A stretch of DNA of 64,000 nucleotides from Verrucomicrobiales bacterium (GTDB lineage Bacteria; Verrucomicrobiota; Verrucomicrobiia; Verrucomicrobiales; DEV007), in the NCBI GenBank assembly GCA_965216705.1, contig OZ244203.1:525845-589844 (forward strand). The letters are read 5' to 3'. Shown in pieces: positions 1-64,000 of the stretch. The notes beneath the pieces are model-generated. The model did not search any database and was not told where the DNA came from. It was given only the letters and a program-made list of their open reading frames with translations. The first letter of the stretch is position 1. Each line of letters starts with the position of its first letter. A program made the position numbers and the translations under genes.

Positions 1-258
1 CCGCCGGCCAATATCGAAGAAGAGATCGAAGTAGCGATTCTCGAGCTGCTGTCAAAGCGCCGGGAAGGCGCGTCGATCTGCCCCAGTGAAGTGCCTCGAA
101 AGCTTTTTCCTGAAGCCTGGCGGGACTACATGGCTGTGACGAGAGAGACTGCCATGAAGCTGCACCGAAACGGCAAGATCGAAATTTGCCAGAAGGGCGA
201 AGTCATTGATTCTGATCAGGCTGTCGCGGGTCCGATCAGGCTGCGTTTGCCTGAGTAG
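1..258 (+). CDS. DUF3253 family small protein (5' truncated by window edge)
   Basis: Hand translation of frame 1: ...ILELLSKRREGASICPSEVPRKLFPEAWRDYMAVTRETAMKLHRNGKIEICQKGEVID...GPIRLRLPE*; matches the DUF3253 ICPSE..R / W / QKG / GPIRLR pattern. Not in the ORF track. Confidence 0.8.
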   Translation, partial: PPANIEEEIEVAILELLSKRREGASICPSEVPRKLFPEAWRDYMAVTRETAMKLHRNGKIEICQKGEVIDSDQAVAGPIRLRLPE

Positions 259-379
259 CCGTCTCTCGCTGGCGCAACTACGGGAAGCGCAAAATCCAAG
301 CTGGCCGGAACATCATAAAAACCGTCCGCGCCTCTCTATATCCTCATCGAGGGATCGCGTATCAATAACGACTCTGGAA

Positions 380-1651
380 ATGAAGCCATCAATCCTCCCT
401 GTTCTCGTCGTTTTCTTAGCGACATCGACTGCACTGCAATCGCAGGAGCCATCGTTTCCCAAAGCAGCTTCTGACCGGAACGAAGCGGCAGCCTTATTCC
501 AACGCCTGCGAAACGATCAACTCGAGCCGCTCAACGCCAACCAGTCGCTCGACCTGGTGACAGGTGCACTGGCCAAAGCCGACTCCGACGAAACCCGGGC
601 CGCTCTGCTGCAGGGAATGAAATCCGGTCTCGAGGGCCAGCGTAATGTGGACGCCCCGGAAGGCTGGTCCGAAATCAGCCGGGAACTTTCACAGAATCCC
701 AACCAGGATATTTCCGCTCTGACCCGAGAGCTCGGCCAAATCTTCGGAGATGAGGCCGCCACTCAATTGGCTCTCAAACGGCTTCAAGACAGGTCAGTTC
801 CGGGACCGGAACGACGAGCCGCCCTGCGCTCACTGGTTGCGCAGCAAAACCCGGAGCTTTCCCGCCTCCTCCCTGAATTGCTGACTCACCCCGCCATGCA
901 ACTTGATGCCATTCGCGCCTATGCCGGCATTCGGGTTGATCAAGGAGCCAACCAACTTCTCACGGCTTATCCGGATCTCGAACCCAACCTGCAACGGGCC
1001 ATCGTCGAGACCCTCGCCAGCCGAAAGGAATATGCCGAACCGCTTCTCACCGCGCTCCGGGAAGGACAACTCGACAAGAAGGCGATACCCACCTACACCG
1101 CCCGATCACTAAGCGAGATGCTGGGGCAACCGTTCACCGACGTTTACGGTGACATGAACGACTTGTCTTCCGACAAGGAACAGCTCATCGCCAAATACAA
1201 AACGCTGCTCACCGACGAAGCCGTTTCAAAAGGAGACATTCACGCCGGCAAGGCAGTCTATGACCGCACCTGCTCCGCCTGTCACATCCTCTACGGCAAG
1301 GGTGGCAAGATTGGTCCTGACCTCACCGGATCCAATCGCGCAGACCTCGATTATATTCTGCTCAACATGCTCGACCCCAGCGGCGATATTCCGGAAGCGT
1401 ATCAACTGGTCACCGTCACCAAGAACGATGGCCAGATCATTGCCGGAACCATCTCCGACGAAGATGACCAGAGGCTCATTCTCAACAGCATCGGCCTGCA
1501 GAATACCGTGCTCAAATCCGACATCAAGGAACGCGCAACCAGCCCCTACTCGATGATGCCGGAAGGACTGCTACTGACTCTTCCTGACAAAGACGTCATC
1601 GACCTTGTCAGATATCTCCGCACTACTGAACCCGTTGCCGCGAAGCCATGA
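380..1651 (+). CDS. Secreted HEAT-repeat + c-type heme-binding protein (C-terminal half of the PVC-type heme/dehydrogenase family)
   Basis: Signal-peptide-like MKPSILPVLVVFLATSTALQS from ATG 380; CxxCH (CSACH) followed by GGKIGPDLTG and SPYSMMPEGL, typical of the PVC putative heme-binding domain. Confidence 0.85.
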   Translation: MKPSILPVLVVFLATSTALQSQEPSFPKAASDRNEAAALFQRLRNDQLEPLNANQSLDLVTGALAKADSDETRAALLQGMKSGLEGQRNVDAPEGWSEISRELSQNPNQDISALTRELGQIFGDEAATQLALKRLQDRSVPGPERRAALRSLVAQQNPELSRLLPELLTHPAMQLDAIRAYAGIRVDQGANQLLTAYPDLEPNLQRAIVETLASRKEYAEPLLTALREGQLDKKAIPTYTARSLSEMLGQPFTDVYGDMNDLSSDKEQLIAKYKTLLTDEAVSKGDIHAGKAVYDRTCSACHILYGKGGKIGPDLTGSNRADLDYILLNMLDPSGDIPEAYQLVTVTKNDGQIIAGTISDEDDQRLILNSIGLQNTVLKSDIKERATSPYSMMPEGLLLTLPDKDVIDLVRYLRTTEPVAAKP

Positions 1652-3909
1652 AGCTCATCCCTGCCACATTCCTGCTACCCTGTCTCTCGCTGACGACGAC
1701 CTTCGTTTTCGGTAAGGAACTGAAGACGAGCAATGCGCCCTTTCTCACTCCGGAGGAAGCCGTCGCAAAGATGGAAGTCGACGACGAATTCGACATCTCC
1801 ATCTACGCCGCCGAGCCCGACATCGGTGAGCCGATTGCTTTCACTTTCGACGGGAAGGGACGGATCTGGGTGGTGGAAAACTACAACTACGTTGACCGCC
1901 GCAGCCATAAGGAGGGTGAGGAACTGACTCGTATCCAGATCTTCGAAGATACCGACGGAGACGGTGTCCATGACACCAAGAAACTGTTCACAGACGAACT
2001 TACCTTCAGCTCAGGCATCGCGATAGGGTTCGGCGGCGTCTACGTCGGCATGCCCCCCTACCTCGCGTTCATTCCCGATGCCGATGGTGACGACAAGCCG
2101 GATGGCCCTCCTGAAGTTTTACTCGACGGTTGGGGCATCCAGGATCGCCACGAAACCCTCAACAGTTTCATCTGGGGACCCGACGGCTGGCTTTACGGAT
2201 GCCACGGTGTCTTCACCACTTCAATGGTCGGCAAGCCGGGTGACAAGGAAGACGACCGGCAATTTATCGATGGCGGCATCTGGCGCTATCATCCGACCAA
2301 GGACGAGTTCGAGGTGTTTGCGCGAGGCCTCTCCAACCCCTGGGGTTTCGATTTCAACGATGAAGGGCAGGGATTTGCGACCTGCTGCGTCATTCCCCAC
2401 CTCTTTCACGTGGTCCAGGGCGGATACTACCACAAGCAAAGCAAACCTCACATCAACCCTTACGTGTACGATTACATCACCACGATCCGTGACCACACTC
2501 ACCGCTCAGCCCACGGCGGCGCCCGCTTCTACCTCGCCGACGCCTTTCCCGAGGAGTATCACAATCATCTCTTCATGTGTAACATCCATCAGCACCAGGT
2601 CCTGACGGATTATATGCCGCGGAAGGGCTCCAGTTTCATCGGAAGCCACGGATTCGATTTTGTCACCACCAATGATCTTGCCTGGGTGGGTTTCAGTGTG
2701 CTGACGGGGCCTGAGGGTGGTGTCTACATTCTCGACTGGCATGACACTGACATTTGCGGCAACGCCATCAACTTCCCAGACAGCGGACGAATCTATCAGA
2801 TCATGCCCAAGGGGGCAGAACCCATCGAACGGCCTGACATCTCTTCGCTATCAGATATCGAACTCGCCAAGCTGCAGACTCACCGCAATGATTGGTACGT
2901 GCGTCAGGCCCGAACCGAGTTGCAATACCGCGCTCATTCCGGAGACCTCGATCAGGCCGCCGTCTATGGAGAACTTCTCCAGCAACTTGGCTCTGCCACC
3001 ACTTCCGGCAAAAGACTCCGTGCCCTCTGGGCCCTCCACGTTACGGGCGGGCAAAACAACGCGACCCTGACCAGTATGCTGACCCACGATGACGAATACG
3101 TCCGGGCATGGGCCATCCAGTTTCTCTGCGAAGATCGCAATCCGGGTGACGAAGCGTTAGCCAGGTTCGCGGAGCTGGCAGAGAATGATCCTTCCCCCGT
3201 CGTTCGGCTTTACCTGGCATCCGCCCTCCAGCGAATTCCTTTCGAGAAACGCTGGGACATTCTCTCATCCCTCGCCATGCACGAGGAAGACGTCGAGGAC
3301 AACAACATCCCAAGAATGCTCTGGTTTGCTCTTGAACCGATGGTACCGGAACACCCAGAGAAAGCGTTGGAGGTGGCAATGGCAGGGAAAATCCCTCAAC
3401 TCCTGACTCACACCACCCGCCGCCTCGTCAGCGGATCAGTCGCCCCGGCCGGGCCGAAAAGAGCCGGTGTGATCCAACCGTGGCTCAAGGACGTGCAAAG
3501 AATCGCTCCCGGTTTCCGCCTTTCCAACGTCTCCACCATGACTCAGCTTCAACCTCGCTTGCAGGAGGGGTTTCGAAATGAAACGGTTCTTCAGACTCAC
3601 CCGTTGAACAAAGAGGCGCCCGCGGTTTTCTCTCAACACCTCGACGTTCCAAAGGGTAAAACCACCAAGCTCAAGATTCGAGTCAGCTATCATCCTCATG
3701 GTGATTGGCAGCTCAGGGTACTTGTCGGTGACGAAGTTCTCGATGATCGAATCATCAGCTACGCCAACGTGAGCGACGAATGGCTGGAACTCGAATACGA
3801 CCTGACCAAATACGCCGGTCAGCATGCCGAGCTCAGTATCGAGAACGGCGCCAATGACTGGAAGAATGAGTTTGGCTACTGGAGCTACATCAAGATCGTC
3901 AGCGAGTAG
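1648..3909 (+). CDS. PVC-type putative membrane-bound dehydrogenase (sorbosone/glucose dehydrogenase-like propeller + HEAT repeats + C-terminal jelly-roll-like domain)
   Basis: Signal peptide; EPIAFTFDGKGRIWVVE, HETLNSFIWGPDGWLYG, GLSNPWGFDF, GPEGGVYILDWHD motifs; HEAT segment DPSPVVRLYLASALQR; ATGA overlap with the upstream gene. Confidence 0.85.
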   Translation: MKLIPATFLLPCLSLTTTFVFGKELKTSNAPFLTPEEAVAKMEVDDEFDISIYAAEPDIGEPIAFTFDGKGRIWVVENYNYVDRRSHKEGEELTRIQIFEDTDGDGVHDTKKLFTDELTFSSGIAIGFGGVYVGMPPYLAFIPDADGDDKPDGPPEVLLDGWGIQDRHETLNSFIWGPDGWLYGCHGVFTTSMVGKPGDKEDDRQFIDGGIWRYHPTKDEFEVFARGLSNPWGFDFNDEGQGFATCCVIPHLFHVVQGGYYHKQSKPHINPYVYDYITTIRDHTHRSAHGGARFYLADAFPEEYHNHLFMCNIHQHQVLTDYMPRKGSSFIGSHGFDFVTTNDLAWVGFSVLTGPEGGVYILDWHDTDICGNAINFPDSGRIYQIMPKGAEPIERPDISSLSDIELAKLQTHRNDWYVRQARTELQYRAHSGDLDQAAVYGELLQQLGSATTSGKRLRALWALHVTGGQNNATLTSMLTHDDEYVRAWAIQFLCEDRNPGDEALARFAELAENDPSPVVRLYLASALQRIPFEKRWDILSSLAMHEEDVEDNNIPRMLWFALEPMVPEHPEKALEVAMAGKIPQLLTHTTRRLVSGSVAPAGPKRAGVIQPWLKDVQRIAPGFRLSNVSTMTQLQPRLQEGFRNETVLQTHPLNKEAPAVFSQHLDVPKGKTTKLKIRVSYHPHGDWQLRVLVGDEVLDDRIISYANVSDEWLELEYDLTKYAGQHAELSIENGANDWKNEFGYWSYIKIVSE

Positions 3910-3970
3910 GTGCTGGTCGACAAGGGGGCGACACCGGTTTAAATACTGACCGTCACCTTCCAACCCGCCT

Positions 3971-4792
3971 ATCAGCTTTCATCCCGACATCTGGAAACTT
4001 CACGACGCCGCGATCGCCGACGGCGAGACTTTCTACGAAGATCCGGACTCCGGTTTCCTCGTCTTCACTTCGGCAGGTCTGGAGGCACGCGGCAAGTGCT
4101 GCGGCAGCGGTTGCCGGCACTGCCCCTACGCTCATGAGAAGGTGCCTGAAGATCGCCGTGGCGACCTCATTCAGCAGGCTTCGTGGCTCAATCCGTTAGT
4201 GAATCCAGCCGCCCCGGCGGACCTTCTTTTCTGGAGCGGCGGTAAGGACAGCTTTCTCACGCTTCGTGAAATCCAAAGAAGCTCCTCAAACCAAACGGTC
4301 CTGGTCACCACATTTGATGCTCATCTGAGAAAGGTCGCCCACCAGGAGCTGGATCTCGCTCTCATCGTTCGCCAGGCAAAGCATCTCAGTTTGCCCCTTC
4401 TCGGCATTCCCCTTCACCCGGGTCGCGACTACGAAGATGCAGTTCGCCCCGCGCTAAGTCTTGTTCCCAATCCTGCCCGCCTTGTGTTTGGTGATCTCCA
4501 TCTTGAACCTATTCGGGGATGGCGGGAACAGGCGTTTGAAGAAATCGCCCAAAACCTAGCGACTCCCCTCGCCTTTCCACTTTGGCACGCCGACTACGAA
4601 TCTCTCATCGGCGACCTCGAAGCCTCCGGCATCATCTGCGAAATTTCCGCCATCACGCCTGACGCGAAGAATGCTGTTCAAATCGGAGATCATTTCAATC
4701 GCGCGCTGATGGAATCACTTCCGGAAGGAGTCGACCGGTTTGGTGAAAACGGTGAATTTCACACCCTTGCCAGGGTCTGGGACACGGCCTGA
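3971..4792 (+). CDS. DUF5522-like Cys-rich domain fused to diphthine-ammonia ligase-like PP-loop ATPase (start uncertain)
   Basis: The frame is open from 3950. It encodes YEDPDSGFLVFT...RGKCCGSGCRHCPY in frame with WSGGKDS, FGDLHLEPIRGWRE and DRFGENGEFHT. First canonical start is GTG 4142; ATC 3971 is used here provisionally. Confidence 0.7.
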   Translation: MSFHPDIWKLHDAAIADGETFYEDPDSGFLVFTSAGLEARGKCCGSGCRHCPYAHEKVPEDRRGDLIQQASWLNPLVNPAAPADLLFWSGGKDSFLTLREIQRSSSNQTVLVTTFDAHLRKVAHQELDLALIVRQAKHLSLPLLGIPLHPGRDYEDAVRPALSLVPNPARLVFGDLHLEPIRGWREQAFEEIAQNLATPLAFPLWHADYESLIGDLEASGIICEISAITPDAKNAVQIGDHFNRALMESLPEGVDRFGENGEFHTLARVWDTA

Positions 4793-4903
4793 TCCCGATT
4801 TTCCCGGAGCCAATCCGGGTTTGGACGCTCACGGATTTGCATGAACCGGTCTTAGATGACAGCAGGACCTTGAGGGCGATACCTTGGACTATCCGCTGTT
4901 ACC

Positions 4904-5911
4904 ATGAGCCATCACCCCCAGCAAGGTTCACCGGTCGCCGTTTTCCTGACGATCTATCTTTTAATATCACTGGCAGTCGGAGGTGCCATCTTCCTACTCG
5001 TTAAGGGCCAGTCAGTGGGAGAGCCTGTTGACGTGGTTGATTCGACCGAAACCTACACGCCACCAGCCACCACAACTGAGGCCCCCAAGGCAAAGCCTGA
5101 ACCCAAGCCGAAAGCTCAAGACACTGTGGCGAGCACTCCGATTGAAGCCCCTGAAAAACCAGTCGAAACCGCTCCGGAACCTGAGCCCCGGCAAACCGTC
5201 ACGACGGAACCCGAACCTGAGACCAGATTGTCACCGGAAGAGATCGCCGAGATCGAAGCCCTTTACCCGTTCCCCGAGATCAAACCTCTCATGGAGATTG
5301 TCGATAACTGGCAAAACGTTCCCGAACGAGCCTATCCCAAGTTGGTCGCGATCAAAAAGTCGGTCGAGTTCCAGGTCATTCAGAACGGTCAAGTTGTCGC
5401 CAACGGATCGATGCCATCAGGAGCCATGATGGTCCCCGCACGTCTCAATGGCGATCAAATCACCCTCACGGCGGGAAACACAGTTCCTATCACTGTCACT
5501 ATTCCGGTTGAGGACACGGATTTCAAAGAACTCATCGAATTGCGCTACAACGCCTTCATTGAGGATTCCCGCGCCGGTATTCTTGCCCGTCGCGAAGCGG
5601 AGATGAATAGACGACTCGGTGCCATCGCCAAGGAGGAGTCAATGACCGACTGGAACGACGGATCCGATCCACGCTTTGAGCCAGCCAAGGTCAGCCTTCA
5701 GAAAGGCGAAGTCGGCAACTACACGATCTACGATGCCACCAAGTGGCGCTGGGCCGGCACCGAAAAGGACGGAGACACCGAATACGAAGTTGCCTTTGTG
5801 CTCATGGTTTCTGAAGCCGCCTTCGGCGTCACTGAGCGCGAACTCAAGGTCTACATGAATGAGGGCAAGGCCGTGAAATGGGTCGATCCGACCACGAATG
5901 AGGCCATCTAA
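4904..5911 (+). CDS. Hypothetical membrane-anchored protein with Pro/Glu/Thr-rich linker
   Basis: 335-aa ORF; one N-terminal TM (VAVFLTIYLLISLAVGGAIFLLV), low-complexity PKAKPEPKPK/PEPEP linker, globular C-terminus. Confidence 0.75.
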   Translation: MSHHPQQGSPVAVFLTIYLLISLAVGGAIFLLVKGQSVGEPVDVVDSTETYTPPATTTEAPKAKPEPKPKAQDTVASTPIEAPEKPVETAPEPEPRQTVTTEPEPETRLSPEEIAEIEALYPFPEIKPLMEIVDNWQNVPERAYPKLVAIKKSVEFQVIQNGQVVANGSMPSGAMMVPARLNGDQITLTAGNTVPITVTIPVEDTDFKELIELRYNAFIEDSRAGILARREAEMNRRLGAIAKEESMTDWNDGSDPRFEPAKVSLQKGEVGNYTIYDATKWRWAGTEKDGDTEYEVAFVLMVSEAAFGVTERELKVYMNEGKAVKWVDPTTNEAI

Positions 5912-6017
5912 TCCCCTGGTCTCGAATAAGCAGAGCTTCTAATGGCAGTAGATGCCCTGCTAATCACAGGAAATGCACAGATCAGATCTGAGCCTTCCTT
6001 CATCATGAAATCAGAAG

Positions 6018-6059
6018 CTGAAACCGAGACATCCGGGCCACTAAGTTTCTGAAACCGAG
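6018..6059 (+). repeat. 11-bp direct repeat CTGAAACCGAG x2, 31 bp apart, upstream of DUF1800
   Basis: Exact copies at 6018-6028 and 6049-6059 in the intergenic region. Confidence 0.5.
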
Positions 6060-6095
6060 GGGGCCGGAGTTCAACCCAGAACTGCGTATACCCAA

Positions 6096-7751
6096 ATGAA
6101 AATCAAACCCTCAATCGATCCGAGGACCGCATGGGAACCAATGACGGACGCCATGTGGACCGAGGACAACATCCGCCATCTCCTGCGGCGAGCCTCCTGG
6201 ACGGCACGCCCCGTGGACACTCGGCGACTAGCGACCATCGGTTCCGAAGGGGCCATGGACTATCTCTTCAAGCAAGCCTCTTTCCCCAATCCCCATCCGG
6301 TCATTGAGGCTTTCGCCGACAAGATTGACTCGGAACTCGGCGGTGAGATGAGCGAAGCCATCACGTGGGCCCAGACCGAACCCAAGCTCAAGGACCTTGT
6401 CCCCAAGATAAAAGCGCGGAACTATCGCGACCCCTATGTCCGCGCCATTGTCATTGCTCACTACGGCAAACTGAGGAAGGATTCCATTCGCGACGAAGGC
6501 AAGCGCCTCCCCAACTTCGAGACCCGGTTTGGTCACAACCAGGCGTGGACCGACTATGCCTACGAGTGGCTCAAGATTGCGAGCAAACCGCAGAACGCCG
6601 CCTTCGAGAAGATGAACCTGTTCCTGCAGAACATTCTCGTGGTGAACCGGGACTCCCTTCGCAACAAGCCGGACTTCCTTGCAATCATACACAACCACCA
6701 GAATCTGCTACGCGCCAACTACCACGGCTCGTATCGGGACATGGTTAAGAAAATGTACAAGGGCCGCGGCATGGGTTACATGCTGGACGTCATCGGCAGC
6801 ACCAAGGCACGGCCTAACGAAAACTTCGCCCGCGAAGTGCAGGAACTCTTCGTTCTCGGCGTCGATCGAGGATACACCGAGGACGACATCAAGGAAGCCA
6901 GCAAGGCCTTCACCGGTTACGTCATCGACCCGTCGACCAATCCCTACACAGTCACACCGGACGACCAGGAGCTCGTTCTCAATGAAGCCCTGCACAACAC
7001 CGACCGGAAGAAAGTCTACGGCCGCTCGCGTGACTACAACGGCGACGACATTGTTGATTTGGTCTTTGAACAGGAGGAGGCCGAAACCTACATCCCCTGG
7101 CTGCTCAGCCACCACTTCCTCGTCGAAGACGGGCTCTCCTGGGAATACCTCGAACCACTCGGCAAGCAGTGGCGGGCCAACGACTTCAACTTTGCCTGGC
7201 TCGTGAACACCTTCTTCACCAGCAAGGTCTTCTACGATCCACAGTTCCGCGGGCAGATCTACAAGAGTCCGTTCCAGTTCTACCTCGGACTGCTGCAGGA
7301 CCTCGGTCTTCAGGTCGAGCCTACCCCCGAGATCGTTCGCGAACTCGACTACCTCGGGCAACCGTTCTCCGATCCACCGGACGTGAACGGCTGGGACGGT
7401 GGTGCTTTCTGGATGAATAACGGCACCATCAATTCCCGACGGGTCATCGTGGACCGCCTCTTTTCGGGTGACTACCGGCGTGGCATGAAGGGCACAACGA
7501 GCACCTCCAACTCGCAATACTACACCGTGAGCGACGACTCAGTCCGCCAGTTCATCACCGCCGGCGACAAATCTGACGCGGAGATCGTGGAGCATTTTAT
7601 CACTTACCTGCTCCCTCTCAATCCCAGTGAAGCCTACACCCGGCCGCTGTTCGATTACTACCACAAGGCCGAAGGCGATGACAAACGCGTCGAGGCCCTC
7701 AAGAACGTCATCCTCGCGATTCTCCAGTCGCAGTACTACCAGATTTGCTAA
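6096..7751 (+). CDS. DUF1800 family protein
   Basis: HLLRRA, EKMNLF, RPNENFAREVQELFVLG, YTEDDIKEASKAFTG, KSPFQF, LGQPF..PPDVNGWDGG motifs; directly upstream of DUF1501. Confidence 0.9.
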   Translation: MKIKPSIDPRTAWEPMTDAMWTEDNIRHLLRRASWTARPVDTRRLATIGSEGAMDYLFKQASFPNPHPVIEAFADKIDSELGGEMSEAITWAQTEPKLKDLVPKIKARNYRDPYVRAIVIAHYGKLRKDSIRDEGKRLPNFETRFGHNQAWTDYAYEWLKIASKPQNAAFEKMNLFLQNILVVNRDSLRNKPDFLAIIHNHQNLLRANYHGSYRDMVKKMYKGRGMGYMLDVIGSTKARPNENFAREVQELFVLGVDRGYTEDDIKEASKAFTGYVIDPSTNPYTVTPDDQELVLNEALHNTDRKKVYGRSRDYNGDDIVDLVFEQEEAETYIPWLLSHHFLVEDGLSWEYLEPLGKQWRANDFNFAWLVNTFFTSKVFYDPQFRGQIYKSPFQFYLGLLQDLGLQVEPTPEIVRELDYLGQPFSDPPDVNGWDGGAFWMNNGTINSRRVIVDRLFSGDYRRGMKGTTSTSNSQYYTVSDDSVRQFITAGDKSDAEIVEHFITYLLPLNPSEAYTRPLFDYYHKAEGDDKRVEALKNVILAILQSQYYQIC

Positions 7752-7784
7752 CCCACGGAGAAAACCCCTAACAGAAATATCACA

Positions 7785-9071
7785 ATGAAAAAGCTCAGCA
7801 AAACGCCTCATCTGGCCACCCGCCGGGAATTTCTCCGCGGAAGCGCAGCCACCGGAACCGGGCTCATGGCACTGGGAACATTTGCTCCCCGTTTCCTCGT
7901 CGACACGGTCGAGGCCGCCGGCTCTGCCGCCCTCGACAAGGACGGACGCATCCTTGTTCTCATCAAGCTTGGTGGCGGAAACGATGGACTCAACACCGTC
8001 GTTCCGGTCAACAACGATACCTACTATGAGTATCGCCCTAACGTGGCGATTCCGAAGAAGGACACGCTCACAATCAACGAGGATCTCGGCTGGCACCCGA
8101 TTTGCACGGGGTTCAACGAACTCTACCAGGACGGCAACCTCGCCATCATCCAGGACGTCGGCTATCCAAACAGCACCCGAAGCCACTTCTCGGGACAGGA
8201 TTTCTATGAACGAGCCGGCGGGCTCGAGTTCGTCGGCTCAGGATGGCTCGGTCGTTATCTTGACTCGGAGTGCCCCACTGAAAACATTGCCGAGCGTGAT
8301 ACGCCCGTGGCCACCCACATCAGTCGCCACCTGCCCATTACCCTTCGTTCAAAAGAACCGCACCCGGTGTTCTCGATGCTGTCCTCCGACGTGAGAGCCC
8401 TGCAGTCGCGCTCCGTTGCTGACGACGAAGCGGCCGAACTCCTCAAGCAGACCGTCATGGCCGGCGCCAATGAGGAGAACGAAGCGGTCAACTACCTCAA
8501 CATGGCCTACATGAGCGCCCTCGTTACCGAGGAGCGAGTCAGGGATTCCATCGCTTCCTATAAACCTGATGTCGAGTATCCCTCGACCAACCTCGGTCGT
8601 GACCTCCAGGCTGTCGCTTCGATGATCTCCGACGAAATGGGCACGCGAGTCTACTCGCTCGATACGGGAGGTTTTGATACCCACAGCAACCAGCTGCAAC
8701 GACATGAAACGCTGCTTGGTAATCTAAGTGGTTCGATCAACGCCTTCATTCAGGACCTCAAGGCCAAAGGGCTCGACGACAAGGTCATCGTGATGCCTTT
8801 CTCCGAGTTCGGGCGCCGCCCCTACGAAAATGGATCAGGCGGAACAGACCACGGTTCCAACTCGGCCTTCTTCGTTGCCGGCACAGCAGTGAACGGAGGC
8901 ATCTACGGCAACGCCCCGAATATCCCGACCGACCGCCGCAGTGACCTCAAGTTCACCGACAGCTCGATCGACTTCCGCCAGCTCTACACCACGGTTCTCG
9001 ACCGCTGGCTCGACGGCAGCTCGGCCGAAGTTCTCAAGGGCAACTACGCCCCCATCGACTTCCTCACCTGA
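7785..9071 (+). CDS. DUF1501 family protein with Tat signal
   Basis: TRREFL twin-arginine motif; LVLIKLGGGNDGLNTVVP, SHFSGQD, GGFDTH, FSEFGRR, GTDHG, IDFRQLY motifs. Confidence 0.9.
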   Translation: MKKLSKTPHLATRREFLRGSAATGTGLMALGTFAPRFLVDTVEAAGSAALDKDGRILVLIKLGGGNDGLNTVVPVNNDTYYEYRPNVAIPKKDTLTINEDLGWHPICTGFNELYQDGNLAIIQDVGYPNSTRSHFSGQDFYERAGGLEFVGSGWLGRYLDSECPTENIAERDTPVATHISRHLPITLRSKEPHPVFSMLSSDVRALQSRSVADDEAAELLKQTVMAGANEENEAVNYLNMAYMSALVTEERVRDSIASYKPDVEYPSTNLGRDLQAVASMISDEMGTRVYSLDTGGFDTHSNQLQRHETLLGNLSGSINAFIQDLKAKGLDDKVIVMPFSEFGRRPYENGSGGTDHGSNSAFFVAGTAVNGGIYGNAPNIPTDRRSDLKFTDSSIDFRQLYTTVLDRWLDGSSAEVLKGNYAPIDFLT

Positions 9072-9189
9072 GGAAAGGTCGATGGGCCCAAAATCATCAT
9101 GGTTGGATGAATAAGAGAGTCGTGTTGGTAGAGGATGCCGGCACGGCTCTCGCCTTCTCCCTGGATAGGATCACCAACCCGAATCCGGG

Positions 9190-10638
9190 TTACTCCTCTT
9201 TCGGAGGAAGCACCTCAATATCCGTCATGGCTTCAATCGGCTTTCCATTCACCGCCAGGCCGTTGTGGTTGTTTGCGTTCAGCGTCACATGAATGTGATG
9301 CGCACCAACCGGGAGGTTGGGAATGTGATACCACCTGTCGTAAAGGCGGGCGACTTTCTCACCGTCGATCATGAGGTGTCCATGACCTTCTCCATCTTTC
9401 GGTTCGAAACCCGCTGCGGCCGGGTTGAAAGTGAAGTTCTCAGTGATCAGTTCCAGGTTCCAGCCGCTGACAGGATCCTTGTGCAGAGCGATCGCAAGGC
9501 GCGGCGCCTCGGAGGGATTCTCCACCTCGATCAACACATCGTGCATATCGTGCGTTCCTTTTGCTTCCGACTTGTCCGCCATCGCATAGACCACTGATGA
9601 GCCGTAGACATACGGAATCATCAAGGTCGCCAGGAGCACCACAAAGGCGACCGCTGTAACCGGCAGGCGCAGGTTCACATTCTTGATCCAGTGAAGTGGC
9701 GGCGTCGCCTTTCCGGGACCGGCAAACAGGAAAACGATGAGCACGGTATGGATCAGGGTGTGGCCAACCACCTCTTCCTTGCCGAAGACCAGGGTCGTTA
9801 GGACAAACACCAGCGTGATAATGAGTGCCAGCAAGCGCTCCTGCAGGCAGACAAGGATCATGAACCCGAGGCTGATCTCAATCAGTGCTGCTGCCGTGAC
9901 GAAAAAATCGTGCTCCACTCCGAGCGCGAGCACCGGATGCTGCTCCAGCAAGACACGGCTCCATGACGGATAAACCAACTTCTCCAATCCCAGCCAGATC
10001 AAACAGAAGCCGAGAGTCGCATAAAGCGCTGGAAGTGCCGTGATCTGGATCTTCGAATTCTTTGATTCATAGGCAATGAAGAACCAACCTACACCCGCGA
10101 TGAGCATGTAGTCGAGCATGTGAAAAAAGCCGAACATCGAAATGGCAACAAGGTAGAGCACGATCATCGAAGCCCCGGCCAGCTTGATCGTTTTTCGAAA
10201 AACCAGCAGCAAAGCCACCAGCAGTTCGGCCCAGATCACCCAGGCAGTATTCGTCGCCAACTCCGGAGCAAACACCTTTCCCGCCTGCCAGCACCACACC
10301 AGCGTCACGCCCACACCAATCCGCATCACGTACATCACATGCTCGCTGCGCGATGCGAACCAGTTGTCGATTCGTGACACCCACGGAATGCTGATGATTT
10401 TCTCTTCCAGCAAAGTCAGAACAACAATGACGACGATGGAGAGCCCGAGCAGAATAAAGAAGTTCGTCGAGAGCACGTCACCCAGCCCAAGCGGCTTGTC
10501 CGCGTAGGAGAACTCACTGAACCACTTCACGTGAGCACTGGCCGTAGAAGGCACGAACAGAAAACAGGCGAGGAGCGTGGATGACAACGAAGAGAGCCAC
10601 CTGCTCTTCGACGACAGGGATTTGGGGGTATCGCTCAT
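9190..10638 (-). CDS. DoxX-like multi-TM membrane protein with His-rich C-terminal soluble domain
   Basis: Signal ending ASA-HVKWF; about 9-10 TM helices; EISLG and GHTLIH motifs; C-terminal HDMHD, GEGHGH, HHIHVTLNANNH. Confidence 0.7.
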   Translation of the reverse strand: MSDTPKSLSSKSRWLSSLSSTLLACFLFVPSTASAHVKWFSEFSYADKPLGLGDVLSTNFFILLGLSIVVIVVLTLLEEKIISIPWVSRIDNWFASRSEHVMYVMRIGVGVTLVWCWQAGKVFAPELATNTAWVIWAELLVALLLVFRKTIKLAGASMIVLYLVAISMFGFFHMLDYMLIAGVGWFFIAYESKNSKIQITALPALYATLGFCLIWLGLEKLVYPSWSRVLLEQHPVLALGVEHDFFVTAAALIEISLGFMILVCLQERLLALIITLVFVLTTLVFGKEEVVGHTLIHTVLIVFLFAGPGKATPPLHWIKNVNLRLPVTAVAFVVLLATLMIPYVYGSSVVYAMADKSEAKGTHDMHDVLIEVENPSEAPRLAIALHKDPVSGWNLELITENFTFNPAAAGFEPKDGEGHGHLMIDGEKVARLYDRWYHIPNLPVGAHHIHVTLNANNHNGLAVNGKPIEAMTDIEVLPPKEE

Positions 10639-10693
10639 AGACGGGGGTGAGACTGTTTTTCAGGCCGACGTCACCGGCCACGGGTTCCGATGC

Positions 10694-10705
10694 CATGATA
10701 TCATG
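10694..10705. promoter_or_regulatory. Perfect 12-bp palindrome CATGATATCATG, candidate operator
   Basis: Lies in the divergent intergenic region, 56 bp upstream of the 10638 start. Confidence 0.3.
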
Positions 10706-10842
10706 ACACCTAGGGTTTTAAAGAGTTACTACGCCAAGTCGATACCCCCAGATACCCACCTCCCGCGAATTTCCCTTCCCGCCCCGCAGACAACTCCGAA
10801 GACGGTATTGACCGATCCGTCACACCCCATAACAATCATCCC

Positions 10843-12345
10843 ATGAGACGGATTCTGCTGAGCCACCTTCTTTCAGGAATCCTCTGGTTGTCTGCCGCAG
10901 TCACCCCGAATCTCAAGGCCGAATCCGAACCTTTCAATTTCCTTATTGTCCTCGCCGACGACCTCGGCTACGGCGATCTAGGATGCTACGGCAACGAAAC
11001 GGTGAAGACTCCGCATCTCGACGAATTCGCGACCGGCGCTCTCAAATTCACTGACTGCTATTCCGCTGCCGCGAACTGCTCTCCGTCCCGCGCAGGCCTG
11101 CTGACCGGGCGCACTCCATGGCGTGTTGGAATTCACAACTGGATCCCCATGCTTTCACCCATGCACCTGAGGGAGAGTGAAATCACCATCGCCACGCTGC
11201 TGCGCGAGGCAGGCTACAACACCAGCCTGGTTGGCAAATGGCATCTCAACGGCATGTTCAATCTTCCCGGGCAACCGCAGCCTGACGACCATGGTTTCGA
11301 ACACTGGTTTGCGGTCCAGAACAATGCCCTGCCAAACCACAAAAACCCCTACAACTTTGTGCGCAATGACATTCCTCTCGGCCCACTCGAAGGATACTCC
11401 GCCGACATTGTCACTGACGAAGCGATCCGCTGGCTCAAGGAAGAGCGCGACCCGGCCAGGCCGTTCTTTCAATTTGTGTGCTATCACGAGCCTCACGAAC
11501 CCATCGCAACGGCGGAGCGCCACACCAAACTCTACCAGGATCTCGAAGATCCCGCCGAACGCGCCCTGCTGGGAAATATCACTCAACTCGATGAGGGCTT
11601 CGGCCGGCTCATGGCCGCCATCAATGAGCTGAACCTCGAGGAGAACACGATCATCTTCTTCACGAGCGACAACGGTCCGGCCCTGACTCGGCATCATCCC
11701 TATGGCTCCGCCGGACCGTTTCGCGCCAAGAAAGGCTACCTGTGGGACGGAGGCATTCGCGTCCCCGGGCTGCTTCGCTGGCCGGGCGTGACTCAACCGG
11801 GCACCGAGAGCGAAGAACCGGTCATCGGCACTGACATTCTTCCCACCTTCTGTGAAATTGCTGGCATTGATCCGCCTTCTGACCGCGCCATCGACGGCTC
11901 AAGCTGGGTCGATTTCCTGAAAGAGAACGATCCGCGAGCCACCATCGAACGCGGGACCCCGCTCTACTGGCACTTCCTCCGCTCAAAGGGATCCGTCAAG
12001 GTTGCCATCCGGGACGGCGACTGGAAGCTCGTTGCCCGTATCGACCGGCCTGACATGGATCAAAGCGCCGGCATCACCGAGCAGGATCACGAATACCAGG
12101 CCCGTGCCCAGCTCACGGACTTCTCACTCTACCGCATTTACGACGACAAAGGAGAAAGCAACGACCTCAAGGACGAGGAGGCCGAACGCTTCAATGCCAT
12201 GAGACACCTCCTGATCGAGATGCATGATGAAGTCCGTGAGGAGAGTCCGGTCTGGCCGCTCTGGGAATTTCCCCGCTACGAGGGACACCGCATCGAGTGG
12301 CCGAGTTACAAGGCGCTGCGTCCACCTCCGACCTATGACCCCTAG
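10843..12345 (+). CDS. Sulfatase (Cys-type, family S1), secreted
   Basis: LADDLGYGDLG, CSPSRAGLLTGR, GKWHL, SDNG motifs; signal peptide. Confidence 0.93.
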   Translation: MRRILLSHLLSGILWLSAAVTPNLKAESEPFNFLIVLADDLGYGDLGCYGNETVKTPHLDEFATGALKFTDCYSAAANCSPSRAGLLTGRTPWRVGIHNWIPMLSPMHLRESEITIATLLREAGYNTSLVGKWHLNGMFNLPGQPQPDDHGFEHWFAVQNNALPNHKNPYNFVRNDIPLGPLEGYSADIVTDEAIRWLKEERDPARPFFQFVCYHEPHEPIATAERHTKLYQDLEDPAERALLGNITQLDEGFGRLMAAINELNLEENTIIFFTSDNGPALTRHHPYGSAGPFRAKKGYLWDGGIRVPGLLRWPGVTQPGTESEEPVIGTDILPTFCEIAGIDPPSDRAIDGSSWVDFLKENDPRATIERGTPLYWHFLRSKGSVKVAIRDGDWKLVARIDRPDMDQSAGITEQDHEYQARAQLTDFSLYRIYDDKGESNDLKDEEAERFNAMRHLLIEMHDEVREESPVWPLWEFPRYEGHRIEWPSYKALRPPPTYDP

Positions 12346-14732
12346 GGCTCCGGCCAGTCCAGGTGCCGGTGGAGAAAGCGAAAAGTCCCCTCCCCGTTAA
12401 TCGCGTGGGGCCCGACGAACCATTCAATTTCGCAACGATCTCCGATTCCGAGTTTCGCCTGGTAGAGATGCCGCACTTTCGCGAACTCGTAGGCAACACG
12501 TTCGTCAGAGCCCACACCGTCGAAGTGCCCCCGCTCCACCATGAAAGGCCGCGGACAGATCAGCGTCGCCATTTCGGCGTAGTTGAAGGTTCCACCGAGA
12601 TTCCATTCAAACATCTCGTATTCAAGCGTGTCGGTGTAGCTGTATCGCAGGGCCCTCTCATCCGTCGCCGCGTTCTTCCAGACCCAGTCGTTGAAATCAG
12701 CGGAGCAGATCGACAGGCAATAGTTCTCCACCAGCGGTGGAATACGCATGGCTGACTTTCCACCGTAGCTCAATCCGTAGAAAGCAATGCGTTCAGAATC
12801 GACAAAGGGCAAGCCACCCAACCAGTCAGTGATCTGCTGATGCTGAGGCACAATGATCGAAAACAAGGTTTTCCCGATGGACTGGGCCTTGGCCTGCTGC
12901 AGTCGGAACAAGTCGAAATACTTGTAGCCGTTTTGAGGCGCAAAGGTGATGAAACCACGCTCCGCCAACCGGGTAGCCAGCGCCCGGTAGGCCTTAAACT
13001 TTTCTTCACCCAGCATGACCTGCGGGGTTCCTTCCAGACCATGCTGACAGACCACCACCGGTCGCTTTTCTCCGGACGAAAGATCGAGGTCTTTTGGCAG
13101 TGTGAGAACCCCGTAGGCGTAAACCTCATCAAACACGTCGAGGACGACTTCGTAGCTGATCGTCTTTTCGGACTCCTGGTAGGGCCTGGATCTTGGGTTC
13201 GGAGGAGCCAGAGGCAGTTCAAAATCCCCAATCACCCTCGTCCGAAAAAATTCACGATAAGGTTCTATCGTTGCATCAAAGCTCTCCAGCGAGTCCAGCT
13301 TGAGCCCGGCAAAGAAATCGGCCCGGTCAACTTCCCCTTCGGTGATTAATACCTGGTTCCTCGCTTCGACCTCGGCAATTTCTTTTGCCCTCGCGTATTC
13401 ACTCCCCGGTCCGGTCTCATTCCTCGGCCGGATGGTATCGATCCCGAAACCATACCAGTGCTCCTTCGGAACTTCGATTCCGAGATCGCCGAGAAATGAT
13501 TTCAAGGCAGGCTCCGAGTAAGGCGATCCTCCGGATTGAACAAATCGAGCACGCAGCGCCAACTCATCCCCGACCATGGCGCGCAATTTCCTCCACTCTG
13601 CCTTTGCCTCCTCAACCGAAGGCATGGACGATCGTCCCGGCTTTCCTTTCGGCACCTGGATGCGTTCAGTGAGAATCTCGAGCTCCCGGCTCCCCTCATG
13701 GGTTCGATAACGAAAATCGGGACCGGCTACCGCTTCGATCAGCAATCGTCGCGGAACAACAAGGCTACCCACCTCGGCATCACCGAACTCTGACACAAAT
13801 CCAAACAACTGGTGGTCCGCCGATTCTTTCCACAGTTCTTCCCTCGGCCCAAAATACCCGCTCACGAAGGCCGCATCGATCCGCATTGATTCCTCCGCCA
13901 GAGCCGCAGAGAACAAAGCGAGCTGACCACCATCGCCCCAGCCTGCCACCCCGAGCGGAAGATTGGGGCGCTGAGCCCGCCGCCCCTCAATCAGCGACAA
14001 GATCTTGTGGAGTTCGTATCCCGGCACCGTTCGCCCAAGCTCAAAGGAAGCCCGGTGCAGCCAGTCGCGTTCGGTGATGGTGTGTCTTTTGATCTCGCGG
14101 GACAAGCGAGTCGGGACAAAAACCCGGCATCCCGCACGGGCGAGAACCTGGGCAACCGGAGGCATCGAGCCGGCATTGACGACCAGGTCATACACGTCCT
14201 GGCTCGTATCCGGGATTACCACCACTTCAGCGACAGCCTTTCCGGCAGGTTCCACCACGAGGCCTCTGCCCCGAATCCCCCCGAAAACTTCCCACGTGAT
14301 CTCGCGCACCTCGATCTGTGATTCCTCCGGTCCGATGGAAAGCGCCGGACCCGGTGTCGTTCCATGATACCTCACCACTGAACCATCAGGGTCATAGCGG
14401 GGCCCTTCCTGCCAATCGCGATCGAGCCCCAATATTTGAGCCAGTCTCGCTCGATTCTTTGCTACAGATTGGGTCCAGGCACCCGCCGACTCCGTGTCGC
14501 GCTTCCAGACGGCGTCCCGCTCCTCCGCCGCCTTGAGAATTTGTCGATCCAGGAAGCGGTCATTCGCTTTGACCAGCTCAAAACTCAGGTCCTCGTCTGT
14601 ATTAAGAACGGCAGTGCCGGGCAGAGGATCTGTTGTCTTCGCTGGATCCAAGGCAGGCCACGCAGGCGTCTCTTCCTGACCGGTCAGGGTCAGCGAGCAA
14701 ATAACAAGACAAAGGAGAGCGAGTCGCTGCAT
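12342..14732 (-). CDS. Secreted tandem alpha/beta-hydrolase (dienelactone hydrolase-like) protein
   Basis: Signal MQRLALLCLVICSLTLTG; first elbow GWGDGG; second YGLSYGG with VCQHGL and C-terminal GPHAING His. Confidence 0.7.
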   Translation of the reverse strand: MQRLALLCLVICSLTLTGQEETPAWPALDPAKTTDPLPGTAVLNTDEDLSFELVKANDRFLDRQILKAAEERDAVWKRDTESAGAWTQSVAKNRARLAQILGLDRDWQEGPRYDPDGSVVRYHGTTPGPALSIGPEESQIEVREITWEVFGGIRGRGLVVEPAGKAVAEVVVIPDTSQDVYDLVVNAGSMPPVAQVLARAGCRVFVPTRLSREIKRHTITERDWLHRASFELGRTVPGYELHKILSLIEGRRAQRPNLPLGVAGWGDGGQLALFSAALAEESMRIDAAFVSGYFGPREELWKESADHQLFGFVSEFGDAEVGSLVVPRRLLIEAVAGPDFRYRTHEGSRELEILTERIQVPKGKPGRSSMPSVEEAKAEWRKLRAMVGDELALRARFVQSGGSPYSEPALKSFLGDLGIEVPKEHWYGFGIDTIRPRNETGPGSEYARAKEIAEVEARNQVLITEGEVDRADFFAGLKLDSLESFDATIEPYREFFRTRVIGDFELPLAPPNPRSRPYQESEKTISYEVVLDVFDEVYAYGVLTLPKDLDLSSGEKRPVVVCQHGLEGTPQVMLGEEKFKAYRALATRLAERGFITFAPQNGYKYFDLFRLQQAKAQSIGKTLFSIIVPQHQQITDWLGGLPFVDSERIAFYGLSYGGKSAMRIPPLVENYCLSICSADFNDWVWKNAATDERALRYSYTDTLEYEMFEWNLGGTFNYAEMATLICPRPFMVERGHFDGVGSDERVAYEFAKVRHLYQAKLGIGDRCEIEWFVGPHAINGEGTFRFLHRHLDWPEP

Positions 14733-14784
14733 GTCTCTATTGCAGCAACACAATCTGCCGTCGAAAAGACGAATCCTGCCGGAT

Positions 14785-16134
14785 TCACTTAGTCTTCTTC
14801 TGCGGAACTTCTTCCTTTGGCAACCACTCTGCCATCTTCGCCTTCACCGCAGCATATTCGGGATTCGAAGCCAGGTTCGTCCATTCGTAGGGATCTTCGG
14901 CGTTGTGATAGAGTTCTTCGCTGCCGTCGGCATAGCGAATGTAGCGATGGGTTTCTGTTCGCACGGCATGGTTTCCGCGACCATGAGTCGTGATGGCCGG
15001 GAGATTCCATTTCGCTCCGGGGTCCTTCAACAGCGGCACGATGCTGGTTCCTTCAACGTGCGAAGGAATCTCAATCCCTGCCAATTCACAAAGGGTGGGA
15101 TAGATACTCATCAAGTCCACCGGGCGAGCGGACTTACTTCCCGCTTCAGTCATGCCGGGCACGACCCAGATCAAAGGGGTCCGGGTCGTTTCTTCCCAGA
15201 GAGCAAACTTGCGCCAGTGCTGCTTTTCTCCCAGAGACCACCCGTGATCGGTCCACAGAACGATGATGGTGTTGTCCTTGTGAGGCCCATTCTCCAGCGC
15301 ATCGAGCACGCGGCCGACGTTCATATCGGTGTAGGCACAGGTCGCGAGGTAGGATTGAATCGCCGCCTTCCAGCGCCCGCTCTTGAGAAACTTAGCGTGA
15401 TCTTTGTCCGGCCCCGCCATTTTTACACCGGCATCGGGAATGTCATCGAGATCATCCTCACGGTGAGGCGGCAACTCGATCTCTTCGAGCGGAAAGTCTT
15501 CGTAATATTTTCGCGGAGCGACAAAGGCGAGATGGGGCTTGTAGAGGCCACAGGCGAGAAAGAACGGTGCGTCGCTGTCTTTCTCCAATCGCTCGATGCA
15601 ATAATCCGCCGAGTGCCAGTCGACGATGTCTTCATCTTTCAGGTCAGGAAACGTTTTCTCGACGTGGTAGCCGTCATACTTGTCGACTCCGGGGCCGTTG
15701 CTGCGCATGCCCTTGTTGTCCATATACTCGCTCCACTCTTCCGGATAGGCCGCCATGCTGTGGTAGATCTTTCCGGCGCCAGCCACGTAATATCCGGCCT
15801 TTAAAAACTGAGCGCTCAAGCCTTCACCGGGCGCCTGGTGCTCCTTCCACTTATGACCGTTGTAATAACAGCCACTCGTCCACGGACGACGACCACCCAT
15901 CAGGGCGCACCGTGAGGGCTCGCAAGCCGGGACAGCGGTGTGAGCATTGGTAAACGCGACTCCCATCTCGGCCAGGCGGTCGATATTCGGCGTTTTCGCC
16001 TGGGCATTGCGTCCCAAATGCCCCACCCAGTGATTCAGATCGTCAATCGCGATGAAAAGAACATTGGGACGGTCTTCAGCCTTGGCAGAGCCAGCCAGAA
16101 GGACCAGGAGAAGCAGGGTGAGAAGTCGGTTCAT
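14785..16134 (-). CDS. Sulfatase (iduronate-2-sulfatase/choline-sulfatase-like)
   Basis: IAIDDLN, CEPSRCALMGGR, GKIYH, KPHLAF, TDHGWSLGEKQHWRKFALWE motifs. Confidence 0.93.
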   Translation of the reverse strand: MNRLLTLLLLVLLAGSAKAEDRPNVLFIAIDDLNHWVGHLGRNAQAKTPNIDRLAEMGVAFTNAHTAVPACEPSRCALMGGRRPWTSGCYYNGHKWKEHQAPGEGLSAQFLKAGYYVAGAGKIYHSMAAYPEEWSEYMDNKGMRSNGPGVDKYDGYHVEKTFPDLKDEDIVDWHSADYCIERLEKDSDAPFFLACGLYKPHLAFVAPRKYYEDFPLEEIELPPHREDDLDDIPDAGVKMAGPDKDHAKFLKSGRWKAAIQSYLATCAYTDMNVGRVLDALENGPHKDNTIIVLWTDHGWSLGEKQHWRKFALWEETTRTPLIWVVPGMTEAGSKSARPVDLMSIYPTLCELAGIEIPSHVEGTSIVPLLKDPGAKWNLPAITTHGRGNHAVRTETHRYIRYADGSEELYHNAEDPYEWTNLASNPEYAAVKAKMAEWLPKEEVPQKKTK

Positions 16135-16278
16135 ACGCAGTCACTTACCGAGTTTCGCCGGTACCGTCAATGCACTCGGATGACATGATCACGACCGCCA
16201 CAGCGGGGAGGCGGATTCTTCATGCTCAAGAGGGTTACCTCACTGACCCAACCCTGTTGAATCGGCTTATCCGGAAGG

Positions 16279-16295
16279 TTGGCACGCCCCCTGCT
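16279..16295 (+). promoter_or_regulatory. Sigma54 (-24/-12) promoter
   Basis: TTGGCACGCCCCCTGCT: GG-N10-GC with an intact TGGCACG block, 26 bp before ATG 16322. Confidence 0.8.
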
Positions 16296-16321
16296 ATAAG
16301 GACGGCGTATCCCCGTCAAAA

Positions 16322-17758
16322 ATGTTTCAACACTACCAGAAAGAGGATTTCTTCGATGAAATGTTCGCCGAATCCAATGGTTCGGTGTTCGGTCATTACC
16401 AGAATCTGCAGACTCGCTTCGAGACCCTTTCCATCGAAGAGCTCGAAAGGAAGCAGCGCCGTGTCGACCATGGATTCCTTGAGCAAGGCATCACCTTCAC
16501 TGTCTACGGAGACGACGAGGGCACCGAGCGCATTTTCCCTTTCGACCTGATCCCCAGGATCATTCCCGATTCCGAATGGCAGTTGCTGGAACGGGGACTG
16601 ACTCAACGCATACTCGCGCTCAATCTCTTCCTGCACGACATCTACCACGAAGAGAAGATCATCAAAGACGGCATCATTCCAGAGGATGTCGTCAAAACGG
16701 CCGTCCACTACCGCCCTGAAATGGTCGGCGTCGATGTGGCGAAGGACATCTACGTTCACATCTGTGGCTCCGATCTAATTCGAGATGGCGATGGCAAGTA
16801 TCTCGTCCTCGAAGACAACGGGCGCTGCCCCTCGGGCGTCTCCTACCTGCTGGAAAATCGGGAAGCGATGAAACGCGCGTTCCCGACTCTTTACCGGAAC
16901 AGCGCCGTGCGCCCGGTGGATCAGTATCCCGAACTGCTGCTCAAGACGCTTCAGCACCTTTCCCCCCGCCCGGGCCAGTCGCCCGTCTGCGTGCTACTCA
17001 CACCCGGTGTCTACAACAGCGCCTATTTCGAACACACCTTCCTCGCCCATAAGATGGGGATCGAGATCGTGGAAGGCCGCGACCTTATCACGGTCGATGG
17101 ATTCGTTTACATGCGCACCACCAAGGGACTGGTCCAGGTCGATGTGATCTACCGACGACTCGACGATGACTTTCTCGATCCCACTGTTTTTCGGGAGGAC
17201 TCTGTCCTCGGTGTTCCGGGACTCATGGACTGCTACCTTCGCGGCAACGTGGCCCTCGCCAATGCCGTTGGAACAGGCGTCGCGGACGACAAGGTGACCT
17301 ACGCCTACGTTCCTGACATGATTCGTTACTATCTCGACCAGGACCCCATCCTTGAGAATGTCCCCACCTACCTTGCCTGGCGCGAGGAGGACATGAAGTT
17401 CATGCTCGAGAATCTTGAATCGCTCGTCATCAAGGCCGCCAACGAATCCGGCGGTTACGGCATGCTGATGGGCCCGACTTCCACAAAGAAGGAGCGCGAA
17501 GAATTTGCCGAGAAAATCAAGGAGTGCCCGAGAAACTTCATCGGCCAGCCCGTGGTATCACTTTCCCGCCATCCCACCATCTGCGACGAACACCAGATCG
17601 AGGGACGCCATGTCGATCTGCGCCCGTTCATTCTCTACGGCGATGACATCGAAATCATTCCGGGAGGACTCACCCGTGTCGCGCTCAAGAAGGGTTCACT
17701 AGTGGTGAATTCATCTCAGGGCGGCGGCAGTAAAGACACGTGGGTCCTGAAAACCTGA
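16322..17758 (+). CDS. Circularly permuted ATP-grasp type 2 protein
   Basis: [85 protein letters not shown]. Confidence 0.95.
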
Positions 17759-17768
17759 TCAAAACACC

Positions 17769-18758
17769 ATGCTTTCCCGAGTTGCTAACAGCTTATACTG
17801 GCTCAGTCGCTACGTGGAGCGGGCGGAAAACCTGACCCGCCTCGTTGATGTCGTTCACGATCGTGCCCTCGAAACAGGTCTCAGCAATAATGCCGAAGCC
17901 TGGCAGTCCGCTCTGTATGCGATCTGCTCGACCGAAACCTACGAAGAGGCCACGGGTATCGAAGGCGACGACCTCGATGTGGGACGTTTCATCACCTTTT
18001 CGTCCTCCAATCCTGACTCGATTCGACGTTGTTTTGCGCTCGCCCGCGAAAACGCACGCATGGTGCGCGACCAGATTTCGGAGGAAATGTGGCTGGAACT
18101 GAACAGCGCGCATCTTTTTATGAAGTCGGAGCAGGCCGAGACGCTCTGGTTGCAGGAGCCTGGCTCTCTCTACCGCGAAGTCGTTAAATTCTGCCTGCTC
18201 TTTGAAGGGCTCATTGAAGGCACCATCCTCCACGATGAAGGCTGGCACTTTATCCAGGTTGGCAAATTTCTCGAACGAGCTGACAAGACCAGCCGAATCC
18301 TCGACATGCTGACCTACGAGTCCGAAACCGACCGGGCCAAGCTCATCTCGGTTCTCAGGTCATGTTCGGGTCTCGCTGCTTTCCGCAGTGAATTTCGAGG
18401 CGATGTCACGCTGGAGAATGTTTTTGCTTTTCTCCTCTTCTCAAACTCATTCCCCCGTTCAGTCAGGTTCTGCCTGAGGCAGACGGACGAGCTTCTTCAC
18501 GCCATTTCCGGCATGCCGGGCGGGTCGTTCGCCAACGAAGCCGAGCGAGTCACCGGAAGTGTCCTCGCCCAGATGAACTTCTCCAACGTCGACAACGTGC
18601 TCAGTATCGGCCTGCATCAGTACATCGACGATCTTCAAACCCAGATTAACGAAATCGGTCAGCGGGTTTTTGAGACTTACGTACTCCTTCCTTCCGAGGT
18701 GCAGAACATTGCAGGACCGGAAAACTGGCGGTTGCAATGGCAGCAACAACAGCAATAA
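17769..18758 (+). CDS. Alpha-E domain protein (DUF403) with C-terminal polyQ
   Basis: MLSRVANSLYWLSRYVERAEN, ARENAR, FLERADKTSRILD (ER motifs), FPRSVRFCL; ends WQQQQQ*. Confidence 0.93.
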   Translation: MLSRVANSLYWLSRYVERAENLTRLVDVVHDRALETGLSNNAEAWQSALYAICSTETYEEATGIEGDDLDVGRFITFSSSNPDSIRRCFALARENARMVRDQISEEMWLELNSAHLFMKSEQAETLWLQEPGSLYREVVKFCLLFEGLIEGTILHDEGWHFIQVGKFLERADKTSRILDMLTYESETDRAKLISVLRSCSGLAAFRSEFRGDVTLENVFAFLLFSNSFPRSVRFCLRQTDELLHAISGMPGGSFANEAERVTGSVLAQMNFSNVDNVLSIGLHQYIDDLQTQINEIGQRVFETYVLLPSEVQNIAGPENWRLQWQQQQQ

Positions 18759-18786
18759 GTGCGAACTCTCACCCCAGGAATTGCTG

Positions 18787-19674
18787 ATGCGCCTTCGCGT
18801 ACACCACCGAACTGAATACATCTACACGGCACCTGTCATCGACAGCGTGAACGAGGTTCGCCTCTGCCCACCGGACAACAGCTTTCAAACCTGTGAGTCG
18901 AGTTTTATCTCAGTCCTTCCGGCAGGAAAGCTGACCCACTACATCGACCTCAATGGCAACAAGGTGAATCACTTTGAGATACCTGAGCCTCACAGCCGTC
19001 TCACGATTGAAAGTCGTGCCATCGTCACCACGCGCAACAAGGTCGACTTTGACAACCTACCCTTTGGTTTTCACCATGGCCACCTTGGTAAATGCCGCTC
19101 AATGGAAGAGTGCTATACCTATATTCAGAACAGCGCCTACGTCGAACGCACACCGGAGATCTGGAAAGAGGCGCTCGATATCCAGGGCTTCTCCGAAGAT
19201 GTCTTCCAGACAAGCTATTGCATCATGGAGTATATCTTTGAGAACTACGACTACCAGTCAGGTGCCACGACTGTTTCGACCCACGCTTCCGAAGTTATCA
19301 AAAACCAGCAAGGTGTTTGTCAGGATTTCGCTCACGCGATGGTTTCTTTCTGCCGCGCCATTGGCATCCCTGCCCGCTATGTGAGTGGTTACTTTTTTGA
19401 TGCCACCCGCGATAACAGCATGCGCGGCTCGGAAGCCTCCCATGCCTGGGTCGAGGTCTTCATCGACGGTGTCGGCTGGATTGGCCTGGACCCCACCAAC
19501 AACAAAGTAACCGATGAGACCTACATTATTTTGGCGAGGGGGCGGGACTACAGGGATGTTGCACCCGTCACCGGCGTCTACAATGGGATCGGCCGAAGCG
19601 GTATGCAGGTGCACGTGAGCGTCGAACGACTCCCGGACAGCGAGCAGATCGACGTCACCGTGCCGACGGAATAG
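18787..19674 (+). CDS. Transglutaminase family protein
   Basis: N-terminal H.T.Y.Y...V..S.NE.RLCP domain; catalytic triad GVCQDFAH / SHAW / LDPTN; GRDYRDVAPV. Confidence 0.93.
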   Translation: MRLRVHHRTEYIYTAPVIDSVNEVRLCPPDNSFQTCESSFISVLPAGKLTHYIDLNGNKVNHFEIPEPHSRLTIESRAIVTTRNKVDFDNLPFGFHHGHLGKCRSMEECYTYIQNSAYVERTPEIWKEALDIQGFSEDVFQTSYCIMEYIFENYDYQSGATTVSTHASEVIKNQQGVCQDFAHAMVSFCRAIGIPARYVSGYFFDATRDNSMRGSEASHAWVEVFIDGVGWIGLDPTNNKVTDETYIILARGRDYRDVAPVTGVYNGIGRSGMQVHVSVERLPDSEQIDVTVPTE

Positions 19675-19717
19675 AATTCCTGTTTACGTCGAAGGAACGT
19701 CTTCGAAGCCTTACCGC

Positions 19718-20455
19718 TCACTCGCCCTTCAATGCGAGGTAAGCCTTCGCTTCCTTCTCCGAATACTCACGGATGTAGATGTTCCGCCACGAAATCTCAC
19801 CGCCGTGGGTTTGCAGTTGGATAGGACCTGACTCGTAGATCGGCTCCTTCGGCTTGAAGTAGTTCCGCATCTTGGCGTGATCGACGACCAGCTTACCGTT
19901 CAGGTAGACCGTCACATACTCACCCACCATGGTGATGCTCACCTGGTTCCACTCTCCGAAGGGTTTGTCGGCGAGAACCAGTGGATCCTTGCCCGGCATG
20001 TCCTTGTTGTTCCAGAGCCCACCGGAACCCTTGTCGGCACCGAGTTTGAATTTCTTTTCCTCCGTCGAATCCCAGATCTGGACCTGGGGCACGCCCCGCA
20101 AGTAAATCCCGCTGTCCGCCAACGGCACCGTCTTGTACTCGAGCCGAAGCTCGAAGTCAGCATAGTCCTTGTCAGTGGTCAAATAGAGACCCTTGCCGTC
20201 GTTGTGAAGCACGCCGTCGACGACAGTCCAATGAGCATGGATATCCTCGAGAGTGGATTCTTTGTGTGCCTCAAGTTCCTCGGCAGTCATCTCCTTGAGC
20301 TTCGCCGGATCTTCAGTCTTGCGACCAAACCAGCCGGAGAGATCCTTACCGTTAAACAAAGGCGTAAATCCTTCCGGGACATCTTCAGCACCGGCAGGAA
20401 CATGAAACGACAAGGCGATGCCGAGGCTCAGAAAAATTCGAAATCGGGAATTCAT
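19718..20455 (-). CDS. DUF1080 / 3-keto-disaccharide hydrolase family protein
   Basis: Signal peptide; GFTPLFNGKDLSGW, DFELRLEYK, DSGIYLRG, GEWN, GPIQLQTHG, WRNIYIRE. Confidence 0.9.
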   Translation of the reverse strand: MNSRFRIFLSLGIALSFHVPAGAEDVPEGFTPLFNGKDLSGWFGRKTEDPAKLKEMTAEELEAHKESTLEDIHAHWTVVDGVLHNDGKGLYLTTDKDYADFELRLEYKTVPLADSGIYLRGVPQVQIWDSTEEKKFKLGADKGSGGLWNNKDMPGKDPLVLADKPFGEWNQVSITMVGEYVTVYLNGKLVVDHAKMRNYFKPKEPIYESGPIQLQTHGGEISWRNIYIREYSEKEAKAYLALKGE

Positions 20456-20459
20456 AAGA

Positions 20460-21842
20460 TCAGTTGGGATTTAATGCCGGCAGGGACGCCGCTGCAATAG
20501 CCTGACCATGCCGTTTCATTTTCTCATTAGGAATCGTGAGCTGGATCGTTTCGGCCAATTCAGGAAACTCAGACTGCAACACTTCGCGAGCCCGGTCGAT
20601 CAGCAAATCACCTCCCGAGCCTGACGTCACCCGTCCCATGATAATAAGCGTGTTGATGTCGTAGAACTCCGCGTAGTGCGCCACGTTATATCCGAAGCAG
20701 GTCCCGAGTGTTTCGTAGATTTTCACCGCCCGCTCATCACCGGCTTCCATCGCACTCTGCACTTCGATCAATTGGTCAGGAAACGACAGTTCTCCAAAGT
20801 CGAAGCCGGCTTTCCCCGTGAGCCGGGCCACTGCCTGCTGCGAGCAGAATTGGGCGCCGCATCCTTCATCTCCTGACCATTCGTCAACGGGACCGCCGTC
20901 ACGATAATCCACCGGAGCGAAGGCCAACTCGTTCAACCGCGGGGTGACCTGGCCGTTCAAATCGACATAACCCACCGCCTCGGACGTACCCATGGCGATT
21001 CCCATGACACCGTGTGTGTCGAGACTCATGGCGCCTGCCAGAGCCGTAACATCTCCATCATTCACAATTTCGAACGGTGTCTCTGGAAAGTGCTTGCCCA
21101 TCAGGTCAGTGAACATCGGCTCTACACTGGACTTGAAGGTATCGTGATCGGTCACCCCGCGAAACAGCGACGCCAGCCGAACTTGGTTATTGATGTAGAC
21201 ACCGGCTGCCGACCCTCCAATGGCATCCACCTGCGGAAGATGTCCCGCCGCAGTCATCAGGGAATGCAACACGCCACGGTAATGATAACGGGGGTCCTCC
21301 TGGAAATACGGATCCCACTCCACTTCTTCTGAATACACCACCTCGCCGTCAATCAAAGCCGCACACTTGCGATCAGATCCGCCGAGATCAAACCCGATCC
21401 GGCAGCCGTCCAGATTTCGGCCCAGAGCCACGGTGCTCTGACTCTCATCCGGCAGCTCTTCTTTCCCGGCAGATGAAATGGTAATCGCCTCACCGAAGAC
21501 CTTGTGCCCAAGAGTATCACTGTCGAACTGTCGGGCTCCGTCACCGGAGTAGGATTCCGCCAGGCGGGTGGTCAGTGCGTCGTCACCGTGGATCAAGACG
21601 CGGCTGCCTCCCTTGGCCCAGAGCAAAAATTTCAAGAGGCGCTCCACATAACGAAAGTTGAGCGGCACGTTTCCGTTCACCGGGCTGAGGATTTTCGTCT
21701 CGTAGCGAAACGTCACCCCGTCCGGCCGCGATATTGAAATTGCCAATTCCCTGGAGTCAGGATCTTCTTTCACTTTCTTGCGAAAGTCGCGATTCCACAA
21801 CGCAGCGGGAACAAATCCGGGATCAAGGACAGGCGTGATCAT
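20460..21842 (-). CDS. ROK-family protein (probable sugar kinase) with N-terminal extension
   Basis: IGFDLGGSDRK, IGGSAAG, IVNDGDVTALAG, GIAMGTSEAVG motifs; lacks the CxCGxxGC zinc motif. Confidence 0.8.
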   Translation of the reverse strand: MITPVLDPGFVPAALWNRDFRKKVKEDPDSRELAISISRPDGVTFRYETKILSPVNGNVPLNFRYVERLLKFLLWAKGGSRVLIHGDDALTTRLAESYSGDGARQFDSDTLGHKVFGEAITISSAGKEELPDESQSTVALGRNLDGCRIGFDLGGSDRKCAALIDGEVVYSEEVEWDPYFQEDPRYHYRGVLHSLMTAAGHLPQVDAIGGSAAGVYINNQVRLASLFRGVTDHDTFKSSVEPMFTDLMGKHFPETPFEIVNDGDVTALAGAMSLDTHGVMGIAMGTSEAVGYVDLNGQVTPRLNELAFAPVDYRDGGPVDEWSGDEGCGAQFCSQQAVARLTGKAGFDFGELSFPDQLIEVQSAMEAGDERAVKIYETLGTCFGYNVAHYAEFYDINTLIIMGRVTSGSGGDLLIDRAREVLQSEFPELAETIQLTIPNEKMKRHGQAIAAASLPALNPN

Positions 21843-21941
21843 ATTACTTTAGGCTTGAATGTTGCCGGAAATGAAACCGCGTCGGCCGACAAATCACAAC
21901 ACGCCTGCCCCTGTCCCTCTTTGGCACACCCCACCGGAAAA

Positions 21942-23057
21942 TCACTTCGACAACTGAGGGCGAGTCACTGTCATCCCGTCGAGGAACTCTGGAACGAACC
22001 GATAATCCCGTCCGCTTGCGCCATCCCCTTCCAGCAGCTGGATCAGCTGGCGAAGGAAACAGCGTTCGTAGTCTCCGGTCGGACTCAGGAACCTGGTAAT
22101 AGCCGGATGAATAAACTCCATCGTGGGAGAACTGCCGCAGCTGATCACAGAAAGATTCTCTGGAATCGAGACTCCCTGGTGGGTCAGAAAGGTCACCGTG
22201 CGAATCGCATCATGGGTTCGCCAGCAAAGCAGGGCCGTGGGCGGATCGTTGCGACCGAGACGGTCCCGCAGCAAATCGATCAGGTTGGCCTTGTCGTGAA
22301 GCAGGATCCGCTTCTTCACATCTGACGCTTTCTCGAGCGTTCGCTGCTTGAGGGTTTCTACGAAAAGGTCGCAGGCCCGCTGGTTCAGTTTACCCGGATC
22401 GCGACGCATCAGCATCATGATATTGGAAGCATCATGCCCGGCGGCTTCAAAGCGTTGGATGGCCTGATCAATGACAGCCTCGGCATCCATGTCTACCGAA
22501 GTGAAGGAGACTTTCGGATCACGCCCACCCAGGACGAGGGCCCGCTCCCCGTTGTCGTAGCACCATCGCTGCACCGCGCCCGAGCAGTCGTGCAACAACC
22601 AGACCGAACGGGGAAACTGTTCTTTCAACTGGCCCAGGTTGCGATTGAGCGCCTTGGCTGTCTTTACTTCAATCCGCCTCGGCACGAGCTGAATACCTCG
22701 TTTGCTCAGCTCCTGGAAAGTCCGATTAAAAAGAATGCGTGACCTCGTGATTCCCTGTTCTTCGGCGTAGGGACTGATCAGCAGCACATGATCAGGGACC
22801 ACGGAGGCTGCTGTTCCTCCTTCGGCTTTCGTAAGAATCTGGCGGGGCTTTCCGGGACTGGTTCCGATGACGCCGTTTTCCTCCAGCCTCTGCAGGGCGG
22901 AACGAATGGAACGGCGCCCCACACCATAGTGGTTGGTCAGCTGATGTTCACCGGGCAAGGTGCCGGCCCACTGCCCGCTGGCAATGTCAGCTTCAATCGC
23001 ATCGGCCACCTTTCTCCAAAGCGGCTGGCGCGAGATGGTGTGGTTGGCCCCGCTCAC
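21942..23057 (-). CDS. GntR-HTH transcriptional regulator with LacI/periplasmic-binding-type effector domain
   Basis: LPGEHQLTNHYGVGRRSIRSALQRL HTH; C-terminal PTALL...IPENLSVIS...PAIT. Confidence 0.85.
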   Translation of the reverse strand: MSGANHTISRQPLWRKVADAIEADIASGQWAGTLPGEHQLTNHYGVGRRSIRSALQRLEENGVIGTSPGKPRQILTKAEGGTAASVVPDHVLLISPYAEEQGITRSRILFNRTFQELSKRGIQLVPRRIEVKTAKALNRNLGQLKEQFPRSVWLLHDCSGAVQRWCYDNGERALVLGGRDPKVSFTSVDMDAEAVIDQAIQRFEAAGHDASNIMMLMRRDPGKLNQRACDLFVETLKQRTLEKASDVKKRILLHDKANLIDLLRDRLGRNDPPTALLCWRTHDAIRTVTFLTHQGVSIPENLSVISCGSSPTMEFIHPAITRFLSPTGDYERCFLRQLIQLLEGDGASGRDYRFVPEFLDGMTVTRPQLSK

Positions 23058-24145
23058 AACTCAATACATTTGCCCTGCTCGGCGGCTTCCTGTGCTGCCA
23101 GAACAATTCGCAGGCTGTTCAGTGCGTCTTCGATGTGGCGGGTCATATCGACCTCGCCCCGAATCGCCTTGAGAAACAATTCCTGTTCCCGTTCGCAAAG
23201 ATCATCGTGCCCAGGCTCGTCTTCAAGATCGATGTACCGGTCCGGCTCCACGAAGGCGCCGTTTTCATCGAGAGCTCCACGATGCACCAGCAGGCTCTCG
23301 GTACGGGTGTGGGAATCCACATTGTCGCTTTCCTTCCCTTCACCTTCCTTGGCAGCGATGCTGACACAACCTTTCGGCCCGACCACGTCTTTCACAAAGT
23401 GCGCCGTTGTGCTCATCATCGGCCCCCAGCCTGCCTCATACCAACCGACAGAACCATCTTCGAAAGTGATCTGCATCTGGCCGTAGTTGCACTGGTCGCC
23501 AACTTCATCAGAAAGGTGAGCCTGGATCGCACTGACACGCACCGGCTTCGACTCGGTCATCTGGCACATCACATCAACGTAATGCACGCCGCAATCCACC
23601 ATCGGAGGAAGAGATGACATGATATTTTTGTGGGTCTGCCAGTTGTCCCCGTGACTCTGCTGGTTCAGGTTCATCCGCATCACAAGCGGCTTCCCGAGCT
23701 GCTGAGCCTGGTTCACGAATTCCATCCAGGAAGGATGAACCCGCAGGATGTAACCAATCGTGATCGCTTTGCCCGTTTCTTTTGCCACGCGAACCACTTC
23801 CTCAGCCTCTGCCACCGTCTCGGCGATCGGCTTCTCAAGAAAGACATGCGCCCCTGCCTTCATCGCTTTGATCGCGTAGTCGGCGTGCGTGTCCGGAAAG
23901 GTATTGATTGAAACAGCGTCAGGCTTCAGTTCTTCCAGGGCCTGTTCGTAGCTGTCGAAGCCGGGCCAGGTCTCTGCAAGCTCTGCGAACATGGCTTCCC
24001 GACTGGCACTGGTGCGACTGACGACACCGACAATTTCAAATCCATCCAGTTTCTGGTAGGCCTTGGCGTGGGATTTCCCCATGTGGCCGCAGCCGACGAC
24101 AAGAACTCTTACGGGTTGATTGTTATCCATAGTTTTTGAAATCAC
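23054..24145 (-). CDS. Gfo/Idh/MocA family oxidoreductase
   Basis: VVGCGHMG Rossmann motif, HVFLEKPIA, DCGVHYVD. Confidence 0.9.
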   Translation of the reverse strand: MISKTMDNNQPVRVLVVGCGHMGKSHAKAYQKLDGFEIVGVVSRTSASREAMFAELAETWPGFDSYEQALEELKPDAVSINTFPDTHADYAIKAMKAGAHVFLEKPIAETVAEAEEVVRVAKETGKAITIGYILRVHPSWMEFVNQAQQLGKPLVMRMNLNQQSHGDNWQTHKNIMSSLPPMVDCGVHYVDVMCQMTESKPVRVSAIQAHLSDEVGDQCNYGQMQITFEDGSVGWYEAGWGPMMSTTAHFVKDVVGPKGCVSIAAKEGEGKESDNVDSHTRTESLLVHRGALDENGAFVEPDRYIDLEDEPGHDDLCEREQELFLKAIRGEVDMTRHIEDALNSLRIVLAAQEAAEQGKCIEL

Positions 24146-25011
24146 TTCTCCCAGGTCGCAAGACGCTGCTCGGTTTCATCGCGAAAACGCTCGACGGCAT
24201 TCAATGCAAACTGCCTCGCAGATGTCGCAGGATCATCCAGCAATCCTGACAGGTCCACCGCCAGGGATGCCTGGGAAAATTCATCACTGGAGTGGGATTC
24301 GCCGTAGGTGGCGTTGGCATGACGATGCCCGATCTCTCCCAAATCGTATCGCTTACCCCCGGCAATCTGGGAATCAAACACTCCGATCAAAGCCTGCGCA
24401 AGATGCTCGCGCCGACCGCTATCCAGGGTCAGCTTCTGAGTCGAGGACAACCAGTCGAGCTTGCCCCAGACTTCAGCCCCGAGAAAGGTCTCCGGCCTTT
24501 GTTCCCCGGGAAGTCGGCGGAGTGCCTCGAGGGCATGATAAAACACTGCGATATGCGTCGCGTGACGATCCAGCGGCTGGTGAGAGGTCACCTCCCCGGC
24601 TCCGGCTGCTACGAGGATGGCTTCCAAGTCAGCAACCAGACTGTCGTTGATACCGTCTTTGATTTCGCTGCTCTGGTAATCGAGTTGAATCACCACACTG
24701 TAATCCCCCAGCATCGCCGCACGAATCTGTTCACGCCGACGAATCTCACGCATCTCATCATCGGAATAGTTTTCGTAGGGGCCGGTTCTTGAACTGCCCC
24801 GCCCGTCGGTGACGACGACACCGGCAAACCAGGCATCCGGGTTTTCAAAGCAACTCTCGATCGCCGGGTAAGCCGCGATCTCGAGATCATCGTGATGAGC
24901 CCCGATGGCGAGGTGCGTCGTCCGCGCCAGTGCTTCCTGGACTGTCACACCATCCGGAACGAAAATATCGGCCCCGGCATTCGACAGGGAGAATTTTTCA
25001 AGAGCGATCAT
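24142..25011 (-). CDS. PIG-L/LmbE family deacetylase
   Basis: AIGAHHDDLE metal motif, TDGRG, RRREQ..AA, HQPLDRHATH second His motif. Confidence 0.85.
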   Translation of the reverse strand: MIALEKFSLSNAGADIFVPDGVTVQEALARTTHLAIGAHHDDLEIAAYPAIESCFENPDAWFAGVVVTDGRGSSRTGPYENYSDDEMREIRRREQIRAAMLGDYSVVIQLDYQSSEIKDGINDSLVADLEAILVAAGAGEVTSHQPLDRHATHIAVFYHALEALRRLPGEQRPETFLGAEVWGKLDWLSSTQKLTLDSGRREHLAQALIGVFDSQIAGGKRYDLGEIGHRHANATYGESHSSDEFSQASLAVDLSGLLDDPATSARQFALNAVERFRDETEQRLATWEK

Positions 25012-26858
25012 AAATTTTCCACCTTCACGCGTTGAAAGACTTCCATGGCCTCGTATTCCGCGAGCCCGAGCTCATCGTAGGCAGCCGCAACGGAACGATC
25101 ATCGTTGAGTGACTCCTCATTCCGAAGGTCAACGACCGCACGCAGACGCTGCAGGGCATTCCCCTTCAACTCATGCTGCACCGGACTGATCGGAACAGAC
25201 ATGTCGATTTCATAGGGCTTCAGTGCCTCTTCACGATGGCGGTAACACCAGATGTGATCCGTTGTGATCGTAAACTTCCGGATGGCGGCAGCCACCAGTT
25301 GAAAAGCGATTCCCTGCGGACTCATCGGATCGGCAACCGAGCCCGCGACAAAAACGAGATTCGGATTCAACGTTTCCAGCAACTTTGCGACCGCTTCATG
25401 GTCAGCATCGGTGACATGAAACTGGCGAAATCTGCCTGATTCGTAAAATGGCAGGTCGAGAAATTGAAGCGCTTCTTCATCAATCCCCAGCGCGGAAGCA
25501 CTGTCGACCACCTCGGCCCGGAGAATCGCGGATTTCAGTTTCCTCACCTCCGGATTTAAAGCCGCTTCGGCATCACCGACCTGGAGACGCTCCACGTGAT
25601 CACCCAGTTGATGAGAAATTTGCTCCGACTGCCCCACTGTCTTGAGGCAGCGAATCAACTTGAGAGCTTCCTGGTCGCGCACTCTCAGATTCCCTGACGT
25701 CAGTGCAGCGAGGGTAACGTGATGGCCCTGCTCCTTGAGGCGATTGATAGTCGCTCCCATCCCCACGAGGGCGTCCTGCGGTTCCGCCGAAAAGATTACC
25801 GCGTGCTTAGGATGGGGGGTCGACTTCTCCGGTCGGGTCTCTTCATTCGCATCCGGCTTACCTCCCGGCCAACCGGTGATGGTGTGCTGGAAATCATTAA
25901 ACGTCGCGATATTGAGCGAATAGGAGTTCTCCCCTTCGGCGATCAGGTCACCGAGGCCGGATTCGTTGTAATCATCGTCCACCAGCTTGAGGATAGGCTT
26001 CTCCGTCTTGCCGGAAGCCCACGAAATCGCCCGACGCTTCATCCGTCGGGTCCAGGAAATCGAATCCACCAGCCACGGGTATCGCAAGCGGGTCAGGTCA
26101 CCGGCAGCCGCCTCGTCGAGGACAAACTCCGCGTTGGAATGACGCTGCAGGAAACTGGCCGTCACCACTTCGCTTTCCGGCTCCTCAACCGCAATGCGAA
26201 CCACGTCAGCCTTACCCTTGCCCCAGGCGAGCAGGAAGACCTTGTCTGCTTCGAGGATGGTTCCGACCCCCATTGTCACCGCCGTTCGCGGGACGTTGTG
26301 GAACCCCTGGAAGTCGGCCGACGCATCGAGTCGCGTGATTCGATCCAAAGTCACCACACGAGTCCGGGATGTCACCGGGGAACCGGGTTCGTTGAAACCG
26401 ATGTGACCGCTTCGACCGATACCGAGCAGCTGGATATCAATACCTCCCGCTTCACGAATCTTCTGCTCGTAGGCAGCACACTTGTTCTCAAGTTCCTCTG
26501 CCGAATCACCTGAGGCGTTGGGGATATTCGTCCGCCCTTCGCCGATGTCGACATGATCGAACAACTGCTCACGCATGAATCGCGTGTAACTCTCGGGGTG
26601 ATTCGCATCGAGCCCGCTGTATTCGTCGAGGTTAAAGGTGGTGACGTTAGAAAAGCTGAGCCCCTCCTCCCGGTGCAAACGGATCAATTCCCGATACACC
26701 GGAATCGGGGTCGAACCGGTGGCCAGCCCAAGAACAGCATCACGACCTTCCTCCTGGCGCGATCGAATCAAACTGGCTATTTCAGCAGCGACCCGGCAGG
26801 CCGCTTCTCCAGCCTCCGGATACACCTGAACGGGGATCTTCTCGTAACGGTCGTGCAT
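25008..26858 (-). CDS. nagB: Glucosamine-6-phosphate deaminase, long form with degenerate PIG-L-like C-terminal domain
   Basis: GLATGSTP, TFNLDEY, LLGIGRSGHIGFNEPGS, TMGVGTI; start taken at MHDRYEKIP (ATG 26858). Confidence 0.9.
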   Translation of the reverse strand: MHDRYEKIPVQVYPEAGEAACRVAAEIASLIRSRQEEGRDAVLGLATGSTPIPVYRELIRLHREEGLSFSNVTTFNLDEYSGLDANHPESYTRFMREQLFDHVDIGEGRTNIPNASGDSAEELENKCAAYEQKIREAGGIDIQLLGIGRSGHIGFNEPGSPVTSRTRVVTLDRITRLDASADFQGFHNVPRTAVTMGVGTILEADKVFLLAWGKGKADVVRIAVEEPESEVVTASFLQRHSNAEFVLDEAAAGDLTRLRYPWLVDSISWTRRMKRRAISWASGKTEKPILKLVDDDYNESGLGDLIAEGENSYSLNIATFNDFQHTITGWPGGKPDANEETRPEKSTPHPKHAVIFSAEPQDALVGMGATINRLKEQGHHVTLAALTSGNLRVRDQEALKLIRCLKTVGQSEQISHQLGDHVERLQVGDAEAALNPEVRKLKSAILRAEVVDSASALGIDEEALQFLDLPFYESGRFRQFHVTDADHEAVAKLLETLNPNLVFVAGSVADPMSPQGIAFQLVAAAIRKFTITTDHIWCYRHREEALKPYEIDMSVPISPVQHELKGNALQRLRAVVDLRNEESLNDDRSVAAAYDELGLAEYEAMEVFQRVKVENL

Positions 26859-26958
26859 ATCACCCACAGTCTGCCAAGCGCAGTCCTTCCAGCAACGCTG
26901 CGAAGGATGTCCCATTATGGGACACCTCAAGGTGAATTCAAAGCGCCAAATTGGTCCC

Positions 26959-27408
26959 TCAATCGACTCCCCGCACGCCAATAGTCACGAGGATATTGGC
27001 GAACTTCTGCTGATCCGCCGTCTGAATGGTCAACACATGATCGGGTTGGCCGGCTGCTTCATAGAACGCGAAGCGCTCAATCGTTCCGAAATCGACTTCG
27101 ATGTTCGAATCACGAAATACCTGGCGATACTCTTCCCATACCGACGGCTCTTCGGTGAGCGCATACGGTCCTGTCGTCTGATACATCATCAAGTCTGCCG
27201 CTTCGATCGGGACAGCGGTGACCAGCGCCGCCAGGACCTGACTGCAGGTCGGGATCCCCGGTGAGAGGTTCAAGCTGACCAGTTCTGCCCTGGGTCCGAG
27301 CGCTGACGAAGCCGGGTAGTTGCCGTCAGCAATAAGAACTTTGCTGCCGTGACCTGCCCGGCCCAGCACTTCGTTGATCTTCGGATGAATCAATTGGTGT
27401 TTCAGCAT
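26959..27408 (-). CDS. RbsD/FucU family mutarotase/pyranase
   Basis: GHGSKVLIADGNYP, ERFAFYEAA, IQTADQ..FANI motifs. Confidence 0.88.
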   Translation of the reverse strand: MLKHQLIHPKINEVLGRAGHGSKVLIADGNYPASSALGPRAELVSLNLSPGIPTCSQVLAALVTAVPIEAADLMMYQTTGPYALTEEPSVWEEYRQVFRDSNIEVDFGTIERFAFYEAAGQPDHVLTIQTADQQKFANILVTIGVRGVD

Positions 27409-27414
27409 GGCACT

Positions 27415-28242
27415 CTACAAGGCATAAACTCTCATCGCATTCCGCCCCATGATATCAGCCCGCTCATCGGCCGACAGCTCATTCATCAATGAGCCGACCG
27501 TAGCGACCCAGGCTTCGTAGTCGGTCTTCAATAGGCACACCGGCCAGTCACTACCGAACATCAGGCGCCCCGGACCAAACGCTTCAAGGGCCACCTCCCA
27601 GTAGGGGCGAATCAAATCCTTCGACCAGCCCTTGTCACGAACCTCGGTGACGACACCGGAGAATTTGCACACCAGGTTCTCGCGCTTCGCGATTTCGCGA
27701 AAATCCTTCTCCCACTGCTGATCGAACGATGCCTCACTGATCACGGGTTTGGCAATGTGATCCAGGACCATCGGCAAATCCGGGTGTTGATCGACAAACC
27801 GAATTGATGCCGGTAGCTGCTTCCCGAAAATCAGGACGTCGTATACCAGGCCAAAGGCTCCTAACAGACTCACACCCCGGTTAAACTCTTCACCAAGAAT
27901 AAACTCCGGATCCGGCTCGCCCTGCACCACATGGCGAATCCCCTTAAGCCAGGGCGACGAAACTGAATCAAGGGTCTTCTCCACCTCGGGGTCCGCCAGA
28001 GGCACCCATCCAACCACGCCTTTGATCAACGGGCTTTTCTCCGCGAACCCACACAGCCATTCGGTCTCCTCAATCGTCTGCCTCGCCTGAACAGAAACGA
28101 ATCCATCCATCTTTGTCGCTTTCGCAACCTTGCCCAGGTCAGCAGGACCAAAGTCCCGCTTAAGAACGTCCATTCCCTCGCCGATCCACCCGTATTCGAC
28201 GGGATCGTAATTCCAGAAGTGATGATGACTGTCGATGCGCAT
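27415..28242 (-). CDS. Amidohydrolase_2 family sugar lactonase (L-fuconolactonase-like)
   Basis: IDSHHHFW, VQA, GVVGWV, KGIRHVVQ, VLDHIAKP, FGSDWPVC. Confidence 0.88.
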   Translation of the reverse strand: MRIDSHHHFWNYDPVEYGWIGEGMDVLKRDFGPADLGKVAKATKMDGFVSVQARQTIEETEWLCGFAEKSPLIKGVVGWVPLADPEVEKTLDSVSSPWLKGIRHVVQGEPDPEFILGEEFNRGVSLLGAFGLVYDVLIFGKQLPASIRFVDQHPDLPMVLDHIAKPVISEASFDQQWEKDFREIAKRENLVCKFSGVVTEVRDKGWSKDLIRPYWEVALEAFGPGRLMFGSDWPVCLLKTDYEAWVATVGSLMNELSADERADIMGRNAMRVYAL

Positions 28243-28245
28243 ATC

Positions 28246-29658
28246 TCAGTTTGTATAGTCTTTACCTTCCCAGCTGTCGTAGACCGAACTCTGCCATTTC
28301 TCGAGTTCTTTCAGCATTTCCATAGCACGTTCTTTTTCGCCTCCAGCGAGATCGGTCGCCTCCATGGGATCTGACTCCAGGTTGTAGAGCTCTACCCTGA
28401 CCTCATCCCCTTTCTGAATGCGGTGCAACTTCCAGGGCCAGTCGTTCCAGGCGGCATGCCCTTTGTAATCTCCGCGATCAAAGGTCGGAAATTCCTTCAC
28501 ATTCTTGAGAATTCTTTCCGGGTGCGGCGTCGGTTGCCCCGCCTGCTGAGCCTCCATCAGGGCCTTGATGATCCGATCACTGTGCGTCGACTGACCTCCC
28601 GTGTGATCATGCCAGAAGCCCATCGGCGGATGTTCCTGCTCCTTCCCGAAAAGGGCCGGTGACAGGTCGACCCCGTCCAGTTGAGGCTGATGCGACACCA
28701 CGGCACCGGCGATGCTGACGAGAGTGGGATAGATATCAGAGGACGAGGACGGGAGCGCGATCCTGGCAGGTTTTAATTTAGCCGGCCATTCTACGATTGA
28801 AGGCACCCGCAATCCCCCTTCGTAAATACTCCCCTTCTTTTTCCGTCCGCCGGAGGAGGCCTCGACCAGCCCCCCGTTGTCACTGGTGTACCAGAGGATG
28901 GTGTTGTCCTCGATCCCCATCTCACGGAGGCTCGCCCGCAACCGGGCAATCTGCTGATCAATCAAGGTGATCTCGAGGAAGTAACCCCTGCTCTTCTCAC
29001 CCGCATAGAGCTCGTCTCCACCCGGAAAATCGACTGGCACTTCGCCAAAGGGCCCATGGGGTGCTGGGAACCACGTCACCGTAAACATGGGCTTTTCGCC
29101 GTCCTTGTGCTTCTCGAGAAACTCAATCGTCGCATCCATCGAGATGACGGATCCCTGACCCTTCGGATTCTCGTAGTTCCCGTTTCGGCTCAAGTAGGGA
29201 TCAACATCGAAGAAGTTGAGCGCCGAAAACCATTCATCAAATCCGGCACCGCCCGGATTAGTTGGGCTGTCAGGCTGAACCGAGCCGATATGCCACTTCC
29301 CGAAATGGCCGGTCACATAACCGGAATCACGAAGCACCTCTGCGATGGTGACTTCATTCGGGCGCATGTAGTGCCCATGATTGGGCACATTGGTTCGGAA
29401 GGGATGGCGTCCCGTCATCACACTGGCTCTCGTCGGCGAGCAAACCGGAGCGGAAGCGTAGAAGCGTTCGAAGACGACGCTGTTCCCGGCCATTTCATCC
29501 ATCCCCGGAGTCTGGACAAAAGGATGCCCCATGAATCCGGCATCCCCCCAGCCCTGGTCATCCGCCATCACCAACAGGATGTTCGGGCGATCATCAGCCA
29601 CAGCACCTGACAGAAGCGCCAGGAAAGAAATGGTAAGTAGAATCGATTTCATCGTCAT
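28246..29658 (-). CDS. Sulfatase (Cys-type, family S1)
   Basis: MADDQGWGD, CSPTRASVMTGR, GKWHIG, SDNGG. Confidence 0.93.
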   Translation of the reverse strand: MTMKSILLTISFLALLSGAVADDRPNILLVMADDQGWGDAGFMGHPFVQTPGMDEMAGNSVVFERFYASAPVCSPTRASVMTGRHPFRTNVPNHGHYMRPNEVTIAEVLRDSGYVTGHFGKWHIGSVQPDSPTNPGGAGFDEWFSALNFFDVDPYLSRNGNYENPKGQGSVISMDATIEFLEKHKDGEKPMFTVTWFPAPHGPFGEVPVDFPGGDELYAGEKSRGYFLEITLIDQQIARLRASLREMGIEDNTILWYTSDNGGLVEASSGGRKKKGSIYEGGLRVPSIVEWPAKLKPARIALPSSSSDIYPTLVSIAGAVVSHQPQLDGVDLSPALFGKEQEHPPMGFWHDHTGGQSTHSDRIIKALMEAQQAGQPTPHPERILKNVKEFPTFDRGDYKGHAAWNDWPWKLHRIQKGDEVRVELYNLESDPMEATDLAGGEKERAMEMLKELEKWQSSVYDSWEGKDYTN

Positions 29659-29670
29659 CCAGTCTCCCGT

Positions 29671-29823
29671 CTATTGCTTCAGCGCAGCTTTAATTCGTTG
29701 CGCCACCTGTTTACCCATCAATTCAAAACCTTCCTCAGGCACATGTTCTTTCCCGTCAGCTTGAAGCGGCAAGCCCAGCGTAATAATCAGCTCGACAGAC
29801 AAAAGGGACAGAAGGGGTTTCAT
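29671..29823 (-). pseudogene. 50-codon remnant: signal peptide joined to an SGNH-hydrolase-like C-terminal helix
   Basis: MKPLLSLLSVELIITLGLPLQA-DGKEHVPEEGFELMGKQVAQRIKAALKQ; the tail resembles the D.xH....G..L.G..VA..I end of SGNH/GDSL enzymes. Confidence 0.45.
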
Positions 29824-29958
29824 AGTAAAATGTGTGTACGGACATTCCCTCACCAGTTCAAGACACTTCACCACGTATCGCCGTCCCATTCCTCTCACCT
29901 TACGGGTTGCTATTGAAGGAAGTCATGGACAAGCTCTCATCACCACAGCTCTTCTCTG

Positions 29959-30741
29959 ATGGCTAACGAATCCGACGCTCCAGTTTCATCTCCAACCCCT
30001 TGGTACCAGACCGCTGCCACAGCTTTTATCGGTCCATTCGTCGCCTTCCTTGTCATCCTCACGCTCGTCCAACAGCTTGGGACCGAGGACGCCTCCGCTC
30101 CGTGGTGGCGCCAGCATCCCGAACATTGGGGGTATCCCCTTCAGGCAATTCTCTGCATTGGGCTCGTCATTTTCTGGCGAAAGCACTATCCCAGATTTTC
30201 ATGGAAAGGCAGTGGCCTTGCGGTTCTCATGGGCATTGCCGGCATTGCTGTCTGGCTTCTCCCCCCGTTGATTCACGCTGCTACCGGAATTGGCGAAGGT
30301 GGCTCACTGCCCTGGTTGAAGTGGCTGGGATTTCAGTCCCGCCTCGATGGCTTCAACCCCTACCTGTTCGGAGAAGAAACGACCGCGCTGCAACTCGGTC
30401 TGATTGTTTTTCTGCGTTTCCTGCGCCTCGTCGTCGCCGTCTCTCTCGTCGAAGAGATCTTCTGGCGCGGCTTTCTCATGCCCTTCCTCAGCGATCCGGA
30501 CGGAGACTGGAAAGAGCGCCGTCTCAGTGACAGCACCCCTCAAGCCCTTGGGCTGACTGCGTTGGCCTTCGCACTCGTCCACCTTGGACCTGATTTCGCC
30601 GTCGCGCTGGTTTACGGGGCACTTACCGGATGGGTATCCATCAAAACCGGAAACATGTGGGCCGCCGTCATCATGCACGCTGTCGCCAACCTCAGTCTTG
30701 GGCTTTTCATTGTTGTCACTCAATGGTGGGGCCTGTGGTAA
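29959..30741 (+). CDS. CPBP (CAAX prenyl protease-related) intramembrane glutamic metalloprotease
   Basis: EEIFWRGF, FALVH and HAVAN motifs with multiple TM helices. Confidence 0.88.
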   Translation: MANESDAPVSSPTPWYQTAATAFIGPFVAFLVILTLVQQLGTEDASAPWWRQHPEHWGYPLQAILCIGLVIFWRKHYPRFSWKGSGLAVLMGIAGIAVWLLPPLIHAATGIGEGGSLPWLKWLGFQSRLDGFNPYLFGEETTALQLGLIVFLRFLRLVVAVSLVEEIFWRGFLMPFLSDPDGDWKERRLSDSTPQALGLTALAFALVHLGPDFAVALVYGALTGWVSIKTGNMWAAVIMHAVANLSLGLFIVVTQWWGLW

Positions 30742-30755
30742 GCTTGCGCCGACGC

Positions 30756-32198
30756 ATGTCCGAATCCTCCTCCAACCGATTCCCGATCTGGAAGACGCTC
30801 GTCATTTCCGCATTGCTAATCATTCCTCCTCTGATTGGGCTCGCCCTGATTTCAACCACTTCCGGTGGACTCTACGCTTCGCCGGACGAGGAGCGCCCCT
30901 GGGCCATCGCCAGTTACGCCAAGACCTTCGATCCCTCTCAAACCACTCCCCTCCTTACCCTCGCCGACATCGATGTCCCTGACTTGAACATACAATGGGA
31001 AGAGAGGCCGGGAGAGGAGAAGCGCCTGATCGTCACCTATCCTGCTGATGACGATAACGAAGACAATCCGTTTGAACTGTTTGAAGCGGACTCCAGGGGC
31101 GCCGTAACACTTCCGGACGGCAATGAACTCCAGCTTGTAGGGGTCGCAGTCGTTCTCCCGCAGGATGGCGACTGGGAAAGCGAAAGATATCCCCGGGTCA
31201 TGCCTGAATGGCGCGACCCTTACTCAGGCGAGACGCTCCCCAAAGAGGATTGGCAAGAGAAGGTTCAGGTCGACCGGAACGAAGCCAGGCTCTTCTTGCG
31301 CGTTCACAATGCCGAGAAGGCCCCGCTCCGCTGGCTCTCTCCTTCCGCCTACGACTCTGTGACTAAGGCTCGAGTGTCTTCCTCCAGTTCCTACTCCTAT
31401 ACCAATGACCACGGCATGTTCCGAATCGGTCTCGATATCTGGCACCAGACCTCGGTCGATCTGGCTTTCGACTTTGCCTTCGGCAACCCAGAGACCCGCG
31501 ACATCGAATTGAACAAGGGCAACACCACGGAGTTTGGAGAAGATGCACTCTTTGAACTGGTCGAGATTTTCCCGCACGGTCACGGGTCTTCCAGTTGGGG
31601 CAAAGGCAGCCACGGTGTCCGAACGACTTTCACACCTCGTCAAAAAAGCGAAAACTCAAATTACCGAACTTTTCTCTTTCATGTCTGGCCACCCAACAAT
31701 CACAAGTTGGCAGAGTTTGTTTACTCCACCGAAAAACAGCCCCGCCTTATGAGCGGCAACTACGGCATGTCCGACCTTCTCTTTTACGGCAAAGATTCGA
31801 AATTCGATAATGGAATCATTCGACGGTACCCCCGATTGGGCCGGGCCATGGTGCACCTGGAAAAAATCCCCCGCTTACCCGAAGTGGAAAATTTGTTCGA
31901 GGCCCCAATCAGTCGAACCGAAATTCGTTACGAGCATTCCTTTCTCCACACGGTTTCTGATTCGGTCCTCAGTCGGCAGTCAGTCTCCTCGTCTGACTAC
32001 GAAGTGGATGAATCGGCTCTGCCACTGGTATTCACCGATACCACTCCGATTGAAATCCTTGAGAAATTCGAAGAGCTCACTGGTGAGCATATTTATTTCG
32101 ATAAAGAAGAATTCAGGATCACTAACGAGAAGCCCGAAACTACCTTCGACCGGACGTGGGAAAAGATTCGCGAGATGTGGAAAAATTGGTTCCCATAA
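30756..32198 (+). CDS. Hypothetical protein with N-terminal membrane anchor
   Basis: Long ORF; start taken at MSESSSNRF (ATG 30756), just after the CPBP stop; single TM; no recognised motif. Confidence 0.7.
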   Translation: MSESSSNRFPIWKTLVISALLIIPPLIGLALISTTSGGLYASPDEERPWAIASYAKTFDPSQTTPLLTLADIDVPDLNIQWEERPGEEKRLIVTYPADDDNEDNPFELFEADSRGAVTLPDGNELQLVGVAVVLPQDGDWESERYPRVMPEWRDPYSGETLPKEDWQEKVQVDRNEARLFLRVHNAEKAPLRWLSPSAYDSVTKARVSSSSSYSYTNDHGMFRIGLDIWHQTSVDLAFDFAFGNPETRDIELNKGNTTEFGEDALFELVEIFPHGHGSSSWGKGSHGVRTTFTPRQKSENSNYRTFLFHVWPPNNHKLAEFVYSTEKQPRLMSGNYGMSDLLFYGKDSKFDNGIIRRYPRLGRAMVHLEKIPRLPEVENLFEAPISRTEIRYEHSFLHTVSDSVLSRQSVSSSDYEVDESALPLVFTDTTPIEILEKFEELTGEHIYFDKEEFRITNEKPETTFDRTWEKIREMWKNWFP

Positions 32199-32275
32199 TT
32201 GCGCGCGCTAACGTAAGCTTTGTCAGGGTTAGGCACGCTGCCTGATACCCTCTCCAATCTAACAAGAACCTTCAA

Positions 32276-33598
32276 ATGAACCGAAAGCTCTTCATTTCCG
32301 GTTTAATACTTGGCCTCGCTATCCTCAACGCCACGTCAATCGCTCAGGATGCCGCCACCGACATAGCCGATTCTCCAGCCTTGGTTCCGCCGAATAAAGC
32401 GCCCGCAGAGGAATCCAGTGAACCGAAGGCCACGACCATCAGCAATCCGAAGATTCCGATCGAATATCTCAAGCTGCTCCTGGAGCCACTCCCAAAGGAT
32501 GAACTCGTACTCGAAGTCCAGGGCTGGCAGGAGCTTCTCAAACTGAAGATGCTGGAAATCGCGGAGCACGAAATCTCGTCACAAGTCTCCGGTGACGCAG
32601 GAGACGCTGCCAGCGAAAAAGCCGTCAGCCTGATCTCTGAGAAAGGGGAAATCACTGAGCGTTTCAGGATCGCTATTGATGCCTTTGCCGATAAAGGAGG
32701 AGATCCAGCGCCATACAATCAATACTATCAAATTTCGCTCGGCTACAACATCAACAGTGCCGACAAAAGCGCCATCCGGGAAGCCTTCGCGCGATGGCTA
32801 AAATCTGAATCCGGAGGAAAACTCGTCCTCCGAAGACTAACCGCTTTCCTGGTCATTCTAGCAATCACCTGGTTGTTATCCGGCATTATTGGCAAATTTG
32901 TGAGTAAGGCTGTGGAGCGACAGGAAGCCTTCTCGAACCTTCTCAAGACATTCATCAAGAAAACGGTGCGACGCACCATCCTCTTTATCGGTTTACTCGT
33001 GGCTATCACGGCACTAGGCGTCAACGTCAGTGCCCTTTTTGCCATGATCGGCGGCGGCGCTTTCATTATCGGATTCGCCCTGCAAGACACCCTGAGCAAT
33101 CTCGCCGCTGGAATCATGGTTCTCGTATACCGTCCATTCGACGTCGGCGACCTCGTCGAACTCGGCGGTGTTGAAGGAACTGTGGACAGCGTCAGTCTTG
33201 TTTCCACGACAATCCGATCCTTCGACAACAAGGTGGTACTTGTTCCTAATAAATCCGTCTGGGGCCAGGTGATCACCAACGCAACGGCTTCGGACAAAAG
33301 GCGTGTCGACCTCGTGTTCGGCATCGGCTACGAAGACGATACTGATAAGGCCCAGCAGATTCTTGAGAAGCTGGTCGAGCGACACGAACTCATCCTCGAT
33401 GATCCGGAACCAATCATCAGGATCCACGAACTGGCTGACTCTTCCGTAAATTTCATCTGCCGCCCATGGACAAGGCCCGAGAACTACTGGACAGTTTACT
33501 GGGATCTCACCGAGGAAGTAAAAGAAGCCTTTGACGCTAACGGAGTCAGCATCCCCTACCCGCAGCAGGACGTCCATTATCACGAGGCAAAATCCTGA
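32276..33598 (+). CDS. Small-conductance mechanosensitive channel (MscS family) with periplasmic N-terminal extension
   Basis: IIGFALQDTLSNLAAG, RPFDVGD, PNKSVWG..ITN, RRVDLVFGIGY, LADSSVNF, IPYPQQDVH. Confidence 0.92.
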   Translation: MNRKLFISGLILGLAILNATSIAQDAATDIADSPALVPPNKAPAEESSEPKATTISNPKIPIEYLKLLLEPLPKDELVLEVQGWQELLKLKMLEIAEHEISSQVSGDAGDAASEKAVSLISEKGEITERFRIAIDAFADKGGDPAPYNQYYQISLGYNINSADKSAIREAFARWLKSESGGKLVLRRLTAFLVILAITWLLSGIIGKFVSKAVERQEAFSNLLKTFIKKTVRRTILFIGLLVAITALGVNVSALFAMIGGGAFIIGFALQDTLSNLAAGIMVLVYRPFDVGDLVELGGVEGTVDSVSLVSTTIRSFDNKVVLVPNKSVWGQVITNATASDKRRVDLVFGIGYEDDTDKAQQILEKLVERHELILDDPEPIIRIHELADSSVNFICRPWTRPENYWTVYWDLTEEVKEAFDANGVSIPYPQQDVHYHEAKS

Positions 33599-33613
33599 CA
33601 TTGTGATTACCCC

Positions 33614-34081
33614 ATGCACTCGAAGCTTCTCCTGATAATTCTCTCCGTGCTTCTTCTCAGAAATGCCCACGCTCAAACCGCGTGGGAAACTGACTCGGCT
33701 CCCGCACGTGAACTGACAGAGTTGAACAACAAACTGATCGCCGCCTACGAGCGCGAGGACATGGAGACTCTACGCTCCCTTCTGGCGAAGGAGCACGTCC
33801 ACAACAATGTGTTCGGATCGAAACTCGACAAAGAAACCTTCCTCAAGGACATCGAGTCGGGCGTCCTCGAGTTCCTTAGCTATGAAACACCGGAGATCGA
33901 ATGGGTCATTCGAGGTGATATTGCCATTGCCACCGGATTGATTGACGCGGACGCGGTTCGCGACGGTAAGCCCGTGCCGGCCAATCAATTCCGATTCACG
34001 AGGATCTACGTGAAAGAGGACGGTGAGTGGAAAGTTCTTCTTTTCCACAACACCATGGCAGGCAAACCGCCCGCCCCCTGA
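33614..34081 (+). CDS. Nuclear transport factor 2-like (DUF4440) secreted protein
   Basis: Signal peptide; GDIAIATG, FTRIYVKEDGEWKV..H pattern. Confidence 0.82.
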   Translation: MHSKLLLIILSVLLLRNAHAQTAWETDSAPARELTELNNKLIAAYEREDMETLRSLLAKEHVHNNVFGSKLDKETFLKDIESGVLEFLSYETPEIEWVIRGDIAIATGLIDADAVRDGKPVPANQFRFTRIYVKEDGEWKVLLFHNTMAGKPPAP

Positions 34082-34435
34082 AGATTCTCTCGTCATTCCC
34101 GTTTCGAACCCGGCTACCGTTTTTGTGCGGAGAAACACGGGTCGCAGGGACGTAGTGTGAACTTATGCACCGATTCGCGTAAGCGGTTGGCCCGGTTTGA
34201 GCTTCACCTAATGAAACAAATCTGTCACATTAAGCGGCAGTTGGATTCATTCCACCCATCCATGAAAGGCCAACCAACATGCGATGATCCCCCTTCGAAC
34301 TTTGCGTTCGAATTCCGTCCCCGCCATCCCCGAGGCCAGGCCCGGCCTCGTCTAAACCGTTTCCGGAGAAACTTCTGAATCCGAGGAACAGCTCATCCAC
34401 TGGGGCATTGGTTACCAAACACTTAGGAAATCCTG

Positions 34436-34942
34436 ATGAACAACAACACCAAATTATACAGGTATACCTCTGAAGTAGCCCCGGCCATATCCCGACCGCT
34501 CGGTGTCCTGACAGCCCTGCTGCTGCTTCCCCTCATCACCCTGTTCGCAACCTCCGCTGAGGCGCGGCTGGGTGAATCATTCGAAAAATGCGCCAAACGC
34601 TATGGCACCCCGACGGGTTCGATCAATATTCCCGGCCTGCTCCCCAACGGAGTCGGATTTCACCGCGGCGAGTATTCCATCACCTGCGGATTTGAAGACA
34701 ACAAGTGCATCATTATGGTGGTGACCCGGCTCGTTCCCGATGATCCGATCCAGAAGGCAATTCCCCGCGATGACATCACCTTCTTCATGCGGGACAACTT
34801 CGGGCACACCAGCTGGGTGCTGACACAACTCGATAAGGACCAATCGACCTGGAGCACCTACGATCTCGAGGATCACAAGCCCTACATTGCCACCTACGAT
34901 AGCAATCTTGAAATGCTGACGATGAAAATTGCCGGGCGCTAA
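34436..34942 (+). CDS. Hypothetical secreted protein
   Basis: Hydrophobic segment ending AEA, then RLGESFEKCAKRYGTP; 168 aa. Confidence 0.65.
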   Translation: MNNNTKLYRYTSEVAPAISRPLGVLTALLLLPLITLFATSAEARLGESFEKCAKRYGTPTGSINIPGLLPNGVGFHRGEYSITCGFEDNKCIIMVVTRLVPDDPIQKAIPRDDITFFMRDNFGHTSWVLTQLDKDQSTWSTYDLEDHKPYIATYDSNLEMLTMKIAGR

Positions 34943-36582
34943 CCCGTCCTTTTCTTTCGACCGTTCAAAATGGCTCCGATGAAGGTGTAACGCACCAGCC
35001 ATTCGTAGACTACCAGTAAGACCCCCGTCGTCACTGTGCAGACGAGAGTAAACTTCACGACGATGGGCCAGTCCAGATCGCTGATCCAGATCTGCAGTCC
35101 CATCACCACAGGCAAGTGCGCGAGATAAAGCCAATAGGCGGAGTCGGAAAGATATCTCACCCATCGGCTTTCCCCGCTGAAGAAACGCCGGAAAAATCCA
35201 AGATGCGCGTAAATCATCAACCAGGTGAAAACCGCGGCACTCAAGCTGCCGGCCCAATGCTGCCATCCGAACCGCTCGCCACCACTACCCAGCCAGGTCG
35301 AGGCGGCAACAAAAGCAGGAACACCCAGCAGAGCCCAGAAAACCCAGAAACGACCGGCGTTCGTTTCAAATGACTCATTTCCATAACTCAGAGCGCCGAA
35401 GGCAAAGAAAACCGCGTAGTAAAGCAGCTTAGGGGGCCATGGCAGGATCCCCGGGGTGGTATCGGCTCCAACACCTTCCCTCATGAACAATTGGCACAAC
35501 AAGGTGACAGGCAGGACCCAGAGCCAGCTTCGGGGGGAAGCGCTCATCCATTTGGGAATTTGGAACGGGATTAGTTTTCGAATCCACACAACCGTCGCGA
35601 ACATCACCACCAGCCAGCAAAGATAGTAAAGAAACCAGAGGTGCTGAAACACAGGCAACTGGGCACCCAGCTTCCAGAGATCAAGGAGCTGCTGCAACAA
35701 GGGGTTCAGAATCCCGGATTCACCTCCATTCTCAATCAAGAGCGCTTTGATCTGCTTTCTCCCCAGGTAGAGCTCGACTCTCTTGATCTCGATCCCGAGC
35801 ATCCCACTGACCCAATTCACCGTGCCCATGCCGTGGCGCTGAGAATCCAAAGGAGTCTCGCCATCGTTATTCCTCGCATTCACATCGGCTCCCGCTGCGA
35901 TAAGGAGCGCCCCCTCCTCTCCCCGGCCAAGAAACGATGCCGCATGCAAGGCTGATGAACCTTCGCCATCGCGAGCGTTCACATTAGCCCCGGCTTCAAT
36001 CAGGAGGGATACCAGTTCCGGCTTACCCTCTATCACCGCCCAGGCCAGTGGAGACAATTGAAACCCCGAGTCTTTCGCGTTGACGTCTGCACCCTCCGCC
36101 ACCAAAGCGCGGACTTGATCGCCGTCGCCAATTCTAACGAGTTGCCACAAAGCCTCTTTCTTTTCCGCGTCCGCCAATTCTCCGTCGCCCCCTTGGCCCG
36201 TCTCGCGCTGCTCCGCCACTACCGCCTTCTTGGCGTTCCCCCAGAAAGTCAGAGGGAGCACCAGCGCCCAGGTCACGATCGTTCCCACCGCCAGGGGAAT
36301 CAGGATTCGAATGGCTCTTTGCTTGAGCAACCCCTTGAGCCCCCGCTTCCTCCACAGCATCGCCGTGAAAAACCCGCTAATGAGAAAGAACAAAGGCAGA
36401 CGAAAGCCGTGAATGAAGCTGAGGATCGTTCCACAAACTTCCGTATTCTGGTTGCGGTCCTGGGCCGGCCAGAACGGGATGACCATGAACGACATTAATC
36501 CATGCAGGACGATACCCAACAACATGGCGTAGCCCCGCAAGGCATCGAGATCATGAAAGCGCTTTCCCTGGTTTGAAATCAT
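34939..36582 (-). CDS. Acyltransferase-3 (OpgC/MdoC-like) with inserted ankyrin repeats
   Basis: RFHDLDALRG, HGFRLPLFFLISGFF, HLWFLYYL, YWLYLAHLP; ankyrin units SPLAWA...AGANVNARD, SALHAA...AGADVNARN..GETPL. Confidence 0.85.
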   Translation of the reverse strand: MISNQGKRFHDLDALRGYAMLLGIVLHGLMSFMVIPFWPAQDRNQNTEVCGTILSFIHGFRLPLFFLISGFFTAMLWRKRGLKGLLKQRAIRILIPLAVGTIVTWALVLPLTFWGNAKKAVVAEQRETGQGGDGELADAEKKEALWQLVRIGDGDQVRALVAEGADVNAKDSGFQLSPLAWAVIEGKPELVSLLIEAGANVNARDGEGSSALHAASFLGRGEEGALLIAAGADVNARNNDGETPLDSQRHGMGTVNWVSGMLGIEIKRVELYLGRKQIKALLIENGGESGILNPLLQQLLDLWKLGAQLPVFQHLWFLYYLCWLVVMFATVVWIRKLIPFQIPKWMSASPRSWLWVLPVTLLCQLFMREGVGADTTPGILPWPPKLLYYAVFFAFGALSYGNESFETNAGRFWVFWALLGVPAFVAASTWLGSGGERFGWQHWAGSLSAAVFTWLMIYAHLGFFRRFFSGESRWVRYLSDSAYWLYLAHLPVVMGLQIWISDLDWPIVVKFTLVCTVTTGVLLVVYEWLVRYTFIGAILNGRKKRTG

Positions 36583-37055
36583 CCGGTTTATTGAAACTCA
36601 ATAGGCGAGACGCAAGTCTCGCTGAAACCGTTACTCCTTGGCATTCATGAAATGCTCCTTCAAGCGCCCCAATACCAACGCCGTCTCTTCGTCTATTCGC
36701 GGGAACCCTTGCCCATCACCCTCGACAAAGTGCAGCGCCAAATCAAGACCCGATTTCCGGTAAAGTTCGGTCAAGAGAAGGAATACTCCATCTGGCCCCA
36801 AAAAGAGAACATCATAATTCCTTTTAATCTCTGATTTCGGCTCTGATTGAACCGGAATGCTACCCACAGAAGACTCGAACTGGAAGGGCATGAATACCCC
36901 TTCAGAAACCAAGATCCTATCCTACCACACCAATCGATCCTGCCGGTTTTTGATTCACTGATCTGAGATTCCTGCATATGCTCAGACTAGTTCTACGGCT
37001 CAACTACGGTGAAGGACACGAAATCCATCTTCACCTCAATCGAAATCCCAAACGA

Positions 37056-38708
37056 ATGATGAAAACCCACGCTTGTTTGCTACTTACCTTCGCTCTCCTC
37101 GTCCAACACTCGCACGCTCAGATTGTTCACGACGGTGAATATGAATTCCTTCGCCTTCAGCACGGCGAGAAGTGGGATGCAGAAGATAAAGAGATCGATG
37201 CCCAACTCGCCGAGATCCGTGAAAAGAACGGCGGCAAGCGCCCCAACATCATCTACATCCTGATCGACGACCTCAGCTTCGGTCAGATGGGAAACCGGAA
37301 GCTCAACTATGTCACCGGATTCGATACCCCTAACATTAATCAGTTCTCGGAACAAAGCCTTAATTTGATGCGCATGTATACCGAGCCGTCCTGCACTCCG
37401 ACGCGAGCGGCTCTTCTCACCGGTCGCCACCCGGTTCGAGTCGGCATCAAAGAGGTGAAAGTCGCTCTCGTTGGCGAAGGCCTGCAAGCATCTGAAGTCA
37501 CCATCGCCGAAGTTCTCTCGCAGGCCGGATATGCCACTTCCCACATCGGGAAATGGCACCAGGGCGACATCGAGGAAGCCTACCCTCACAACCAGGGTTT
37601 CGACTACGCAGCTTTCCCGCTCCATCAGCAGGTCCAACTTTCCCTCATGACAGATGACGCCGCGGACTCGTTCCGGCTCATTGGCTACGCTGACAAGACC
37701 CAGTCCAATGCCATGGCCCTGGATCAAAAGTTCAAGCCCAGCGGCCTCGTGACCGGAGTGGAAGCCGTGAAAGGAGGCACGGCGAAAGAAGTGGACCTGG
37801 AGCCCGGCGAAAAGTGGACCCAGGCTCACTATGTCGAAATGAACGAGCGCTATCAGCGCCAGGCCGTTGAACAGCTCGAGAAGCTGGCTGGCGGAGACAA
37901 GCCTTTCTTCCTTCAATACTGGCCACTCTACCCGCTCAACTTCGTCAATGATAAGGAACAGAACGAAACCCTGAACGGCGGGCACTTTGCCGAGAAAATG
38001 AAGCGCCTCGATGAAATGCTCGGGGAGGTTTTCAACAAGGTTGATGACCTGGGGATTGCTGAGAACACCATGGTGGTGGTCATGGCCGACAATGGTTGTA
38101 TGCACCTGATCCCCAGCTACACCTCGGGATTCAATGAGCTGGTCTACCGCGGAGGAAAGACTGACTTCCTCGAAGGCGGAGTTCGCGTCGATGCGTTCGT
38201 GCGATGGCCGGCCGGAATCGAAGGCGGCACTTTTGCCGGAGACATCTTTCATGTTTCCGACCTCTTCACCACCTGGGCCCGCATTGCTCAGGCCACCGAG
38301 CATATCCCCACGGATCGAGTCATTGACGGAATCGACCAAACCGCCCTGTTCCTGAAGGGCGAAAAACACGGCCGACGCGACTATGTCTACATCTATCAGA
38401 ACGAGATTCTCCGCGCGATCGTGAAGCAGGAGTTCAAGATGCACATGCCGGCACCCGGAATTCCCGGCGCTGCAGCCCCGGTTTTCAACGTCTTTAGAGA
38501 TCCTCGCGAGGAACAGCCCTACGTTGGCCTTCCCCTTTGGTCGGGTGCCAGCTTTCAAGATATGGCCAAGCGCCACATGATCATGATCTCCAAGTACCCC
38601 CACGCGGACCTCGGCAAAGGAAAACCCTATGAGGGCATTGATAACCTGCGCCCCGAATCGATTGAAACTGTCGAGACCTTCATGTCCTGGCAGCCCGCCA
38701 AGAAATAG
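37056..38708 (+). CDS. Arylsulfatase-like sulfatase (paralog A)
   Basis: RPNIIYILIDD, CTPTRAALLTGR, GKWHQG, ADNG, RGGK...EGGVRV; signal from ATG 37056. Confidence 0.92.
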   Translation: MMKTHACLLLTFALLVQHSHAQIVHDGEYEFLRLQHGEKWDAEDKEIDAQLAEIREKNGGKRPNIIYILIDDLSFGQMGNRKLNYVTGFDTPNINQFSEQSLNLMRMYTEPSCTPTRAALLTGRHPVRVGIKEVKVALVGEGLQASEVTIAEVLSQAGYATSHIGKWHQGDIEEAYPHNQGFDYAAFPLHQQVQLSLMTDDAADSFRLIGYADKTQSNAMALDQKFKPSGLVTGVEAVKGGTAKEVDLEPGEKWTQAHYVEMNERYQRQAVEQLEKLAGGDKPFFLQYWPLYPLNFVNDKEQNETLNGGHFAEKMKRLDEMLGEVFNKVDDLGIAENTMVVVMADNGCMHLIPSYTSGFNELVYRGGKTDFLEGGVRVDAFVRWPAGIEGGTFAGDIFHVSDLFTTWARIAQATEHIPTDRVIDGIDQTALFLKGEKHGRRDYVYIYQNEILRAIVKQEFKMHMPAPGIPGAAAPVFNVFRDPREEQPYVGLPLWSGASFQDMAKRHMIMISKYPHADLGKGKPYEGIDNLRPESIETVETFMSWQPAKK

Positions 38709-38745
38709 ACTACTCAGCCCCCCTTTTCATCGAGAATACGCTATA

Positions 38746-40416
38746 ATGAACTGGGCCTATCTCTTTACCGCTCTGTTCGGAATCGCGGGAGCATCTCAGT
38801 GTTGGTCAGACGATTCCACTCAGATAAAACTCGTCCTTCAGATCACCGTCGATCAATTGCGGGGCGATACCATGACCCGGTTTGGTGACCGTTTTGTCGA
38901 GGGCGGATTCCGTTACTTCCTCGACAATGGAATCCACTACACCGACTGCCACTACGACCACGCTAATACCGAAACTGCTCCAGGCCACGCCACCGTGGCC
39001 ACCGGAGCCCTACCATCTGCACACGGCATCGTTGCCAATGACTGGATCGAAGCAACGACAGGCGCCTTTGTCTATAACACCGAAGACGACCGCCACCATA
39101 TTCTCGGCCAGGAGAAAAAAGCCCACCAAGGTGTCTCTCCCCGCAACCTCCAGTCCACCACTATAGGAGATGAACTGGTGGTTCATTCAGGCGGCAAATC
39201 CCGCGTGTTCTCAGTTTCTTCGAAAGACCGGGGAGCCATCCTTCCGGGAGGTCATACCGGTAAGGCTTTCTGGTATGACAAGCGATCGGGCACCTTTGTT
39301 ACCAGCAGCTACTACTACGATGACTACCCCGGGTGGGTTAAAGAATGGAATGCAGCTACCCCGACTGCGACCTACAAGGGCAAAACATGGGATCTCATCG
39401 ATCCTCTTGATACTTACATCGCCCGCGATCTAGATGATCGACCCTACGAGGGAGATATTCTCGGAATGGGAAGAACCTTCCCTCACCCGCTTGGTGACGG
39501 TAGTTCCAAGATGTTCAATCCTCTCATCGGGCTAACACCGATGGCTGATGAGCTTTCCCTCAGTTTTACGAAGGCCCTTTTCGAGGCTGAGAAAGTGGCT
39601 CAGGGTGACGCACCCGATTATCTTCAGGTGAGCTTTTCCAGCCCGGACTACGCTGGCCACTTCTTCGGGGCCTCCAGCCTTGAATACGAAGATTCGGTTC
39701 TCCGGGTCGACCGGCTCCTCGCTGACCTGTTCGCTTTCATTGACGAACGAGTCGGCCTGAACAACACCGTCATCGCCCTTTGCGCTGATCACGGGGGCCC
39801 CGAGGCGCCCGAATACATGCGATCTCTTGGTGTCGATGCCGGACGCTACCCACTCGACCTTTTCAAGATCAACAACCCGTTTGCCAGGGCACTAGCCAAA
39901 GAATTCGGCCGGGGCGACCTCATCGAAGGCCACAGTCATCCCTATCTTTATCTGGACCAGGAAGCCGTCGAGGCTGCAGGGACAACACTGGCCGAAGTCG
40001 AGCGGTTCCTTGTAGGCGAACTACTTGCCAAAGAGGGTATTGCTTTTGCCCTCGCACGTAGCGACCTCCTCGAAGGCCGTGTCGCCGGAGCGCCCCTGCA
40101 GGATATGATTCGTCGCAGCTTCCACCCGACTCGCTCCGGCAACATCCACCTTGTCCAAAAACCATATTGGCTACTTCACTCATCCGGTGAGCCGAAGGCG
40201 CTCGGTATCGAGACGATGACCGCCATCCATGGTTCCCCCTGGGCCTACGACACCTACGTGCCACTCCTCTTTGTTGGCCCCGGCATCGAACGCCAAACTA
40301 TCAGCCGCCGAGTAGCTCCGAGAGACCTCGCCCCTACCCTCGCAAACTACCTGGGCATCAAGCCGCCTTCCGGAAGCAGCGGTGAAGCTCTCAGCGAAGT
40401 GACGAAGAATCGTTAA
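38746..40416 (+). CDS. PafA-like alkaline phosphatase family protein
   Basis: ITVDQLRGD, TAPGHAT (Thr nucleophile), SKDRGAI, DYAGH.FG, ADHG, HGSPWAYDTYVPL. Confidence 0.88.
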   Translation: MNWAYLFTALFGIAGASQCWSDDSTQIKLVLQITVDQLRGDTMTRFGDRFVEGGFRYFLDNGIHYTDCHYDHANTETAPGHATVATGALPSAHGIVANDWIEATTGAFVYNTEDDRHHILGQEKKAHQGVSPRNLQSTTIGDELVVHSGGKSRVFSVSSKDRGAILPGGHTGKAFWYDKRSGTFVTSSYYYDDYPGWVKEWNAATPTATYKGKTWDLIDPLDTYIARDLDDRPYEGDILGMGRTFPHPLGDGSSKMFNPLIGLTPMADELSLSFTKALFEAEKVAQGDAPDYLQVSFSSPDYAGHFFGASSLEYEDSVLRVDRLLADLFAFIDERVGLNNTVIALCADHGGPEAPEYMRSLGVDAGRYPLDLFKINNPFARALAKEFGRGDLIEGHSHPYLYLDQEAVEAAGTTLAEVERFLVGELLAKEGIAFALARSDLLEGRVAGAPLQDMIRRSFHPTRSGNIHLVQKPYWLLHSSGEPKALGIETMTAIHGSPWAYDTYVPLLFVGPGIERQTISRRVAPRDLAPTLANYLGIKPPSGSSGEALSEVTKNR

Positions 40417-41396
40417 GACCGCTTGAGCGTGTCGGATGGAAGTTCGCGGAACATGCGGCGATAATCCGAAGCAAATTGCCCCATATGCCAGAAGCCCCAG
40501 GCATTGGCGACATCGGAAACCTGGATTCCCTTCACCAGGTCGCCACCTGACAGTTCACGCTTCACCTGGTTGAGCCGGTGAGCCTGCAGGTAAGCTTTGG
40601 GAGACATGCCAAACCTCTCCTCGAAGGCGTATCGCAAAGTTCGACCACTGGCTTCGCTAGCTTCGTACAACTCTTCCATTCCAACGGGTTCATGGGCTCG
40701 ATCGTGAATGACTGCAAGCGCCCGCTCGAGAGCCTGGGACCGAACTTTCAGAGAAGGCTCCCGACGCTTTGATTGATCGCCCGCCTCTTGAAAAGCCTGC
40801 AGAATCGAATTCGAGAGGCCCCGGGCACTTTCCGTCGCCCGACCATCAAGGGGCATCATGCCAAAGGACAACTTGTCAGTGTGGGAAAGCACTTCCCGGG
40901 CTCCGCTTCTCAGCTTCGCGATCGTTCCCGGATCGCATTCAATTTTGCCGGCATGGCCGACAATTTCCTTCAAAGCTTTCCATTCCTCAGCTTCGCAAAG
41001 GGACTCCAGTAGATCGTCAGCAACCGAAACCGCATAGATGTGAAAGCCTGTTTCAGAGACACTGTCCAATTCCACTCCGGATTCGAACGCGATCACATCG
41101 TGACTCTCGACTGACTGTCCCCGCCAGCGGTAGTGCATCTGCGGATCTGCCGGAACACCAAAAGTCCAGGCATTCGAAGGAGAGTCACCTTTCTGGAGCA
41201 GCTTCCGATTGAATCGGCATTCACTGACGGAAACGCCACCTGAAACCACCTGGTTGAGCGAAGCGTTGAATTCCCCTTTATCCAGTTGGTTGAATTCCAG
41301 ATCCCACTGGTAGGAAGCTTCTGTAAAAGCATCGAAGTCATCGAATTGACACTTCGTGGCGAAATTGTCAGGATAATAGGCCAGTTCGTCAGTCAT
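40413..41396 (-). CDS. AraC-family regulator (EutR/FeaR-like)
   Basis: C-terminal double HTH: SGRTLRYAFEERFGMSPKAYL...WGFWHMGQFASDYRRMFRELPSDTL. Confidence 0.9.
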   Translation of the reverse strand: MTDELAYYPDNFATKCQFDDFDAFTEASYQWDLEFNQLDKGEFNASLNQVVSGGVSVSECRFNRKLLQKGDSPSNAWTFGVPADPQMHYRWRGQSVESHDVIAFESGVELDSVSETGFHIYAVSVADDLLESLCEAEEWKALKEIVGHAGKIECDPGTIAKLRSGAREVLSHTDKLSFGMMPLDGRATESARGLSNSILQAFQEAGDQSKRREPSLKVRSQALERALAVIHDRAHEPVGMEELYEASEASGRTLRYAFEERFGMSPKAYLQAHRLNQVKRELSGGDLVKGIQVSDVANAWGFWHMGQFASDYRRMFRELPSDTLKRS

Positions 41397-41501
41397 TTTG
41401 CCAATAATTGATGTTGGGGCGGCTAAGCTTTTCCTACAGTTCAATCGTAATCCATAGGTGCGCTTCAGTCACGCCTCTTAGACTCATGCTTCTTACTAAT
41501 T

Positions 41502-43208
41502 ATGAACCGACTCATCAAATCGATCATCACTGCTGTGTCATGCCTGGCTTTCGCCGGCACCACCGGACATTCAGCAGAACTCCAGCACGACGCCGATTAC
41601 TACGTTCTCAAAGCCCAACATGCTGAGCAGTGGGTCGAGGACGATGCCGCTGTTGACGCTAAACTCGCTGCCTTCAAGGAAAAGAATGGAGGTAAATCTC
41701 CTAACATTCTCTACATCCTCATCGATGACATGGGCTACGGCGATATGGGAATCCCGGAACTCAATGCCCTGCGCGGATACGAGACTCCCAACGTGAATAA
41801 ATTCTCTGATCAGTCCATGCGACTGAATCGCATGTATACCGAGCCGTCCTGTACCCCGACGCGCTGCGCCTTTATGACCGGCCGCCAACCCCATCGCTAC
41901 GGTATGGGCGACACTGCTGTGGACATCGCAGGCTTTGGCCTTCCGGGCAAAGAAGTGACGCTGGCAGAAATCCTTTCCGAATCCGGCTACAACACGGTGC
42001 ACATCGGCAAATGGCACATGGGCGATATCAGGGAAGCCTGGCCAAACTTCCAGGGCTTCGACTTTGCCGCTTTCCCCATTCACCAGCAGGGACAACTGAC
42101 CGTGTTCAATGACAGCGCGTCCAAAGAAGGCGTCGCTATCTCAATCGGGCCCGGCCAGTGGGATCCCAAGTTCACCAAGGACAACTGGTTCCGCCCCGAT
42201 CCTGCCGCCATGGTCGTCGGTTGCGAAGGCAACCGTGACGAGGACATCATGGAAGTCCACATGGAACCCGGCGAACGCTGGACCGAAGCAAAGTATGACG
42301 AGATGAACCAGCGCTACCAGGATCAGACTCTCGAACATCTCCGCGACCTGGCTGGCAAGGACGAACCCTTCTTTCTTCAATACTGGCCGCTGATCCCCCT
42401 GACAGCTCCCCGTCACACCACCGATACCTACACCACGGTAAACGGAGGAAACTACGTCGAAAAGATGAAGCAACTCGACGGATGGATTGGCGATATTCTC
42501 AACGAGATGGACACCCTTGGCGTCGCTGACAATACCATCGTTATCATCATGGGTGACAACGGGCACTTCACCAAGTATTCCCCTCAGAGCGGATACACCG
42601 CGATGATCTTCCGCGGTGGAAAAGCCGACACCACAGAAGGCGGCGTCCGCGTCGATGCCTTTGTTCGCTGGCCCGGAATGATCGAAGCCGATTCCATCGT
42701 CAGCGACATCTTTCACGTCTCTGATTTTTACACGACCCTGGCTCGCTTCGGGGGTGCTACGGAACACATTCCTACAGACCGTTTGATCGACGGGGTCGAC
42801 CAGTCTGCGCTCCTTCTCGAAGGCGAAACGAAGGGTCGCCGCGACACGACCTTCATCTACTCCGGCCCGAAGATGGAAGCCGTTGTAAAAGAGCACCTCA
42901 AGATCAAGGTTCCGGGTCCCGGTGAAAACCCCATCGGAGCCAAATTCTACGACCTCCAACGCGACACTCGTGAGGAGTATCCGGTTTCCACCGAGATCGG
43001 TGCCTGGGGCGGTGCTGAGTTCGTTCGCATCATCCAGCGCCACCTGGCAATGAAGCAGAAGTTCCCAAGCGAAGACGCCGCTCGAGGAGTTCCCTATGAG
43101 GGAATCACCAATCTTCGTCCGGAGTCAAAAGCAGCCGTACAGGCCTTCTTTGCCAAGAACAAGGTCATCATGGAAGCCCAGAAGGCAGCGGCAGAAGCCA
43201 AGCAGTAA
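41502..43208 (+). CDS. Arylsulfatase-like sulfatase (paralog B)
   Basis: SPNILYILIDD, CTPTRCAFMTGR, GKWHMG, GDNG, RGGK..TTEGGVRV; clear similarity to 37056-38708. Confidence 0.92.
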   Translation: MNRLIKSIITAVSCLAFAGTTGHSAELQHDADYYVLKAQHAEQWVEDDAAVDAKLAAFKEKNGGKSPNILYILIDDMGYGDMGIPELNALRGYETPNVNKFSDQSMRLNRMYTEPSCTPTRCAFMTGRQPHRYGMGDTAVDIAGFGLPGKEVTLAEILSESGYNTVHIGKWHMGDIREAWPNFQGFDFAAFPIHQQGQLTVFNDSASKEGVAISIGPGQWDPKFTKDNWFRPDPAAMVVGCEGNRDEDIMEVHMEPGERWTEAKYDEMNQRYQDQTLEHLRDLAGKDEPFFLQYWPLIPLTAPRHTTDTYTTVNGGNYVEKMKQLDGWIGDILNEMDTLGVADNTIVIIMGDNGHFTKYSPQSGYTAMIFRGGKADTTEGGVRVDAFVRWPGMIEADSIVSDIFHVSDFYTTLARFGGATEHIPTDRLIDGVDQSALLLEGETKGRRDTTFIYSGPKMEAVVKEHLKIKVPGPGENPIGAKFYDLQRDTREEYPVSTEIGAWGGAEFVRIIQRHLAMKQKFPSEDAARGVPYEGITNLRPESKAAVQAFFAKNKVIMEAQKAAAEAKQ

Positions 43209-43227
43209 ACAGCCCACAGAAACACCT

Positions 43228-43989
43228 ATGAATCCCAAAAGATCCCTGGCCACACTGGCCTTCGCTATTCCCTTGCTGTTCGGCATTACCGATACCGCAA
43301 CGTCCCAGGAGGCCCCCTTTCCAGAAGAGGTCCTCGAAGTCCTTCGAGACATGGGAAGCTACCTCGAAGAAGCCGACGAGTTCACTATCTCGGCAGACAT
43401 TCACTTTGATGAAATTCTGCCGAGCGGCCAGGCCATCCAGCATGGCGCTGAAATTACAGCCGCAGTTGAGCGCCCTTCGAAGTTGGCCGCGCGCTACGTC
43501 GGGGAAGACAACACACGGGGGCTCTGGCTCTCCGGCACGGACATGACCCTGCTTCAGGAGACTGCCGGCGTTTACTCCCGGATTGAAGTTCCCGAAGGAA
43601 CCAAGAACGCTCTCGATCACCTCATGGAGAAATATGATATCTCCCTGCCCCTGGCAGACTTCGTGATCGACGGCGTTTACGAATCCCTGGTCGCCAACAT
43701 CGACAATGCCATTTACACCGGCAAGTCCGAGGTCAACGGCGAGAGCTGTCATCACATCGCCTGTTCCCAGGAGTTCATCGACTGGCAACTCTGGATAGAC
43801 GACGGACTCCAACCTCTGCCGCGCAAGGTGCTGATCACTTACAAATCAGTTCCCGGCATGCCCCGCTACACCGCGGTCTTCAATGAGTGGAATCTCGATG
43901 CGGAGTTTTCCGACTCTGTCTTTGAACCCAACCTTCCGGCGGGAGCCAGGAAAATCGACCTGCTTGAAATCAAGCGCAGCACCGAGTGA
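43228..43989 (+). CDS. DUF2092 family periplasmic protein
   Basis: Signal from ATG 43228; ERPSKL, LPLADF, CHHIA, DWQLWI....PLPRK.LITYK..PG.PRY...F..WN. Confidence 0.85.
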   Translation: MNPKRSLATLAFAIPLLFGITDTATSQEAPFPEEVLEVLRDMGSYLEEADEFTISADIHFDEILPSGQAIQHGAEITAAVERPSKLAARYVGEDNTRGLWLSGTDMTLLQETAGVYSRIEVPEGTKNALDHLMEKYDISLPLADFVIDGVYESLVANIDNAIYTGKSEVNGESCHHIACSQEFIDWQLWIDDGLQPLPRKVLITYKSVPGMPRYTAVFNEWNLDAEFSDSVFEPNLPAGARKIDLLEIKRSTE

Positions 43990-44018
43990 GCCTCATCTAC
44001 ATTCAACCGGTTAATCCT

Positions 44019-45383
44019 ATGAAACTTTCCAAGCTATTCTCAATTTCCTCTCCGGTCGCTATCGTCACTGTCGTTGGTGCCGCGATTCTCTCCCTGGTCG
44101 TCCAGGATCTCAACGCCCAGCGTCGCGGAGGCGGCGGTGGTTTTGGCGGTGGCGGCGCACGCTCTTCCGGCGGGTTCGGCGGCAGCGGTGCCGGCAGCAT
44201 TCGTCACTCCAGCGGCTCCAGCGCGAGCCGCCCTTCAAACGTCCAGCGCCCCTCAGGAAACTACTCTCGTCCGTCCACTCAGCCGTCACGCCCTTCGACG
44301 CAGCCGTCACGGCCAACGCCCCAACCCTCGCGGCCTTCAACGCAACCCGCTCAGCCTTCCCGTCCCAGCACGCCGGAACGCCCCAGCACTGGAGGTCCGG
44401 GGGAACGTCCTGGAACGGGCGAGCGCCCTGGAACTGGTGAACGCCCAGGCACCGGCGAGCGCCCCGGAACTGGTGAACGCCCAGGCACCGGCGAGCGCCC
44501 CGGAACTGGTGAACGTCCAGGCACCGGTCCCGGAGACCGTGAAATCAATGTGGGCGACCGCAACATCAACGGTGGCGATCGCAACATCAACATCGACAAC
44601 AGCCGCAATGTGAACATCAGCGGCAACAACCGGGTGAATCGCCCTTCCACCCTGCCGGGATACCCGAATGCCGGCAATCGCTACAATGCCTATCGGACGG
44701 GCTATCGTCATGGTGCCCGCCACAGTTACTACCACAACCGCTGGAATCGATGGGATGACTACTGGAAGTGGCGTGCTGTTTCGCGAACCATCCTCATCGG
44801 AGCCGCGATCATCAGTCAGCCTCGATACTACAACACGATCTCGTGCAGCAGCACCGTCTACTACTACAGTGACGGGGTTTACTACATCCGCGATGGTTGC
44901 AAGTACGTCGTCGTCCCGGCTCCGACAGGATGCGTGGTGCAATCGCCTCCTCCCACCTACGAGGCCGTGTCCCAGAACGAAGAGGAATACATCTACGCCA
45001 ACGGAGTCTACTACCAGGAGACCGACCAACCCGCGCACGCCCTGACGGAAGAACAAGCTGCCGCTGAGCAGGCGGCAGCAGAAGAAGCTGCGGCCAACGC
45101 AACCTCCGAAGATCTAGCCGGTGCGGTCGAAGAACCCGACCCCTTCCAAGGGGAGGCTCCTCCTGAAGGCGTCGTCGAAGGTGAGCAGGCGGATGAACTT
45201 CCCGATGTGAACTACGAAATCGTCGAGGCCCCCATCGGAGCCATCGTCAGCCTGCTTCCCGAAGACGCGAAGGAGGAGTCAGTCGGTGAAGACACCTACT
45301 TCCACTACGTAGACACCTGGTACAAGCCGTTCTACAGCGGCGAAGATGTCGTTTACATGGTGGTTGAGAATCCGGTCGGCTGA
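44019..45383 (+). CDS. Secreted low-complexity protein with C-terminal Tyr-rich DUF6515-like domain
   Basis: Signal, RRGGGGGFGGGG, SRPSTQP and GERPGT repeats, then YYYSDGVYY...YVVVPAPTG and YEIVEAPIGAIV..LP. Confidence 0.78.
   Translation: MKLSKLFSISSPVAIVTVVGAAILSLVVQDLNAQRRGGGGGFGGGGARSSGGFGGSGAGSIRHSSGSSASRPSNVQRPSGNYSRPSTQPSRPSTQPSRPTPQPSRPSTQPAQPSRPSTPERPSTGGPGERPGTGERPGTGERPGTGERPGTGERPGTGERPGTGERPGTGPGDREINVGDRNINGGDRNINIDNSRNVNISGNNRVNRPSTLPGYPNAGNRYNAYRTGYRHGARHSYYHNRWNRWDDYWKWRAVSRTILIGAAIISQPRYYNTISCSSTVYYYSDGVYYIRDGCKYVVVPAPTGCVVQSPPPTYEAVSQNEEEYIYANGVYYQETDQPAHALTEEQAAAEQAAAEEAAANATSEDLAGAVEEPDPFQGEAPPEGVVEGEQADELPDVNYEIVEAPIGAIVSLLPEDAKEESVGEDTYFHYVDTWYKPFYSGEDVVYMVVENPVG
44400..44525 (+). 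repeat. Coding tandem repeat, 7 x 18 bp (GERPGT), including an exact 36-bp duplication
   Basis: 44436-44471 and 44472-44507 are identical (ggtgaacgcccaggcaccggcgagcgccccggaact). Confidence 0.92.
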
Positions 45384-45460
45384 TCGGCTCGCTTCGAATT
45401 ACGCTTTACATCATCGTCAGTTTCAGGGATTAGGAGAATTCCTCCTTTCCCCTGAATACG

Positions 45461-46564
45461 ATGATACAAGCTACCGCCGCTATCTCCGACACCAAGGGCT
45501 CATTCACCATCGAAACCATCGAGGTGAGTGCTCCCGGTGCTGACGAAGTTCTCGTCGCCATCAAGGCTTCCGGAGTTTGTCACACTGATTGGGATTCTCT
45601 TAACTGGGACGGCAACTGGGTCCTCGGTCACGAAGGTGCCGGCGTCGTTGAAGCGGTCGGAGCGAACGTAGACCACGTCGCTGTCGGTGACGCAGTCATC
45701 CTGAACTGGGCCATTCCCTGCGGTGAATGCTTCCAATGCCACGAAGGGAACGAGAACATCTGCGAGACTCACTCTCCGGTCACCGGCATTGCTCCGGAAC
45801 GCGGACACGCCCACGCCGAGGCCACGACCTGGAACGGCGAACCAGTCAGCCGTTCTTTCAACATCGGAACCCTCAGCAGCCACACCGTGGTGCGCAAAGA
45901 AGCGGTCATTAAAATGACCACCGACATCCCCTTTTCCTCCGCTTCCATTCTCGGATGCGGCGTCATGACCGGAGTCGGTTCCGTCATTAACGCAGCTGGC
46001 CTTGCGGCTGGATCCAGCGCTGCCGTTCTCGGGACCGGCGGCGTTGGGCTCAATGTCATTCAGGGTGCCCGCATCGCCGGAGCGGAAAAGATTATCGCGG
46101 TCGACATCAACCAGCAACGCCTCGACATGGCGACACAGTTCGGAGCGACACACCAGGTGCTCGCCTCCCGCGACGATGCCGGCCTGCTCCAAGCCGCCGA
46201 GGAGGTCAAAGCCATCTGCGACCTTAGAGGGGCGGACTACTCGTTTGAATGCACCGGCATCCCCGCTCTCGGAGCTGCACCACTGGCCATGGTGCGAAAC
46301 GCCGGCAGCGCCATCCAGGTTTCCGGCATTGAAGAGCCCATCGAAATCGACATGAACCTCTTCGAGTGGGACAAGATCTACCTCAATCCGCTCTACGGAA
46401 AATCCAAACCTGCCGAAGACTTCCCGAAGCTCATGGATTGGTATGCCGACGGACAACTGCAGCTCGACGAACTCGTCACTCGAACCTACTCGCTGGATCA
46501 GCTTCAGGACGCTTTCGATGACATGTTAGCGGGAAGGAATGCCAAAGGGGTAATCACGTTCTGA
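45461..46564 (+). CDS. Zn-dependent medium-chain alcohol dehydrogenase (class III/aryl-alcohol-like)
   Basis: GVCHTD, GHEGAG, CGECFQCHEGNENIC, CGVMTG, GTGGVG. Confidence 0.9.
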   Translation: MIQATAAISDTKGSFTIETIEVSAPGADEVLVAIKASGVCHTDWDSLNWDGNWVLGHEGAGVVEAVGANVDHVAVGDAVILNWAIPCGECFQCHEGNENICETHSPVTGIAPERGHAHAEATTWNGEPVSRSFNIGTLSSHTVVRKEAVIKMTTDIPFSSASILGCGVMTGVGSVINAAGLAAGSSAAVLGTGGVGLNVIQGARIAGAEKIIAVDINQQRLDMATQFGATHQVLASRDDAGLLQAAEEVKAICDLRGADYSFECTGIPALGAAPLAMVRNAGSAIQVSGIEEPIEIDMNLFEWDKIYLNPLYGKSKPAEDFPKLMDWYADGQLQLDELVTRTYSLDQLQDAFDDMLAGRNAKGVITF

Positions 46565-46630
46565 ATGTAGTTTCGACATCCTGTAAATTCCCGACACCGT
46601 CTGCGTCTCAACATCGTAACACCGATTACG

Positions 46631-47635
46631 ATGACTACGGTCCACGCTTTCGCCGCCACGGATAAAAACGGTTTATTCGAACCCTTTGAATATGAACTCG
46701 GGGACCTCGCCCCCGGACAGGTTGACATCGAGGTCGACTCCTGTGGAATCTGCCACAGCGACCTGAGCATGCTGGAAAACGAGTGGGCACTCACGACCTA
46801 CCCTTTTGTACCCGGCCACGAGGCCAGTGGGCGCATCGCTGCTATTGGAGACGGAGTCACCCACCTCGCTGTCGGCGACAGAGTTGGCCTCGGCTGGCAC
46901 AGTGGCTATTGCATGACCTGCGACCAATGCATGACAGGCAACCACAACCGGTGTGCCACCGCCGAAGCCACCATTGTGGGACGACACGGTGGCTTTGCTG
47001 ATCGTGTGCGCGCCTTTGCCTCTAGTGTGGTAAAGCTGCCAGAAGGACTGGACCCTTCCAAGGCCGGCCCGCTCTTTTGCGGAGGCATCACGGTATTTAA
47101 TCCTTTTGTAAAACTCGGCATCAAGCCGACCGACAGTGTCGCTGTTCTCGGCATTGGTGGTCTTGGCCACCTCGCCCTGCAGTTCGCCAACGCCTGGGGT
47201 TGCCACGTCACCGCCCTGACCTCCCCGGGAAAAGAAGAAGAAGCCATTTCCATGGGCGCTCACGAAACCCTGAACTCCCGTGACCCTGATTCCATCAAGT
47301 CCGCCGTGGGCCAATTCGATGTCATTCTCTCCACCATCAATGTCAGCCAGGATTGGAATGCCTACCTCGATGCGCTCAAGCCGGAAGGAAAACTCCATAT
47401 TCTCGGAGCGGTGCTTGAGCCTCTCAACATAGGTGCCATGCCTCTGTTGTTTGGGCAGAAGAGCGTCTCCGGCTCCCCCGTCGGCAGTCCCGCCACGATC
47501 GGAACCATGCTCGACTTTGCCGCCCGGCACGAGATCGAACCTGTCACCGAACACTTTCCCATGGATCGGGTTAACGATGCCATGGATCTCCTTCGTTCAG
47601 GAAAAGCCCGCTATCGCATTGTCCTCGACCGATAA
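46631..47635 (+). CDS. NAD(P)H-dependent aldehyde reductase, Ahr/YjgB-like
   Basis: GICHSD, GHEASG, CMTCDQC...[36 protein letters not shown]. Confidence 0.88.
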
Positions 47636-47656
47636 TCTCACTGAGGTCGCTGCCAA

Positions 47657-47965
47657 TCAGGCAGCCACGGTGTCGCAGGAGCAGATCGCAGCAATCGATC
47701 CGCAGCCGTGGCAGTAATCAAAACTGCCACCGCACTTGGCAGGAAGGCCTTGCAGCACCCGGTTGATGCGGCAATGACAAGCACCGCACCCGGAACCGGC
47801 TCCGGTCTCGCGGGTGACCGCTTCGATGGTCTTCACACCACCTTTGTTGATGACTTCGTAAACAGTGGATTCTGCAACTTTCGCACAATGACACAAATGC
47901 TCGTCGTCACCTTGTTGGGTCGAGAAGCGGCATGTCGGTATGAGAGTTGCAGAGTCCGTGTTCAT
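47657..47965 (-). CDS. bfd: Bacterioferritin-associated ferredoxin-like [2Fe-2S] protein with extra Cys-rich tail
   Basis: LCHC...TGAGSGCGAC Bfd motif; immediately downstream of bfr. Confidence 0.8.
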   Translation of the reverse strand: MNTDSATLIPTCRFSTQQGDDEHLCHCAKVAESTVYEVINKGGVKTIEAVTRETGAGSGCGACHCRINRVLQGLPAKCGGSFDYCHGCGSIAAICSCDTVAA

Positions 47966-47982
47966 TCAGTCATTCGGCGAGC

Positions 47983-48462
47983 CTACTCGCCACCGTCACC
48001 CATCTTCTGGGCCAGGTATCGTTCCAATCCAATTCGTTCGATCAGGTCGAGCTGTGACTCAGCCCAATCCACACTCTCCTCAGACTCGACAACCATGCGT
48101 TCCATCAGTTCGCGGGATCCGGCATCTTTCACATCGATGCAGAGTTGGATCGCCTCGTTGTAGGTGGCGACTCCCTTGGTCTCAAGAGTCAGGCTGTCCT
48201 TGATTTGTTGCTCGGGAGCTTCTCCCACGAGGATCTTGTCATAGCGCGCAATCTCCGGGACACCGTCGAGATAAAGGATGCGATCGATGACTTCATCTGC
48301 GTGCTTCATTTCCTCGATGGACTCATCGTAGAAGTGCTTCGCGAGGTCGTTCAAACCCCAGTCTTTGCACATTTTGGAGCAGATAAAATACTGGTTGATC
48401 GCCGTCAGCTCGATGGTGAGGCCGGCATTAAGAGCGTCGATGACTTGTTGGTTACCTTTCAT
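47983..48462 (-). CDS. bfr: Bacterioferritin (heme-Met retained, ferroxidase centre incomplete)
   Basis: MKG...ELTAINQYF, ESIEEMKHAD..I.RIL.LDG, YLAQKM. Confidence 0.92.
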   Translation of the reverse strand: MKGNQQVIDALNAGLTIELTAINQYFICSKMCKDWGLNDLAKHFYDESIEEMKHADEVIDRILYLDGVPEIARYDKILVGEAPEQQIKDSLTLETKGVATYNEAIQLCIDVKDAGSRELMERMVVESEESVDWAESQLDLIERIGLERYLAQKMGDGGE

Positions 48463-48533
48463 TGAGGAGGATCTTGAAACCCCCTGTCAGGGAGATCAAG
48501 ACAGCATCAGCAAAACTTGAGCTCACTGACGCT

Positions 48534-48552
48534 ATTGAGATTTAGTCGCAAT
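48534..48552. promoter_or_regulatory. Candidate iron-responsive (Fur-like) operator
   Basis: ATTGAGA-TTTAG-TCGCAAT, a 19-bp imperfect inverted repeat about 70 bp upstream of bfr. Confidence 0.5.
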
Positions 48553-48754
48553 ATCAGTAGAGTGCAAACGACTTTTTTGCGCGATAGCGGGAGCGTCTGT
48601 TGAGACGTTCCGGAAAGCCGAAATTCGCCTCAATCCCCCATAGAACGGGGCTTGGCTGGAGAATCACATCAGTTGAATCGAACAAGCACCCTGGCAATCT
48701 CAACAGTCTTGCCTCCGTGGCAACGAGCCTCCAGCATGGTATTTCCCCGGAAAA

Positions 48755-49180
48755 ATGGAAAAACCACGCCAACGATTCAGCCTCGGCTCAGTTTCCGCAG
48801 CCGGCGCTCTGTTTACCGTAGTGATGCTGATGCTGGGCAATCCGTTCCTCGTCATCACCTTTTTCATTGGCGTGGTCTACACCGTCGTCCCGGTTTCTTT
48901 GTGGAAGAAGTATCAACACAGGGCCATCAGGTCCGCCGTTATCATCACCTGCACCCTTGGCTACGGAATCATCGCTCTTGGCATCGGTCTCGACCTCTAC
49001 TGTTTCTGGACTGAAACCAATACTTTTCCAGGCAGTATGACTACGACTGTGCTGTCGCCCTTTTTCGCCCTCGGCGCAGGAATCGTGTTTCTCCCGCTCT
49101 CAGCCGCAGGCAGCTTATATTCACTCAGGCAGCGACTCACAGAATCCAAAAACTCCAGCTCAACACCTCCGATAGAATGA
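48755..49180 (+). CDS. Hypothetical membrane protein (about 4 TM)
   Basis: 141-aa hydrophobic ORF; ATGA overlap with the next gene. Confidence 0.65.
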   Translation: MEKPRQRFSLGSVSAAGALFTVVMLMLGNPFLVITFFIGVVYTVVPVSLWKKYQHRAIRSAVIITCTLGYGIIALGIGLDLYCFWTETNTFPGSMTTTVLSPFFALGAGIVFLPLSAAGSLYSLRQRLTESKNSSSTPPIE

Positions 49181-49956
49181 GAACCCTTCTCCTTCCGATC
49201 CTGATATCAGTCCTGGGAATTTCTCCCAACCTCCCCGGCCAGTCGGATGACGACGCGCGACTGGTTCGACTCATCCGAAGCAATTACTACGAGACCGACT
49301 ACACGGCTCACATCCGGATTGATAAGGTTGTGTCATCTGAAGACCAATCGTGGCCCGGCTACATCTCTTTCAAGGTTTCCGCCACGGTTCTGGAAACATT
49401 CAAGGGCGAACAACTGGAAACCCTGACGTACTACACGACACACGAAGCTCCATCTGACGGCCCGCCCCTTGACCGGGAGGTGGTGGCCAGCCTTGAGAAG
49501 GACAAGAAGACAGGAAACCTTTATGTGCCTGACAATGCCTACGTCTTCGGTATTCAGCCTGCCATGCTGGAAGCACTTCGGGACTTAGCTGGCGAAACTA
49601 TCAAGACAAAGGTGACCTGCACCATTCCATCACCACCGCGGTCGCTAAATGGCGCCGCACTGAGAGCCCATCTTTACGCCTACGATCCACGCCTGGCTGA
49701 CGCTGCCGCCACCCTGGTCGATGAGCATGTTGAGACCGACCTCGACCTCGAACCAGGTCGGGACACAACCCTCAAATTTTCACTCTCCACCTTCCGCCAA
49801 AAGAACCGGAGCTATTACGTCACCATCTTTCTTCACCCCGATGCAAAATCAGAGGATCGGCTCTACTACATCGACGGGTTTCAGAAGGTCCTGAAAGACA
49901 AAGACCTGGAGGAGCTGGAGATTTCCCTCTCCCCCACTGGAAAAATGAAAGAATAA
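49177..49956 (+). CDS. Hypothetical secreted protein, probably two domains
   Basis: Signal MRTLLLPILISVLGISPNLPG; 259 aa; no recognised motif. Confidence 0.72.
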   Translation: MRTLLLPILISVLGISPNLPGQSDDDARLVRLIRSNYYETDYTAHIRIDKVVSSEDQSWPGYISFKVSATVLETFKGEQLETLTYYTTHEAPSDGPPLDREVVASLEKDKKTGNLYVPDNAYVFGIQPAMLEALRDLAGETIKTKVTCTIPSPPRSLNGAALRAHLYAYDPRLADAAATLVDEHVETDLDLEPGRDTTLKFSLSTFRQKNRSYYVTIFLHPDAKSEDRLYYIDGFQKVLKDKDLEELEISLSPTGKMKE

Positions 49957-49972
49957 CCGGGCTGGCCCGAGG

Positions 49973-50995
49973 CTATTCCACCTTGATGCCAGCCGCTGCG
50001 GCTTCCTCCTTAGCGACCTTAAGCCGCTCGCGAAGGTAGGTCAGGGCTTCTTTCTCCTGCTTCAATTCGTTGATATCAGCAAACATCTCGTCCATGTCGG
50101 CCTGGATATCGTCGACAAGATCTTCGATCCAGTGGCCCACCTTCATCGCAGAATTGGTTGAGGTGGTGGTTCCACTTTCTTCAGGCGGATTCAGCATCAG
50201 GCCAATCTGCTCCTCACGCATCACGATGAGGTTGTTATTCTGATCAAGTTCGTGCTGCAGAAGTTCACGATACTGGGAGGTGATCTCCTTTTTCATGATT
50301 TCTCCAATCTCGCGGTTGCGCCTGTCGAGTCCCTCGATGCTTTTGTCCAATGCATCGATCAACTCCTGACGGGTTTGATCGGTATGAATGGTCTGCTTGC
50401 GGTTCTGCTGGTATTCCGGGTTGTTTCGAGTGGTCTCCCAGCTCCAGCCGCGCCAACCGCTGGAACGTGAATACTTGTACTTGGGCAGATCCTTGTGAGC
50501 GGCAAAGGTCTGGGCCAGTTCGAGGATTTGATCAACACGCTTCTCGATGCGGGCATCATACTTGTCCATTGCCGAGAACAACGTGTCCCGGTCGATGGAA
50601 GGATCCTGGGAATAGGCTTCAAGCTTCAGTTCACGACGCTTGGAATCGTATAGTCGGATCGTTTCGCGAAGTCCCTCGATGGCGTCCTCTTTCATTCGAA
50701 CGACACGAGTGCCGGATTCTTTCGAATCCTTCATGCTTTCGAGCTGCTTGAGAATGCGATCGATGCGCCCCTCAATACGTTCGTCTAGCTGGACAATATC
50801 CTGTGTCAATTCAGAGGCACGAATCTCACGCTCCTCGATCTGTCTCTCCACTTCCGGAATCCGGGCGGCGATTTCCTCGGGAGACAAAGAAATGGGCTGA
50901 GAAGCAGCTGCCTTGGGCCCCTGCTGTGCCTGCATCTGGAGGCCGCCGATCAGAACGGCTCCAGCCGTCGCAATGAGAATGGGTGTTTTTGTCAT
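49973..50995 (-). CDS. Hypothetical secreted coiled-coil protein
   Basis: Signal peptide; long heptad-rich, charged helices. Confidence 0.75.
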   Translation of the reverse strand: MTKTPILIATAGAVLIGGLQMQAQQGPKAAASQPISLSPEEIAARIPEVERQIEEREIRASELTQDIVQLDERIEGRIDRILKQLESMKDSKESGTRVVRMKEDAIEGLRETIRLYDSKRRELKLEAYSQDPSIDRDTLFSAMDKYDARIEKRVDQILELAQTFAAHKDLPKYKYSRSSGWRGWSWETTRNNPEYQQNRKQTIHTDQTRQELIDALDKSIEGLDRRNREIGEIMKKEITSQYRELLQHELDQNNNLIVMREEQIGLMLNPPEESGTTTSTNSAMKVGHWIEDLVDDIQADMDEMFADINELKQEKEALTYLRERLKVAKEEAAAAGIKVE

Positions 50996-51083
50996 GACTG
51001 TAGGTTTCGTAGAATTCTACGAAGTCTTAGCGACAACACGACGCAAAAATTCAAAAAGGTTAACGCCGGGAAAACGAGCTCCC

Positions 51084-52133
51084 CTAGTTCACCAGTTTCG
51101 TTACCATCCCGGCGAGATCGGCAAACGCAGCCGACATCGGACTCTCTTTCGGATCGAGAGTCGCGACCGGCTGGCCTTCGTCGGCGTGCTGGCGGGTCGG
51201 CGGATCCAGGGGGATCTGTCCAAGAAGCGGCACCCCGAGGCGCTCCGCTTCACGGGTGCCTCCACCCTCACCGAAGATGTAGTAACGGGTTCCGAGATCG
51301 CACTCAAACCAAGCCATGTTTTCGACAATTCCGGCGATGGGCACATTCACCTTCTCAAACATGCTGGCAGCCTTTCGGGCATCGATCAAAGCAACCTCCT
51401 GAGGCGTGGTTACCACCACTGCCGCGTCCACGGCCACGGTCTGAGAAATGGTCAGCTGGATATCACCTGTTCCGGGTGGGAGGTCGAGAATGAGGTAGTC
51501 CAGTTCACCCCAGACACACTGGCGGAGAAACTGCTGGGTGTAGCGGGTCGCGAGCGGACCGCGCACAATCACCGGAGAGTCATCACTGAGGAGAAAACCC
51601 ATTGAGATCGCTTTGATGCCATGGGCCTCGATGGGAATGATCTCATTCTGTTCCGTGGCCATGGGCTGCTTGTCTGCAGCACCTAACATCAAAGCCACTG
51701 AAGGTCCGTAAAGGTCACAATCGCAGAGCCCCACCTTAGCCCCGGTTTTACTCAACGCGATAGCCAGGTTGGTGGACACAGTCGATTTTCCGACACCGCC
51801 CTTTCCGCTGGCTACCGCAATGATCTTCTTCACGCCGGGAATGCTGGACTGCCCGGCCGACGGATCACCACCCGTGACGGGCTCGGGCGGATCCTGGATG
51901 TCAAAGTCGATCGACACCTTGCCGATACCCTCAACTGCATTGAGCACGGATTCGATTCCTTCGTGGATCCCACGCGGAATGTTGGGGTCGCGCGTGGCGA
52001 GGCTGATCTGGACCGTCACGTCACCTCCCTCGATAACGACGCCTTTCACCAATCCGAATGACACAATATCCCGGCTGAAGCCCGGATAGCTGACTTCTCC
52101 AAGTTTTTCGCGAATGAGATCCTCTGTAATCAT
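51084..52133 (-). CDS. mrp: Mrp/NBP35 (ApbC) Fe-S cluster carrier ATPase with N-terminal MIP18/DUF59 domain
   Basis: YPGFSRDIVSFG, ASGKGGVGKST, DCDLYGPS, DLPPGTGDIQL, VTTPQEVALIDA, VENM. Confidence 0.92.
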   Translation of the reverse strand: MITEDLIREKLGEVSYPGFSRDIVSFGLVKGVVIEGGDVTVQISLATRDPNIPRGIHEGIESVLNAVEGIGKVSIDFDIQDPPEPVTGGDPSAGQSSIPGVKKIIAVASGKGGVGKSTVSTNLAIALSKTGAKVGLCDCDLYGPSVALMLGAADKQPMATEQNEIIPIEAHGIKAISMGFLLSDDSPVIVRGPLATRYTQQFLRQCVWGELDYLILDLPPGTGDIQLTISQTVAVDAAVVVTTPQEVALIDARKAASMFEKVNVPIAGIVENMAWFECDLGTRYYIFGEGGGTREAERLGVPLLGQIPLDPPTRQHADEGQPVATLDPKESPMSAAFADLAGMVTKLVN

Positions 52134-52234
52134 GTTTCCGTTCTACAAACCGTCTTGATAGGCTAATACGGACAGAAGTCCAATTTTGAGGCATCGCAAT
52201 TTGCCCACAGGTCGATTTTCCGCCCTTTCACCCC

Positions 52235-53158
52235 TCAATCCGCCGCCTGGATCGCGGCATCGGCGGCTTCACGGCCGTGAATTGAATTCTCCGCCTCGCG
52301 GATCGCCTCACGGCTGATAGCAGGCAATTCCTCCGGATAGGTCGACAAGTCCGGAACGCACTTGAGGAATTCTTTCGTGTAGAGGTGCTTGGGGGCCCTG
52401 ACGATATCTCTGGTGACCCCTGCTTCGAGAATACCTCCCTCGTAAAAGACGGCCACCCGGTCCGCAAACCGCTCCACCGAGCGCAGGCTGCCCGACATCA
52501 TCAGCACGGCCATCTCTGACTCTTCGCCAAGCTGATGCAACAGCTCGACGAACTGATAGGCCGCCACCCGGTCAAGACTGCCGAGGGCGTGATCGCAGAT
52601 CAGCAGTTTTGATTGGGTCAACAGGGCGCGCATCAGTCCCAGCTTTCGGATCATCAAGTGCGACACCTCACTGATCCGCCGAAGCAGCACTCGCTCCGGC
52701 TCAACAATTCCAACGCGATAGAATTGGTCACTCCACTCGGACTCCGGGAGAGCCGGCTTATTGCGCCCCATCAGTTTCGCTGTTTCACGTAGACACTGGC
52801 GAACGGTATGGTTCGGATTGAACTGTTCCTTAATGTTTCGGGGCAAAAAGCTAATTTCCTCGCGCCTGAGTTGCCGCTTTCGAGAACGACGTGCTTTGAG
52901 GAGTTCCTCTCCCTCGAAAAGAATCGATCCACTCATCACCCGGGTTCCCGGCACGGCCACGCCCAGGATAAGGCTCCCCAGTAAGGAAGTCCCGCAACCG
53001 TGCTCCCCGGCCAGGACCATGACCTCTCCTCGCTTCAACTGGAGGGAAACATTTCTCAATCCAATCCCGTGGTCAACACCACGGCCAGAACGCTCCACGC
53101 TGAGCGCTTCGATTTCGATCACTGGCTGTTCTTTGACTTCCCCTAACATGTCTCTCAC
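52235..53158 (-). CDS. OppD-like ABC ATP-binding protein with degenerate catalytic motifs
   Basis: The fold is recognisable (NVSLQLKRGEV, GSILFEGEELL, VAVFYEGGILE, PKHLYTKEFL). Walker A reads GEHGCGTS and Walker B reads LICDH. Confidence 0.8.
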   Translation of the reverse strand: MRDMLGEVKEQPVIEIEALSVERSGRGVDHGIGLRNVSLQLKRGEVMVLAGEHGCGTSLLGSLILGVAVPGTRVMSGSILFEGEELLKARRSRKRQLRREEISFLPRNIKEQFNPNHTVRQCLRETAKLMGRNKPALPESEWSDQFYRVGIVEPERVLLRRISEVSHLMIRKLGLMRALLTQSKLLICDHALGSLDRVAAYQFVELLHQLGEESEMAVLMMSGSLRSVERFADRVAVFYEGGILEAGVTRDIVRAPKHLYTKEFLKCVPDLSTYPEELPAISREAIREAENSIHGREAADAAIQAAD

Positions 53159-54039
53159 AGAAATCTTGGATACCTCCCCGTCCTCAATACTCCAGCCGCC
53201 AGCGCCCCGAGCAGGGACAGAATAGCAACGACGATGGTCGCCATCATTCCCGGATAAAGAGCCATCCAGGGAGCCTCGATAATCAGGTCCCGCCCGTAGG
53301 CTACCATTACGCCCACACTGATGTGCTCCCCGGTAAACCCGAGGAAAGAAAGGGACATCTCCGCCATCACCAGCACCGGGATCATCCTGGCAAACACTCC
53401 CAGCAAGCGGCGAATCACTACGGGCACAATCCGGCTCCGGACAATCTCCTGGCGCGTCAAACCGAGCGCGTAACCGGCCAGGATATCAGGCCCCTCCTCT
53501 CCTTCCTCGAACCACCGCGCCGTCACCGGCGCCAGAGCCAGGGCTATCGCCAGCGTCATTGCAATCATGGCCAGCACGAGACTGCCTCCAGCGCCTCCCG
53601 CAAGGATAACGATCACCATGAACGACGGCAGCAGAAAGCCCGCCCGGGATGTTATTTTCAAGAGGCGAAATCGATTTTCGCCAACGTCAAAAGCAAACAG
53701 CATCACAACGAGCAAGGTCAGGGCAACGCCGGCCCCACTTGAGACCACGGCAACCGCTACCGAATTCGCCATCGCAATACGGGAGAGTTCGTAAAGGTCA
53801 GCTCCGGTTCCCGTTGTCCCGAAACGATGTTCCTCACTTGGCTTCTCCCACAGGGGATGATCCGGCACCGTGAAGACCTCGCCGGGTCGCACGTCAGCAT
53901 GGCGGCTCGCGGTGAACAACCAACCTGACAGAACCAGGTAGGGAATCACGAGCAAAAGGACAAGACGAAGACGCCAGATCTTTGCCAGGATTTCCAGGCC
54001 AACTCCGAGAGTCTTGCTGCTTCTACGATTTCCCATCAC
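53155..54039 (-). CDS. OppC-like ABC permease (divergent)
   Basis: PSEEHRFGTTGTGADL (cf. PS..H.FGTD..GRD), AEMSLSFLG, APWMALYPG. Confidence 0.8.
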   Translation of the reverse strand: MMGNRRSSKTLGVGLEILAKIWRLRLVLLLVIPYLVLSGWLFTASRHADVRPGEVFTVPDHPLWEKPSEEHRFGTTGTGADLYELSRIAMANSVAVAVVSSGAGVALTLLVVMLFAFDVGENRFRLLKITSRAGFLLPSFMVIVILAGGAGGSLVLAMIAMTLAIALALAPVTARWFEEGEEGPDILAGYALGLTRQEIVRSRIVPVVIRRLLGVFARMIPVLVMAEMSLSFLGFTGEHISVGVMVAYGRDLIIEAPWMALYPGMMATIVVAILSLLGALAAGVLRTGRYPRFL

Positions 54040-54893
54040 TCAACACTCGTCAGCTTCACCAGAAGCTCACGACCAAAAGTCACCAGTCCGATCACCACCG
54101 CAACCACCACACTGCACATCAGGATGCCCGTGTAGTAGCCGCCTTTCACACAATCCACGAACAAGCTGCCCAGCCCGTCATATCGAAACGCCCACTCCAC
54201 CACGACGAGTCCCCCGAGAATGAAGGGCAAAGCCTGATCCAGCAGCCCAAGCACCGCCGGCCGTGCCTGGCGGTAGACATTTCCGTAAAAGATCGTGTCG
54301 TCCCGATGACCTGCCGTATAGAGCCCCTTCACGAAGGGTCGTCCCGCCTCTTTCTCAATCACCGATGACACCGCCCTCAACTGCCACGCAGCAGCAGGAG
54401 CAAGGACCGGAAGCGCGACGATAGAAGCATACCACCAACTCATCAGGTCAGGCCCTGACTGGACTACCACTTCGTCAGCAAACCCCGGGCGCTGCCAGGC
54501 AAAGTAGGAGTAGATCGCAACGGCCACAACGAACCAGAATCCCGGCACACAGGCAAAGAGGCTGAACGGAAGTGCGAGCAAGGCACCAAGTTTCACTCGT
54601 CGCAGTCTCGCCGCGAGAATCCCCCAACCATATCCGACCAGCAAGACACCGCCGTAGGCAATCAGCCAGACCTTGGCAGAACTCACCACCCTCTCAGACA
54701 CCAGGCCCCGCCAACCGGTCGCACCATAAGCAATCACGGAGGCCTCACCCTCATAGGATTCCGGCTGCCAAATATGTTGATCCGAACCACCGAAAACACA
54801 ATAGGACAGTTCTAACAAGAGCAGCACAATGACTCCCGCACCGACCACGCGCGCAAGGAAAGCCAGGATTCGTTGCAGGAGAAACTTCACCAT
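54036..54893 (-). CDS. OppB-like ABC permease (divergent)
   Basis: About 6 TM; VPGFW, GGLVVVEWAFRYDGLG (cf. G.v.vE.vF.wPGlG). Confidence 0.75.
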   Translation of the reverse strand: MVKFLLQRILAFLARVVGAGVIVLLLLELSYCVFGGSDQHIWQPESYEGEASVIAYGATGWRGLVSERVVSSAKVWLIAYGGVLLVGYGWGILAARLRRVKLGALLALPFSLFACVPGFWFVVAVAIYSYFAWQRPGFADEVVVQSGPDLMSWWYASIVALPVLAPAAAWQLRAVSSVIEKEAGRPFVKGLYTAGHRDDTIFYGNVYRQARPAVLGLLDQALPFILGGLVVVEWAFRYDGLGSLFVDCVKGGYYTGILMCSVVVAVVIGLVTFGRELLVKLTSVE

Positions 54894-54895
54894 GA

Positions 54896-57001
54896 TCAGC
54901 CGTCGCTACCGCTGTCCTCCTGCTTTGCTTTTTCAATCCTGACCCACCATGGCCGGACCCGCTCGAGCCCTGCCTTTCCGACTGTCATGGGAGCTCTTGT
55001 GTATTCACCAACTGCAACCGGCTTTGCCACCTCAATCGCATCCTCCCGGTGCCAGATAATTCGCCCGGTATCGCAAACGAACAGGCAGGGCTGAAGGGCG
55101 GCAATTTCTGCTTCCAACTCAGTAGCGGCTTGTCTCACCTCTTCTTCGTCTTCAGCGTAACGAAGATCGAGCAGCAACTCGTCGACCACATGGTTGCGCA
55201 AGCCCCACATGTTGCCTCCTCCAAGCTCAACTTGCTGGGAATGCCAGGATTCGTATCGGTCCCGCTCCAGCGGAATCTCCCAGCTCAACATCATGGCGCT
55301 GAACTCTCTTGTTGCGAGATGCTCGGCCAGCATTTCCAACCACGGCATCTCTCGAACCTCGACAGTGACACCCACCGCCGACCAGTGCTCAGCGAGAGCC
55401 TTTGCCAGTTTCACCTGCGTTTCATTGGTCTCATTCACCAGCAATTCGAAGAGGAAAGGCTTTCCGTCCGGTCCCACTCGAATCCCCTTGGATTCGTCGA
55501 ACGGATACCCGTTCTTCTCGAGCAAATTTTCAGCCGATCTCGGATCATAGAGCGGCAATGCCATTGGCTTTTCCGAATATTCCATTCCCGGAAAAAAGAG
55601 ACTCTTCGTCAGGACCTGGAACTCCGTCGCACTGTTAGTCAGGATCGCCTCCAGGTCTACCGACCGGGCCAGGGCGAGCCGGAGTTCTTTCCTGTCGAAC
55701 GGAGCCCGGTCCATGTTCCAGGCCACAAAGTGCTGGAACCGGGGGCGACACTCCAGCTGCTTGACCATACCGGGATTTCTCTTGGTCCACTCACGGAACC
55801 GCAAGTCCGGATCAATCGTGTCAATTTGTCCTGACCGAAGTGCCAGCAACTTTGATTCAAACGACTCCACCTGCCGATAGACAATGGCCTTCTGCTTTGG
55901 CGCCCCACGGAAGAATTGCTCATTCGCAGCTAGGACAATGCCGCCGTCATCCCGACGGCGGACGATCTGGTAGGGGCCGTTCCCCACCGGATTCTTAAAG
56001 AACGCCATCCATTCTTCGAAAGTCTCTGCGCCACCCAGGATATGCTCCGGAAGGACAGGTAGCTTCTCGAGACTTTCCATCAGGATGGTCGGAGAATCCC
56101 GCAGGATCATTCGCACCTGGTAGTCGTCGACCTTTTCAATCTCTTCGGCGAACCAGAATGCTCCCGCCATTGGTAACGGCGATCCCGGCCCTGTGAGCAG
56201 TCGATAGGTAAACAGCACATCATCTACCGTGAGCCGTTGCCCGTCGTGCCAGGTGACGCCTCGACGGAAGTCCACCGTCGCTTCGCGAAAACTGGTGTGA
56301 CTGCGAATTCCCACTTCCTCTACCCGGGGATCCAACGTTCGATTCGATTCATAGTAGAGCTCCAGCTCCCGGAGCAGGAGGTCGATGTCACCCTTGGCAA
56401 AAAGGTTCACCACCTGGTCGCTCTCATACTCCATCATCTTGATCTGCGACTTTTCAACCGAGCCCTGGAGAAACGTTTCAAAAGACTCCCTCACCGAGTT
56501 CGAAACCGAAAGCTTGATCAGCAGAAAGTTGCCCAAGTTCTCCGGGTCAAACCCATCCACGAGTTGATCCGGAATCTCAGGATCATATCCTTCGAGCATT
56601 ACCGTGAGCACGCTGCCGTCGCGCTCAATTCGCAGCAACTTAAGACCGTCAGCAACATACTCACCGGAAAGCAACTTTGCCTCCGAGTCACCCGCCGCCT
56701 CTTCACTTTCACAGCGAATCGTCACATGGGTCCGGGCCCGGGTGCCCGTGACGATATTCGGGATGAGGTTCAACTCATCATCACGAAGCAACAGGGGCTC
56801 AAAAACAAGATCCGTCACCTCGCGCGTCGTTCCACCTAGCGGCAGCAGTGGATTAAGCAGACCAACGGGCTCACGAATCACACAGTTCATCTCCTGCGCC
56901 TCCTCGGGCAACTCCAATCGACTGACCTGTCGAAAGAGCAGTACAGCGCAAAAAGTCACCGCAAGAGGTGCGGTAAAGAGAAGCGCACGGAGCCAGAACA
57001 T
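54896..57001 (-). CDS. OppA/family-5 solute-binding protein with N-terminal anchor and large insertion
   Basis: LNPLL, VFEPLL, GVTWHDGQRLTVDDVLFTY, PVGNGPY, NEQFFRGAPK, FDRKELRLALA, YDPRSAENLLEKNG. Confidence 0.85.
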   Translation of the reverse strand: MFWLRALLFTAPLAVTFCAVLLFRQVSRLELPEEAQEMNCVIREPVGLLNPLLPLGGTTREVTDLVFEPLLLRDDELNLIPNIVTGTRARTHVTIRCESEEAAGDSEAKLLSGEYVADGLKLLRIERDGSVLTVMLEGYDPEIPDQLVDGFDPENLGNFLLIKLSVSNSVRESFETFLQGSVEKSQIKMMEYESDQVVNLFAKGDIDLLLRELELYYESNRTLDPRVEEVGIRSHTSFREATVDFRRGVTWHDGQRLTVDDVLFTYRLLTGPGSPLPMAGAFWFAEEIEKVDDYQVRMILRDSPTILMESLEKLPVLPEHILGGAETFEEWMAFFKNPVGNGPYQIVRRRDDGGIVLAANEQFFRGAPKQKAIVYRQVESFESKLLALRSGQIDTIDPDLRFREWTKRNPGMVKQLECRPRFQHFVAWNMDRAPFDRKELRLALARSVDLEAILTNSATEFQVLTKSLFFPGMEYSEKPMALPLYDPRSAENLLEKNGYPFDESKGIRVGPDGKPFLFELLVNETNETQVKLAKALAEHWSAVGVTVEVREMPWLEMLAEHLATREFSAMMLSWEIPLERDRYESWHSQQVELGGGNMWGLRNHVVDELLLDLRYAEDEEEVRQAATELEAEIAALQPCLFVCDTGRIIWHREDAIEVAKPVAVGEYTRAPMTVGKAGLERVRPWWVRIEKAKQEDSGSDG

Positions 57002-57161
57002 GGCTTCAGTTTATATCGATGAAATGAGGAATTCCAAACCCGGAATCCCTCTCGCTTCAATATATCGCTCCCCGGGGAGCCAGTCCGCTTTCGGCGACAG
57101 AGAGAGCACCCCGCCATGCGGAGGGGAAGAGACTGATTTACAATTCACCTCGAGCAGCGGC

Positions 57162-58499
57162 TCAGCGAAGATCCACGCACTTCAGCACAGTTTGCCCACG
57201 CATAATGAGGCGACCGTCGCTGAGGGCCATGGGAGTCCAGAACTTGAAGTCGGGCATCTTGATGACGGCACGACCTTCCTGTTTGGCGATCTGCTCGTCA
57301 ACTTCAGCTTTCTTGCCGAAAACATCGAACATGCCCACTTCCTGGTAACCATCCGGAGAAGGCACCACGGAACGGAGATAACCAACCTCACCGTCCTGGA
57401 TGAGAAGATGTCCGTCGACGAGGATCATGTTACCGCGCCCCATGAATGGTTCCTCGCCGGTGTGCCAGAGAATCTTGCCATCAAAATCCATGCAAGCCAG
57501 TCCACCTTTCTGCCGGGCTTCCCCTTTATGATTGCTGTTTTCGTTGGCGAGGAAATAGATGTGTTCCCCGATCACGAAGGGCGGGTGAATCTGAGTTCCC
57601 TCGATCTTGTCGAAAACTTTCTCCACGGTCCAGTCACCACCATCGTTGCGAACCTTGACCATGCAACTGCCGCAGTCGTAGCCGCCGGTCAGCCAGACAA
57701 GCTCATCAGTGACCTTGGTCGCAAACGGAATCGGGATTTTGTTGAAGTAGATATCCGTCTTCCAGAGCACCTCGCCGGTTTCGGGAAGCACACTGATGGT
57801 TGTGCCGGTTCCGTCATCGCCGTCGCGCAGCGTTGCCACAAAAACGACCTGCTCCACTCCGTGGAGATTCAAAACGGTAGGCGTAGAGTGAGAGTCACCA
57901 AAACCTTCGGTCTTCCAGAGCTCCTTGCCAGTCTTCTTGTCGAGACCGATAAGACCAACTTCTTCGCTCATGGCCGGAACAATGAGGACATTCCCTACCG
58001 AAACCACACTTTGGGCCCAGCCCCACTTCGGCGGAGGTGAACCGTATTCATCCTGGATCGAAACCATCCAGTCCTGCTGCTGTGTTTCGCGATTGATGCG
58101 GAACACCTGGCCAAAACCGCTCACGTAATAGACGGCATCGCCCTCAACCAGAGGAGTGCCGCGGCTGCCGTGGAAAGAGAGCTTACCGGCGTAGTCGAAA
58201 GTGAAGCGCCACTTCTCCGAACCGTCTTCGAGAGAAAGGCAGAGCACGTGGTCCCGCTCACCGAGGTCGCGATCAACCAGGAAAACCTCATCGCCCGCAA
58301 TAGCAGCACCGCCGAAACCTTCGTTGAGTTCTTTCTCCCAAAGGATCTCGGGTGCTTTCTTGTCCCAATCGGAAAGATTGAGCCCAGTTTCAGCGGAGAC
58401 ACCGGTTCGAGAGGGCCCTTGGAAATTGGGCCAGTCGTCGGCTTGGACGTTAGCTCCGAGAGCCACGGTGAGGGCGAAAAAAGCGATTGGAAATTTCAT
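57162..58499 (-). CDS. PQQ-binding-like beta-propeller protein (PVC BamB-like family)
   Basis: Signal then DWPNFQGPSRTG; repeated G...W units (GSEKW, GKELW, GEVLW, GKILW). Confidence 0.85.
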   Translation of the reverse strand: MKFPIAFFALTVALGANVQADDWPNFQGPSRTGVSAETGLNLSDWDKKAPEILWEKELNEGFGGAAIAGDEVFLVDRDLGERDHVLCLSLEDGSEKWRFTFDYAGKLSFHGSRGTPLVEGDAVYYVSGFGQVFRINRETQQQDWMVSIQDEYGSPPPKWGWAQSVVSVGNVLIVPAMSEEVGLIGLDKKTGKELWKTEGFGDSHSTPTVLNLHGVEQVVFVATLRDGDDGTGTTISVLPETGEVLWKTDIYFNKIPIPFATKVTDELVWLTGGYDCGSCMVKVRNDGGDWTVEKVFDKIEGTQIHPPFVIGEHIYFLANENSNHKGEARQKGGLACMDFDGKILWHTGEEPFMGRGNMILVDGHLLIQDGEVGYLRSVVPSPDGYQEVGMFDVFGKKAEVDEQIAKQEGRAVIKMPDFKFWTPMALSDGRLIMRGQTVLKCVDLR

Positions 58500-58600
58500 G
58501 CGGATGAAATCTGCCAAAGGGCTCCCCCCTTTTCAATCACCGAACCTGCAACAATCGCGCCAGTTAAGAAATGTCCAATTTCGCCGCGCCCGAGCGTTAC

Positions 58601-60010
58601 TCAGTAACTCCGGCGCATGTGACTGGGGAGAATATTGAGTTCCTCCCGATACTTCGCCACGGTGCGTCGTGCGATCTTGATTCCCTTTTTGCCCAGCTCT
58701 TCTACGATCTTCTGATCACTGAAGGGCTTCTTCGGGTCCTCATCCGCCACGAGGTCAGCCAGCGATTGCTTCACGCTGGTATTACTCATCGACTCTCCAT
58801 CCTCCGTTTCGTATCCGGTGGTGAAGAAATACTTCATTTCGAATACCCCGTGGGGCGTCGACATGTATTTGCCTGAGACGGCGCGACTCACTGTGGTTTC
58901 GTGAACGCCAACCTCCTCGGCCACCTGGGCCATGTTCATCGGCTTGAGTTTGGAGGGCCCGTAGTCGAGAAACTCCTGCTGTCGCTTCACGATCTCCGTC
59001 GCGATCGACTGGATGGTCTGCTGGCGCTGATGGATGCTCTTAATGAGAAACTTTCCGGCGCGGATCTTGTCACGAATATAGGAACGCGCTTCGCGACCGT
59101 CACCGCTCGCCATGAGATCTTTGTAAGCGTTGCTGATTCGCAGGCGCGGAACTTGCTCGTTGTTCATCGTCACGACCCATTCGCCACCGATTCGTTCCAC
59201 GGTCACATCCGGACTGACATAGGTGTTAGTATCTCCGCCAAACTTGCTTCCCGGACGCGGATCCAAAGTCGCGATAAATTCCGCCGCTTTGGTGATCTGC
59301 TCAGGCGCCACGCTGAGGCGCTTCGCAATCTGCGGATATCGCTTCCGGGCCAGATCATCGAGGTGATGATCCACCACGCGATATTCAAGGCTGTGATGTT
59401 TCCCAAGACGCTCCAACTGGATCAGCAGGCATTCCCGAAGATCCACCGCCCCGACTCCAACCGGATCAAACCCCTGGATGATGTCACGGGCATCAGTTAG
59501 ATCATCGTAGGGAATTCCCATGTCGAAGCTCATGTCTTCGAGGTCGACCTGGAGAAATCCGTTCTCGTCAATATTACCGATCAGCGTCGCTGCCAGCTCC
59601 CGTTCCTCGCCGGAGACATCTGAAGTACTGAGCTGATTGAGGAGATGCTCCTGAAGCGTGATCGGCTCGACGATGGAATCCATGACGAACTGATGCTTCT
59701 CATCCGCATCGTCACGGCGGGGCGCCGACATGCGGGACTGGGCCATGTATTCGCGCCACTCCTCGTCAAGCTGGGACAGCTCAGCGAATTCTTTTTCAAA
59801 ATCATCGTCCTCCGACGGAGAACTGGCCTCTTCGAGTGAAACCTCAGTCGATTCCTCCTCCAGAGTGGGGTTTTCCACCATCTCCTGCTGAACCAGATGG
59901 CGCAGTTCCAGGGTAGGAGTCTGCAGCAATTGCAAACTTTGCTGCATCTGTGGCGCAATAGTCTGCTGCTGCTGAAGGGACTGAAACTGGTCAAATCGCT
60001 GTTCGGCCAT
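58601..60010 (-). CDS. rpoN: RNA polymerase sigma-54 factor
   Basis: Gln-rich region I (QMQQSLQLLQ), DPVGVGA.DLRECL, VHETTVSRAV, RpoN box ARRTVAKYRE. Confidence 0.97.
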   Translation of the reverse strand: MAEQRFDQFQSLQQQQTIAPQMQQSLQLLQTPTLELRHLVQQEMVENPTLEEESTEVSLEEASSPSEDDDFEKEFAELSQLDEEWREYMAQSRMSAPRRDDADEKHQFVMDSIVEPITLQEHLLNQLSTSDVSGEERELAATLIGNIDENGFLQVDLEDMSFDMGIPYDDLTDARDIIQGFDPVGVGAVDLRECLLIQLERLGKHHSLEYRVVDHHLDDLARKRYPQIAKRLSVAPEQITKAAEFIATLDPRPGSKFGGDTNTYVSPDVTVERIGGEWVVTMNNEQVPRLRISNAYKDLMASGDGREARSYIRDKIRAGKFLIKSIHQRQQTIQSIATEIVKRQQEFLDYGPSKLKPMNMAQVAEEVGVHETTVSRAVSGKYMSTPHGVFEMKYFFTTGYETEDGESMSNTSVKQSLADLVADEDPKKPFSDQKIVEELGKKGIKIARRTVAKYREELNILPSHMRRSY

Positions 60011-60050
60011 ACTAGGTGACCCGGCTTACGGAGGGATACTGGCCGACCTT

Positions 60051-60067
60051 AGCATGTTTCGAGCCAC
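60051..60067 (-). promoter_or_regulatory. Sigma54-type -24/-12 site upstream of rpoN
   Basis: Minus strand GTGGCTCGAAACATGCT = GG-N10-GC, two mismatches to TGGCACG-N4-TTGC, 40 bp upstream of the ATG. Confidence 0.55.
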
Positions 60068-60186
60068 TCGTTTCAACTTTTTCAAAAAAAACTTACCGAT
60101 TTGCGTTCCCTGCTTTCACTCTCACGCACTAGCGATTCTCGCAGCCATATGTATCCCTCATAAAAATTTAAAATTAATACGCTTGC

Positions 60187-60207
60187 TTATTATGATTTTT
60201 ATAATAA
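60187..60207. promoter_or_regulatory. AT-rich inverted repeat TTATTAT-N7-ATAATAA
   Basis: Perfect 7-bp arms inside a very AT-rich patch (about 60150-60230) between rpoN and the polysaccharide export genes. Confidence 0.4.
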
Positions 60208-60230
60208 ATTCCGATAATTGACATTTAAGA

Positions 60231-61334
60231 ATGGTGAAATATCACGCCATGTTCCGCTTCATTTCTATCTTCGTGTTCGCAGTTTTTCTGTGCCTCAACC
60301 TGCAGGCTCAGGACCAGCGTTTGCGCGGTAGAAACCTCATCAATCAGCCTTCTGATTATTGGGAAAATCTGTCTCCAATCGAGGACCCTTCAGCCTCCCC
60401 TACTCCGGCGACAATCCCGGCGAAGATAGATCGCCCGCGCATCTCCGGAACCGGCATTCCCGCCTGGCAAACCCGCTATACCCTCGGGCCCGGCGATACA
60501 TTGAATTTTTCGGTCTACGATCGCCCTGACCTGAGCCGCGAAAACGTCCAGATCGCTCCGGACGGGACCGTCAGCTTTCTTCAGGCAGTGGCGGTGCAGG
60601 CGAACGGACTCACTCCGGATGAACTTCGCGACCGTATTGAGCAGGAACTCTCTATCTTCCAGAACAACGTAAAAGTGATCATCTCCCCCTCCGACGTTGC
60701 GAGTAAGGAGTTCTCCATCATCGGCCGCGTTCGCAGCCCCGGAAGCTACACCCTTGATCGGCCGACCTCCATTCTTGAAGCGATCTCCCTGGCCCAGGGG
60801 ATCGAAACCAACACCGTCCGCGGCTCCGCGTTCGAACTCGCTGACTTTGAGCGTTCTTTCGTCGCCCGCAACGGTCGCAAGCTCGATGTCGACCTCGCCA
60901 GCCTCTATTACCGCGGCGACCTCAGCCAGAACGCTTATCTGGAGCCTGACGATTACATCTACGTTGCCTCGAACCTGAAGAACGAGATCTACGTCCTCGG
61001 AGCGGTGGCCCGCCCGGGTCGTTTCAAGATGCCGGTGCGCCTCACGGTAGCTCAGGCCATTGCCGAAGCCGGCGGCTTTGACCGCTACGCCTACCGGATC
61101 AAAGTGCTCGTGATCCGTGGCAGCATCCATGAGCCCGAAACTCACATCGTCAATATTAAGGACATCCTCGCCGGACGCACCAAGGACATCACGCTTGAGA
61201 ATCGCGATATTGTTTTCGTTAACGAACGTCCTTTCGAACTGGTCGAGCGCGCCCTCGACAGCGCCATCTTTGCCTTCCTCCAGACCGTCACCACCGAGAG
61301 CATCGTGAACAACTACGTGCCATTGACTGACTGA
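60231..61334 (+). CDS. Polysaccharide biosynthesis/export (Wza-like, SLBB) protein 1
   Basis: YTLGPGDTL, IAPDGTVSF, IIGRVRSPG, YVLGAVARPG, AIAEAGG; Sec-type signal; start may be 60249. Confidence 0.88.
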   Translation: MVKYHAMFRFISIFVFAVFLCLNLQAQDQRLRGRNLINQPSDYWENLSPIEDPSASPTPATIPAKIDRPRISGTGIPAWQTRYTLGPGDTLNFSVYDRPDLSRENVQIAPDGTVSFLQAVAVQANGLTPDELRDRIEQELSIFQNNVKVIISPSDVASKEFSIIGRVRSPGSYTLDRPTSILEAISLAQGIETNTVRGSAFELADFERSFVARNGRKLDVDLASLYYRGDLSQNAYLEPDDYIYVASNLKNEIYVLGAVARPGRFKMPVRLTVAQAIAEAGGFDRYAYRIKVLVIRGSIHEPETHIVNIKDILAGRTKDITLENRDIVFVNERPFELVERALDSAIFAFLQTVTTESIVNNYVPLTD

Positions 61335-61355
61335 TCCGCCGTTTTCCGATTTCTC

Positions 61356-62507
61356 ATGAAATTTCGTCCTGTCATCCTCTTTCAACTTGGCCTGCTACTG
61401 CTGGCTGCAGGAATGACCAGCTGCGTCCAGACCTGGCCGGCTGATCGTGAGTTTCAAACCCATGCCGCGCTCTATGCCGAGGATCAGGAAGTCATCGATG
61501 ATACCCTGACCGTCGATGAAGCAATCAACCGCATCCCGGCCGAGCCTGATTTCCAGCAGCTCCACTTCGACAAGACGATCGACCCGGCCTGTCTCCGAAA
61601 ACCTTCCGGATCCTATCAGGTGGGCCCTGGCGACACCCTTGATATTGAAGTGGCCGAACTCGCTGACACACGCAGAACCACCCGGGTCCTCCCCGACGGA
61701 ATGCTCTACTATGACGTTGCCGACGGCGTCAACGTAAAGGGCATGACGATTACCGAAATTTCCAATGCTCTCTCCGAGCAGCTCGTCGATGACTACGTCA
61801 ATCCGATTGTCTCGGTAAATGTGGCAAACGCCGACAGCCAGCGCTTCTGGCTACTGGGCCAGGTCCGCACCCCGGGCGCCTTCCCCATCCAGAAACCGAC
61901 CACCGTGATCGATGCAATTTCCCAGGGTGGTGGCTTGCTTTCCTACGACCAGAACAACGAAGTCGGCAACCCTGAGGCAGCCGACCTGAGACGCTCCATC
62001 CTTATCCGCAACGGCGACCTCGTCCCGGTTGATTTCGATGCCCTCATTCGCAACGGCGACATGTCCCAGAATGTCTATATCCAGCCGGGCGACTACCTCT
62101 TTATCCCCTCCCTCACCTCACGCTCAATCTATGTGCTTGGCGAGGTCATCACCCCGGGACCGGTTTTCTATGAAGAAGGCGCCACCCTGCTGACCGCGGT
62201 GGCTTCTGCCGGCGGCGTCGACAAGGATGCCGTCAAATCCAAGGCACTCATTCTGCGGGGCGGCACCCACGACCCACAGGTCGCTGTCGTAAATATCGAT
62301 GCCGTCATGAGAGGCAAGGAACCCGACTTGTTGCTTGAAGGCGGCGACATCGTCTGGGTGCCGCGCACCGCGTGGACCAAGCTCAAGGAATACACCGAAG
62401 CCGTCCTCATCACTGCCGGCCAGGCCGTGGCGATCCAGGAGGGCATCACCGTGGCCGGAGGAGACGGCCGCACCGGCGTTGCCATTACTGCCGGCGGTGG
62501 AAACTAA
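61356..62507 (+). CDS. Polysaccharide biosynthesis/export (Wza-like, SLBB) lipoprotein 2
   Basis: Lipobox MTSC; YQVGPGDTL, VLPDGML, LLGQVRTPG, VLGEVITPG, GGDIVWVP. Confidence 0.88.
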   Translation: MKFRPVILFQLGLLLLAAGMTSCVQTWPADREFQTHAALYAEDQEVIDDTLTVDEAINRIPAEPDFQQLHFDKTIDPACLRKPSGSYQVGPGDTLDIEVAELADTRRTTRVLPDGMLYYDVADGVNVKGMTITEISNALSEQLVDDYVNPIVSVNVANADSQRFWLLGQVRTPGAFPIQKPTTVIDAISQGGGLLSYDQNNEVGNPEAADLRRSILIRNGDLVPVDFDALIRNGDMSQNVYIQPGDYLFIPSLTSRSIYVLGEVITPGPVFYEEGATLLTAVASAGGVDKDAVKSKALILRGGTHDPQVAVVNIDAVMRGKEPDLLLEGGDIVWVPRTAWTKLKEYTEAVLITAGQAVAIQEGITVAGGDGRTGVAITAGGGN

Positions 62508-62587
62508 CTTTCCCCCAACACACTCGCCGATACCGGGATGCTGAGTCCGATACCCCTCACGGACTCAGCATTCGGTTCGGCCAAGTT

Positions 62588-63601
62588 CTACATATTGTCG
62601 CCGTCAAGCATGCGGCCAATACCGCCGAGCAGGCTTCCCTCTCCTTTATCAGATCCGCCGGCCGAGGGCGCATATCGCAGGACCCGGTCTGCCAGTCGTG
62701 AAAACGGCAGACTCTGCAGCCACACTTTTCCGTGTCCTGACAAAGTCGCCAGATACATCCCCTCTCCTCCGAAGAACATCGACTTCAGGTTACCGGCGCG
62801 CTCAATGTCGTAAGATATTCCGGGGCCAAAAGCGGCAAGACAGCCGGTGTCCACACGCAGGGTCTCGCCATTGAGTTCCTTTTCAATAATCGTGCCGCCG
62901 GCATGGAAAAACACTTTCCCGTCGCCGAGCAGTTTCTGGAGAACGAACCCCTCGCCCCCAAAGAATCCCCTGCCCAACTTCATGCTGAAATCGATGGTGA
63001 CCTCGGTTCCTTTCGCGGCGCAAAGGAAGGCATCCTTCTGACAAATCAGCTGTCCCCCCAGGGCTGCCAGATCGACCGGAATAATCTTACCCGGATAAGG
63101 AGAGGCAAAGGCCGCCCGGCGCTTCCCGGTAGAACCGCCGTGGGTAAAGTGTGTCATAAAGATCGACTCACCGGTGAGAGCCCGCTTACCGACAGCGAGC
63201 AGTTTGCCCATCATGCCTTCATTGGGCGTGCTGCCGTCCCCCATCTTAGCTTCAAAAACTATTTCCGGTTCGACGTAATTCATCGCACCTGCCTCAGCGA
63301 TCACGGTTTCGCCAGGATCGAGCTCGATCTCAACAATCTGCATGTCGTCTCCGAAAATTTCGTAGTCGATTTCGTGAGAGCGTTGCCCCATCGCCGGAGG
63401 CGCAGACGGTGTGGGGGGAGGAGACGCAGCTCCTCCAAAGAGCTGAGGCAGGGTTTCTCCTGCAGTCGCCCAGTCAGCCATCCCGTTGGTCCAGACTTTC
63501 GTCTGCGGAGTGATGGTTCCATTTGCGACCAGGGTGGGGAGATCAGACTCGGGTGCCTGGTTCTGATTGTCAGCGGAATTTGCGTAATGCCAGTTGTTCA
63601 T
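62588..63601 (-). CDS. GYF_2 (DUF4339) domain fused to AIM24/TIGR00266 family protein
   Basis: N-terminal WHY...L...[16 protein letters not shown]; then [52 protein letters not shown]. Confidence 0.9.
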
Positions 63602-63752
63602 GGGGATATCAATTGAGGCTATAGGGAATAGCATGGGGGTCAACGCATGAAGAATTACAAATTCGCATCCCGTCTGTAATCGGGCCTTCCCCTCTTTCAC
63701 GCCCATTTCTGCATTGCAAGGCGGGCCGCTCTGGCAAACACTACCGTGCCGT

Positions 63753-64000
63753 ATGATTCGCCAATCGAAGGACAGGACCCAACAGGGTTACTTCAAGCAC
63801 CTAACCCTGTTAGGTCCTGTTCTCGGCCTTACGCTTCTTTTCACAGCTGGTGGATGCGGCAGGGAGTCCAAGGTCGACATTGCGACCCGCGAGAAAATTC
63901 TCATTATGGGCAATGGGGCCGAACCTAAGGCTCTCGATCCGCACATCGTGTCCTCGGTGGGTGACTCCAACATTCTCCGCGCCTTGTTTGAAGGCCTGGT
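63753..64000 (+). CDS. Peptide ABC transporter substrate-binding lipoprotein (3' truncated by window edge)
   Basis: Hand translation: MIRQ...LLFTAGGC (lipobox)...[30 protein letters not shown], a typical OppA N-terminus. Confidence 0.85.

What the first reader, a model, noticed from the sequence alone, without database searches (positions are those of the whole stretch)
52235..57001. Intact Opp-like ABC operon whose only ATPase is catalytically dead
All four genes are full length and tightly coupled (overlaps or a 2-bp gap), with no frameshifts. Yet the single NBD has lost every catalytic element: Walker A GEHGCGTS (Lys to Thr), no LSGGQ signature (EVSHLM at that position), Walker B DE to DH, and H-switch THD to SGS. 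Its C-terminal PxHxYT motif is kept. The EAA coupling loops of both permeases are also eroded (PDILAGYALG; PFVKGLYTAG). Opp/Dpp systems normally carry two active NBDs (OppD and OppF). Coordinated loss of the energy-coupling motifs in otherwise intact ORFs suggests repurposing, for example as a membrane sensor or scaffold, or as a pseudo-ATPase half that recruits a partner encoded elsewhere (inference).
Basis: partly seen in the sequence, partly recalled or inferred. Interest (0 to 1): 0.7.

Follow-up and report, generated by a model that had tools for sequence, protein, structure and literature searches.

The report
Conserved Opp-like ABC operon, dead ATPase
A four-gene peptide/nickel-type ABC importer operon in a marine Verrucomicrobiales genome has one ATPase subunit that lacks every catalytic motif, yet the whole operon is intact, conserved across a clade of relatives and under purifying selection, so it is a repurposed "pseudo-transporter", not a decaying gene.

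Summary
Four tightly coupled minus-strand genes at 52235-57001 encode a binding protein (SBP), two permeases and one nucleotide-binding domain (NBD). Alignment to solved DppD/OppD shows the NBD lacks the Walker A Lys, Q-loop Gln, LSGGQ, Walker B Glu and H-switch His, plus the A-loop aromatic.

This is not recent decay. The same cassette, always with one NBD, occurs in 27 related loci, and its NBD in about 65 sequence clusters, all Verrucomicrobiales. Every member lacks the A-loop, Q-loop, signature and H-switch. Walker A Lys and Walker B Glu were lost repeatedly (at least 9 and 14 changes). dN/dS is 0.05-0.12 for all four genes. The fold, D-loop, P-loop glycines, coupling loops, a new C-terminal helix and a promoter-like footprint are conserved.

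One polypeptide carries both the Walker-side and the signature-side defects, so no partner NBD could restore a canonical ATP site. My best reading is an ATP-hydrolysis-independent complex derived from a PepT-type importer, most likely a ligand-sensing or regulatory device; a passive SBP-dependent gate is second. The function itself is inferred. I class it as a new variant of a known kind, moderately high interest.

The parts
57032..57037 (-). -35-like hexamer TTGGAA of a promoter-like footprint
   Evidence: TTGGCA/TTGGAA stands at the same position in the window and in 20 of 21 related loci.
57010..57015 (-). -10-like hexamer TATAAA. The spacer is 16 nt and the hexamer ends 8 nt before the SBP ATG, which would give a leaderless or near-leaderless mRNA (inferred).
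   Evidence: TAnnnT ends 6-8 nt before the ATG in 20 of 21 loci. The consensus scan missed it.
54896..57001 (-). Substrate-binding protein, 701 aa, family 5 (cluster C), unusually long
   Evidence: PF00496 at 8e-54. AF2 model pLDDT 88.3. Closest solved structures are AppA, NikZ and CtaP. About 65 clusters of ~700 aa, all Verrucomicrobiales; canonical SBPs of ~550 aa reach at most 31% identity.
56924..57001 (-). N-terminal hydrophobic helix of the SBP (residues 1-26), a probable signal anchor, conserved in sequence
   Evidence: AF2 helix 2-28. M1, W3, L4, R5, P12, L22 and F23 are at least 90% conserved.
56294..56752 (-). Family-specific alpha/beta insertion of ~150 aa in lobe I of the SBP (residues ~84-236)
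   Evidence: The Pfam match starts only at residue 240. The insertion is well folded in the AF2 model and strongly conserved. It has no Pfam or PDB sequence match.
54036..54893 (-). Permease B (OppB/DppB/NikB-like), 285 aa
   Evidence: PF00528 at 4e-14. A family profile hits E. coli DppB at 5e-10.
54309..54341 (-). Diverged EAA/coupling loop of permease B, RPFVKGLYTAG
   Evidence: Aligned to DppB EDYIRTARAKG. Conserved within the family.
53155..54039 (-). Permease C (OppC/NikC-like), 294 aa
   Evidence: No Pfam hit. NCBIfam Opp2C at 4e-17, far below cut-off. Mtb OppC at 4e-9.
53461..53490 (-). Diverged EAA/coupling loop of permease C, PDILAGYALG
   Evidence: Aligned to Mtb OppC EFIRAARYMG. The family consensus WFeegE.g.D..agY.lGL.R.eIv is conserved.
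52235..53158 (-). Single pseudo-NBD, 307 aa, with an intact ABC ATPase fold
   Evidence: PF00005 at 5e-18. AF2 pLDDT 87.7. Best fold match is E. coli DppD/OppD, TM about 0.75.
52985..53008 (-). Vestigial Walker A, GEHGCGTS (Lys57 to Thr). The glycine scaffold is invariant in the family.
52835..52846 (-). Former Q-loop, LPRN (Gln to Arg)
   Evidence: Gln is present in 0 of 65 family members.
52685..52723 (-). Family-specific invariant block FYRVGIVEPERVL, just upstream of the former signature
   Evidence: G150, E153, P154, E155 and L158 are invariant.
52652..52669 (-). Former ABC signature, EVSHLM in place of LSGGQ
   Evidence: The first Gly is present in 1 of 65 members.
52589..52606 (-). Vestigial Walker B, LLICDH (catalytic Glu to His)
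52571..52582 (-). D-loop GSLD, retained
   Evidence: The Asp is present in 65 of 65 members.
52484..52501 (-). Former H-switch, MMSGSL (His to Gly). The family has a new conserved GSLRG motif here.
52376..52393 (-). PKHLYT, a remnant of the oligo_HPY C-terminal domain
   Evidence: P256 and Y260 are invariant. PF08352 scores 19.8 bits, below the 27.1 cut-off.
52277..52327 (-). Family-specific C-terminal helix LPAISREAIREAENSIH. It takes the place of the Cys-rich tail seen in a canonical relative.
   Evidence: Conserved in all members. AF2 helix 283-306.

Best explanation
The locus encodes a complex derived from a peptide/nickel-type (PepT family) ABC importer. Its only NBD is a pseudo-ATPase kept for structural or adaptor reasons.

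Shown:
- The cassette SBP-B-C-NBD is a conserved unit of a Verrucomicrobiales clade and carries its own promoter-like footprint.
- All four genes are under purifying selection.
- The NBD keeps the ABC fold, the D-loop, the P-loop glycines, and the stretch just after the Q-loop (P115, V119, L123), which I take from general ABC knowledge to face the permeases.
- The family ancestor lost the A-loop, Q-loop, signature and H-switch. Walker A Lys and Walker B Glu have since drifted away repeatedly.

Inferred: the complex assembles like an importer, with a membrane-tethered SBP on a B/C heterodimer and two copies of the pseudo-NBD. It does not bind and hydrolyse ATP in the canonical sandwich dimer, so it cannot be a primary active transporter.

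My most likely mechanism is as follows. Ligand binding to the SBP is relayed through the permeases to the pseudo-NBD pair. The conserved C-terminal helix (ISREAxREAExxIH) and the VGIVEPE block of the pseudo-NBD then engage or release a cytoplasmic partner. This would make the complex a dedicated sensor or regulator, like MalK/MalT or Pst/PhoU signalling but without transport.

I put about 0.8 on 'selectively maintained and not a canonical ATPase' and about 0.35-0.4 on the sensor/adaptor role specifically.
For: - Motif losses were verified against solved DppD/OppD and across 65 non-redundant family members: A-loop aromatic 0/65, Q-loop Gln 0/65, signature GG about 0/65, H-switch His 0/65, Walker A Lys 46/65, Walker B Glu 35/65, D-loop Asp 65/65.
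- An NJ tree with Fitch counts gives at least 9 changes at the Lys and at least 14 at the Glu.
- dN/dS (NG86), window against L001: NBD 0.114, C 0.083, B 0.097, SBP 0.120. Neighbouring genes give 0.03-0.11. Against L003/L004 the NBD gives 0.05-0.09. L014-L018 gives 0.056.
- The cassette is intact in every related locus whose contig spans it (27 loci, several on short or cut contigs), and always has one NBD.
- No canonical NBD lies within 10 kb except an unrelated complete YejABEF-like operon in L010, whose NBD keeps canonical Walker A and signature motifs.
- The fold is intact.
- The coupling loops and the SBP anchor helix are conserved within the family.
- A promoter-like footprint is conserved.
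- Marine metatranscriptome contigs at 90-95% identity cover all four genes at depths similar to rpoN and mrp.
Against: - No output partner, signalling domain or regulator is encoded in the cassette. Upstream neighbours (RpoN, PQQ propeller) are not conserved in distant members.
- Walker A Lys is still more conserved (71%) than the average column (54%), so some nucleotide or phosphate binding may persist in many members.
- The permeases keep several motifs that I recognise from memory as typical of OppC-type permeases (EM.LSFLG, APWMA.YPG). That fits a transporter at least as well as a sensor.
- The metatranscriptome evidence consists of unstranded contigs at low depth and could include DNA carry-over.
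- No biochemical data exist.
Confidence: 0.4

Rival explanations
1. SBP-dependent transporter that does not use ATP. The permease pair, held together by the inert NBD dimer, works as a facilitator or an ion-coupled secondary carrier for the ligand delivered by the tethered SBP.
For: - The permeases keep motifs I recognise from memory as typical of OppC-type permeases (HWFGTTGxGxD, EMxLSFLG, APWMAxYPG) and are under purifying selection.
- The SBP keeps the two-lobe fold.
- Literature precedents show that ABC membrane domains can carry hydrolysis-independent or ion-coupled flux: the TAP D-loop mutant acts as a facilitator (PMC4242082) and MsbA is proton-coupled (PMC4979069).
Against: - No natural type I importer is known to work this way.
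- Opening of importer TMDs normally needs ATP-driven NBD closure (established knowledge).
- No conserved intramembrane acidic or basic pair was identified, and I did not look systematically.
Confidence: 0.2
2. Energised in trans. The pseudo-NBD occupies one docking site and an active OppD/F-like NBD encoded elsewhere occupies the other, or a multitask NBD replaces it.
For: - Shared NBDs exist for sugar importers (MsiK/MsmK; PMC7658222).
- These genomes do carry other PepT systems: L010 has a Yej-like operon and L022 has a second SBP_bac_5 gene.
- Whole genomes could not be searched.
Against: - Composite-site logic: the pseudo-NBD lacks both its Walker-side elements (A-loop, Q-loop, H-switch, and here also Lys and Glu) and its signature. 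Both ATP sites of any heterodimer would therefore be defective. Known asymmetric ABC dimers always keep one fully canonical site (PMC7756269).
- No conserved second NBD gene lies within 10 kb in the 21 GTDB-genome loci.
- The only nearby canonical NBD is a fused two-NBD protein with its own permeases.
- Both coupling loops have diverged away from the canonical form.
Confidence: 0.13
3. Non-canonical but still active ATPase or nucleotide-gated switch. The retained P-loop scaffold and D-loop, with new conserved residues (R226 in GSLRG, E153/E155), form an altered catalytic or nucleotide-binding site.
For: - The P-loop glycines GExGxGxS and the D-loop Asp are invariant.
- Lys is kept in 71% of members.
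- New invariant motifs lie near the former signature and H-switch.
Against: - Twelve of 65 members carry T, N, I, V, P or A at the Walker A Lys position, and 7 more carry Arg.
- The catalytic Glu is replaced in 46% of members.
- The A-loop aromatic is absent in all.
- Selection strength is unchanged in lineages that lost the Lys.
Confidence: 0.07
4. Recent pseudogenisation: a dying transporter operon whose ORFs happen still to be open.
For: The operon proteins evolve roughly 3 times faster than the neighbouring housekeeping genes (39-65% against 75-86% identity).
Against: - dN/dS is 0.05-0.12.
- The ORFs are intact in every related locus whose contig spans them (27 loci).
- The NBD belongs to about 65 sequence clusters.
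- Family-specific motifs and a promoter-like footprint are conserved.
Confidence: 0.02

Closest known systems
PepT-family ABC importers (TC 3.A.1.5): OppABCDF, DppABCDF, NikABCDE/Opp2, YejABEF
   Same: - Gene order SBP-B-C-NBD.
- A family 5 SBP fold (AppA/NikZ-like).
- OppB- and OppC-type permeases.
- An NBD fold closest to E. coli DppD/OppD, with a remnant of the HPYT C-terminal motif.
   Different: - One NBD gene instead of two (or one fused pair).
- All catalytic motifs lost.
- The Cys-rich tail seen in a canonical relative (P0085) is replaced by an acidic helix.
- The SBP carries a conserved N-terminal membrane helix and a 150-aa insertion.
- The coupling loops have diverged.
- All curated NCBIfam scores fall far below cut-off.
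Heterodimeric ABC exporters and channels with one degenerate ATP site (TM287/288, TmrAB, TAP1/2, CFTR, SUR)
   Same: Catalytic residues are lost while the protein remains functional, and the degenerate site takes on a structural or regulatory role (PMC7756269).
   Different: In those proteins the defects are split between the two NBDs, so one composite site stays fully canonical and drives the cycle. Here one polypeptide carries both kinds of defect, so no canonical site can form. Those are also exporters, not SBP-dependent importers.
Importers energised by a shared NBD (MsiK/MsmK systems)
   Same: The operon lacks a working ATPase of its own (PMC7658222).
   Different: Those operons simply lack an NBD gene. 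This one keeps a dedicated but dead NBD under purifying selection.
Importer NBDs with regulatory side functions (MalK-MalT/EIIAGlc, PstB-PhoU-PhoR, SapD/TrkE), cited from my own knowledge
   Same: The cytoplasmic NBD, especially its C-terminal part, talks to other proteins. This is the model for the proposed sensor/adaptor role.
   Different: All of those are active ATPases that also transport. A signalling role is not demonstrated here.
Non-transport ABC ATPases such as PhnK/PhnL of C-P lyase
   Same: Good structural matches to the model. They are NBDs used as parts of non-transport machines.
   Different: I expect them to keep the catalytic motifs (my own knowledge; one search lists ATP- and ADP-bound and E171Q structures), and they are not encoded with permeases and an SBP.

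Membership tests
PepT-family ABC importer (Opp/Dpp/Nik/Yej) | Family 5 (cluster C) substrate-binding protein | tested here: met
   PF00496 at 8e-54. The model matches AppA, NikZ and DppA.
PepT-family ABC importer (Opp/Dpp/Nik/Yej) | Two distinct BPD_transp_1 permeases of OppB and OppC type | tested here: met
   B scores 53 bits on PF00528 and its profile hits DppB. C has no Pfam hit but matches Mtb OppC at 4e-9 and NCBIfam Opp2C/NikC. Both are far below the curated equivalog cut-offs.
PepT-family ABC importer (Opp/Dpp/Nik/Yej) | Two NBDs (D and F, or one fused pair) | tested here: not met
   There is one single-domain NBD gene in the window and in every related locus that spans the end of the cassette.
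PepT-family ABC importer (Opp/Dpp/Nik/Yej) | NBD with a C-terminal oligo_HPY domain | tested here: inconclusive
   PF08352 scores 19.8 bits against a 27.1 cut-off. P256 and Y260 are invariant. The Cys-rich tail seen in the canonical relative P0085 is absent.
Catalytically competent ABC ATPase | Walker A GxxGxGK[ST] with the Lys | tested here: not met
   GEHGCGTS. The Lys is present in 46 of 65 family members.
Catalytically competent ABC ATPase | LSGGQ signature | tested here: not met
   EVSHLM. Absent in the whole family.
Catalytically competent ABC ATPase | Walker B hhhhDE with the catalytic Glu | tested here: not met
   LLICDH. The Glu is present in 35 of 65 members.
Catalytically competent ABC ATPase | Q-loop Gln, H-switch His and A-loop aromatic | tested here: not met
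   Arg, Gly and Arg at those positions. Each canonical residue is present in 0 of 65 members.
Catalytically competent ABC ATPase | ATP binding and hydrolysis measured | not testable with these tools
   Needs purified protein.
ABC dimers with one degenerate site | One composite ATP site remains fully canonical | tested here: not met
   The same polypeptide lacks both the signature and the Walker-side elements. No second NBD is encoded nearby. This conclusion is logical, not experimental.
Type I ABC importer TMD | EAA-x3-G coupling loop | tested here: inconclusive
   Position, Gly and spacing are kept, but the Glu and Ala residues are replaced. The loops are conserved within the family.

The most novel reading that the evidence does not exclude
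This Verrucomicrobiales cassette is a natural lineage of SBP-dependent ABC importers that has given up ATP altogether. The permease/SBP machine has been converted either into a ligand-driven transmembrane signal relay, whose pseudo-NBD tail is the output, or into an ATP-independent SBP-dependent gate. Either would be a previously undescribed way of working for the ABC importer architecture.
Probability: 0.5. Interest if true: 0.8.

Novelty: new variant of a known kind. Interest (0 to 1): 0.62.

Why it matters
ABC importers are defined by ATP-driven NBD dimerisation. Known degenerate ABC systems always keep one working ATP site. A whole clade that keeps the SBP, both permeases and an NBD under purifying selection after losing all catalytic elements shows that the architecture can serve another purpose.

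It also offers a natural 'hydrolysis-null' system for studying how SBP docking, permease movement and NBD contacts are coupled without nucleotide.

There is a practical lesson for annotation. Source labels call these proteins ABC or glutathione/peptide transport ATPases, so metabolic reconstructions of marine Verrucomicrobiales probably over-count peptide or nickel uptake capacity.

Tried and rejected
- Recent decay is rejected by dN/dS and by conservation.
- A second NBD nearby. There is none in the window or in the loci, apart from an independent canonical Yej-like operon in L010. The ~1-kb extra DNA between the NBD and Mrp genes in some loci is an opposite-strand RsmB-type methyltransferase gene, not an NBD remnant.
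- A functional link to the flanking genes. RpoN and the PQQ propeller lie upstream in most loci but not in distant members (L027, L024). Mrp/ApbC is always downstream but is often separated by a convergent gene and evolves about 3 times more slowly. I treat both as inherited synteny.
- A sigma-54 promoter upstream of the SBP gene. No conserved GG-N10-GC element was found; a sigma-70-like footprint was found instead.
- Identity of the SBP insertion domain and of the NBD tail. Neither has a Pfam or PDB sequence match.
- The single-sequence PDB search for permease B found nothing; a family profile was needed.
- Literature searches for ATPase-dead importers or pseudo-transporters found no description of such a system.
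- RNA runs carrying the organism's species label hold none of the sequence. Only metatranscriptomes of relatives do.
- There are no tRNA genes or Rfam matches in the window.
- Ligand-pocket residues of the SBP could not be mapped, because no model coordinates or reference sequences were available offline.

Full report
**1. What is there**

Four minus-strand ORFs fill 52235-57001:
- a 701-aa family 5 substrate-binding protein (SBP, 54896-57001);
- a 285-aa OppB-like permease (54036-54893);
- a 294-aa OppC-like permease (53155-54039);
- a 307-aa ABC nucleotide-binding domain (NBD, 52235-53158).

There is a 2-bp gap after the SBP gene and two 4-bp overlaps after that. Pfam and NCBIfam place all four in the peptide/nickel (PepT) family, but every curated equivalog score is far below its cut-off. 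For example, the NBD scores 122 bits against NikD, whose cut-off is 319, and permease C has no Pfam hit at all. No other canonical ABC ATPase is encoded in the 64-kb window.

**2. The motif claims**

I checked the motifs against HMMER alignments to the solved M. tuberculosis DppD and OppD.

| Element | Window | Canonical |
|---|---|---|
| Walker A | GEHGCGTS | GESGSGKS |
| Q-loop | LPRN | VPQD |
| Signature | EVSHLM | LSGGM / LSGGQ |
| Walker B | LLICDH | LLIADE |
| H-switch | MMSGSL | LITHDL |
| D-loop | GSLD | retained |
| HPYT remnant | PKHLYT | retained |

The A-loop aromatic is also gone: Phe in canonical relatives aligns with Arg23.

The fold itself is intact. The AF2 model has a mean pLDDT of 87.7 and its best PDB matches are E. 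coli DppD and OppD at TM about 0.75.

They have diverged but remain recognisable: RPFVKGLYTAG against DppB EDYIRTARAKG, and PDILAGYALG against OppC EFIRAARYMG. The word 'eroded' for the EAA loops is too strong.

**3. It is a family, not an accident**

- A protein search found about 50 clusters of ~300-aa relatives at 40-95% identity, all labelled Verrucomicrobiales or Verrucomicrobiota. Similarity then drops sharply to canonical fused YejF-like ATPases at 34% identity or less.
- An exhaustive profile search added only a handful of more distant single-domain members.
- The SBP shows the same pattern: about 65 clusters of ~700 aa, then canonical ~550-aa SBPs at 31% identity or less.
- A scan of GTDB species genomes returned 21 loci. 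Six more came from contig look-ups.
- Wherever the contig is long enough, the order SBP-B-C-NBD is intact, with a single NBD.
- In most loci the cassette sits between rpoN plus a PQQ/BamB-like propeller gene (upstream) and mrp/apbC (downstream). In distant members the upstream genes differ: SodB in L027 and a TIM-barrel protein in L024. An opposite-strand RsmB-like gene often separates the NBD gene from mrp. I therefore treat the flanking genes as inherited synteny.

**4. Pattern of motif loss**

Counts are across 65 non-redundant family NBDs.

| Element | Members keeping the canonical residue |
|---|---|
| A-loop aromatic | 0 |
| Q-loop Gln | 0 |
| First signature Gly | 1 |
| H-switch His | 0 (Gly in 56) |
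| Walker A Lys | 46 (Arg 7; T/I/N/V/P/A 12) |
| Walker B Glu | 35 (D/G/H/N in the rest) |
| D-loop Asp | 65 |

The P-loop glycines are invariant. On a rough NJ tree rooted with canonical relatives, the family is monophyletic behind a long stem. Fitch parsimony needs at least 9 changes at the Lys and at least 14 at the Glu.

The simplest reading is that the ancestor lost the ability to form a canonical ATP sandwich, and the leftover Walker residues have been drifting ever since. The window lineage (with L001, L003, L002 and L005) is among the most degenerate.

**5. Selection and expression**

- Nei-Gojobori dN/dS between the window and its close relative L001 is 0.114 for the NBD, 0.083 for C, 0.097 for B and 0.120 for the SBP. 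Neighbouring genes give 0.03-0.11. Against L003/L004 the NBD gives 0.05-0.09.
- Other close pairs give 0.056 (L014-L018), 0.061 (L010-L014) and 0.18 (L008-L009) for the NBD.
- Deeper pairs are saturated at synonymous sites and I do not use them.
- The operon proteins evolve roughly 3 times faster than RpoN or Mrp, but they are clearly constrained, including in the lineage that lacks the Walker Lys.
- New family-specific motifs are invariant or nearly so: FYxVGIVEPERIL, GSLRG, and the tail LPxISREAxREAExxIH, which the model predicts as a helix.
- The coupling loops, and several permease motifs that I recognise from memory as typical of the family, are conserved. So is the N-terminal membrane helix of the SBP.
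- A position-conserved promoter-like footprint is present in the window and in 20 of 21 related loci: TTGGCA/TTGGAA, then 16-18 nt, then TAnnnT ending 6-8 nt before the SBP ATG. It predicts a leaderless or near-leaderless transcript.
- Three marine metatranscriptomes hold contigs at 90-95% identity that cover all four genes at depths like those of rpoN and mrp. This fits expression, but the contigs are unstranded and shallow.

**6. Mechanism**

Established knowledge, reviewed in PMC7756269: an ABC ATP site is built from Walker A, Walker B, the H-loop, the Q-loop and the A-loop of one NBD together with the signature of the other. Known asymmetric dimers keep one fully canonical site.

Here a single polypeptide lacks both halves. 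A homodimer has no site, and a heterodimer with any canonical partner would have two defective sites. Together with the absence of a conserved second NBD gene, this makes the 'recruits a partner' idea unlikely, although whole genomes could not be searched.

The L010 genome carries a complete canonical YejABEF-like operon a few kb away, whose NBD has canonical Walker A and signature motifs. At least that genome keeps those motifs in a canonical importer next door.

I conclude that the complex works without canonical ATP hydrolysis (about 0.8). What it does instead is inference. I favour a ligand-sensing or adaptor device in which the conserved tail helix is the cytoplasmic output (about 0.35-0.4). 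An ATP-independent SBP-dependent gate or secondary carrier comes next (about 0.2). Trans-energisation (about 0.13), a non-canonical ATPase (about 0.07) and decay (about 0.02) are less likely.

**7. Ligand**

The SBP body is closest to B. subtilis AppA (peptide), NikZ (Ni-histidine) and CtaP. The permeases and the NBD score best against nickel/Opp2-type models. This is too weak to name a ligand. The 150-aa insertion in SBP lobe I is conserved and well folded in the model, but has no detectable relatives.

**8. Novelty**

Four full-text searches found no description of an SBP-dependent importer with a wholly dead NBD. Source annotations call these proteins generic ABC or glutathione/peptide ATPases. 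I class it as a new variant of a known kind.

Noticed in passing
window 57010-57037 (minus strand); same position in L001-L022 and L027: A position-conserved sigma-70-like footprint (TTGGCA/TTGGAA, 16-18 nt, TAnnnT) ends 6-8 nt before the SBP start codon, with no Shine-Dalgarno sequence. It predicts a leaderless mRNA. TTGGCA may be the local -35 consensus.
   Followed up: partly
window 56294-56752 (SBP residues ~84-236): A conserved ~150-aa alpha/beta domain is inserted in lobe I of the binding protein. It has no Pfam or PDB sequence relatives, and its role is unknown.
   Followed up: partly
window 56924-57001 (SBP residues 1-26): The N-terminal hydrophobic helix of the SBP is conserved in sequence (W3, L4, R5, P12, L22, F23). 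This suggests a retained membrane anchor that packs against the permeases, not a cleaved signal peptide.
   Followed up: no
L009 10861-11979, L015 10852-11889, L024 5668-6252, L027 10849-11832: In many relatives an RsmB/NOP2-type RNA methyltransferase gene lies on the opposite strand between the NBD and mrp genes. The window's clade has lost it from this position.
   Followed up: partly
L010 15130-20891: A complete canonical YejABEF-like operon (600-aa SBP, two permeases, fused two-NBD ATPase with canonical Walker A and signature motifs) lies about 3 kb beyond mrp in one relative. It serves as a within-genome contrast to the dead system.
   Followed up: yes
window 57162-60010 and 51084-52133: The order rpoN (sigma-54), a secreted PQQ/BamB-like propeller gene, the ABC cassette, and mrp/apbC (Fe-S carrier ATPase) is conserved, all on one strand, across most relatives. 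The neighbours are 70-86% identical where the cassette is 39-65% identical.
   Followed up: partly
L027 5324-6055 and 13270-14106: In a distant member the cassette sits among iron-related genes (Fe-SOD upstream; mrp, ferritin and a Bfd-like ferredoxin downstream). This may be coincidence or a hint of a metal-related role.
   Followed up: no
window 60231-62504 and 62591-63787: Two tandem Wza-like polysaccharide export genes (Poly_export + SLBB) lie divergent from rpoN, followed by an AIM24-family protein with an N-terminal GYF_2 domain. The arrangement is also conserved in relatives.
   Followed up: no
window 50900-60100: Marine metatranscriptome contigs (runs X25-X27) at 90-95% identity tile the whole rpoN-to-mrp stretch at 2-7x. 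A close relative therefore seems transcriptionally active in seawater.
   Followed up: partly
P0216 / L023: The most basal family member (Lys kept, Walker B DD) has a His one residue away from the H-switch position (LTLSHLS). It may be a transitional form, but the contig is only 1.9 kb.
   Followed up: no
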